DNA of 37,034 nt from a virus (taxonomy: Duplodnaviria > Caudoviricetes): IMG/VR virus record IMGVR_UViG_3300044670_000659, positions 1 through 37,034 of that record. One strand, given 5' to 3'. Made by a program: the position numbers and the translations under genes. The notes below the pieces were generated by a model. The model was given only the letters and a program-made list of their open reading frames with translations, did no database searches and had not been told where the DNA came from. This document shows positions 1-37,034 of the stretch, piece after piece (the stretch's first letter is position 1; each line of letters opens with the position of its first letter).

Positions 1-131
1 GCTATATTACAGAAAACTTATGTATATCAAATATGGTTTTTCTGAAAAATTTTAGGGAGGGGCCTTTTATGTATGTATGCGACCGGGCCATTTTTTTCTC
101 CCCCCATGCCGCGATCCCGAGCCGGGCCAGA

Positions 132-265
132 TTAGAATGATTCCAATGTGCAATCGCTGGAGGCAAAAGAACAAAACGTGAACATAGGCTGGGAGAACAA
201 AACGTGAACATAGGCTGGGAGAACAAAACGTGAACGCTTTTAGAATGATTCCAATGTGCAATCGC
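132..265 (+). repeat. 26-bp direct repeat TTAGAATGATTCCAATGTGCAATCGC x2 (132-157, 240-265) containing an Irr/ICE-like box
   Basis: Exact duplicate read from the sequence. 239-255 TTTAGAATGATTCCAAT matches the ICE consensus TTTRGAAYNRTTCYAAA at 16/17 positions. Confidence 0.85.
168..235 (+). repeat. Tandem 26-bp repeat AGAACAAAACGTGAACATAGGCTGGG x2.6, each unit carrying an alphaproteobacterial LexA (SOS) box
   Basis: Units at 168-193, 194-219 and partial 220-235. GAAC-AAAACGT-GAAC (GAAC-N7-GAAC) at 169-183, 195-209, 221-235. Confidence 0.85.
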
Positions 266-284
266 ATTGAGAATAGTTCGCAAC
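266..284. promoter_or_regulatory. Fur-family-like box
   Basis: ATTGAGAATAGTTCGCAAC: imperfect TTGAGAA-N3-TTCGCAA inverted repeat resembling Fur/Mur boxes; directly abuts the second ICE repeat. Confidence 0.4.
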
Positions 285-289
285 TAGTA

Positions 290-365
290 GGGTGCGACAC
301 TATGTCACATGTACACGGCAGATGATTTATGGCAGGGCGGGGTGCGACACTATGTCACATGTACA
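290..365 (+). repeat. 26-bp direct repeat GGGTGCGACACTATGTCACATGTACA x2 (290-315, 340-365) containing a RegA/RegR/PrrA-like box
   Basis: Exact duplicate. Core TGCGACA-CTA-TGTCACA; the reverse complement of its inner 15 bp, GTGACATAGTGTCGC, differs at one position from the RegR-box consensus GNGRCRTTNNGNCGC. Confidence 0.8.
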
Positions 366-393
366 TTCCCGGCCATATGTGATATGCGCGGCC

Positions 394-430
394 ATGCACT
401 AACCGCATAGCAGCCATGCAAACAATGCAC
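394..430. promoter_or_regulatory. Tandem LysR-type (T-N11-A) sites
   Basis: ATGC-N7-GCAT at 394-408 and ATGC-N7-GCAC at 416-430, 22 bp apart, the usual paired LTTR site geometry. Confidence 0.4.
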
Positions 431-517
431 TACTAATCCGCATTCAATGAGCATAAATTAATAATCACAAGGCGCGGCAATCCCGTCGGGCATTTAGAAG
501 CTAAATAGAGGTACATC

Positions 518-970
518 ATGACAACCACGACATACACACTCGAAGACGTTATTTCCGCAAACGTTGAAGACAGCAACGCGCGGGAATTGGCTGGATATCA
601 GCGCGAAAGCGCGGCGGCTGTAACACTCGCATTCATGCAACAAGCCGAAGCCGAAGGAAAAACGCCACATGAAGTTACGCTAGAGGCGGTGCGCAAATAC
701 GGCTGGAAATGCGGCGCAATTACAGACCCGATCACGGGTGCAAAAACTTCATATCCTGAAGGCATTGATATGCCAGTAAGCGTGAAACAGCGGTTCTCAA
801 CGTGCCGTAAAGCGTATGAACGCGGCGTAAAGTTTTCCGAGATTGAAACCTTCGGCGAATTGACGCCCAAAAAGGCGGACGACCCGACAATCAAGCTCCT
901 GACAAAGCATATCAAAGATATGACACCCGAGGCACGGGAAGAGTTGGCCAAGGCTTGGGGCCTTATTTAG
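518..970 (+). CDS. Hypothetical early protein (first gene of the + arm)
   Basis: 150-aa ORF with GAGGT RBS at 508-512. The stop codon TAG lies inside the 966-978 palindrome. Confidence 0.8.
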   Translation: MTTTTYTLEDVISANVEDSNARELAGYQRESAAAVTLAFMQQAEAEGKTPHEVTLEAVRKYGWKCGAITDPITGAKTSYPEGIDMPVSVKQRFSTCRKAYERGVKFSEIETFGELTPKKADDPTIKLLTKHIKDMTPEAREELAKAWGLI

Positions 971-978
971 AATCTAAA

Positions 979-1008
979 GCCGGGGATTAGCGCCAAATAG
1001 TCCCCGGC
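979..1008 (+). other. GC-rich stem-loop (11-bp stem, 8-nt loop) with no U-tract
   Basis: GCCGGGGATTA 979-989 pairs with TAGTCCCCGGC 998-1008 (one G-U pair). Confidence 0.6.
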
Positions 1009-1039
1009 ACATACCCCTGATTTATTGGAGTTTCTCAAC

Positions 1040-1285
1040 ATGCATCTCGAAATGCGCCATGATGGCCGGATTCTGCTTAAAAAACAGCTGGTCGCAACGC
1101 TATCGCCTGACAATGTATTGACGACAATTCGCGGCGATTCCGTGCAATGCAGCGGTATAACCGATGCCATGCGACAACTTGCCACATATCCCGTCGCGTC
1201 GTGGCTTGTCCCAGCGTCCCGATCATCAGCCCGTTGGCGCGTTGAGCGGCCCATCCATGCCCATAAATCGTGGTGCGATTGCTGA
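1040..1285 (+). CDS. Hypothetical protein
   Basis: GGAG at 1027-1030 then ATG 1040 (MHLEMRHDG...). Fills the gap between two palindromes. Confidence 0.6.
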   Translation: MHLEMRHDGRILLKKQLVATLSPDNVLTTIRGDSVQCSGITDAMRQLATYPVASWLVPASRSSARWRVERPIHAHKSWCDC

Positions 1286-1400
1286 CAATTTAGACTCTAA
1301 ACGAAAACGGATTCAATCATGCGGCTACCATCGTGGCCGTATGCTTGAGTGCGTCCCAAACCTAACCAAACTTTTAGACTCTAAACCAACGAGGTATGAC

Positions 1401-2213
1401 ATGATCCGCAGAAATAAAGCACCACTCCCCGGAATGACCGAGGCCGCAACTATCTGGCGCATTGATCCAGACAGTCCGCTCTATCACAAGCTACGTGTCG
1501 GTTCGGAAAACGAGCTTGGCAACCGACAGCCAGTAGCTAACAACGTCGCTGCTATTCAGAAATCATATGGCACGTTCTTTGGTCTCAAGTACAAGCCAAT
1601 CCTTTTAGACTCTAAATTGAACGTCATCGACGGACAGAACAGGTACGAGGCATGTCGCACAAATGACACGCCGCTGCCGCTCTACGTCCAGTTTCTTAAC
1701 GATGATATCGACCCGAAGGAACTGATGATCCTGTTCAACACAGGTCCAGTCTACAAGTGGAAGCTACAGGACTACATCAATTTTCACGCACAATTCGACA
1801 ATATGTATCTCAACTTCAAGGAATGTATGGCTGAGTATGCCGAGATCAAACCGACTGTCATGGTCAGTATCTTTCTAGGATCAACAGATCGTGAACGCAG
1901 CGAACGAATGTCCGGGTTTAAGGAAGGCAACCTGAAACAACTGATGGAACAACGGGGCATGACCTTGGCCCGTGTCTATCACGTACTGTCACAGGTCTAT
2001 CGTCTGCGCGGTGCACCTACCAATCCGATACTAACCAAGAAAACATTCTCGCTCGGTGCCTTCCAGTTTGCAGCACTACGTATCATCGACGATCCAGAGT
2101 TCGACTTCGATGCGTTCCTTGAGCGTGTCCGGGATGTGTCGCACATGCTGAACAGGTTCACCGATGCGGATGAACTGACACAGGAACTCTACGACATCGC
2201 CTATCGCAGGTAG
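1401..2213 (+). CDS. ParB/Srx-like N-terminal domain protein
   Basis: PILLD...VIDGQNRYEAC resembles the ParB-type PIxV...IIDGxHR motif. Start reassigned from 1164 to ATG 1401, which follows GAGGT at 1391-1395. Confidence 0.7.
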   Translation: MIRRNKAPLPGMTEAATIWRIDPDSPLYHKLRVGSENELGNRQPVANNVAAIQKSYGTFFGLKYKPILLDSKLNVIDGQNRYEACRTNDTPLPLYVQFLNDDIDPKELMILFNTGPVYKWKLQDYINFHAQFDNMYLNFKECMAEYAEIKPTVMVSIFLGSTDRERSERMSGFKEGNLKQLMEQRGMTLARVYHVLSQVYRLRGAPTNPILTKKTFSLGAFQFAALRIIDDPEFDFDAFLERVRDVSHMLNRFTDADELTQELYDIAYRR

Positions 2214-2291
2214 CTATGAGTCTGGTGCATACCAGCCAAGCAGAAATAGCAATCGACAGGTCAAACACTATCAAATAGAATGGTCAGTAAT

Positions 2292-2384
2292 ATGGAAATG
2301 GAAACCATACCAGCAGTCCTGATGATCGTCGGCAACACTGTCGGCTTCCTTATCGGAATGTGGATCATCCTCAGAAGTAAATAA
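2292..2384 (+). CDS. Small membrane protein (30 aa)
   Basis: MEMETIPAVLMIVGNTVGFLIGMWIILRSK: one hydrophobic span. The stop is immediately followed by the palindrome at 2385. Confidence 0.45.
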   Translation: MEMETIPAVLMIVGNTVGFLIGMWIILRSK

Positions 2385-2408
2385 TTTAGACTCTAAACGG
2401 AGGTAATC

Positions 2409-2555
2409 ATGAAAACCAACGCATCCGAACGACGTTTTCTGGAGTTTCAGAAACGTGCCAACCCAGACGTCCCGGAAAAACTATGGGACAGATACTGCAT
2501 CTACGTGTCGTGCGTAGATGACCCCGACACCTTTGCAGAATGGGTATCACGATGA
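2409..2555 (+). CDS. Hypothetical protein (48 aa)
   Basis: GGAGGT RBS at 2399-2404; MKTNASERRFLEFQKRANPD...; ATGA overlap with the next gene. Confidence 0.7.
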   Translation: MKTNASERRFLEFQKRANPDVPEKLWDRYCIYVSCVDDPDTFAEWVSR

Positions 2556-2812
2556 AAACACCACAGGTAAAACCCGACTGGGCAACAGGCATCTACATCG
2601 GCAACGGTGTAGTGGCAGAAGATATACGAACCAAGGTGGCTCGAATGACCGACGAAGAACTTACCAACGCCATGAACGATGTCCGGGAAACCATGCGACA
2701 TCACGTATTCGGCTCACCGTATCACAACAAATTGATGCGCGAGTACGACGAAATTCTGGAACAGATGAGCCAGAATTGTCTACGTGAATACGCCAAACGC
2801 CACGGAATTTAG
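2552..2812 (+). CDS. Hypothetical protein
   Basis: ATGA-coupled start (MKTPQVKPDW...). The stop TAG lies inside the 2808-2820 palindrome. Confidence 0.7.
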   Translation: MKTPQVKPDWATGIYIGNGVVAEDIRTKVARMTDEELTNAMNDVRETMRHHVFGSPYHNKLMREYDEILEQMSQNCLREYAKRHGI

Positions 2813-2831
2813 ACTCTAAACGGAGGTTACT

Positions 2832-3503
2832 ATGAAGAACGTATCGCCCACACACCCCGCCCTTGTCGAGGGCCGTGCCATCTATCAGAAGAACGTGTAC
2901 GACCCGGCAGACTATCCATTCGACATCATCAAACGATCCACCAATAAAAAGCTAGGCAAGAAGGTTACCAAGGGACGACATGCCGGACTGCCCATCTATA
3001 CCCTGACGCTGGAGGAACGGAAGACATGCACCGGAGACTGCGAACACTGGGACGATTGTTACGGGAACAACATGCCATTCGCCCACCGTTTCATGCACGG
3101 ACAGGCACTCGAAGACAGGATCAGGGAAGACCTTGACCGTCTCGACAGTAAACACAGGAGAGGATACCTTATCCGACTGCACATCCTTGGTGACTTCTAC
3201 AGTCCTGAGTACGTAGCCTTCTGGGCGGAACAGCTATCGACCCGACCGCGCCTGAGCATCTACGGGTACACCCGACACCATCCCGGCACACCCATCGGTG
3301 ACGCCGTGGCGGCTCTGGTATCAGACAGATTTGCCGTGCGGTTCTCGATGCTGCCCGACCATCCCTTCTCTGCTAATGGTGAGGACTATGCTGACCCGGA
3401 GACATCCATCACCTGCCCTGTCCAGACAGACAAGACAGATTCGTGCTCGACGTGCGGACTATGCTGGACGGTAAACAAACCAATCACATTCATCACACAC
3501 TGA
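2832..3503 (+). CDS. Gp88-like / radical-SAM-like Cys-rich protein
   Basis: Cx3Cx5C (CTGDCEHWDDCY), RLHILGDF motif, C-terminal CP...CSTCGLCW; GGAGGT RBS. Confidence 0.6.
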   Translation: MKNVSPTHPALVEGRAIYQKNVYDPADYPFDIIKRSTNKKLGKKVTKGRHAGLPIYTLTLEERKTCTGDCEHWDDCYGNNMPFAHRFMHGQALEDRIREDLDRLDSKHRRGYLIRLHILGDFYSPEYVAFWAEQLSTRPRLSIYGYTRHHPGTPIGDAVAALVSDRFAVRFSMLPDHPFSANGEDYADPETSITCPVQTDKTDSCSTCGLCWTVNKPITFITH

Positions 3504-3534
3504 GGCCCGAGAGGGCAAGACAGGAGAGACTACT

Positions 3535-3825
3535 ATGGGTTCTGAATCATTTGTTCACCAAGTCAAAGGTAAAAATGCACAAGAAGCATTTAACAACGCT
3601 CGTGAAGAGGCTGCATACGATCATGGTCACTCCGGTTATACCGGAACCATTGCAGAAAAGCACGGGTTTATAATTATTCCTAGACCAGACAACGGCCTTA
3701 ATGCAACCGCCGCCGCATGGGAAATGATAGATACTAATCCTAGTATTTCTGATAAATGGGGACCAGCCGGTTGCTTTGAGATCGGAGACGAAGACTTCTT
3801 ATTCTTTGGATTGGCAAGTTCATAA
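3535..3825 (+). CDS. Hypothetical phage protein
   Basis: 96-aa ORF with AGGAG upstream, in co-oriented gene run. Confidence 0.75.
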   Translation: MGSESFVHQVKGKNAQEAFNNAREEAAYDHGHSGYTGTIAEKHGFIIIPRPDNGLNATAAAWEMIDTNPSISDKWGPAGCFEIGDEDFLFFGLASS

Positions 3826-3851
3826 CAACAGATACAAAAGAGGAAAAGACA

Positions 3852-4115
3852 ATGCCACGCACACCATTCGGAAAGACACGCGAAGTCGAGAAGCCCTACG
3901 CAATCTATCGTCACGGAGATTGGGAATGGCGCGTCCTGAAGACGTACCAGCATCCCGACAAGGAGAAGACCAATCAGTATGCTCGATGGTTCGTAGCCGC
4001 CAAGTCACCCATGACATACGGCAGCTGGGAATACGGTGACACCTACGCATCAGAGATCAAGCAGTACGGACACCTGTCACTGGCCGACGAAGGATGGCTG
4101 GAGCATTACGGATGA
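3852..4115 (+). CDS. Hypothetical phage protein
   Basis: 87-aa ORF with GAGG RBS; Trp/Tyr-rich (WEWRVLKTYQ...ARWF...WEYGDTY). Confidence 0.75.
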   Translation: MPRTPFGKTREVEKPYAIYRHGDWEWRVLKTYQHPDKEKTNQYARWFVAAKSPMTYGSWEYGDTYASEIKQYGHLSLADEGWLEHYG

Positions 4116-4189
4116 TCTGGATAATCATGGGCATGGTGGTAATCATCACCTATCTGGCACTGGATCAACTGTTCAACATCTGGAGGTAA
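4112..4189 (+). CDS. Small membrane protein (25 aa)
   Basis: MIWIIMGMVVIITYLALDQLFNIWR; ATGA overlap upstream; its 3' end carries the GGAGGT RBS for the next gene. Confidence 0.5.
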   Translation: MIWIIMGMVVIITYLALDQLFNIWR

Positions 4190-4191
4190 TC

Positions 4192-4350
4192 ATGCCGGGA
4201 ATAAAGACAGACAAGAAACGAGCGACAAGGAGAAAGCCGAGGCGTAACCATTACGCGAAACTTTTAGAGTCTAAACAGAACAGGCCACAGGTGGTGACAC
4301 CCAAGCCACACCGTAAACCTAAACACAAACAAGAGGTATCAGATGAGTAA
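4192..4350 (+). CDS. Small basic protein
   Basis: MPGIKTDKKRATRRKPRRNHYAK...; GGAGGT at 4182-4187; contains the 4263-4275 palindrome. Confidence 0.65.
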   Translation: MPGIKTDKKRATRRKPRRNHYAKLLESKQNRPQVVTPKPHRKPKHKQEVSDE

Positions 4351-4621
4351 CAAGTATTTCTGGACCATCGACAAAGATCATATCGAAGGCACCGCAGACG
4401 GCCTGTCGTGCGGGTCAGGCGACAGACCTGAAAGGTCCCCCGACACAACTACCCCCGGAGAACAGTTCCGCATGTTCGACGACGACGGGGAACTGTACTA
4501 CTCCGGGTCCATCTGGGGTGACTACGACGGCTTCGAACCGCTCGACGATTTCGGTATGCCATCCGCCGGATGTACCGGTATTCAATACCAGAACGACAAA
4601 GGAGAATGGGAATGGCTGTGA
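4343..4621 (+). CDS. Acidic hypothetical phage protein
   Basis: 92-aa ORF with GAGGT RBS; FRMFDDDGELYYSG...FEPLDDFG. Confidence 0.75.
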   Translation: MSNKYFWTIDKDHIEGTADGLSCGSGDRPERSPDTTTPGEQFRMFDDDGELYYSGSIWGDYDGFEPLDDFGMPSAGCTGIQYQNDKGEWEWL

Positions 4622-4803
4622 AGACCCCGCAAAACTACGAAGATCGCTACGCCCACGCAACACACCGCGTCATGGAGTTGATGGCGCAGGGAAATACACC
4701 TGCCCATGCAGCCTACACGGCAGCGATGGATCACGGCCTAGGCCTTAACCAATACGGACGACTACTCCGTGAAACCAGAGAACGATATGAGGAGACAAAC
4801 TGA
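4618..4803 (+). CDS. Hypothetical protein
   Basis: GTGA overlap upstream and TGATG overlap downstream; start uncertain. Confidence 0.6.
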   Translation: MKTPQNYEDRYAHATHRVMELMAQGNTPAHAAYTAAMDHGLGLNQYGRLLRETRERYEETN

Positions 4804-5378
4804 TGTCGAATTTACCTAAGCACAAAGCTATCGTTGATTACTGGCAGACTCGTGTGTACGAGCAGGACCTTGGCACGGACTGGGACGAGGCCGAACATAG
4901 GTGTTGGCGCTGTGGGGTGAGACGATCCGGGAAAAAATCTAAATTAGAAAGATGTCACATCATCCCGGCATCTTTAGGCGGACCAGACACTGTTGAGAAT
5001 CTAGTTCTTCTCTGTACGCACTGCCATAAAGAAGCTCCAAACATAAATTCTAAAACCGTTATGTGGGACTGGATTAAAGCAACAAAAACAGAATTGTACG
5101 ACACGTTCTGGACACTACGAGCATTCGATGAAGTAGAAAAATTGTACGGCGTAAGCATGGAACAATTAGCAGAACAAACACTACAGCAGAAAGGACTTGG
5201 ACCTAGTCGGGGGACCAGTAAGTTCATGCGAGAACTGAAAGAAGTTTATGAAAATATTAGTGTCCATTTTGGAGAAGGTAAATACAACGCATCAACAGGT
5301 GCAGCAGCAATATATCAAGCATTCCAAAATATAAATGGCGAGGATGAAAACAATTATACTCAGGAGAAAAGAAAATGA
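4803..5378 (+). CDS. HNH endonuclease
   Basis: CWRC...CHIIPASLGG...NLVLLCTHCH, a classic Zn-binding HNH motif; GGAG RBS. Confidence 0.85.
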   Translation: MSNLPKHKAIVDYWQTRVYEQDLGTDWDEAEHRCWRCGVRRSGKKSKLERCHIIPASLGGPDTVENLVLLCTHCHKEAPNINSKTVMWDWIKATKTELYDTFWTLRAFDEVEKLYGVSMEQLAEQTLQQKGLGPSRGTSKFMRELKEVYENISVHFGEGKYNASTGAAAIYQAFQNINGEDENNYTQEKRK

Positions 5379-5599
5379 ATTGGGATTGGCACTGGATTAG
5401 TTGGTTTAGAGGAACTCCATTTCAATGGGGCGAATTTAAATTAAATAGTGGAAATCCTTATAAAAGTTATAGATTTGGACCATTACTTATTCGTGTGTTT
5501 CTGAGGGGGTCGAACGTGGTGAGGAGGCCGGAGGCACAGTCATCTACTGAGGCCCCGGAGGCGACGAAGTCGCAGGGGCATGTTGGTGGTGATGCCTGA
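5375..5599 (+). CDS. Hypothetical protein
   Basis: ATGA overlap with the HNH gene; aromatic-rich N-terminus. Confidence 0.55.
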   Translation: MNWDWHWISWFRGTPFQWGEFKLNSGNPYKSYRFGPLLIRVFLRGSNVVRRPEAQSSTEAPEATKSQGHVGGDA

Positions 5600-5864
5600 A
5601 CAGGACAGCCTCTATCACAAAGTGATTGACGATCTGTACGAGCAGGTCGTTGATCACGACCGACCACGTGGATCACAGTTCGACTACTGCGAGGACATAA
5701 CGGAGAAGTACATCGACAAGATGTCCGACATCGAAATGCAATACTGGTACGACACATACATCGCCCCCTTGCGGGGCCTTCACAAAGAGACACAGCACAA
5801 TGAAAGAAGAAAACGTCCGCTCCGAGATGGTTCAACTTGCCCAACGAATACGAGATGCAGGTGA
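5592..5864 (+). CDS. Acidic hypothetical protein
   Basis: MPEQDSLYHKVIDDLYEQ...; the 3' end overlaps the next ORF by about 65 bp, so it is uncertain. Confidence 0.5.
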   Translation: MPEQDSLYHKVIDDLYEQVVDHDRPRGSQFDYCEDITEKYIDKMSDIEMQYWYDTYIAPLRGLHKETQHNERRKRPLRDGSTCPTNTRCR

Positions 5865-6057
5865 CGAACTCCACGACCTAGCAGTAGAACTGGCCGACAA
5901 CATAGCCCGGACAGACCCGGACGATACCTATCTGGATTTCATCATGGCCGAACTGGAGAAGTCAGACGACAGCACAGACGTGGCTGCACACCTCGTAGCA
6001 TCTGGTGTCAGGGCCATCCTGATGTTCGATGCCGTCGACACCACGGTGGTGAACTGA
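5800..6057 (+). CDS. Acidic hypothetical protein
   Basis: 85-aa helical, acidic ORF lying between the two 28-bp repeats. Confidence 0.7.
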   Translation: MKEENVRSEMVQLAQRIRDAGDELHDLAVELADNIARTDPDDTYLDFIMAELEKSDDSTDVAAHLVASGVRAILMFDAVDTTVVN

Positions 6058-6060
6058 GGC

Positions 6061-6077
6061 TGCGACAACCTGTCACA
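6061..6077. promoter_or_regulatory. RegA/RegR-like box (TGCGACA-N3-TGTCACA)
   Basis: TGCGACAACCTGTCACA, intergenic, with the same arms as the leader copies. Confidence 0.5.
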
Positions 6078-6155
6078 GAGACATCAATTCAATGATCATT
6101 TAGACTCTAAACATCGCCCCCTTGCGGGGCCTTCACAACAGGAAGGGCAAAGACA

Positions 6156-6320
6156 ATGGAAGTATCAGTGCATCGAGTAACCGACATAAAGTTGAAGCGT
6201 ACTCAGTACGACAGCTTCAACACCGTAACCGTCACAGTCACCGACAAGCACGGTGATGAGACAGAATTTACATTGTTCAGTAACGAAGACAGTCACATCG
6301 AAATTGGAGAAGACAAGTGA
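6156..6320 (+). CDS. Hypothetical protein (54 aa)
   Basis: MEVSVHRVTDIKLKRTQYDSFNTVTVTVTD...; GTGA overlap with the next gene; below the ORF-track cutoff. Confidence 0.65.
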   Translation: MEVSVHRVTDIKLKRTQYDSFNTVTVTVTDKHGDETEFTLFSNEDSHIEIGEDK

Positions 6321-6589
6321 GCCGCTACAACCTGACACAACGAGTACCAGTAGACTACGTCACCATCAAGACAGCATCACAAATTACAGGGATGACAGCC
6401 AATGCAATCAGAGTTGCCGGATACGCCGGAAAGATCGACATGGTCCGAGCCGGAGCAGGAGGATGGCCCTCAGACCGACGACACCACAACGAGGTCTCAC
6501 TCCAATCGCTCTGGGATTACATCACAAACCGTGATCCCCGAGGCCGTCCGGGACTACGTGACATCCGTAGCAGGGGAGTCAGTAAGTAA
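6317..6589 (+). CDS. Helix-turn-helix DNA-binding protein (excisionase/MerR-like)
   Basis: YVTIKTASQITGMTANAIRVAGYAGKI fits an HTH_17-type pattern. Confidence 0.55.
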   Translation: MSRYNLTQRVPVDYVTIKTASQITGMTANAIRVAGYAGKIDMVRAGAGGWPSDRRHHNEVSLQSLWDYITNRDPRGRPGLRDIRSRGVSK

Positions 6590-6747
6590 TGACGACACAG
6601 AACAATTCATACACGACCTCGAAGAGTGGTACGACAAAGCTGATGTGTGATCAGTGTGAGACAGAAGTTGCAGTGGTCAAGGATTCAGGACTGTTGCTGT
6701 GTGCCACCTGCTCGAATCAGATGAGGCCACCGTGGAGGCGTTCCTGA
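6589..6747 (+). CDS. Small zinc-finger protein (52 aa)
   Basis: TAATG coupling; CDQC-x14-CATC. Confidence 0.55.
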   Translation: MTTQNNSYTTSKSGTTKLMCDQCETEVAVVKDSGLLLCATCSNQMRPPWRRS

Positions 6748-6919
6748 TAGTAGCTATCATAGTGATAGTCTTTCATGTCGCCGTCTTCCGATAGATAGAT
6801 TACCGACAACCATAAACATACGAGACAGTAGAGAAGAGGTAAGGAAACAATAGTAGAAATTACTGTTTGTCTCAAACCTGATACATAGATATGTACTCGC
6901 CGCGACGACCCCCTCACAA

Positions 6920-6936
6920 TAGGACAAATTGTCGCA
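6920..6936 (-). promoter_or_regulatory. RegA/RegR-like box, reverse orientation
   Basis: Reverse complement of 6920-6940 is GGGGTGCGACAATTTGTCCTA, sharing GGGTGCGACA with the leader repeats; intergenic. Confidence 0.45.
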
Positions 6937-7038
6937 CCCCTGAAACCCGCAGAAACCCGGCGTTTTTCACCGATGGTGTCGCCGGTTCTGCACCCCAGAT
7001 AGGGCCGATCTGGTACTATCGGGAACGAGGAAAAGAAA

Positions 7039-7263
7039 ATGCTAGTGAAATATGACTACAGCAAAGACGGAATTATCACATCAGAAGAAGCCCTGCGTCG
7101 GCTATGCAACTCTGATCTCATCGACTCATTACAGAGCATGTACGAGATGGATGGTGACATGTTGATCTCCACCTACAATACACTAATAGGCTGCATGTAC
7201 ACCTTGATGAGAATAAAGGAGTCCATTGACAATGGTGGTGAGGTAGTTGATAATGATGAGTAA
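7039..7263 (+). CDS. Hypothetical protein
   Basis: GAGG RBS; 74-aa ORF. Confidence 0.65.
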   Translation: MLVKYDYSKDGIITSEEALRRLCNSDLIDSLQSMYEMDGDMLISTYNTLIGCMYTLMRIKESIDNGGEVVDNDE

Positions 7264-7289
7264 CCACCAATCAATTACAGGATTTCACC

Positions 7290-7484
7290 ATGGCAAAGTG
7301 GAAACAGCTGAACGCATCGAGGGTCTTCCCGGATTTCAAACCGGTACGGAACCCTCGATGGCTCTGGAATCGTTACGGAAAGTTCTACGATCCCTTGGTC
7401 TGGGTGAAGGTAGACGGCAGGGTACACCACTCCGGTGCCTCCCAAGACACGTCCAGTCCGAAGGCCGGACTCTCCAGCCTGTAG
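7290..7484 (+). CDS. Hypothetical protein
   Basis: AGGA RBS; 64-aa ORF. Confidence 0.5.
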   Translation: MAKWKQLNASRVFPDFKPVRNPRWLWNRYGKFYDPLVWVKVDGRVHHSGASQDTSSPKAGLSSL

Positions 7485-7711
7485 CTGTCCTTAGTAAATG
7501 TGACCGTTCCGAAGAGCGTCTGTAGCACGAGCGGTTCCATATCGGATTACTCCCCTTTTAATCTTTGTCCACAAGTTGGAGCCACCACGGTGACCCCCGA
7601 CATTGAAAACATCAAACACGAGTGTGGCAGTACTGAATGTCATGGCGGTTCTCCTGCCCCAGAATGGGGCCTCCCCTGAATATAATTGCTGCACTGCACA
7701 ATGACAAGACC

Positions 7712-7804
7712 ATGCCAGAAATCATAGCCATTCCACTTGCAGTTGTACTACTCGTCGGCGCGATTGCATTCACATTAATCTTCTTCAGAGGCAACGATGA
7801 GTGA
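7712..7804 (+). CDS. Small membrane protein (30 aa)
   Basis: MPEIIAIPLAVVLLVGAIAFTLIFFRGNDE; overlaps the primase start. Confidence 0.45.
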   Translation: MPEIIAIPLAVVLLVGAIAFTLIFFRGNDE

Positions 7805-9476
7805 TTCAGAACCAGTCAAGACACACATACCGTGCCACCTATGCGGATCGTCCGACGCAGGTGCACTCTACACAGACGGACACTTCCATTGTTTCAGCTG
7901 TCGTCAGACTGAACACGCATACGACGGCGAACACGCACACGAGGTAGTAACTCACATGAAACCAACACATCAGAAACCACGTCTCGTCCACGACTCCTCG
8001 CGTCTGGATGAGATGCTGAACGGCCTGACCTGCGGCGTCCTTGCAGACCGCAAGATTTCGGCAGCAGTTGTCGAGAAGTTCGGGGTCCGCGTCGACAACG
8101 TGAACGACCGACACCTCTACCCGTATCGTAACGCGGACGGTGACCTGACAGGGGTGAAGACACGGTACTCCAGAAACAAGACGTTCTCATGGGACGGTAA
8201 CGGACAGACAGCCCTGTTCGGGATGCACCTGTTCCCCGGCGGTGGTAAGACAATCACCATCTGCGAGGGCGAGATCGACACGATGGCCGCACACCAGATG
8301 AATGGGTCCAAGTGGCCCACCGTCGGGATGCCGTCAGCCACCGGGGTCAAGGCTATCAAGGAGAACCTCGAATACCTGAACACGTTCGAGGAAATCTATC
8401 TGGCCTTCGACAATGACGATGCAGGTAAACGTGCCACCGAGGACGTTGCCAATTTGTTCGAGCCTAACAAGTGCAAGGTAGTCAACCTCGCCCCACTGAA
8501 GGATGTCGGTGAGTATCTGGCCGAGGGTAAGGTCGAGGACTACACCCGACGTTGGTGGAACGCACAGCCCTTCACCCCGGAGGGTATCGTCCGAGGCTCG
8601 TCACTCTGGGACTTGGTCTCCACCGACGACGACACCCCTTCCGTACCGTATCCGTACGATGGACTACAGGAGATGACCTACGGCATCCGTGTCGGTGAAC
8701 TGGTCACGCTCACAGCCGGGTCAGGACTGGGCAAGTCAGCCGTCGTCCGCGAACTGATGTACCACCTTCTCAACGTGACCGAGGACAACATCGGCTGCTT
8801 GTTCCTTGAGGAATCCACCAAGCGGTCAGCCCTTGGCTTCATGTCGATGGCTGCGAACAAGCCGCTCCACCTGCCCGACACTGAGAAGACACCGGAGGAA
8901 CTACGACTGGCCTTCGAGCAGACACTCGACACCGACCGCATCTTCTTCTACGACAGCTTCGGGTCGAACTCGCTGGACAATATCATCGGCAGGGTCCGTC
9001 ACATGGCGAAGGCTATGGACTGCAAGTACATCGTCCTCGACCACCTGTCCATCGTTGTCTCCAGTCAGGAGAATGGTGATGAACGTAAGGCCATCGACGA
9101 GATTGTGACGCGGCTGCGTATGCTGATTCAGGAACTACGTATCAGTCTCATCATGGTGTCGCACCTCCGCCGACCGCAGGGTCAGGGCCACGAGGATGGT
9201 GCAGCTACTAGCCTGTCGCAGCTTCGAGGCTCTGCTGCCATCGCCCAGCTATCAGACATGGTCATCGGACTGGAGCGTAACGGTCAGGCTGAGAACGAGG
9301 TGATGCGGAACACAACGACAGTCCGTGTCCTGAAGAACCGGTTCTCCGGTATCACCGGTCCTGCCACCTACCTGTACTACGACAAGACAACAGGTCGCTT
9401 GACAGAGGTCGGCGAACCGGGACAGGATGACACACCCGTATTCGATAACAGCCCACTGGCAGACTTCACATCATGA
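7797..9476 (+). CDS. T7 gp4-like DNA primase-helicase
   Basis: N-terminal Zn finger (CHLC...CFSC), Toprim (CEGEID, FDND), Walker A AGSGLGKS, LDHLS, QLRGS, KNRFSG. Confidence 0.95.
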   Translation: MSDSEPVKTHIPCHLCGSSDAGALYTDGHFHCFSCRQTEHAYDGEHAHEVVTHMKPTHQKPRLVHDSSRLDEMLNGLTCGVLADRKISAAVVEKFGVRVDNVNDRHLYPYRNADGDLTGVKTRYSRNKTFSWDGNGQTALFGMHLFPGGGKTITICEGEIDTMAAHQMNGSKWPTVGMPSATGVKAIKENLEYLNTFEEIYLAFDNDDAGKRATEDVANLFEPNKCKVVNLAPLKDVGEYLAEGKVEDYTRRWWNAQPFTPEGIVRGSSLWDLVSTDDDTPSVPYPYDGLQEMTYGIRVGELVTLTAGSGLGKSAVVRELMYHLLNVTEDNIGCLFLEESTKRSALGFMSMAANKPLHLPDTEKTPEELRLAFEQTLDTDRIFFYDSFGSNSLDNIIGRVRHMAKAMDCKYIVLDHLSIVVSSQENGDERKAIDEIVTRLRMLIQELRISLIMVSHLRRPQGQGHEDGAATSLSQLRGSAAIAQLSDMVIGLERNGQAENEVMRNTTTVRVLKNRFSGITGPATYLYYDKTTGRLTEVGEPGQDDTPVFDNSPLADFTS

Positions 9477-9793
9477 GTGAGGCTCGGATAAAAGAGATAG
9501 AAGAAGAACTTAAAGAGTTGCAGATAAAATATGACAACTATGAATACCGCGACACTGGGTGGGACAAAAATCCTTACGCTGTGCCGATTGCATGGCGTCG
9601 AACAGAACTTAACCTTCTACAATATCCAGTCGATGTGGAAGTTAGTCAGCAAGGATTTGTAGTTGTTGCACCGAATAAGCGGAAGTTTGTTGTTACGCCT
9701 CATCGAAGGTGGAGAGACTTTCGGAGAAGTAAATGGTACCGGTACAAAACCATCGACCACCTCATGGAAAATTATTTTCTGAAAAATGACTGA
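9473..9793 (+). CDS. Hypothetical protein
   Basis: 106-aa ORF overlapping both neighbours; AT-richer than its flanks. Confidence 0.7.
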   Translation: MSEARIKEIEEELKELQIKYDNYEYRDTGWDKNPYAVPIAWRRTELNLLQYPVDVEVSQQGFVVVAPNKRKFVVTPHRRWRDFRRSKWYRYKTIDHLMENYFLKND

Positions 9794-11543
9794 CATCATC
9801 GTTGACATAGAGACAGACGACCTCGACGCCACGGTCATCCACGTTGCCTGTACTCGTGTGGTAGGCACCGAGGATCGTCGGACGTTCACCGCCGAGAACA
9901 TGGCAGAGTTGCCTGATTACCTCCGGTCCTTCGACTGGATGTACGGACACAACGCTGTGAACTTCGACATCCCAGTCATCAACCGTCTGCTGAACGCCGA
10001 CCTCGACCTCGCCAAGGTTCGAGACACCATGCTGATCAGTCAGCTGCTCTGGCCTGATCGTCCCGGCGGACACAGTCTCCGGGCATGGGGCGAACGACTG
10101 TCCGATGCCAAGATCGACTTCCACGACTGGAGCCTCGGGGCAACAGCCGAGATGATTGAGTACTGCCGACAGGACGTTGACCTGACACATCGTGTACTGA
10201 AGCACCTACAGGGTCAGGCGTACCAGATGGACAGGGGTGCTGGTGGTGCGTCGTGGAAGTCCGCCATCGCCATGGAGCATCGTGTCCGTGCCGTGATGAA
10301 CTCGGTCGAGGATCACGGCTATTACCTCGACCAACCCAAGGCTGGGCATTTAGTGTCTAAACTTTCCAATGAGGTTGCCGAGATCGAGGCCGAGGTTCTG
10401 GCCGAGATGCCGGACCTGCCCAAGCCTCGTCGCCTTGTCGTCCCCAAGTATCGGAAGGACGGTACCATGTCATCCGTCGGGCTGAAGCATCTCAACGATC
10501 CATCTGTCTGTGATGGTGGAGGTCCCGGCACGGGACAGCACACGGCTATCGAGTGGCAGACATTCAACCTTGCCAGTCGTCAGCAGATTGCCGACCGTCT
10601 CCAGCGACAGGGGTGGGTTCCGAAGAAACACACCGAGAAGGGACAGCCCATTGTTGACGAGGCCACGCTGTCGGTCATTGACCTACCCCTTGCTCAGAAG
10701 ATTGCCCGTTACCTGATGCTTCAGAAGCGGGTGGCACAGGTATCCTCATGGCTCGACAAGGTAGACAGGGACAGTCGTGTCCGCTGCGGTTACCTGACAC
10801 TGGGTGCCATCACCCACCGCATGTCCTGCACCGGACCGAACCTGCAACAGGTGCCGGGACCACAATCAGAGTACGGTATGGAGTGTCGGTCATGCTGGAC
10901 TGTACCGGCGGGACGACAGCTTATCGGCACTGACCTTGCCGGTATCGAACTCCGATGCCTTGCCCATTACCTTAACGACAACGACTACACAGAGGAACTT
11001 ATCAATGGAGACGTTCACACAAGAACTCAACACCTTGCTGGACTCCCTACACGCGCTGGAGCAAAAACTTTCACGTACGCACTGCTTTACGGGGCGGGAA
11101 ATGCAAAGCTGGGAACTATTATCGGAGGCGGAGCAGATGCTGGTGCTGCAATTAGGGAACGATATCTCCGTGGTATGCCATCATTTGCGAACCTACAGCG
11201 AAGAGTTGCCCGACAGGCGGCATCAGGCACAGTCACCGGTATCGACGGACGACACGTCCGAGTCCGCTCAGAACACGCAGCCCTGAACACGCTGCTCCAA
11301 TCATGTGCTGCGGTCATCGCCAAGCAGTGGCTGATCAACGTCTCCCAGACGTTACCCACCGGGGCAAACATCGTAGCCATGATTCACGACGAACTCTGCA
11401 TCGAGGCTGACACCAGTCTCGATCCCGAAGAGATCGGATTGATCTCAAAAAATGCTGTACAGGCCGTGGCCGAGCAGCTATCCTTCAACTGCCCACTCGA
11501 TTGTGATTGGAAGGTGGGCAACAACTGGTCGGAGACACACTGA
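9786..11543 (+). CDS. polA: Family A DNA polymerase (T7 gp5-like) with 3'-5' exonuclease
   Basis: Exonuclease motifs DIET, HNAVNFD, YCRQD; polymerase motifs DLAGIELR, KTFTYALLYG, IHDE. Confidence 0.95.
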   Translation: MTDIIVDIETDDLDATVIHVACTRVVGTEDRRTFTAENMAELPDYLRSFDWMYGHNAVNFDIPVINRLLNADLDLAKVRDTMLISQLLWPDRPGGHSLRAWGERLSDAKIDFHDWSLGATAEMIEYCRQDVDLTHRVLKHLQGQAYQMDRGAGGASWKSAIAMEHRVRAVMNSVEDHGYYLDQPKAGHLVSKLSNEVAEIEAEVLAEMPDLPKPRRLVVPKYRKDGTMSSVGLKHLNDPSVCDGGGPGTGQHTAIEWQTFNLASRQQIADRLQRQGWVPKKHTEKGQPIVDEATLSVIDLPLAQKIARYLMLQKRVAQVSSWLDKVDRDSRVRCGYLTLGAITHRMSCTGPNLQQVPGPQSEYGMECRSCWTVPAGRQLIGTDLAGIELRCLAHYLNDNDYTEELINGDVHTRTQHLAGLPTRAGAKTFTYALLYGAGNAKLGTIIGGGADAGAAIRERYLRGMPSFANLQRRVARQAASGTVTGIDGRHVRVRSEHAALNTLLQSCAAVIAKQWLINVSQTLPTGANIVAMIHDELCIEADTSLDPEEIGLISKNAVQAVAEQLSFNCPLDCDWKVGNNWSETH

Positions 11544-12025
11544 TGAAACGTGTAAAGTTCACGCCCGAAGATATCGAATACGCCAAGCAGGTAGCCCAAG
11601 ACATCTATGATGAGTCACGGAAGCAGGGATTAAATCCCGGCAACGCAACAGGTCGTGGATACGAAGCTAAGAACGAAATACTTGGTGTTGTGGGGGAGAT
11701 GGCCTACGCCAAGGCTACTGGCAGAAAGTTCGTCCCAAACATCAACCAGTTCAAACGACCTGACGTTGGCGATACCCATGTCCGCAGTAGTTATTCATTA
11801 GGTCATATGATACTTCGTCCCGGTGATGTGCCGGGTCTGTACAGCTTTGTTCATGTCGCTAGGGATCACACATGGGCAACGGTTGTCGGACACTTCGACG
11901 GGGCCGAGGCCATGACAGACAAGTACTGGCGTACCAAGGAGCAGATCGCTAACGTACTCGGACCGGGTGATGCTGCTTGGATCGTTTACTTCAAAAAACT
12001 TAAACCACTGCAAGAGGCAGCATAA
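11543..12025 (+). CDS. Hypothetical protein
   Basis: TGATG-coupled start (MKRVKFTPEDIEYA...) and TAATG-coupled end. Confidence 0.7.
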   Translation: MKRVKFTPEDIEYAKQVAQDIYDESRKQGLNPGNATGRGYEAKNEILGVVGEMAYAKATGRKFVPNINQFKRPDVGDTHVRSSYSLGHMILRPGDVPGLYSFVHVARDHTWATVVGHFDGAEAMTDKYWRTKEQIANVLGPGDAAWIVYFKKLKPLQEAA

Positions 12026-12246
12026 TGAAGATCGAAGTAAACCTGAACGACGAATGGGTTGATGAGGTTGTGGCGGCATCGCTGCGTGACTTCATCCGGC
12101 GGGACTACAACACCCCTGACGTACCTATCAAGGCCATGAAGAAAGTCCTGAAGTTCTACACCACTCGCGAGGACTACACGGATTTCATGGAAGACATCAA
12201 GGAATTGGATGACATTCATCGTCATCAAGAAAGGTTTGACTTCTGA
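12025..12246 (+). CDS. Hypothetical protein
   Basis: GAGG RBS, TAATG coupling, 73 aa. Confidence 0.7.
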   Translation: MKIEVNLNDEWVDEVVAASLRDFIRRDYNTPDVPIKAMKKVLKFYTTREDYTDFMEDIKELDDIHRHQERFDF

Positions 12247-12264
12247 TCGGCAACCTGATAGAAG
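12236..12264 (+). promoter_or_regulatory. Putative sigma70 promoter upstream of the SSB gene
   Basis: TTGACT (12236-12241), 17-bp spacer, TG-n-TAGAAG (12256-12264). The -10 element lacks the final T, as is common in alphaproteobacterial promoters. Confidence 0.4.
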
Positions 12265-12321
12265 TCAGATGTGCGATACGGAGGGGCCTCGCACACCCCC
12301 AGAAACCTAAAGGAAAACATC

Positions 12322-12822
12322 ATGCCTACACTTACTGGAACTGCTCACTGGGCCAAGGTACACGAAGCCGCCAATAGCCCGAAGTACCCCGACAACTACC
12401 AGTTCTCCATTGATATTGGTCCGTTGTCTGTTGACGACATTGCCGAACTGACCGCCCAAGGTCTGGCCGACAAGATCGTCCACGATCACGCCAAGAAGGA
12501 TTACACCCCGTGTATTAACTTCAAGCACCCGCCGGTTGTCTGGGAGAACAATCCCGACGATCCCGACGGTGATCGGATCGAGGTTCCCTTCGAGCCTCGT
12601 GTCGTTGACGCCGAGATGAACGCCATTCCGAAGAGTACCCTCATCGGTAACGGCTCCACGGTAAACGTGGTGTACTTCGCCTCACACTCCAAGAAGTACG
12701 GCACGACCTCGGCCCGTTTCAATGCGGTTCAGGTTGTTGATCTTGTGCAGTATGCAGGGTCAGCACCGGACCCGATGGCTGAACTTGCAGCACTCGGGAA
12801 CGAGGCATCGTTCTCCTCCTAG
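12322..12822 (+). CDS. T7 gp2.5-like single-stranded DNA-binding protein
   Basis: GTAHWAKV...IGNGSTVNV...AVQVVDLV pattern; position in the replication module; AAGGA RBS before ATG 12322. Confidence 0.75.
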   Translation: MPTLTGTAHWAKVHEAANSPKYPDNYQFSIDIGPLSVDDIAELTAQGLADKIVHDHAKKDYTPCINFKHPPVVWENNPDDPDGDRIEVPFEPRVVDAEMNAIPKSTLIGNGSTVNVVYFASHSKKYGTTSARFNAVQVVDLVQYAGSAPDPMAELAALGNEASFSS

Positions 12823-12880
12823 TAGTCCGGGTCCGGGGGTACCCGTCATCCACCCCCACCTAATTTCAGGAGGCAGTACC

Positions 12881-13729
12881 ATCAAACGTATCGAAGACAT
12901 TCCACAAGACCTACAGATGATGTTCGATCTTGGGATTACCAATCCTAATCCCGAGAACGTCGAGACCATGCTGTCGGATATGCGCGAAGCTGTTCTTCGA
13001 TCTATCTCCGAACCGGCAAGGAAACCTAAGACACTTCGCATGTCGAACATGGGACGGCCTGACCGTCAGCTGTGGTACGACATTAACCGACCGTCACCCA
13101 ATTCTGGAATGCCGTACAGCCTACGCATCAAGTTCCTGATGGGCCACCTGATGGAAGCCCTCATCCTGTTCCTGATCAAGGAGGCTGGGCATACAGTCGA
13201 GGACGAGCAGCGCGAGATCGAGATCGGTGGTATCAAGGGACACATGGATGCCCGGATCGACGGGGTCGTCACCGACGTGAAGACAGCGTCCCGGTACGGC
13301 ATGAAGAAGTTCGACGATGCCCTGACCCTCGCCATGGACGATCCCTTCGGGTACATCGGGCAGATCAGCGGCTACGCACAGGCGTGTGGTGATGATCGTG
13401 CTGCCTTCCTTGCCATCAACAAGGAGTCCGGTGAGATTCAAATCTGCACCGTCTCTGGCAACCACATGATCAATGCAGAGGAGCGGGTCTCCCATGTCAA
13501 GTCTGTCCTGTCTGCTGATACGCCACCTGCTCGATGTCACGATTCGATTCCAGACGGGAAGTCGGGCAACCTCGGGTTGGCGAAGGGTTGCACGTTCTGC
13601 GACCACAAATTTGAATGCTGGGCCGATGCTAACGGCGGCGCAGGACTCCGAGGATTTCGATACGCCAACGGAGTGAAGTACCTAACCCATGTAGCAAAGA
13701 CACCGAATGTCGAAGAATTCGTCCGGTAG
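12881..13729 (+). CDS. Cas4-like / PD-(D/E)xK exonuclease (apparent ATC start)
   Basis: RMSNMGRPDRQLWY, GHLME, GHMD...DVKT, QISGY, CTFC...ECW. AGGAGG at 12868-12873 sits 7 nt before an in-frame ATC. Confidence 0.8.
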   Translation: MKRIEDIPQDLQMMFDLGITNPNPENVETMLSDMREAVLRSISEPARKPKTLRMSNMGRPDRQLWYDINRPSPNSGMPYSLRIKFLMGHLMEALILFLIKEAGHTVEDEQREIEIGGIKGHMDARIDGVVTDVKTASRYGMKKFDDALTLAMDDPFGYIGQISGYAQACGDDRAAFLAINKESGEIQICTVSGNHMINAEERVSHVKSVLSADTPPARCHDSIPDGKSGNLGLAKGCTFCDHKFECWADANGGAGLRGFRYANGVKYLTHVAKTPNVEEFVR

Positions 13730-14171
13730 AGGACACTGGAAAAACCCATCACGAATACGACTCGACCCGGATAACTCCTTCGGCTTTGTCTATCTCATTG
13801 TCAACCTGCTGACAGGTCAAAGATACATCGGCAAGAAGCAGTATCACCAGTATCGAAAGGGTGTACGGACACGACCATCAGACTGGCGAATCTACACATC
13901 CTCATCACGTACCCTCAATGATGATATCAAACGACAAGGCAAGTGCAACTTTCACTTCGAGATACTTGCCGAGTTCAATACAAGAGGCGGACTTGTCTAC
14001 GGCGAGACGCATCTTCAGCATGTCTGCAATGTCCTGACGGAACAACTAGAAGACGACGAACGACTATTCTACAATCGGTTCATCGACAAAATCAGGTTCA
14101 TCCCGAAGGAGTTCATGACGGCCAAGCAGAAAGAGAAAGTCATGTCCCGTGTCCTCGAAGATTTCCGTTGA
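13707..14171 (+). CDS. GIY-YIG (Seg-like) endonuclease
   Basis: FGFVYLIVN...RYIGKK...FEILAE...E...FYN. Confidence 0.75.
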   Translation: MSKNSSGRGHWKNPSRIRLDPDNSFGFVYLIVNLLTGQRYIGKKQYHQYRKGVRTRPSDWRIYTSSSRTLNDDIKRQGKCNFHFEILAEFNTRGGLVYGETHLQHVCNVLTEQLEDDERLFYNRFIDKIRFIPKEFMTAKQKEKVMSRVLEDFR

Positions 14172-14496
14172 CCTCGAAGAGAAGTTAGAGGTATTGTCAG
14201 ACACACCTGCCGGTGATCCACACCGGCTCCTATTCATGGCGGTCATCTTTCAGGCCATGCTCGATGCAACCAAGCCGGAGGCAGAGAATGAGTCAGCAGA
14301 AGCAGTACTTGAACGAGGCAGGGCACAGGCGTGGCTCTTTGCAACAACGGGAGTTACAGCAACAGACTTCATCACCGTCTGCGATCTGGCCGGGATCGAC
14401 TACAGTCATGTCCGGTCCTTTGCCCATCAGGTCATCAACACAGGCGAAGTCAGCTTCATCAGGAAAAAAATCAATGCCATCCTCAACCACAGTTAA
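14149..14496 (+). CDS. Hypothetical phage protein
   Basis: 115-aa ORF (LFMAVIFQAMLDA...AQAWL...DFITVCDLAG); start uncertain. Confidence 0.7.
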   Translation: MSSKISVDLEEKLEVLSDTPAGDPHRLLFMAVIFQAMLDATKPEAENESAEAVLERGRAQAWLFATTGVTATDFITVCDLAGIDYSHVRSFAHQVINTGEVSFIRKKINAILNHS

Positions 14497-14749
14497 ATCA
14501 GACGGCTGGTCCACCAGCTACTACGAACTGCCGCACGGCGCAGCTGAACTACAGGACCTGATCGAGTATCGGGAGATGAACTTCAGCGTCGGTAACATCT
14601 TCAAGGCCTGTTATCGTCTGGGCCGAAAGGACGGGGCGACAACGCTCTACGACCTGAACAAAATTAAGTGGTACGTCGAGCGTGAGATCATCAGGCTCGA
14701 ACGTGAGCAACGGCAGCAGCAGTTCGAGTTTAAGGAAGAGTATCTATGA
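14474..14749 (+). CDS. DUF3310 protein (T7 gp1.7-like nucleotide kinase family)
   Basis: SYY...DLIE...NFSVGNIFKACYRLGRK...DLNKIKWY. Confidence 0.7.
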   Translation: MPSSTTVKSDGWSTSYYELPHGAAELQDLIEYREMNFSVGNIFKACYRLGRKDGATTLYDLNKIKWYVEREIIRLEREQRQQQFEFKEEYL

Positions 14750-15381
14750 AGCAGGTCAACGGCCTCTGGCTCCCGGATTCAGACACACACTTTGCCGGTC
14801 CTGATTATGAGATCGGGACACGGCGGGTAGCCCTTGGCCTGACCAAGAACCGGCGTGTTGCTCTCGATGTCGGTGCCCATGTCGGCATCTGGACACGACA
14901 CCTTGCCGAGGAGTTCGACACGGTCTGGGCCATGGAGCCAAACCCTGAGAACTTTGATTGTCTTACCCGTAACACCGACGATCTCGACAACGTGGTACTC
15001 CGCAACGAGGGTGCGTCGTGGACAGACGATATGATGACACTGGTCCATAATCGTCAGGGTAACTCTGGCATGTGGTCACTAGCCGCGCCGGGACAGAAGG
15101 CAGACGGGACGGCCTACTTCGTCAAGGTCGTCACCATTGACAGCCTTGCCTTACCTGATCTAGACTTCATCAAGATTGACGCCGAGGGACATGAACCTGC
15201 CGTGCTGCGTGGGGCGACAGATACCATTGAACGATGCCGTCCTGTACTCTGCCTTGAGGTGAAGGGTAACGGCGTATCGTACGGGGCCGTGGCTGATGCT
15301 ATCAACATGGCCTTGTCATCTTTTAACTTTGACTATCATCCGCACCGCATCGGTTCGGAAATCATCTACACACCGGCATAA
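14746..15381 (+). CDS. FkbM-family SAM methyltransferase
   Basis: ALDVGAHVG, MEPNPENF, DFIKIDAEGHE..VLRGA. Confidence 0.9.
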   Translation: MKQVNGLWLPDSDTHFAGPDYEIGTRRVALGLTKNRRVALDVGAHVGIWTRHLAEEFDTVWAMEPNPENFDCLTRNTDDLDNVVLRNEGASWTDDMMTLVHNRQGNSGMWSLAAPGQKADGTAYFVKVVTIDSLALPDLDFIKIDAEGHEPAVLRGATDTIERCRPVLCLEVKGNGVSYGAVADAINMALSSFNFDYHPHRIGSEIIYTPA

Positions 15382-15382
15382 C

Positions 15383-15511
15383 ATGGCAAAGAAAGTAGAA
15401 ACCCGAGTCGTCCGTACCAAGACAAAGCGTCGGACATTTCCCGTAGGACGCCGCCACTCCAAGAAGATTGGCCGTAGATCAACGATCTTCCGTAAGCGCG
15501 GCAACCAGTAA
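15383..15511 (+). CDS. Small Arg/Lys-rich protein (42 aa)
   Basis: MAKKVETRVVRTKTKRR...; fills the gap between the FkbM and thyX genes. Confidence 0.5.
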   Translation: MAKKVETRVVRTKTKRRTFPVGRRHSKKIGRRSTIFRKRGNQ

Positions 15512-15526
15512 CCACCGGAGAATTAC

Positions 15527-16171
15527 ATGCAAGTTACCCTCATAAACTCAATGGGGACAGACCAGACTGTTGTCGATGCTGCGCGTGTGTCGTTTGCCAA
15601 GAAGGCAGACAATTACACCGAGGCCCAGAACGAGAAGCTGATCCAGTATCTGGCCCGACACAATCATTGGACGCCATTCGGTCACGCACAGGCGACCTTC
15701 CATATTGAGGCACCCATCTTCGTTGCCAGACAACTTGTCAAGCATCAGGTCGGACTGGTCTGGAACGAGGTGTCACGTCGGTACGTAGACGACAAGCCTC
15801 GCTTCTTCAGTCCGTCCTCGTGGCGTCCCCGGTCTCAGGACAAGAAGCAGGGATCGGACAAGCACGACATAATTCCTGATATGCGTCAGGCGTGGAAGGT
15901 GTATGAGTCCGCGATCCACAACATCAGTAAGACCTACGGCATCCTGCTTGAGATGGGTGTCGCCCCGGAACAGGCCCGGATGGTACTGCCCCAGTCGATG
16001 ATGACTGAGTGGTACTGGACCGGAAGTCTGGCAGCGTGGTCTCGTGTCTGTCGCCTTCGTGTCTCCGACGACGCACAGGCCGAGACAGAGCGGATTGCGC
16101 TGGACATCAGCCGTGAAATGAAACACTTATTCCCCGTATCATGGGCAGCACTGGAGGAAAATAATGGCTGA
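15527..16171 (+). CDS. thyX: Flavin-dependent thymidylate synthase
   Basis: AARVSF, HWTPF, ARQLVKHQ...NEVSRRYV, EQARMVLP, AQAE. Confidence 0.95.
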   Translation: MQVTLINSMGTDQTVVDAARVSFAKKADNYTEAQNEKLIQYLARHNHWTPFGHAQATFHIEAPIFVARQLVKHQVGLVWNEVSRRYVDDKPRFFSPSSWRPRSQDKKQGSDKHDIIPDMRQAWKVYESAIHNISKTYGILLEMGVAPEQARMVLPQSMMTEWYWTGSLAAWSRVCRLRVSDDAQAETERIALDISREMKHLFPVSWAALEENNG

Positions 16172-16352
16172 ACCACAGGACTATCTCAAAAGCAAATTGG
16201 CGAGTCAGCGACTCGTGCATAAAATCAAAAATTACTATGCCGACCGTGGCTCTCCCAACGTCCGTGTCTGGGTCGAGGAGGAAACGGTGGGCCGTCAGAA
16301 AATCTATCAAGTCAGGTCTAACCTGCGCTTCACCGTGCCGGAGATAAATTAA
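16164..16352 (+). CDS. Hypothetical protein
   Basis: GGAGG RBS; TAATG-coupled to the RNR gene. Confidence 0.7.
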   Translation: MAEPQDYLKSKLASQRLVHKIKNYYADRGSPNVRVWVEEETVGRQKIYQVRSNLRFTVPEIN

Positions 16353-18256
16353 TGTTGTCCAACCACCTACCAACGCAGTACCAGCAGTTTATTGCACTGT
16401 CCCGCTATGCCCGATGGCTTCCCGATGAGGGCCGTAGAGAGACATGGTCTGAGACGGTGGATCGTTACGTGGACAACGTCGTTGCCCGGCGCATCGACGA
16501 CGAGGCAGTCGTGGAGGAACTGCGCGAGGCTATCCTGTCACTGTCCATCATGCCGTCCATGCGTATGATGATGACTGCCGGACCTGCCCTCGACCGTGAC
16601 AACACTGCCGGATACAACTGCTCGTACCTTGCAGTGGACGACATGAAGGCGTTCGATGAGGCCATGATGATCCTGCTGTGCGGGACTGGTGTCGGCTTCT
16701 CTGTCGAGCGTCAGCACATCGCCCACCTGCCCGAGGTTCCTGATCAGCTATTCGACTCCGAGGATGTCATCGTCGTTCACGACTCGAAGGAAGGCTGGGC
16801 CAAGGCGTATCGCAAGGTCATTGCCATGCTCTACTCTGGTGAGATTCCGAAGTGGGATGTGTCAAAAGTCCGTCCGTCCGGTGCCAAGCTGAAGACATTC
16901 GGTGGCCGTGCCTCGGGTCCGGAGCCACTGGTTGATCTCTTCCGGTTTACCATCAACGTCTTCCGGGGTGCCGTGGGTCGTCGCCTGAACAGCATCGAGT
17001 GCCACGACGTGATGTGCAAGATCGGTGACATCGTTGTCGTCGGCGGTGTACGCCGTTCGGCCATGATCAGCCTGTCGAACCTGTCCGATGATCGGATGCG
17101 TCATGCCAAGTCTGGTCAGTGGTGGGAGCAGAATGCTCAACGTGCACTGGCAAACAACTCCGTGGTCTACACCGAGAAGCCGGATGTCGAGTCCTTCCTC
17201 CGTGAATGGACAGCACTGGTCGAGTCCAAGTCTGGTGAGCGTGGCATCTTCGCCCGTTACGCAGCAGACAAACATGTCGAGAACCATGGTCGTCGCAAGG
17301 CAGGGTACGAGTGGGGGACGAACCCATGCTCCGAGATCATCCTCCGCAACAACCAGTTCTGTAACCTGACAGAGTGCGTCGTCCGGTCCACCGACACTGT
17401 CGAGTCGCTGAAGAACAAGGTACGTCTTGCCACGATCCTCGGCACTGTCCAGTCTACCTATACCAAGTTCCCGTACCTGCGTCGTGTCTGGACGAAGAAC
17501 ACGGAGGAGGAACGTCTCCTCGGTGTCAGCCTGACAGGAATCATGGACTCGGTGGTGACCAGTCATCCCGACCCGGAGGTTCTTGCCGAACTGCGACAGA
17601 TTGCTGTGGATACTAACAAGGAATGGGCCGAGATTCTGGACATTCCGCAGTCTGCTGCAATTACCTGCGTCAAGCCGTCCGGTACTGTCTCGCAGCTGGT
17701 CGATGCCGGATCCGGTATCCATGCCCGACACAGCCCGTACTACGTCAGGACAGTACGTGGAGATGTCAAAGACCCTTTGACGCAGCTTATGATTGACGAG
17801 GGTGTCCCGGCAGAGCCGGAGGTATTTCATCCTGAATCAACCATGGTCTTCTCGTTCCCGGTCAAGTCGCCTGAGTATGCGGTTACCCGTAACGACATGA
17901 CCGCACTGGAACAGCTGGAACTCTGGAAGGCGTATGCTGTCGGCTGGTGTGAACACAAGCCTTCGGTAACCATCAGCGTCCGTGATGAGGAATGGCTTGA
18001 GGTTGGTGCATGGGTCTACAAAAACTTCGACCTGTGCAGCGGCATCAGTTTCCTCCCACACTCTGATCACACCTACCAACAGGCACCGTATCAGGACTGT
18101 GACGAGGAGACGTATCAGGAACTGCTCGACAGGATGCCAAAGATGATTGACTGGGATCGTCTGGGCGAGTACGAAGCAGAAGACAACACGGCAGGGTCTC
18201 AGACACTGGCCTGTGTTGGGGGAGTATGTGAAATTGTCGATCTCGGCGCAGCGTAA
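16352..18256 (+). CDS. nrdJ: Class II (adenosylcobalamin-dependent) ribonucleotide reductase
   Basis: YNCSY, GGVRRSA, TNPCSEI, FCNL, KPSGT, C-terminal CVGGVC; no beta-subunit gene nearby. Confidence 0.9.
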   Translation: MLSNHLPTQYQQFIALSRYARWLPDEGRRETWSETVDRYVDNVVARRIDDEAVVEELREAILSLSIMPSMRMMMTAGPALDRDNTAGYNCSYLAVDDMKAFDEAMMILLCGTGVGFSVERQHIAHLPEVPDQLFDSEDVIVVHDSKEGWAKAYRKVIAMLYSGEIPKWDVSKVRPSGAKLKTFGGRASGPEPLVDLFRFTINVFRGAVGRRLNSIECHDVMCKIGDIVVVGGVRRSAMISLSNLSDDRMRHAKSGQWWEQNAQRALANNSVVYTEKPDVESFLREWTALVESKSGERGIFARYAADKHVENHGRRKAGYEWGTNPCSEIILRNNQFCNLTECVVRSTDTVESLKNKVRLATILGTVQSTYTKFPYLRRVWTKNTEEERLLGVSLTGIMDSVVTSHPDPEVLAELRQIAVDTNKEWAEILDIPQSAAITCVKPSGTVSQLVDAGSGIHARHSPYYVRTVRGDVKDPLTQLMIDEGVPAEPEVFHPESTMVFSFPVKSPEYAVTRNDMTALEQLELWKAYAVGWCEHKPSVTISVRDEEWLEVGAWVYKNFDLCSGISFLPHSDHTYQQAPYQDCDEETYQELLDRMPKMIDWDRLGEYEAEDNTAGSQTLACVGGVCEIVDLGAA

Positions 18257-18374
18257 ATGTCAGGCCGCATGTCGGCTTGATGAGGAGAAAGAGTACTGCA
18301 TAGGATGCGGTCGTACAGTCGAGGAAATTCGACAGGCCTATCGAGACTACGTAAAGTCAACCAAGGAGAAGTAA
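18228..18374 (+). CDS. DUF1289-like Cys-rich small protein
   Basis: CQAACRLD...YCIGCGRTVEEI; start uncertain. Confidence 0.65.
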   Translation: MKLSISAQRKCQAACRLDEEKEYCIGCGRTVEEIRQAYRDYVKSTKEK

Positions 18375-18557
18375 ATGTTAGAATTAGTTCTTGCCATCAT
18401 GCTGGGCATCGGCACCTTTCTGGGTCTGCCGTCCGGTGACGTGAACGAATACGGTCAGCCACAAATCTACGGCTGGGGTAACCAGACCATCGACAAGTTC
18501 GGCAACACCGCCGCAGATCGTGAGCGTCTGGCTGCTGAGAAAGCAGAAGGTAAGTAA
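18375..18557 (+). CDS. Small membrane/exported protein
   Basis: AAGGAG RBS; hydrophobic N-terminus. Confidence 0.7.
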   Translation: MLELVLAIMLGIGTFLGLPSGDVNEYGQPQIYGWGNQTIDKFGNTAADRERLAAEKAEGK

Positions 18558-18601
18558 AAAAAGTCTTTGTGAAGGTTGTCGTCTCTGATGATTATGTCCT
18601 C

Positions 18602-19369
18602 ATGGATATATTCATTGGATACGACGCCTCCACTGTCGAGGCCTATGTCGCATGTACCGGGTCGATTCGAGAGAACACCCGCACAGAGGCTCCGGTAATC
18701 CACGGCCTCAATCACCGCAAACTTCGCGCCGACGGACTGTTCGACCGTCAATGGTCGGTAGACGAAATCGGACAATACTGGGATCAGGAAGATGGTCGCC
18801 CGTTCTCGACGGAGTTTTCATTCACCCGTTTCTGCACTATCCCACTAGCCCGTCGCAGGAGAATCAAGGATTGGGTCATGTTTTGTGACTCGGATTTTAT
18901 CTTCCAGCACGATCTCTCCAAGCTGTTCGACTACTGCCGAGGCTACCCCGACAAAGCCCTGATGACTGTCCAGTTCGACTGGCAACCCGAGGAGGGTGCA
19001 GTCAAGATGGATGGACGACAGCAGAGTCAGTACAGCAGGAAGTTGTGGTCATCGCTGATGATGATCAACATGAGCCACCCGTCCAACTCCAAGCTGACAA
19101 CTGAGGTGGTCAACAGTGCGTCCGGTACACGTCTGCACAATTTCTTCTGGCTCGACGAATCGGAGATCGGGTGTCTCCCCGCGCAATGGAATTGGATCGA
19201 AGGGGTCAGCGATGCCAATACTGTACCGGCAGGAATCCACTTCAGTCACGGACTGCCGACACATCCCGGCTATGCCAACTGCCGGTACGCCACAGAATGG
19301 TGGGAGTATCTGCACCGGCAGCTGACCCACCTTGGCGACTCACAAAATTTTGAAGGGCTTCAGCCATGA
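18602..19369 (+). CDS. GT-A fold (GT8-like) glycosyltransferase
   Basis: IFIGYD, STEFSFTRF, FCDSD (DxD), RKLWSS, WNW, IHFSHGLP. Confidence 0.8.
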   Translation: MDIFIGYDASTVEAYVACTGSIRENTRTEAPVIHGLNHRKLRADGLFDRQWSVDEIGQYWDQEDGRPFSTEFSFTRFCTIPLARRRRIKDWVMFCDSDFIFQHDLSKLFDYCRGYPDKALMTVQFDWQPEEGAVKMDGRQQSQYSRKLWSSLMMINMSHPSNSKLTTEVVNSASGTRLHNFFWLDESEIGCLPAQWNWIEGVSDANTVPAGIHFSHGLPTHPGYANCRYATEWWEYLHRQLTHLGDSQNFEGLQP

Positions 19370-20997
19370 ACAAGTACGTATTGGTAACGTCGTTCAACGA
19401 GGACGGCTACGAGAAGTATGGCCGACGGATGCTGGAGTCTGTTGCCCGGTACTGGTCTGAGGATATCGACATCCGTGTCTGGTACCACGACTTCGATCTG
19501 CTAGAGCAGGACGGTCTGCCCGAGGCAGATCATATCAGCTACCACAATCTGAATGATGTCTCCGAACTGATCCTGTTCCGCAACAGGATGAAAGATTACG
19601 AGCCACCGAACTGGCGTATGGACGTGGTCAAGTTCTGTCACAAGGTCTACGCCATCACCCAGACGTGTCGTAGCCTTGTCTCAGACCCCGAAGATCAGAC
19701 ACCCTACAGTCTGCTCTGGATCGACGGAGACACAGTAACAACTGGTCCTGTCACCGCTGACTGGCTAGACACATTCATCGACACAGAGACCGATGTCACC
19801 CTGCTGGAGCGTCCCGTCGCTGACTATGCCGAGACATCCTTCATGCGGTTCGCCCTCTGGCCGGATCGTGAAGCAGCCTTCAACGTGCTGGAAGATGTCC
19901 GTTCGGCATACGACAGTCTGGAAGTTCGTGGATATCGTGAGTGGCACGACGGCTTTGTCTTCCAGCGTATCATCAACCTGCATCAGAATCATGGATTGAT
20001 GGTGCAAAATCTTTCGCCTAATGCTACAACACTCGACGCATTCCATACGTCACCGCTGTCTGAACGCATGGAGCATTTCAAGGGAGCAAAGAAAGATGGC
20101 CCTGTTGAGCCACCTAAAGAAATTCCAATCATGGTGCAGCCCCGTGACTCTATGCCGGATGATTATATCAAGAATAACATCGTGGAAAACGCTGGACTTA
20201 TCGGGAAGTGGGTGGAAAGGTGCCGAGTCCATAACGGACGAGGAGTGGTGGTATCGGCGGGGCCGTCGGTAGACTACGATCTGCTTCGTCAGGAATACTA
20301 CGACGGAAAGTTCGTCAGCAAGAGTCACATCCTCTGCGTCAAACATGCGCTGCCCCGGATGCACGAGGCCGGTATCGTCCCGTGGGGATGTATTGTCCTC
20401 GACCCACGTCCCATCGACGGCGAGTCCACGCACGGCGTACTCCGCAAAGACCTGTTCGAGAACATCGACAAGCGGACGATCTTCTTTGTCGCGTCCATGA
20501 CAGACCCGTCGGTGACCAGACACCTGATCGAGAAGGGTGCGACAATCATCGGCTTCCACGCCTATTCCAACGCCATCCAGCGTGTCGCTTCTGAGGAGGA
20601 CTTCCCCCTCGATCCGGATACCGTCTACATCACGGGCGGTACGTGTGCTGCAACCCGTGCTGTAGGTCTCCTCCACACCCTCGGGTTCCGTGATGCAACC
20701 GTGATCGGTCTGGATGGTTCATTCCCGGAGCCGCCGGACGAGGAGAAGGGCGACAAGATTACCAGTCACGACGGGAAGGAACGGGAGAAGTATCTGTCAG
20801 TCAAGATCAACGACAAGTCGTTCTGGACGACCGGCGAACTACTTGCCATGGCGCAGGATTGCGAACGTCTGTTTGACAGAACCGACATGGATATGGAACT
20901 GTCGTTCATCGGGGAGGACACGCTCTGCGCCGAGACGTGGAAGAACCGTAAGATACGTGAACTTAAAGACCTGAAGGATATTGCCCGTGGGTATTGA
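19366..20997 (+). CDS. Glycosyltransferase-like domain fused to a DUF115 (Maf/MptE-like) domain
   Basis: N-half: VTSF, KFCHKVYA, WIDGD, EWHDGFVF, HFKG. C-half: VVSAGPS, IVLDP, ITGG, LGFR...IGLD. Confidence 0.65.
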   Translation: MNKYVLVTSFNEDGYEKYGRRMLESVARYWSEDIDIRVWYHDFDLLEQDGLPEADHISYHNLNDVSELILFRNRMKDYEPPNWRMDVVKFCHKVYAITQTCRSLVSDPEDQTPYSLLWIDGDTVTTGPVTADWLDTFIDTETDVTLLERPVADYAETSFMRFALWPDREAAFNVLEDVRSAYDSLEVRGYREWHDGFVFQRIINLHQNHGLMVQNLSPNATTLDAFHTSPLSERMEHFKGAKKDGPVEPPKEIPIMVQPRDSMPDDYIKNNIVENAGLIGKWVERCRVHNGRGVVVSAGPSVDYDLLRQEYYDGKFVSKSHILCVKHALPRMHEAGIVPWGCIVLDPRPIDGESTHGVLRKDLFENIDKRTIFFVASMTDPSVTRHLIEKGATIIGFHAYSNAIQRVASEEDFPLDPDTVYITGGTCAATRAVGLLHTLGFRDATVIGLDGSFPEPPDEEKGDKITSHDGKEREKYLSVKINDKSFWTTGELLAMAQDCERLFDRTDMDMELSFIGEDTLCAETWKNRKIRELKDLKDIARGY

Positions 20998-21670
20998 GAC
21001 AACGACGTACCGTCTGCTCCAGCAGATAGAACCGAAGGACAAGACGTGCCTGTGTCTGGGCTACTCCGATCTGCTGGTTGACCCTGCACTGATCGAAGGT
21101 GAGTACACCGAACTGGAGGACGCCGACAAGATTCGGTCGTGGCATAACTGGCCGCACCCGGTGTACGACACAACAGAAGTGTTGACCTCTGAACTAGGAT
21201 TTCAGAAAATAGACTATGTAGATATTGTTCAGGCGCGTGGTCCGGAGCGTATCGTTGACCTCAACTATCCCGCTGACTGGGAGGAAGAATATGATGTCGT
21301 TATTGACGGCGGTACTGCCGAGCATTGCTTCAACATCGGACAGGTATTTGCTAATATCCTTTCCGCTGTTCGACCTGATGGCGGCGTGGTCGTCCATGTA
21401 AATCCGCTGAACATGATGAACCATGGCTTCTGGAACATCAGTCCCACAGCCTATGCTGACTTCTACCGGGACAATGGCTTCGAGATGCTGGGCGGATGTG
21501 GCGTAACCGGCCCTATGTCAGGACGACAGGTCGTACCATACGACAAGAACCATCTCTACGGCAGGTTTCAGTTCGAGCAGCCTGTCGAGATGACGAACAT
21601 CATGGCGTTCCGTCGGACCACAAAGGTCAACGGCCCCGTAATCTGGCCCATGCAGAGTAAATATCGATGA
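20987..21670 (+). CDS. Class I SAM-dependent methyltransferase-like protein
   Basis: VDLN...YDVVIDGGTAEHCFN...PDGG...HGF; GTG start after GAAGGA. Confidence 0.7.
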   Translation: MGIETTTYRLLQQIEPKDKTCLCLGYSDLLVDPALIEGEYTELEDADKIRSWHNWPHPVYDTTEVLTSELGFQKIDYVDIVQARGPERIVDLNYPADWEEEYDVVIDGGTAEHCFNIGQVFANILSAVRPDGGVVVHVNPLNMMNHGFWNISPTAYADFYRDNGFEMLGGCGVTGPMSGRQVVPYDKNHLYGRFQFEQPVEMTNIMAFRRTTKVNGPVIWPMQSKYR

Positions 21671-21960
21671 GTGATGACAAGGATAAGGTAGTCTACCTGA
21701 AGGGGAAGCAGCAGGTTCCCAGCCCGGAGGAGGATCAGGCCGAGGCTTTGCGTACCATGGCGGAGTGTCTTAGCATAGTATCGGCCAAGGTAGCCTCTGA
21801 ACAGGTTGACGGCATAATTGTGATAACCTTTAACAAAGACAGCACGTCAGAAGACTACCTCGTAGGCCAACTGAATATGGCGGAAGTTACTCACGTACTT
21901 CAATGCCTACTCGTCAACAATGTTCTGATGACGCAGATAGACTTTCGAGACTTGGAATAG
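21667..21960 (+). CDS. Hypothetical protein
   Basis: ATGA overlap; 97 aa. Confidence 0.7.
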   Translation: MSDDKDKVVYLKGKQQVPSPEEDQAEALRTMAECLSIVSAKVASEQVDGIIVITFNKDSTSEDYLVGQLNMAEVTHVLQCLLVNNVLMTQIDFRDLE

Positions 21961-21963
21961 ACT

Positions 21964-22410
21964 ATGCTTGGTGGAATCCCTCTAGAACTTGTCACAATGC
22001 TTGGCAGCAGCCTGTTGGGCGGCTTCATGACCCTCTGGTCTCAGAACATGAAGTCGAAGCAGGAGGCCTTCCAGAGGGCCATAGACGGCCTTGCAGCGCA
22101 GTCCAAGGCTACGGACGAGGCTCGTAGGTACGAGAACAAGGGATTCCAAGTTACCCGCCGTATCATCGCCCTGTCGGCTATCGGTGCGGTCATTGTCTGG
22201 CCGAAGGTTGTCCCCGTATTCTGGCCTGACATGCCAGTCATCGTCGGCTGGACCGAATGGAAGCCGGGATTTCTATTCTTGATCGAGGGTGAAGAGCAGA
22301 CAGTCTGGCAGACAATGAAGGGGCTGGTCATTACCCCGCTAGATACGCATCTTGTCTCTGCTATTACTGGACTCTACTTCGGCGCGTCCATGGTGAAGAA
22401 CGCCAAGTAG
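21964..22410 (+). CDS. Membrane protein, holin-like
   Basis: Three hydrophobic segments, C-terminal AITGLYFG; last gene of the + arm. Confidence 0.55.
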   Translation: MLGGIPLELVTMLGSSLLGGFMTLWSQNMKSKQEAFQRAIDGLAAQSKATDEARRYENKGFQVTRRIIALSAIGAVIVWPKVVPVFWPDMPVIVGWTEWKPGFLFLIEGEEQTVWQTMKGLVITPLDTHLVSAITGLYFGASMVKNAK

Positions 22411-22411
22411 T

Positions 22412-25400
22412 TTAGATATCCGTAAAATCACTAATGTCAATGGTCCCATCGAGGATGCCCTCTTCGATATCTTTTACAATCTGTCGGCGTGTTGAGGGGT
22501 TTGCCCCAATAAATGGAATCATCCTAACCAGTTCTTTTGCCAGAGGCGTGGCATTTCCTGTAGTAATGAAGGCACTTGCTGCCTTGGCAATCCGTTCAGT
22601 CTGACCCGCCGCCGGACCAGCCAGAGAAATTAGTGGGCTTACCCCATATTTCGGTGCTTTGACCGCATCAAATAGCATGGTGTACGGGCCGAAGAGGTTG
22701 CTGCTAATAAATGCCTCAGTCCAAAACTCAGGACCATAAGCATCATAGTCTTCATCTTCATCGTCCCAGTTTCGCAAAGCATCCTTGAACATCTTCAGGA
22801 ACCCTGCTGCTCCGGTAAGTAGCGTGAAGGCGACAGTAAACTGGAACAAACGCTTTGCACGTTCCTGAACATCAAGTGGTTCTCCCTCAAGATTCTTTGA
22901 TCTGATAAGTTCGTTGTAGGCTCGGGCACCAACAACATTCCCGAAGACAAACATAAAACTTTTCAGCTGTGCGACAGGAGCCAGAGCAGGATTAGACATC
23001 CAGAGCGGACGATTGACGATGTTAGGCGTCATGATAAAGTCATCGACAATCCTGATGTCTGCAATCTGTCTGGCCTCTGGCGTTATATTATCCAGATTCT
23101 TCAGCCCCAATTCAGACAGCCGACGTTCAGCGTTTTTCTTGTCCCTAATTCCTGCCTTCGTCGAAGGAATGCCACGAGCAATAGCCAGATCACGATCAAT
23201 GGCGCGTTTACCTGCAAAGTAAGCTAATGCACGACTGAACTGTGTTACCTGTGCAAGAAGGTTCAGCTTAAAGTATTTCTCTGTTACAATGTTAGAGACG
23301 TCCACAGCTGAAGACGAGATCAGACGTTCCGACAGGACAGAATCAATACCGTACAGCAATTTAGAAAATTCTTTTTCTGTTTCTGACTTTGAAAGACGAG
23401 GAAAAATTTCCCGAATACTTTTTCGATACGCCACGTTCAACGCTTTTGGAATGGCATAGAACAAATCACCCGGACGGGCACGGCTCAGAATAATAATAGG
23501 TTCTGACAGCGCAGTAATACCTGCTGTGGACAGTGTTAGTATGTACTCTGCCTGAATTAGTTTACTTAGGAATCCGCGCCAATCACCGGGGACACCATAC
23601 GGATTGTACCTGCCCTGAAGCGCGTCGTAAATTTCTCTGCCACGAGTTACAGCAGTTCGCACATCCGGGTCTGCATTGAGTTCTGCAATCCGCTTCATGT
23701 CAGAGCCAAAGCTATCCCCGAACAAGGTCTTCATGGCGATAGAATTGGCAGCTTGTTGTGCGTATCTGGTATTTACATTGAACACGTCGTCATCAATCAG
23801 TCCGTCACGGAACAGCTGATCGGTGATCTTTCGTGGCAGCGTACGTTCTTTCTCAAACCCTGCTTCCTTACGAACCGCACCGACGACTGAACCGCGCATC
23901 GCCAAGTCTCTGGATGTAAACTGTACGTCGCTGCCCTTCTCCGCCAACTCAAAATCTTTGACGATGTTACGGGCAATTCGTTCGGCCTGAGAACGTGATA
24001 TACCGGGAACTTTTGAGACGGAATCAACAAACTGCTGAATCCCCTTCTCACCTTTCCTGACCCATTTATGACTGGCCGACATATATCCGGGAAGATAGTC
24101 TTCGTTGGTAAAAATACCTGCGTTGACCAGTTCCTTAAAAATTCTGTCGTTGTTTTTCTTCAGCGTGTTTGCAGCATTTAGAATCGCAGATCGTTCATCT
24201 TCTCTAAAGTTGTTGAGAATCTTTTTAATTTCTTCATTGACCGTGATGTCTTCGTCAATGGCGTTTCGACTAAAGTTAAGAATCTGAGCGATGCCCTGCT
24301 TACGCGGTTTAGATACCGACGAGGTCAGCGGAATCTTAACTGCCTTGGCAACAGTCTGGGCAGCGTCATAGATAGGGTTGATAAAGTCTGCTGATATATT
24401 CTTAACGATAGGATCGTAGTTGTTCATCCTAGCGACAACCTGCGGAAGAACTCCGGTCGTGTCTTTTGCTGCACCGACAGCCATCGGCGTGGTTGCCTGT
24501 GTTCCGAGACGAACAAAAGGAGACAAAAGACTTTTGCCCGATGCTATCTTAGACGTTCTAGTAACTGCTCGAACCTGTCCTTGGTTTCCAATATCTGCAC
24601 TGGTCAGATTACGCTGTCGAACAGCAGGAGCAACTTGGTTCAGTTTCTTCTTGGCAGAGTTAATAACATTTTGCTGGGCCTTCAGAGCCTTAAATTGTTT
24701 TGTGCCTTTCTTTGTCTTTTTCAACGCCTCTTTAACAGCGGTACGTTTAGACTCCACTTCCTGCTGTAGGTCGGCAAAGGTAACTTCTTCAGAATTTTCT
24801 GCCAGACCCTGAACAGCGTCGCTAATCTCTTTCAGTACGTTTGCATCCGTATCAGTCTGTCCGGCAATAATGTCTTCAAATATCTCTCGTTCACTTGCAA
24901 CAGCAGGACCTTCCAGTGCTTCAGCTTCAGCAGCTGCCTCGGCCCCTTCCTGCGTCTCGGGCCGTACCGTGGTGAACGGACCAGTAACACCAGCAATCGT
25001 ACCACCAGCACCAGCACCTGCCAGTGTAGCCTCAGTTAGACGTCGCTTAGATTCTGGGGTGCGAAGTGCCTCAACATCAAAGTCATTGGCCTGTAGAATC
25101 GTCAGGGCTTCCTGCGTAAGTTCTGTAGAACCTTCAATACCTGTACCGGCAACGACTTTGGTCAGGGTATTCTGAATGGCTTTCGGACTTCCCTTGAATG
25201 GAAGCAGTCTGTTTATAAGGCTGTCTGCCAAGGACTGTCCAACAGCTGTCGTCATGGCTGCGTTGAGTTCGCTATCTGTAAGATTCTCTCGACCAGTCGC
25301 TCGTTTTGTCTCGGCCACGTTCTCACCGACAAACGACAAATACAGGGCACCAGCACCTCCACCAATGGCCCCAAGCAGAGAGCCTACCGGACCAAAGGCA

Positions 25401-25897
25401 GACCCAGCAAGACCACCTGTGACGGCACCTGTGGCAACGGAGGCACCCATTGCAGGGAGCGACATGCCTGTGTATTCCAGAATAGAGGAGGCGACATCTC
25501 CGACATCCTCTGCATCTTGAATAGGCTTGATACCCGGTATCTTGCTGATCTCAACATCTTGTCGATCAGCATATTTCTCAAGGTCAATCTGTGTCTCAGG
25601 GGAAACATTAAATCTGTCAAGGACTGCTGCAATACCTTCAGCAGATGATCCTGCAAACTGACGACCGCCCACCTCAAACAGTTCACCGGCACGTTCAAAG
25701 AACCCTGTACCAGCTTCTTCAGCTGTCGGAGGTGTTTCAGGTTCGGGAAGACCAAGACTTATTGAGCCAGATGTAACTCCGCCCTCAACAGATTGTGTCA
25801 GCTGATCGACAAAATCCTGTTGTTCAGCAGGAGAAAAGTCGGTGAAAGTATCATCGACTTCAACCTGACCCAGTCCTTCAATCTCAAGGACAGCCAT
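22412..25897 (-). CDS. Large internal virion (ejection) protein
   Basis: 1161 aa, with an Ala/Gly-rich membrane-like segment and a helical body; terminal position in the structural arm, as for podovirus core proteins. Confidence 0.65.
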   Translation of the reverse strand: MAVLEIEGLGQVEVDDTFTDFSPAEQQDFVDQLTQSVEGGVTSGSISLGLPEPETPPTAEEAGTGFFERAGELFEVGGRQFAGSSAEGIAAVLDRFNVSPETQIDLEKYADRQDVEISKIPGIKPIQDAEDVGDVASSILEYTGMSLPAMGASVATGAVTGGLAGSAFGPVGSLLGAIGGGAGALYLSFVGENVAETKRATGRENLTDSELNAAMTTAVGQSLADSLINRLLPFKGSPKAIQNTLTKVVAGTGIEGSTELTQEALTILQANDFDVEALRTPESKRRLTEATLAGAGAGGTIAGVTGPFTTVRPETQEGAEAAAEAEALEGPAVASEREIFEDIIAGQTDTDANVLKEISDAVQGLAENSEEVTFADLQQEVESKRTAVKEALKKTKKGTKQFKALKAQQNVINSAKKKLNQVAPAVRQRNLTSADIGNQGQVRAVTRTSKIASGKSLLSPFVRLGTQATTPMAVGAAKDTTGVLPQVVARMNNYDPIVKNISADFINPIYDAAQTVAKAVKIPLTSSVSKPRKQGIAQILNFSRNAIDEDITVNEEIKKILNNFREDERSAILNAANTLKKNNDRIFKELVNAGIFTNEDYLPGYMSASHKWVRKGEKGIQQFVDSVSKVPGISRSQAERIARNIVKDFELAEKGSDVQFTSRDLAMRGSVVGAVRKEAGFEKERTLPRKITDQLFRDGLIDDDVFNVNTRYAQQAANSIAMKTLFGDSFGSDMKRIAELNADPDVRTAVTRGREIYDALQGRYNPYGVPGDWRGFLSKLIQAEYILTLSTAGITALSEPIIILSRARPGDLFYAIPKALNVAYRKSIREIFPRLSKSETEKEFSKLLYGIDSVLSERLISSSAVDVSNIVTEKYFKLNLLAQVTQFSRALAYFAGKRAIDRDLAIARGIPSTKAGIRDKKNAERRLSELGLKNLDNITPEARQIADIRIVDDFIMTPNIVNRPLWMSNPALAPVAQLKSFMFVFGNVVGARAYNELIRSKNLEGEPLDVQERAKRLFQFTVAFTLLTGAAGFLKMFKDALRNWDDEDEDYDAYGPEFWTEAFISSNLFGPYTMLFDAVKAPKYGVSPLISLAGPAAGQTERIAKAASAFITTGNATPLAKELVRMIPFIGANPSTRRQIVKDIEEGILDGTIDISDFTDI

Positions 25898-25902
25898 TGT
25901 TG

Positions 25903-27876
25903 TTACTCACCTGCGGTTTGAAGAGTCGGTGTACCGCCGCCAATAAAAGACCAGAAACCTGTATCGTCAATTATTAACTCACCAGATGCTTCAAGCATAG
26001 CAGCAATTTCTTGCGGCGAATACTTGTCATACCTTTTCTGTAGCTGGGCTATTCGACGAACAGCAGCATCAGAAACTTTTTCGTACGGACCATCCTGAAG
26101 ACGATCTGTGATAAAGTCTATATCTCGTGTCGTAGGAGTTTTGAACTTACCTTTATCTTTACCTGCTGCCATTAACGCCGCTGTGGCTTTGTCTTCGACA
26201 GCCTTAACTTCACGTTCTTTTAGGCCTCGCAGGAACTTCTTATCTTCCGCAGCAAGTTTACGTTTTTCGGCTGCATTGATAACATCTCCAGCAGTTACCC
26301 CGGCACTGCCAAGGAACTGAGTCAGATCACCAAACGGATTTCCTGTTGTTCCTTGACTACCGGCCTGAAAAAATGCACCGGACAGTTTCAGAAGATCGCC
26401 CGTAGACAGGTTGTCCAGACCACTCAGAAAAGCACTCTTAGTTTCTGTCGGCTTTGGTTCTGCCGGGGGAAGGACACGGAACGATGCAGCTTTTCCGGCT
26501 GGTTTTTCTGCCGCTGGTGTTTCTTCTTCTGTAGATGGTTTTTCTTCAACACCGAAAGACGCAGCGGCAATCATGTCTTCAGGCTTCGTCGTCTCGCCGT
26601 ACTGATCTTCAAATGCTTCAGGAAATTCAGTCGGACGTTTATCGACGAATTTTTCTAAGGCGCTTTTAGATTCTTCGTAAGACTCTGGAGTACCAAATAA
26701 GTATTCAACAAACGGACTTTTGTCTGCACCTTCTTTTATTAAATCCGGAATAATTTCTTGTACTTGTTCTTCTTTACGTCTTCGTGCCCCAAACCCATCA
26801 TAAGGAATTTTACCACCGTAAGGAAGGTCCGCCGAGCGAAGCACATCTTGTCCGAACTGACTTGTAAAAGCGTCTGCTGGTGTGCGACCCTGTTGCATTC
26901 GGACGATCTGCCCACCACCGGCCCTGCGGACAATGCCCGACAATCCGGCCTGACGGCCCACGGCACCGCCCCGGTTGAATAAGCCGAACGCCTTGCCCAT
27001 AGTCGCACCACCTGCCAGACCACTGGTAAGCTGAGTAAGGGCAGATGGACCCGCAACACCCGGTTTGATAGTCGTCTCTTGGAATCCAGACGGCGACGGT
27101 GCGTTGGTAATGAACCGGAGATATGTCGCCAGTGTCTCCTCGGGGAACATCTGTTCACGCTGGAATTGGCTCTGGGCCAGATCAATCGCAGCCTGTTCAC
27201 GGGCACGTTGCGCCTCACCGACACCACCCAGCTGACCAAGCTGTGACAACTGCTGCTGATACGCCCCGGTACCAATGGACGGCATCTGAGCGGCAAGGTT
27301 TGCCAGACGACCACGAGCCGCAGCAGCTTCTGCCAAGGACTGTTGAAATGCCTGTTGACTGCCCAGTGTCTGTAGATCAGACATCTGCTGCTGTAGGTTA
27401 CGCTGACCTTCAGTCTCTTCGACGAACCGACGGGCACCACGAAGACCACCAGCCTCTACTGCACCGGTCCTGAGTTGTGCCTGTGGGCCACGTGCATACT
27501 GACGAGACGCCTCGCGCTTGGCGATGTCGGTCACCGCCTGTTGGTACGGGTTCATTCCCTGCTGGATTTCAGCGGCAGTTATCGGGGCGGCAGCACCGAG
27601 GGCGGCTGTACGGGCAACTTCAAACGCAGGGGCCGCACCCGGACCACGGGCAAGAGACTCGATACCACTGAAGGCTTCCTGTTCCTGCGTGGCAAAAGGA
27701 GCCAACTGTTGACCGGGGAATGGCTGGAAGCCTTCGGCGGTACGCTGCTCGTAAAGTTCCTGTGACTTTCCGAAGATGTCTTCGATGTATTCGCGCTGTT
27801 CCGGGGCGTACTCAGGAACTTGACGGGTTGTCGTCGAAGTGGGCGGCGGCGGCGGTTTTGATGATCCAAAACTCAT
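25903..27876 (-). CDS. Internal virion / DNA-transfer protein
   Basis: 657 aa; Gln/Ala-rich, MNPYQQAV motif; follows the GNAT-like gene as in P22/T7-type ejection gene order. Confidence 0.6.
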   Translation of the reverse strand: MSFGSSKPPPPPTSTTTRQVPEYAPEQREYIEDIFGKSQELYEQRTAEGFQPFPGQQLAPFATQEQEAFSGIESLARGPGAAPAFEVARTAALGAAAPITAAEIQQGMNPYQQAVTDIAKREASRQYARGPQAQLRTGAVEAGGLRGARRFVEETEGQRNLQQQMSDLQTLGSQQAFQQSLAEAAAARGRLANLAAQMPSIGTGAYQQQLSQLGQLGGVGEAQRAREQAAIDLAQSQFQREQMFPEETLATYLRFITNAPSPSGFQETTIKPGVAGPSALTQLTSGLAGGATMGKAFGLFNRGGAVGRQAGLSGIVRRAGGGQIVRMQQGRTPADAFTSQFGQDVLRSADLPYGGKIPYDGFGARRRKEEQVQEIIPDLIKEGADKSPFVEYLFGTPESYEESKSALEKFVDKRPTEFPEAFEDQYGETTKPEDMIAAASFGVEEKPSTEEETPAAEKPAGKAASFRVLPPAEPKPTETKSAFLSGLDNLSTGDLLKLSGAFFQAGSQGTTGNPFGDLTQFLGSAGVTAGDVINAAEKRKLAAEDKKFLRGLKEREVKAVEDKATAALMAAGKDKGKFKTPTTRDIDFITDRLQDGPYEKVSDAAVRRIAQLQKRYDKYSPQEIAAMLEASGELIIDDTGFWSFIGGGTPTLQTAGE

Positions 27877-27877
27877 A

Positions 27878-28255
27878 TCAAAGTTCCTTTGTCATTAACA
27901 CTGCTTGACGTTTAAATCCGGGCAGAACTTTCTCCCACCCGGCACGTCCTGTAAGCATAAGACGGGCCGCTCCGTGTTGTCGGCCCCACTCTTCTACTGA
28001 CGGCAGCATCTCCTTTAATTCTTTGAGGCGTCCCCCGCCAAGCCATACATGAAGAATAGGACCATCAACGGCAGGAAGCCAGAATGTTACACCAGCGGTC
28101 TGGTGACTATCGTGTAACCAAAGGTCCGCCTGATTGTTCTTCAACAACTGATAGACACTTTCAGGTGTATGGGTATTATCCCGCCTGATGGCATCTAACA
28201 GAAGCGGCTCCGCGACAAGCCAAAACTCTACGCCTACTGGATTATACAACTCCAC
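27878..28255 (-). CDS. GNAT-fold virion assembly protein (T7 gp13 / P22 gp14-like position)
   Basis: LHVWLGGG...EEWGRQHGA..LMLTGRAGWEKVL. Confidence 0.55.
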   Translation of the reverse strand: MELYNPVGVEFWLVAEPLLLDAIRRDNTHTPESVYQLLKNNQADLWLHDSHQTAGVTFWLPAVDGPILHVWLGGGRLKELKEMLPSVEEWGRQHGAARLMLTGRAGWEKVLPGFKRQAVLMTKEL

Positions 28256-30326
28256 CCTGCCTCATCAAACCTGTCATAAGCTGCGGACCGACTGGTGCCG
28301 GTTGCTGCGTATTACCATACTTGGTCTGACGAACTTGTGAAATGAAATTGTCGAGCATATCTGCCCCGGCACCCGACGATCCGTCGCCAAGCTGCGACAC
28401 AACGTCAGCAGGGAGGACGTACTCGTCACGTGACAGGAGTGCCGGTTGGTTACCCTCGATGGAGAATGGGATGTCGTCCGACATACCTGTACCTTGTCCG
28501 GGGACCATGCCCTCGAATGCCTTGTTGGCAAAACCGACTGGTGCTGCCTCACCGCCGTAGGCCAGAGACGAAATACCGCCGCCCTGTGCCATGCCTGTAA
28601 AGAAACGTGGGATACCGCCTGTCGTAGCTGCATTGTAAATATCACCAGCAGTACGCGGAGCCGTTAGGGAAAGTGACCGAAGTGCTGTTGCACCAGCCGG
28701 AGAAGGTGCCATGGTTGCTTGTGCTTTTTTGGTATTGTACGGATCACCGTATGGCCGACCGTAGACACCGCTGTCTCCTCCTGCGTCTCCTACTCCGCCA
28801 TCATCATCTCCAATATCGCCACCGCCCGGAGACGTTGTCGGGCCTGTTACAGTACCGAGGCTGGTGTTCATTCCCATAGCATTTGCTACTGCACTTCCGA
28901 TTCCCGGAACACCGATTCCCATCGTCTGGCTATAAGACAGGTCAGGATTTACGCTAAATCCTTGTGGGGACAATCCAAACAATCCCGTCACTCCACGACC
29001 AAGCATTCCGATATCAGGAGGCGCAGCACTTATAGGCGCAGCCACAGTTTGTGATGATCCGACACCCATCGTAGCAGCGTCTGTTCCTATTGCTGCGTCC
29101 ATTGCAGCTGCGACAGCAGCAGCCTGTGCATCAGAGTATCCACCTACCCCCATACCAGCACCGGGAGCAGAATCTGACCCATCAGCCGCTGCACCTACAC
29201 CGCTTCCATCATCAGCAGCACCTTCACCAGCCGTTCCTTCCCCCGCATCAAAGTAGGCAGGAATACCCATTACATTCTGACCAGAACCGCCAAGGCTTCG
29301 GAGTAGGTCAGCCTCTTCCTGATTGATGTACGACAACTCGTGCGGCTCACCGTTGATATTCAAATCAGTAGGAACACGACCACCATCAGCAGCGAGGAAC
29401 GTACCAAAGCCGCCGGGAGATGTTGCCATGCCGTAGTACTGAGAACCGGTACTGCCTGACGGAGGATAATTAAGACTACGTGCAGCAGCCCTGCCGCGAC
29501 GACGACCAGCTTCAAGATCAGGAATACGACTGGCATAGTAGGCGTCCATGTCGTCCATACCGGCGATGTCGTACGGCATTTCTTCGGGGGCAAGAAGAGC
29601 AGAAGACAATAGACCTGAACCACCTGCGGTCAACGCGCTGCCGTATGTTGGTGCCGCACCCGCAGTCACGGCCTTTGCATAGCTTTCAGGGGCAATGCTT
29701 GACAGTGTCTCCGGCATAAGCGGTGTTTGTGCAGCACCTGTTACAGAGTCTCCAAGACGTGCGAATACGCCGGGAGTGTTTCCAGCAGCCGCGTTTTGAG
29801 TTGCATTAAATGTAGCAAGAGAAGCCGCGTCTGGGGCTACAGATGCTCCAGAAAGAGCCATATCAGGAGAAATAGAAGGAGTTGCGGTAACCCCACCGGT
29901 CGGCGCGGCAGGGGCAAACGCAGAACCGAGACCGTACGACATAAGACCTGACAAACCGCCCTGAATTAGTGAGTCACCTACGCCTTTACCCTGAAGCAGT
30001 CCAGCACCAAAGCCACCCAAACCTGCACCAACAGCCGCTGTACCAACTCCTCCAAGCGCAGCAGTAAGACCGGCAGGGGCTAACATCGGGAAAGCAATAG
30101 ATGCAGCAATCGGCAGTGCAAACGCTGCAACGTCCTTCAGCTTGAACGCCTCGGGCAGACCAGTCTCAGGGTTGATCGACAGACGACCATCCGGGGACAT
30201 AGTTTCCAGCATACGAACCTCCATCGGGTTCATATGGACCAGAGTAGAGTCGCCAAGTCGTCCCTGCATTGCAAGTGCATCTGCAAGGCCACCCATGGCC
30301 GGTCGGTTTTCCTGATAATATGACAT
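28242..30326 (-). CDS. Gly/Ala-rich internal virion protein
   Basis: 694 aa; GRLGDSTLVHM...INPETGLPE and G.GTGMSDDIP...LSRDEYVLPADVV modules typical of marine podophage ejection proteins. Confidence 0.6.
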   Translation of the reverse strand: MSYYQENRPAMGGLADALAMQGRLGDSTLVHMNPMEVRMLETMSPDGRLSINPETGLPEAFKLKDVAAFALPIAASIAFPMLAPAGLTAALGGVGTAAVGAGLGGFGAGLLQGKGVGDSLIQGGLSGLMSYGLGSAFAPAAPTGGVTATPSISPDMALSGASVAPDAASLATFNATQNAAAGNTPGVFARLGDSVTGAAQTPLMPETLSSIAPESYAKAVTAGAAPTYGSALTAGGSGLLSSALLAPEEMPYDIAGMDDMDAYYASRIPDLEAGRRRGRAAARSLNYPPSGSTGSQYYGMATSPGGFGTFLAADGGRVPTDLNINGEPHELSYINQEEADLLRSLGGSGQNVMGIPAYFDAGEGTAGEGAADDGSGVGAAADGSDSAPGAGMGVGGYSDAQAAAVAAAMDAAIGTDAATMGVGSSQTVAAPISAAPPDIGMLGRGVTGLFGLSPQGFSVNPDLSYSQTMGIGVPGIGSAVANAMGMNTSLGTVTGPTTSPGGGDIGDDDGGVGDAGGDSGVYGRPYGDPYNTKKAQATMAPSPAGATALRSLSLTAPRTAGDIYNAATTGGIPRFFTGMAQGGGISSLAYGGEAAPVGFANKAFEGMVPGQGTGMSDDIPFSIEGNQPALLSRDEYVLPADVVSQLGDGSSGAGADMLDNFISQVRQTKYGNTQQPAPVGPQLMTGLMRQGGVV

Positions 30327-30341
30327 ACCTGATTATATCCG

Positions 30342-30620
30342 CTAGTGGAAGTCTACCCAACCAGTACCAGAGATATATCCCTGAAACTTGGATGTGGCCC
30401 TGTTGTACCTGACAGCCCCTTCAGGAGGCGACTGCACGGCTGCTGTGTCGTTTACCGGCAGGACAGTATCTGACGGTGTCGAGTCTACCTCGTCGTCACG
30501 CTGCTGTAGGGTGAGCGACAACTGGCTGACATAGTCGGTAAGTATCCGGTGCAGTTCAATGATCTGCGGCTCAGTAAATTGATTGAAGTGGGCAAACAGT
30601 TCCGGATATACAGCAGCCAT
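30342..30620 (-). CDS. Hypothetical structural protein
   Basis: TGATG-coupled to the upstream gene; ends VRYN...FQGY..TGW. Confidence 0.65.
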   Translation of the reverse strand: MAAVYPELFAHFNQFTEPQIIELHRILTDYVSQLSLTLQQRDDEVDSTPSDTVLPVNDTAAVQSPPEGAVRYNRATSKFQGYISGTGWVDFH

Positions 30621-32422
30621 CAGCGACCACCATCAGGCTGTATCTGGAGACGCATGGACCCATACTTCCACGCCACCCCGGCAGTAGAGCAGTCAATCTT
30701 AATGTTGGCCTGACGACCACGGGCACGGAAGTCTACCTTCTCAGTCCCCGGCTGAATTACGAACGGACCCTTGACTGTCTCTTCAGAGGCTTGTGGGTAC
30801 CGCTTTGTCTTTATGGTGAACTTTACCTGTCCCGGATCAGAGATGGATACATCAGGAATAAGTCGGCGAATCATCATCATCTGATTGCCCGAATCAATTT
30901 CAAACGAAGCTGATTCGATGAACGACGGCAGCAGCTGACCGTCTGCTGTGTAGACACCAACCGGTTCGTTGTCGTACAGGTAGCTGTCCGATCCGCCTGT
31001 GATGACGTTATCGAAGATACCAGTGTCAGCCCATGTGGTAAACTTACCGGTGCCGTAGACCCAGTAGTTTTCCAGTGGGTTATAGCTGACGTAGGCGTTA
31101 CACTCGGTAGACGACCCCGATGGGTATAGCCACGTGATCTCGTTAAACTCTGAGTTAATACCGGCAAAGATTTTGTCGCGCTGATCCCAGTTGAGGTCAT
31201 CAAAAATATAACGACGAACAGTACAGTCCAGTGTCTGGACGGCACCACCCTGCCAGACAAAGAAGTTTGTGTCGCTCATCCAGAATGGAATGCCGTTGAA
31301 CTCTGCTGCTGCGTGTGGTGCAATAAGTCCTGTGTTGTCGCCGATGTGTCGGAAGCGGAAGACAAAAGGACCACCGACGTACTGCATTGTATGCGTGGCC
31401 ACGTCGGTCCAGATCATGACGGCCTGACGGCTGTGCATCCCGCCAACAATCTTTGAGCCGGTCCCGATTGGGTTGGACCCGGCGGTGTTCGTCGCAGAGG
31501 CTGTCCAATCGTTGTAGTTCTCCTGACTAGACCAGCGGACCAGCAGCGGATCGTAGTCACCTGCCTCATTTGTGCATCCCAGACTGATGGCGAACTGACT
31601 GTCTGGCGTTACCAGAATCTGGTTGTTCTGCGTCGGGGAGGCAGTTACCAGAGTGGCCCTAGTTTCCGCCCCACCAGTTGCGTCCCACTGGTAGATACGA
31701 CCACCACGAGGATTTGCCAGAAGGTCTTCGCCCCAGTTGGTCATTGACCACTGACGAATCTCCACGGTAATGTTGGAGGTTGTTCGCGGTGTGCCGTAGG
31801 TGGACAGGCCGTACGTACCAGCAGACCAGCCGTACCCCGGCTGCGATACAGACGGACCAGCTGGAAGCAGACGATGGATCGTAACATCACCACCAGCAGA
31901 GGCAGACGTTGCTGCTGCGGTTACGGAGATGTCCACGGCAAACGATGCTGCGTCAATAACTGAGACCTCGTACGAATCACTGATTGTCGTCAGGAAAATA
32001 TTGCCGCCAACCGTTGTTGTCTGCGATGTAAAGGCGACGTAGTTGCCGTCCTCAATCCCAATGCCGGTCACGGATACGACAATTCGGGTAGACCCTGCTG
32101 TGGTGTTCAGGCCATTTGTTGCGGTAACGACAGAAACAATCGGGGTGATGTCGTAGTTCTCACCGCCCTCGTACAGATACAGTTTCTTCTCAGTACCGAA
32201 GCCGATCAGCCGGGATGAATTAAAGTCTACCCACGTTACCGTGTCTCGGGGTGTTCCGTCAAAGACGCCGCCGCGCTTCTCGTAGCCACGAATATTCTGC
32301 GGAGTACCGTCCCGGAATCTGACATGATCGCCGTCGTACCAGTGCCCCTTCTCGGCGTACCGGGTGTTCTCCCGATTGAAGCCGGGTCGGGCAAAGTTGA
32401 GTTCGGAGAGAACACCAGCCAT
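30620..32422 (-). CDS. Tail hub / head-stabilisation protein (P22 gp10-like)
   Basis: 600 aa, beta-rich; VRWSSQE, EITWLYP, RARGRQ; position between fibre and ejection genes. Confidence 0.6.
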   Translation of the reverse strand: MAGVLSELNFARPGFNRENTRYAEKGHWYDGDHVRFRDGTPQNIRGYEKRGGVFDGTPRDTVTWVDFNSSRLIGFGTEKKLYLYEGGENYDITPIVSVVTATNGLNTTAGSTRIVVSVTGIGIEDGNYVAFTSQTTTVGGNIFLTTISDSYEVSVIDAASFAVDISVTAAATSASAGGDVTIHRLLPAGPSVSQPGYGWSAGTYGLSTYGTPRTTSNITVEIRQWSMTNWGEDLLANPRGGRIYQWDATGGAETRATLVTASPTQNNQILVTPDSQFAISLGCTNEAGDYDPLLVRWSSQENYNDWTASATNTAGSNPIGTGSKIVGGMHSRQAVMIWTDVATHTMQYVGGPFVFRFRHIGDNTGLIAPHAAAEFNGIPFWMSDTNFFVWQGGAVQTLDCTVRRYIFDDLNWDQRDKIFAGINSEFNEITWLYPSGSSTECNAYVSYNPLENYWVYGTGKFTTWADTGIFDNVITGGSDSYLYDNEPVGVYTADGQLLPSFIESASFEIDSGNQMMMIRRLIPDVSISDPGQVKFTIKTKRYPQASEETVKGPFVIQPGTEKVDFRARGRQANIKIDCSTAGVAWKYGSMRLQIQPDGGR

Positions 32423-32427
32423 GCTGC

Positions 32428-33357
32428 TTAACTCATATTACTTACGACAAACCCGCTGACTGCTGTTGATGTACGGACATTGTAGATCAGAGCATCAACT
32501 GCGGATGCAGCAGTAGACAGTGTAGGTGCGGTACCTCCTGTAAATTCCCAGTTTGCCGCGAATGATGCAGTCCTGCTTCCAGTTCCGTCCTGCCGGATGT
32601 AGATAATACCGGACTGTCCGGGCTGCGGATTGGTCGGATTGTCGAACGTGACGTTGGCGTTCAGGACTGTCGTGAAGTTGTTTCCGGCGGCAAGGTTGTA
32701 CTCGACAGAGGATGTAGCTACTGCAACAGAAACAGGGCTTGAGTATGCCTGTGAGCCGGTACCGACTACCGTAGACGTAAAAGTTGTAATTGCCGTAAAA
32801 GCAGTAGCCGATGTAAATGTCTTTGCACTGGTAATTGTTGAGTCCGTAGACACGGCAACATAACGGACGTCAGCAGACGACACCGGGATTAGTTCGTTGA
32901 CAGACGTGCCGAAATTTAGGGTAGATGCAGTTCCAAGGCCAAGGGCAGTTGTGTCCACAGCATCAGTAACTGTGGTTCCGTCTGTCATAACAATAATAGA
33001 ACCGCCCTGCGGGACTGCCGTCCCGGTACCACCGTCGATCAGGATTGTTGCATTAAACGATCCGGATGTGTTGTTCTTGACGATGTAGCTCTTGGTAATT
33101 CCAGACGGAAGATAGACCCCGGTATCTCCGGTCAGAGTTCCGGTCAGTTCAAGCATGGCCGAACGGGCCTCGTCAGCTGTACCGTCATTGGTTGTCAGAC
33201 TGACATCACCACCGGCAAGGCTGATCGTCGTGTAACCGGCAATAGCAAAGTCGGTAAGGTCGATGACCTCATCGTTGAGAACTGTACCCCACGTCGAGTC
33301 GTTGTCACCGGTCCCCTGCTTATTCAGCCTGATACGGGTGGTAAATGTAGATGCCAT
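32428..33357 (-). CDS. Tail fibre / tail structural protein
   Basis: Thr/Gly-rich; start reassigned to MASTFTTR at 33357 (TAATG coupling); C-terminal GQSG...QDGTGSRT...PTLST...VD. Confidence 0.65.
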   Translation of the reverse strand: MASTFTTRIRLNKQGTGDNDSTWGTVLNDEVIDLTDFAIAGYTTISLAGGDVSLTTNDGTADEARSAMLELTGTLTGDTGVYLPSGITKSYIVKNNTSGSFNATILIDGGTGTAVPQGGSIIVMTDGTTVTDAVDTTALGLGTASTLNFGTSVNELIPVSSADVRYVAVSTDSTITSAKTFTSATAFTAITTFTSTVVGTGSQAYSSPVSVAVATSSVEYNLAAGNNFTTVLNANVTFDNPTNPQPGQSGIIYIRQDGTGSRTASFAANWEFTGGTAPTLSTAASAVDALIYNVRTSTAVSGFVVSNMS

Positions 33358-33926
33358 TAGATTGCCTCCGGCCAATTATAGATCGGCGCATTACCGGTCG
33401 GATTACCATCAACGTCCGTTGGGGTAACGAACAATGCTTTGAAGTCATCGAGATCAACACACTGAATGATCTGATCTTCGATAATCCCAGCCGCCAGACG
33501 GACTTCGTTGCGGTACTGCTGAATGTCCGTTGGAACGTCGATGCCAGTATCCTGCTTACGAATATACGCCCAGTCAGACTGAGACAAAAGCGACCCCTGC
33601 GTTTGCTTGATCTGTGCTATCCAGACAGACTTCAACCCCGGTGTTGATAGCTGTACCAGTGTGTCCGGGTCGATTACCGGCACGTTGTTTTCGTCAACAG
33701 TTGGGATGTCTTCCAGAGCCTTTGGTGTCGTCGTGTAACTGCCATCAGCGTTCTGTGAGAACCAGTAGAAGCGTTCATCTGGTTTTGTCTGAGGCGCGAC
33801 CCAGACAAGACCGTGAGCAACCTTCTCGTCCTCAGACCAGATAGCCCAGTTAGCCGGGTGCTGGACACCGTTGTCGTCCGTCCATGCCCGACCCTCTCGA
33901 ATACGTTTTCCGTTATATGTCCACAT
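33357..33926 (-). CDS. Tail fibre assembly chaperone-like protein
   Basis: QHPANW, LLSQSDW...YRNEVR, ending WP; lies between two fibre genes. Confidence 0.6.
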   Translation of the reverse strand: MWTYNGKRIREGRAWTDDNGVQHPANWAIWSEDEKVAHGLVWVAPQTKPDERFYWFSQNADGSYTTTPKALEDIPTVDENNVPVIDPDTLVQLSTPGLKSVWIAQIKQTQGSLLSQSDWAYIRKQDTGIDVPTDIQQYRNEVRLAAGIIEDQIIQCVDLDDFKALFVTPTDVDGNPTGNAPIYNWPEAI

Positions 33927-33935
33927 TGTCTTCTC

Positions 33936-36329
33936 CTATCGAGCCGGGACGGGGGCGACACCAGTGCCGCCAAAGGGGTGTTCTGCAAATGCCATGAAGA
34001 TATGCGTACCACTGCTGGTATTTATATTTCCATTTGAGGACCGAATTTTAAAACCGTTACTTACTATATCTATGTCATACGTTGAAGAAGTGTCTTCCGC
34101 AGAGGTTAGATTTGGAAACAACTGTAGCTTAGATGCGTTGTATGTATCTCGTGCAGTGTCGTAAACAAACCATGAGCCGGATGTAGAGCTTACTTTGATT
34201 AGCACAAAAGCAGGTCTGAAATCCGTAAAAATAAACGGACCATCTGTCGAGCCGTTGCCGGTGTAACTTCCGAACTTGCTAAAGCCCTCGACTTCGTGGA
34301 AGCAGTAGAAAATTGCTGGATTACCACTGGTCCATGATACGCCTGTGTTGATAACTGTGGACGTTGGCTCTGCTGTATAAACAGTCGCAACTGCTGCCTG
34401 TGCGGAGGTGTCGTTCAGCTTCATGCTGTAAGTGCCGCCGGATAACCCTTGATGCCAAACCCACCAGTTAAACACTTCGGACTGCATACGGCCTATTACC
34501 ATGTCGGGTGCTTGTAACAGTCCGTGACCAATCGTCCCTGATGCCATAGACGCAGCGCGGAGAATCGAGAACCCAGCCGTAGTATTGGCCGACACCGTGG
34601 ATGTAATGGAGCCTTCGCTGTTCGACACTGTGCCGTTAGCGGCTAACCATTGCCATGCTGCATATGTATAGCCTGTGGTGTTTGTTGCCCCGGCTGAAAG
34701 TTCTGAAGAGTCACCAAGGCTGAACCCATCACTGTCAAATGTAGTTACTGCATCTGTAGCTGTGCCTTCAGCATTAGTTAGATTTGAAGAAAGTTGCGAA
34801 TTAACTCCGCGAACTGCATCTGTAAGGACGTGTGAACTCGCGCGGTTTCGTTCTTTGATCCAAACAAAGTCAGGCTGAAATGTACTATTGCCAGACTGAT
34901 TAATCTCCTGTGTCGAACTATTTCCGCTATACAACGAAGTCTGGAAATACTTCGAGCCGTCAGTGATTGCAGGTCCGGGCAGGTTGGCGGTGGACAGGGC
35001 TTTGTATCCCGCACTAGGCGTACCCCACCAATCATCAGCTTCAAAATATGCAGTAACATTACGTGACGAGGTGTCGTGCAACGTAGCTGTAAATATACCC
35101 TCGCCGTCAAAATCAATGCCGTTGGCTGACGTAAGTTTACCACCTTGACTGGTTTTAGTTCCGCCGCTGGTTACGATAAAGTATTCGACTTCGTTGTTGG
35201 CAAAATCAACTTCAATACCGATACGGTTGGCCCCCGGCGCAGTCTGGCTATCGCTGGTAGAGTTGTAATAACGTGTCCCGTTATCGCTGTAAAAGCTGCC
35301 ACCGTAGTTACTAGCGTAGCTTTGAGCCAAGCCTCCGTCCCAATAGCTGCGAACTACACCGGGACCAGTAATTGATGACGAGCCGTTGTTTACAAGAAAC
35401 TCAGCGTAATGTTTTCCGGTGCTAGAAATCGTTGTACCGGTGTGGCTGGTTTGAGAACTCTGACCTGCGACGTAAAGATTACCATCTGCAAAGGTCGGCG
35501 TGTACGAGCCAGTGCGTCGGAAGAACAGCGGGTTCCATGTTGCATAATTAGCGGTCGGTGTATCGCCGCGTTGATCGTCGCTGGTCAGCCCTGACGAAGT
35601 AAAGTCGTTGGCGTTGCCTGAGTAATCTGCGCCGAGATCGGCACTGTCCTCGCCTGTAATGTAGAAGCCGTTGGTGCCGTAGGTGCCTTCGTAGGCTTTC
35701 GGAATCCATACGCCGTCGTCGTTGGTTTCACCGAAGTCAGTGGGGGCTAGGGCTTGGCCGTCGATCAAATAAATTTCTGCTTCGTATCCATCGTACAGTC
35801 CAGCACCACCGACTGCTGGTGCCTCATACGCAATGTAATAATCTGATGCCGTATCGTTGAAAGCTAGGTTGGAATTTAACGATGGGTTTCCTGAATATAG
35901 GAAAGATGTTTGAAGTTCGCTATTAATATACATTTTGATACGGTCGTCTGCTGTTGCCTGTGTTGTGTCCACGGCAATAACAACATGATACCATGCAGAA
36001 GGGTCACGAAATACTGAGTTAGTCCAACGCCAGTTTGTTGCGTATCCCGAAAAAGCCAACGTGTCGTCGTTATTGTTAAACAATAAACACGTTCGACCTG
36101 AATCCGAAGCAGAACCAGTCCACGCAGAAATTAAAGCACGGCTTCCAGAAAGAGTTAGATTTCCTCTTTTAAACCACAGAGAAATCGTAAATGTTTTTCT
36201 GTCTCCAGCCCCACTTGTGGTACGACTCAAATACGCTGAATCATTGTCGTTAAACCGGATCGACTGGTTGATGGTGTAACCATCACCCGCACCAGCAGCA
36301 CCTGCAAGAATGTCGTTTTGAAATACCAT
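33936..36329 (-). CDS. Tail fibre / receptor-binding protein with concanavalin/LamG-like domain
   Basis: FTISLWFKR...AWYHVVIAVD...MYIN (LamG-like), SPRY-like GKHYAE, PDFVWIK and FSKFGSYTGNG modules. Confidence 0.7.
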   Translation of the reverse strand: MVFQNDILAGAAGAGDGYTINQSIRFNDNDSAYLSRTTSGAGDRKTFTISLWFKRGNLTLSGSRALISAWTGSASDSGRTCLLFNNNDDTLAFSGYATNWRWTNSVFRDPSAWYHVVIAVDTTQATADDRIKMYINSELQTSFLYSGNPSLNSNLAFNDTASDYYIAYEAPAVGGAGLYDGYEAEIYLIDGQALAPTDFGETNDDGVWIPKAYEGTYGTNGFYITGEDSADLGADYSGNANDFTSSGLTSDDQRGDTPTANYATWNPLFFRRTGSYTPTFADGNLYVAGQSSQTSHTGTTISSTGKHYAEFLVNNGSSSITGPGVVRSYWDGGLAQSYASNYGGSFYSDNGTRYYNSTSDSQTAPGANRIGIEVDFANNEVEYFIVTSGGTKTSQGGKLTSANGIDFDGEGIFTATLHDTSSRNVTAYFEADDWWGTPSAGYKALSTANLPGPAITDGSKYFQTSLYSGNSSTQEINQSGNSTFQPDFVWIKERNRASSHVLTDAVRGVNSQLSSNLTNAEGTATDAVTTFDSDGFSLGDSSELSAGATNTTGYTYAAWQWLAANGTVSNSEGSITSTVSANTTAGFSILRAASMASGTIGHGLLQAPDMVIGRMQSEVFNWWVWHQGLSGGTYSMKLNDTSAQAAVATVYTAEPTSTVINTGVSWTSGNPAIFYCFHEVEGFSKFGSYTGNGSTDGPFIFTDFRPAFVLIKVSSTSGSWFVYDTARDTYNASKLQLFPNLTSAEDTSSTYDIDIVSNGFKIRSSNGNINTSSGTHIFMAFAEHPFGGTGVAPVPAR

Positions 36330-37034
36330 CTAGTTTGTCCAAGTGTTTCCGGAACTGGCAGTTACCGGAATCCATGAGTCTAGTGCCCCTGTTGATACCG
36401 TCGTCCATACATCATCAGGTCCGACAGGGACGACAATCCAGACAGGGTACTGTCCGAGTACTATATCAACAGATTGCCCAGTTGGAAACACGTTTGCCGT
36501 ACCGGTAATTGTCATAGTACCGTACTCGGTAGACAGGCTCTGTCCTGTTACAGCGGCAGTAGCATCTGCTGCAACCGTTGGTGTGCCCTCAACAATATCA
36601 ACTGACTGACCAGTTAAAGTGGTAAACGCTTCCCCAGAAATAACAATAGTTCCAGTATCAGCATCAACAGACTCCCCTGTCAGCGTAACTACAACTGACT
36701 GAAGAATTTGTACTGTTCCTTCATCGATGTCGAGAGACTGTCCCGTTAAAGGAACAGACGTATTTATAGCAACCGTTGGTGTGCCTTCAACAATATCAAC
36801 TGACTGACCAGTTAAAGTGGTAAACGCTTCCCCAGAAATAACAATAGTTCCAGTATCAGCATCAACAGATTGTCCGGTAAGAGTAACCGTATGATGTATG
36901 ACAATTAAAACTGTACCTTCATCAATGTCGAGAGACTGTCCGGTAAGAGGAACTACAGCTTCAGTAGTAACCGTAACTGTACCTTCATCGATGTCGAGAG
37001 ATTGTCCGGTAAGAGAAACATCTGCTGAAATATC
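36330..37034 (-). CDS. Partial repeat-rich structural (fibre-like) protein, 5'-truncated by the window edge
   Basis: Frame is open from 37034 to the stop at 36330; nine 22-aa repeats with a TG[QE]S core (e.g. LTGQSLDIDEGTV). Confidence 0.75.
   Translation of the reverse strand, partial: DISADVSLTGQSLDIDEGTVTVTTEAVVPLTGQSLDIDEGTVLIVIHHTVTLTGQSVDADTGTIVISGEAFTTLTGQSVDIVEGTPTVAINTSVPLTGQSLDIDEGTVQILQSVVVTLTGESVDADTGTIVISGEAFTTLTGQSVDIVEGTPTVAADATAAVTGQSLSTEYGTMTITGTANVFPTGQSVDIVLGQYPVWIVVPVGPDDVWTTVSTGALDSWIPVTASSGNTWTN
36571..36869. repeat. 101-bp direct repeat (36571-36671, 36769-36869), 1 mismatch, offset 198 bp
   Basis: Read directly; the offset equals three 66-bp repeat units. Confidence 0.85.

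Follow-up and report, generated by a model that had tools for sequence, protein, structure and literature searches.

Genome context of the leader

The stretch of DNA analyzed here, called the window below (37,034 nucleotides at its full length), is an IMG/VR record of linear form whose completeness is given as 64%; the phage belongs to a clade of uncultured podoviruses. Its genes include those for a primase-helicase, a family A polymerase, ThyX, and a class II-type ribonucleotide reductase. A structural protein, together with the terminase of a close relative, is nearest to proteins of DSL-LC04, HTVC023P, 023Pt_psg01, and CRP-901, with 30 to 41% identity, and the 11 sequencing runs that held at least half of the first 3 kb are all estuary or seawater metagenomes. 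The initial annotation had stated that RNA polymerase, repressor, and integrase are all missing from the window. Neither an RNA polymerase nor an integrase was found among the 52 open reading frames (ORFs) scanned, but "no repressor" was too strong, because the window contains a Cox/HTH_17-like gene (6317 to 6589) and a phage-specific 13-bp palindrome. The product of the first early gene had no match in Pfam, PHROG, or NCBIfam and fell only within unnamed viral clusters. The features are collected in Table 1.

Table 1. Features of the leader and the adjoining early region, with positions in the window
Feature	Position	Strand	Basis or remark
Terminase-side block (T/A tract, AT-alternating run, C tract)	37-106		Conserved in the clade
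Predicted Irr iron-control element (ICE), copy 1, within repeat A	131-147		15 of 17 consensus positions
Predicted LexA box 1, GAAC-N7-GAAC	169-183	+	Its 17-mer precedes PHP-domain genes in 15 bacterial loci
Predicted LexA box 2, tandem 26-bp unit	195-209	+	Repeat, pattern match, and depth in run X1
Predicted LexA box 3	221-235	+	Repeat and pattern match
Predicted Irr iron-control element, copy 2	239-255		16 of 17 consensus positions
Predicted Fur-alpha-type (or Mur-type) box	266-284		Like sites in Table S6 of PMC1698941
Predicted RegA/PrrA/RegR-type box 1, within repeat C	293-309		Pattern match; published ChIP sites
Predicted RegA/PrrA/RegR-type box 2	343-359		Repeat C copy; pattern match
Four-tetramer site, ATGC-N7-GCAT-N7-ATGC-N7-GCAC	394-430	+	Candidate host activator site, LysR-type or NtrX
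Candidate early promoter: -10-like hexamer (454-459), no clear -35; word AAGGCGCGGCAATC (469-482)	454-482	+	Conservation
Palindrome TTTAGANTCTAAA, first of ten	493-505		Others at 966, 1289, 1373, 1604, 2385, 2808, 4263, 6099, and 10349
First early gene, no assigned function	518-970	+	Other genes in its place in relatives
ParB-like protein	1401-2213	+	phrog_12305, E value of 4.6e-11
Cox/HTH_17-like small DNA-binding protein	6317-6589	+	ESM Atlas feature score of 0.94 to Phage_Cox clusters

The leader is a noncoding divergent gap, which in the ORF1 relative L002 separates terS-terL from the first early gene. The conserved block on its terminase side was recovered from each of the 50 relative loci examined when as many as three differences were tolerated, and it resembles the opening bases of the terminal repeat of ICBM1, which has been mapped by PacBio sequencing (PMC6775973). 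Because of this resemblance, the array described below is likely to be located just inside the left genome end, the physical end itself probably being near positions 37 to 106; terminal-repeat status is assigned by analogy with ICBM1 only. The contig ends of relatives scatter and share no common end. A structured noncoding RNA was considered and found to be unsupported, as Rfam gave no match in positions 1 to 8000 and the folding of the plus strand from 107 to 517 was not beyond chance (z = 0.27). Elsewhere in the window, an exact 28-bp repeat with a hairpin-like core lies between early genes (5758 to 5785 and 6111 to 6138), and 66-bp coding repeats are found in a cut-off tail-region gene at the right end (36465 to 37026).

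The palindrome TTTAGANTCTAAA occurs 10 times in the window, versus 0.06 copies expected, and several copies lie directly 5' of the ribosome-binding sites of early genes. A host operator was rejected for this word, since it is not enriched in 151 alphaproteobacterial genomes (38 matches versus 30 for the control, with a maximum of 3 per genome). Six of the 35 relatives share it, four of these also having the small ORF at 1040 to 1285, and it is likely the operator of a phage protein. The Cox-like protein, whose sequence gave no Pfam or NCBIfam match, is a candidate binder; its gene sits downstream of a RegA-type site (6061) and of the palindrome copy at 6099.

Layout of the leader array

Between positions 131 and 430 (300 bp), nine sites together occupy 169 bp; they are separated by gaps of 3 to 34 bp and bridge the distance between the end-like block and the likely promoter. 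Neighboring LexA, Irr, and Fur boxes are 3 to 11 bp apart, and 8 bp separate them from the first RegA box. The initial annotation had described three exact repeats and two single elements, and all of these were recovered at the same coordinates when rechecked on the sequence: repeat A at 132 to 157 and 240 to 265, repeat B at 168 to 193 and 194 to 219 with a partial copy at 220 to 235, repeat C at 290 to 315 and 340 to 365, and the single elements at 266 to 284 and 394 to 430. When bases 1 to 520 were shuffled 500 times, the longest exact repeat was 12 nucleotides. The length of 26 bp given for each repeat is correct for the window and is partly coincidence, as lengths and periods differ among relatives: repeats A and C are 23 and 19 bp long in L002, and the tandem periods include 22, 26, 29, 32, and 34 to 41 bp. 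A designed unit of 26 bp was ruled out on these grounds. An assembly artefact was likewise ruled out, because two other assemblies, L170 and L171, both begin with an ICE and three LexA units as in the window and because the contig over 168 to 209 in run X1 (perhaps the source sample) has a depth of 85, about twice that of single-copy contigs (35 to 49).

Scanning with consensus patterns that allow fixed mismatches, used in place of weight matrices, revealed that the motifs are concentrated in the leader relative to the rest of the window. GAAC-N7-GAAC, on either strand, occurs three times in the leader and not at all in the remaining 36.5 kb; both window matches to the tight ICE pattern, two of the four to the tight RegA-type pattern, and one of the two to the Fur-type pattern are in the leader.

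Assignment of the words to host regulators

Five regulator labels had been proposed for these elements. The Irr, Fur-family, LexA, and RegA-type assignments hold, because the same words adjoin the expected genes in alphaproteobacterial genomes; they are also backed by published consensus sequences or sites and by the recurrence of the cores in relatives. The fifth label, LysR, was not established.

The consensus of the Irr iron-control element is TTTRGAAYNRTTCYAAA (PMC1698941; Table S3). The exact ICE core was found in three of five genomes, in each case adjoining rubrerythrin/MbfA-type genes, and by count it does not exceed the reversed control (3 versus 8). The element at 266 to 284 is a 19-bp palindrome resembling the Fur-alpha sites listed in the same paper. 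Thirteen of the 14 host loci with this word were examined. Four of these precede fur, genes for two solute-binding proteins, or one for an ABC permease, and the remaining examined loci lie before unrelated genes or have no called ORF. A Fur box and a Mur box are not separable from sequence.

The alphaproteobacterial LexA motif is the direct repeat GTTC-N7-GTTC/GAAC-N7-GAAC (PMC8565304, PMC7987155). The exact 17-mer of the window was found at 103 loci in GTDB, 59 of them alphaproteobacterial by record title. Among the 52 alphaproteobacterial loci with a scanned ORF, 15 precede a PHP domain and 1 an S24 peptidase, while none of the other scanned loci, which are non-alphaproteobacterial, precedes a PHP domain. 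We take these PHP-domain genes to be DnaE-like, with a link to the SOS response, and four more neighboring genes to be ImuA-like. The RegA-type boxes fit a published list of ChIP sites (PMC5359404), being GC-rich inverted repeats of the GCGAC-N5-GTCGC type, and are nearer to a perfect palindrome than most of the sites from R. capsulatus. In bacterial genomes, 8 of 17 loci with the RegA-type pattern adjoin COX2 or fall between a Rieske gene and hemF, which places them by cytochrome oxidase or bc1 genes, and the single match in Sneathiella also adjoins a gene of this kind.

The four-tetramer pattern was found at 14 sites in 201 alphaproteobacterial genomes, versus 2 control matches; this count was made with a broader pattern than an earlier, over-specified one, which was found in 2 of 151 genomes. 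None of the 23 ORFs neighboring the host copies matches a LysR model, and glnA, chpT, and a dehydrogenase are among these neighbors. With tetramers spaced by N7 and a fixed distance to the likely promoter, 394 to 430 would presumably correspond to LysR-type T-N11-A dyads at -65 and -35. The motif proposed for NtrX is GCAn9TGC (PMC7240162); the center of the site matches it, at six bases only, and the host copies examined are not at dcw genes. The site is likely that of a host activator, either LysR-type or NtrX. Taken over all of these predicted, operator-like sites, binding by host proteins is very probable.

From operator words that match Irr, Fur, LexA, and RegA sites and their target genes, the host is likely to be a member of the Alphaproteobacteria that possesses Irr as well as a regulator of the Fur family. 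No relative of the small terminase subunit (TerS) was found in GTDB genomes. The 1.7-Mb genome G072 contains five four-tetramer sites and was not accepted as the host, since ICE, Fur, and LexA matches are missing with the patterns used. The central spacers of its sites (L590 and L596 to L600) resemble those of the phage clade, and this genome may hold the regulator of the motif. In G003 and G004 an ICE adjoins a Fur-family gene and the LexA word is present, which indicates host compatibility only.

Leaders of related phages

A search with TerS yielded 17 viral and 41 metagenome loci, of which 50 of 58 were used (8 had too little upstream DNA); after the merging of 13 near-duplicates and the removal of 2 that were too short, 35 leaders and that of the window were compared. 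A further 80 loci found with the large terminase subunit (TerL) added no leader beyond this set. As the initial annotation had expected of related phages, the cores recur among the 35 relatives while flanks, order, and copy number vary. In the first 500 bp of the 36 leaders, there were 57 ICE-type matches in 27 leaders (shuffled mean, 0.75), 40 LexA matches in 21 (shuffled, 0.5), 38 Fur-type matches in 22 (2.0), 24 RegA-type matches in 17 (0), and 7 matches to ATGC-N7-GCAT in 6 (0.7); these counts are not independent, because the leaders are related, and include double counting where the loose ICE and Fur patterns overlap. In six of the 36, this 500-bp stretch is free of all of these boxes. 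A pattern-free test on 16 leader clusters placed the top shared 9-mers in the LexA (10), ICE (9), and RegA (7) cores, with 139 9-mers present in at least 4 of the 16 clusters versus 0 to 2 in the 10 shuffles shown.

When the boxes are written as letters (I, ICE; F, Fur; X, LexA; R, RegA; L, four-tetramer site), strings such as IFFFFXIX, IXXXIRR, XRIIRL, and FFR are scattered over the TerS tree (29 of 35 rows). Tandem amplification differs by lineage, with Fur boxes amplified fourfold in L197 and LexA boxes threefold, and units of 26, 32, and 29 to 41 bp to which no regulator could be assigned are amplified up to seven times. RegA lies upstream of an ICE in several leaders, L081, L201, and L202 among them, and the LexA spacer is nearly invariant within the clade. 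In the L068 lineage an extra gene cassette splits the leader, and LexA, RegA, and the four-tetramer site stay with the second promoter; a second array, with three to five LexA boxes in both orientations and a RegA box, is found there 1.4 to 1.9 kb inside and runs from a terminator to the next promoter-like place.

Several other features of these leaders were recorded. Those of L071, L072, and L204 contain none of the boxes and carry repeated GTTTAAAC and TTTTTACAAAGT, possibly sites for the regulators of another host. L081 has a 26-bp tandem unit containing GAGTC (CcrM/GcrA-like) at 104 to 217 from the anchor, L195 and L207 have a 32-bp unit in up to seven copies at 109 to 329 from the anchor, and the second arrays of L068, L178, L205, and L075 include three to five copies of a CAGAGTAGTGACC unit. 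A TTGACATTGTGAAT-like word stands directly after the first promoter-like site in L068, L069, L073, L075, L431, and ICBM1, and presumably resembles the boxA antiterminator of rRNA operons. Noncoding leaders of 1.1 to 1.3 kb, a length that depends on the ORF-calling rule used, with GC-rich hairpin-like stretches past the array, were seen in L187, L201, L202, L206, L208, L077, L081, and L180.

The candidate early promoter and two tiers of sites

The word AAGGCGCGGCAATC is likely to be the 5' region of the early transcript, as judged from its conservation across relatives. A sigma-70 scan gave no site in positions 1 to 520, which fits an activator-dependent promoter without proving one. A sigma-54 reading of the TGGCAG word was rejected, the spacing being one base off by eye. 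Sixteen promoter-like places were compared with this conserved word as the reference, six further matches to which, inside genes or without context, were left out; the word and the patterns were picked after looking at the data. In 14 of the 16 the four-tetramer site ends 35 to 38 bp before this word; the places come from two lineages with otherwise different leaders, and the other 2 have a different cassette. Measured from the same word, the nearest RegA box is at -108 to -146, LexA boxes at -163 to -492, ICEs at -196 to -330, and Fur boxes at -185 to -308. The order in these places is Irr/Fur/LexA, RegA, four-tetramer site, promoter, with the Irr, Fur, and LexA boxes variable in spacing and present in both orientations. 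Because the four-tetramer distance is constant while the ICE, Fur, and LexA distances vary, the array is two-tiered, with a fixed proximal tier and a freely expanding distal tier.

LexA clusters in other viruses

The LexA 16-mer was found at 124 viral loci in about one third of the collection searched, 111 of them distinct. A further LexA box lies within 300 bp at 50 of these 111, versus 5 of 102 bacterial loci found with nearly the same seed word; the corresponding figures are 2 of 50 for RegA-seeded and 2 of 53 for ICE-seeded viral loci. The viral clusters contain up to nine matches (L462), and their spacers are free while the arms hold. Several adjoin terminase genes of 31 to 65% identity, and some also carry ICE, Fur, RegA, or parS-like words. 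Dense noncoding clusters, often with an 11-bp period, were noted in L462, L436, L445, L485, L479, L473, L384, and L389. Searching with the RegA 17-mer gave 63 viral loci, and in many of them the 17-mer is immediately followed by TTGACA. The ICE-seeded viral loci were rejected as arrays, being mostly chance matches with a second motif in 8 of 53. Palindromes that we class as parS-like stand by LexA or RegA-type boxes in phage leaders, in L420, L427, L461, and L398 (4 of the 111 LexA-seeded loci have such words) and in 6 of 50 RegA-seeded loci.

BLAST searches of leader pieces against cultured phages gave weak or no matches. The exact-box array was not found in five long records or parts of records (ICBM1, HTVC103P, CRP-804, HMO-2011, and CRP-810) or in seven shorter regions from CRP-901 (twice), HTVC023P, HTVC027P, DSL-LC04, MinM2, and 023Pt_psg01. 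In HTVC103P (L498, 3540 to 3660) an AT run and a C tract before terS are followed by ICE-like words, seen by eye and below threshold.

Possible functions of the array

We consider it possible, if somewhat short of probable, that the leader array is a host-state gate on early transcription that acts through bound host proteins. Lacking a good -35 element, the promoter would receive host RNA polymerase through the four-tetramer site and the nearest RegA box, and the distal LexA, Irr, and Fur boxes would damp this promoter by crowding out the activators or looping to them, not by covering the promoter itself. Lineages would tune the response to their hosts through the number of boxes, and infection would enter the lytic cycle late or in a graded manner, as proposed for the CtrA-site phages discussed below. 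The ParB-like gene would fit a waiting state that is not integrated.

The fixed proximal geometry in 14 of 16 places and the order from distal boxes through RegA and the four-tetramer site to the promoter argue for a gate, as do the boxes that travel with the second promoter in the L068 lineage (three to five LexA, RegA, four-tetramer), the lack of an RNA polymerase among the scanned ORFs, and the host-side gene context of the words; this promoter, however, is itself predicted, with a word and patterns chosen post hoc. The distal tier fits a gate less well. Its LexA, ICE, and Fur boxes are too distant for ordinary repression, the LexA copy number is far over host practice (nearly half of viral loci clustered, against 5 of 102 bacterial ones, with nine boxes in L462), RegA lies upstream of an ICE in L081, L201, and L202, and 6 of the 36 leaders lack all of the boxes in their first 500 bp. 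Irr and Fur, moreover, answer to opposite iron states. The distance, free expansion, and opposed iron logic of these boxes favor occupancy of the DNA as such, in one of two forms. In the first, which we regard as rather doubtful, tight-binding host proteins would hold or shield the first-entering end until the early promoter has entered and host RNA polymerase can pull, and boxes for regulators that are bound in different states would keep the DNA covered in any cell. The coverage of 169 of 300 bp with gaps of at most 34 bp between end-like block and promoter points this way, as do the tandem amplification of unrelated units of 22 to 41 bp across lineages, including words with no known owner, the second tiled array from terminator to next promoter in the L068 lineage, and the likeness of the terminase-side block to the mapped repeat start of ICBM1, whose own leader, on the other side, has no such exact-box array. 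Of 80 LexA-seeded loci, 10 are no more than 250 bp from the end of their contig, versus 4.2 expected, an excess that is also explained by assembly breaks, because repeats break assemblies. A role for host-protein boxes in injection has been proposed for T5, as a hypothesis only (bioRxiv 10.1101/866236). The constant proximal distance is left unexplained by such holding alone. Nonspecific nucleoid proteins could do the same job. Extended to many marine phages, this reading would mean an expandable strip of borrowed operators at the first-entering end, whose bound regulators grip or shield the DNA until host RNA polymerase takes over, and it seems to us similarly doubtful in that wider form.

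The other form of occupancy, which we hold to be unlikely, is that of a sponge: replicating genomes, with their many near-consensus boxes, would titrate LexA, Fur, and Irr and so open SOS and iron genes, and only the sites of the proximal tier would act on the promoter. The distal position of the boxes and their repeated, independent amplification would suit titration, as would RegA-type sites that come nearer to a perfect palindrome than most in R. capsulatus, but titrating the activator RegA offers no clear benefit, and a sponge needs neither a location at the genome head nor an order relative to the promoter. Autoregulated repressors buffer titration, and the leaders of L071, L072, and L204 do without these boxes. 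It is less likely still, finally, that the words are sites for phage proteins of packaging or replication, or scraps of host promoters multiplied by slippage whose binding is not under selection. The region does adjoin the terminase genes, a Cox-like protein and a phage-specific palindrome are present, and the nearly invariant LexA spacer within the clade means that descent accounts for part of the conservation. The cores nevertheless persist across the TerS tree while flanks and order change, LexA arms hold in unrelated phages while spacers vary freely, and four distinct words are each associated with the corresponding host target genes, whereas TTTAGANTCTAAA behaves otherwise, being spread before early genes and unenriched in hosts.

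Known systems and implications

The initial annotation knew of no described system like this one. That statement has to be narrowed, since related clusters of CtrA sites have been described (PMC9437464). The literature searched, with most subscription journals outside its scope, yielded no phage leader with an array for several regulators, a decoy, or an entry ratchet. According to PMC9437464, the LPEG alphaproteobacterial phages (phiCbk, vB_BsubS-Delta, and Cp1R7A-A1) have CtrA sites clustered in terminal repeats, with turnover of sites between relatives, measured regulation including EMSA and reporter data, and a proposed deferment of lysis, and they thus provide a precedent for a gate. The phage studied here resembles them in its many high-scoring host-regulator sites, in the position of these in a noncoding gap (terminal by analogy with ICBM1 only), in their turnover, and in its likely alphaproteobacterial host; it differs in that four to five regulators, at predicted sites, take the place of one and that whole cassettes are swapped and amplified in the clade. 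It would work like the LPEG phages and is no member of them, because no CtrA site (TTAA-N7-TTAA) was found in the window.

In the LexA-controlled temperate phages GIL01, CTX, and SPC32H, the boxes lie in lytic or antirepressor promoters (summarized in PMC9437464). Host SOS boxes within phage control DNA are common to these and to our clade, in which, by contrast, the boxes lie at a large distance upstream of the likely promoter, reach as many as nine, and are intermingled with iron and redox boxes, and no integrase was found in the 52 ORFs of the 64% complete record. The lytic Bacillus phage phi29 combines Spo0A boxes with Spo0J capture (summarized in PMC9437464), so that, as proposed here, more than one host DNA-binding protein adjusts the cycle; in phi29 this concerns one pathway, sporulation, instead of several independent stress and metabolic inputs. 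In the T5 injection-stop region, DnaA boxes in noncoding terminal DNA have been given a proposed role in entry (bioRxiv 10.1101/866236). Host-protein boxes in noncoding terminal DNA, terminal by analogy in our case, are the shared element; the T5 model involves a single protein, boxes at rigid spacing, and a stop function, where the present arrays are variable and mixed, and both models are hypotheses.

Host control of phage genes has mostly been described one regulator at a time, as for LexA, CtrA, and Spo0A. Here a single 300-bp stretch joins inputs for DNA damage, two for iron, one for redox, and one further input, and the clade edits the cassettes. The set of boxes gives an indication of the class to which the host of an uncultured phage belongs, and if the array serves as an entry strip it would be a readable record of the regulators of the host, usable for host assignment. 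If gripping, shielding, or titration is its function, this would be a use of noncoding DNA that was not found described in the literature searched. If instead the array is a gate, the timing of lysis by marine phages that seem to be lytic would follow iron, oxygen, and DNA damage, with a bearing on the cycling of iron and carbon in the ocean.
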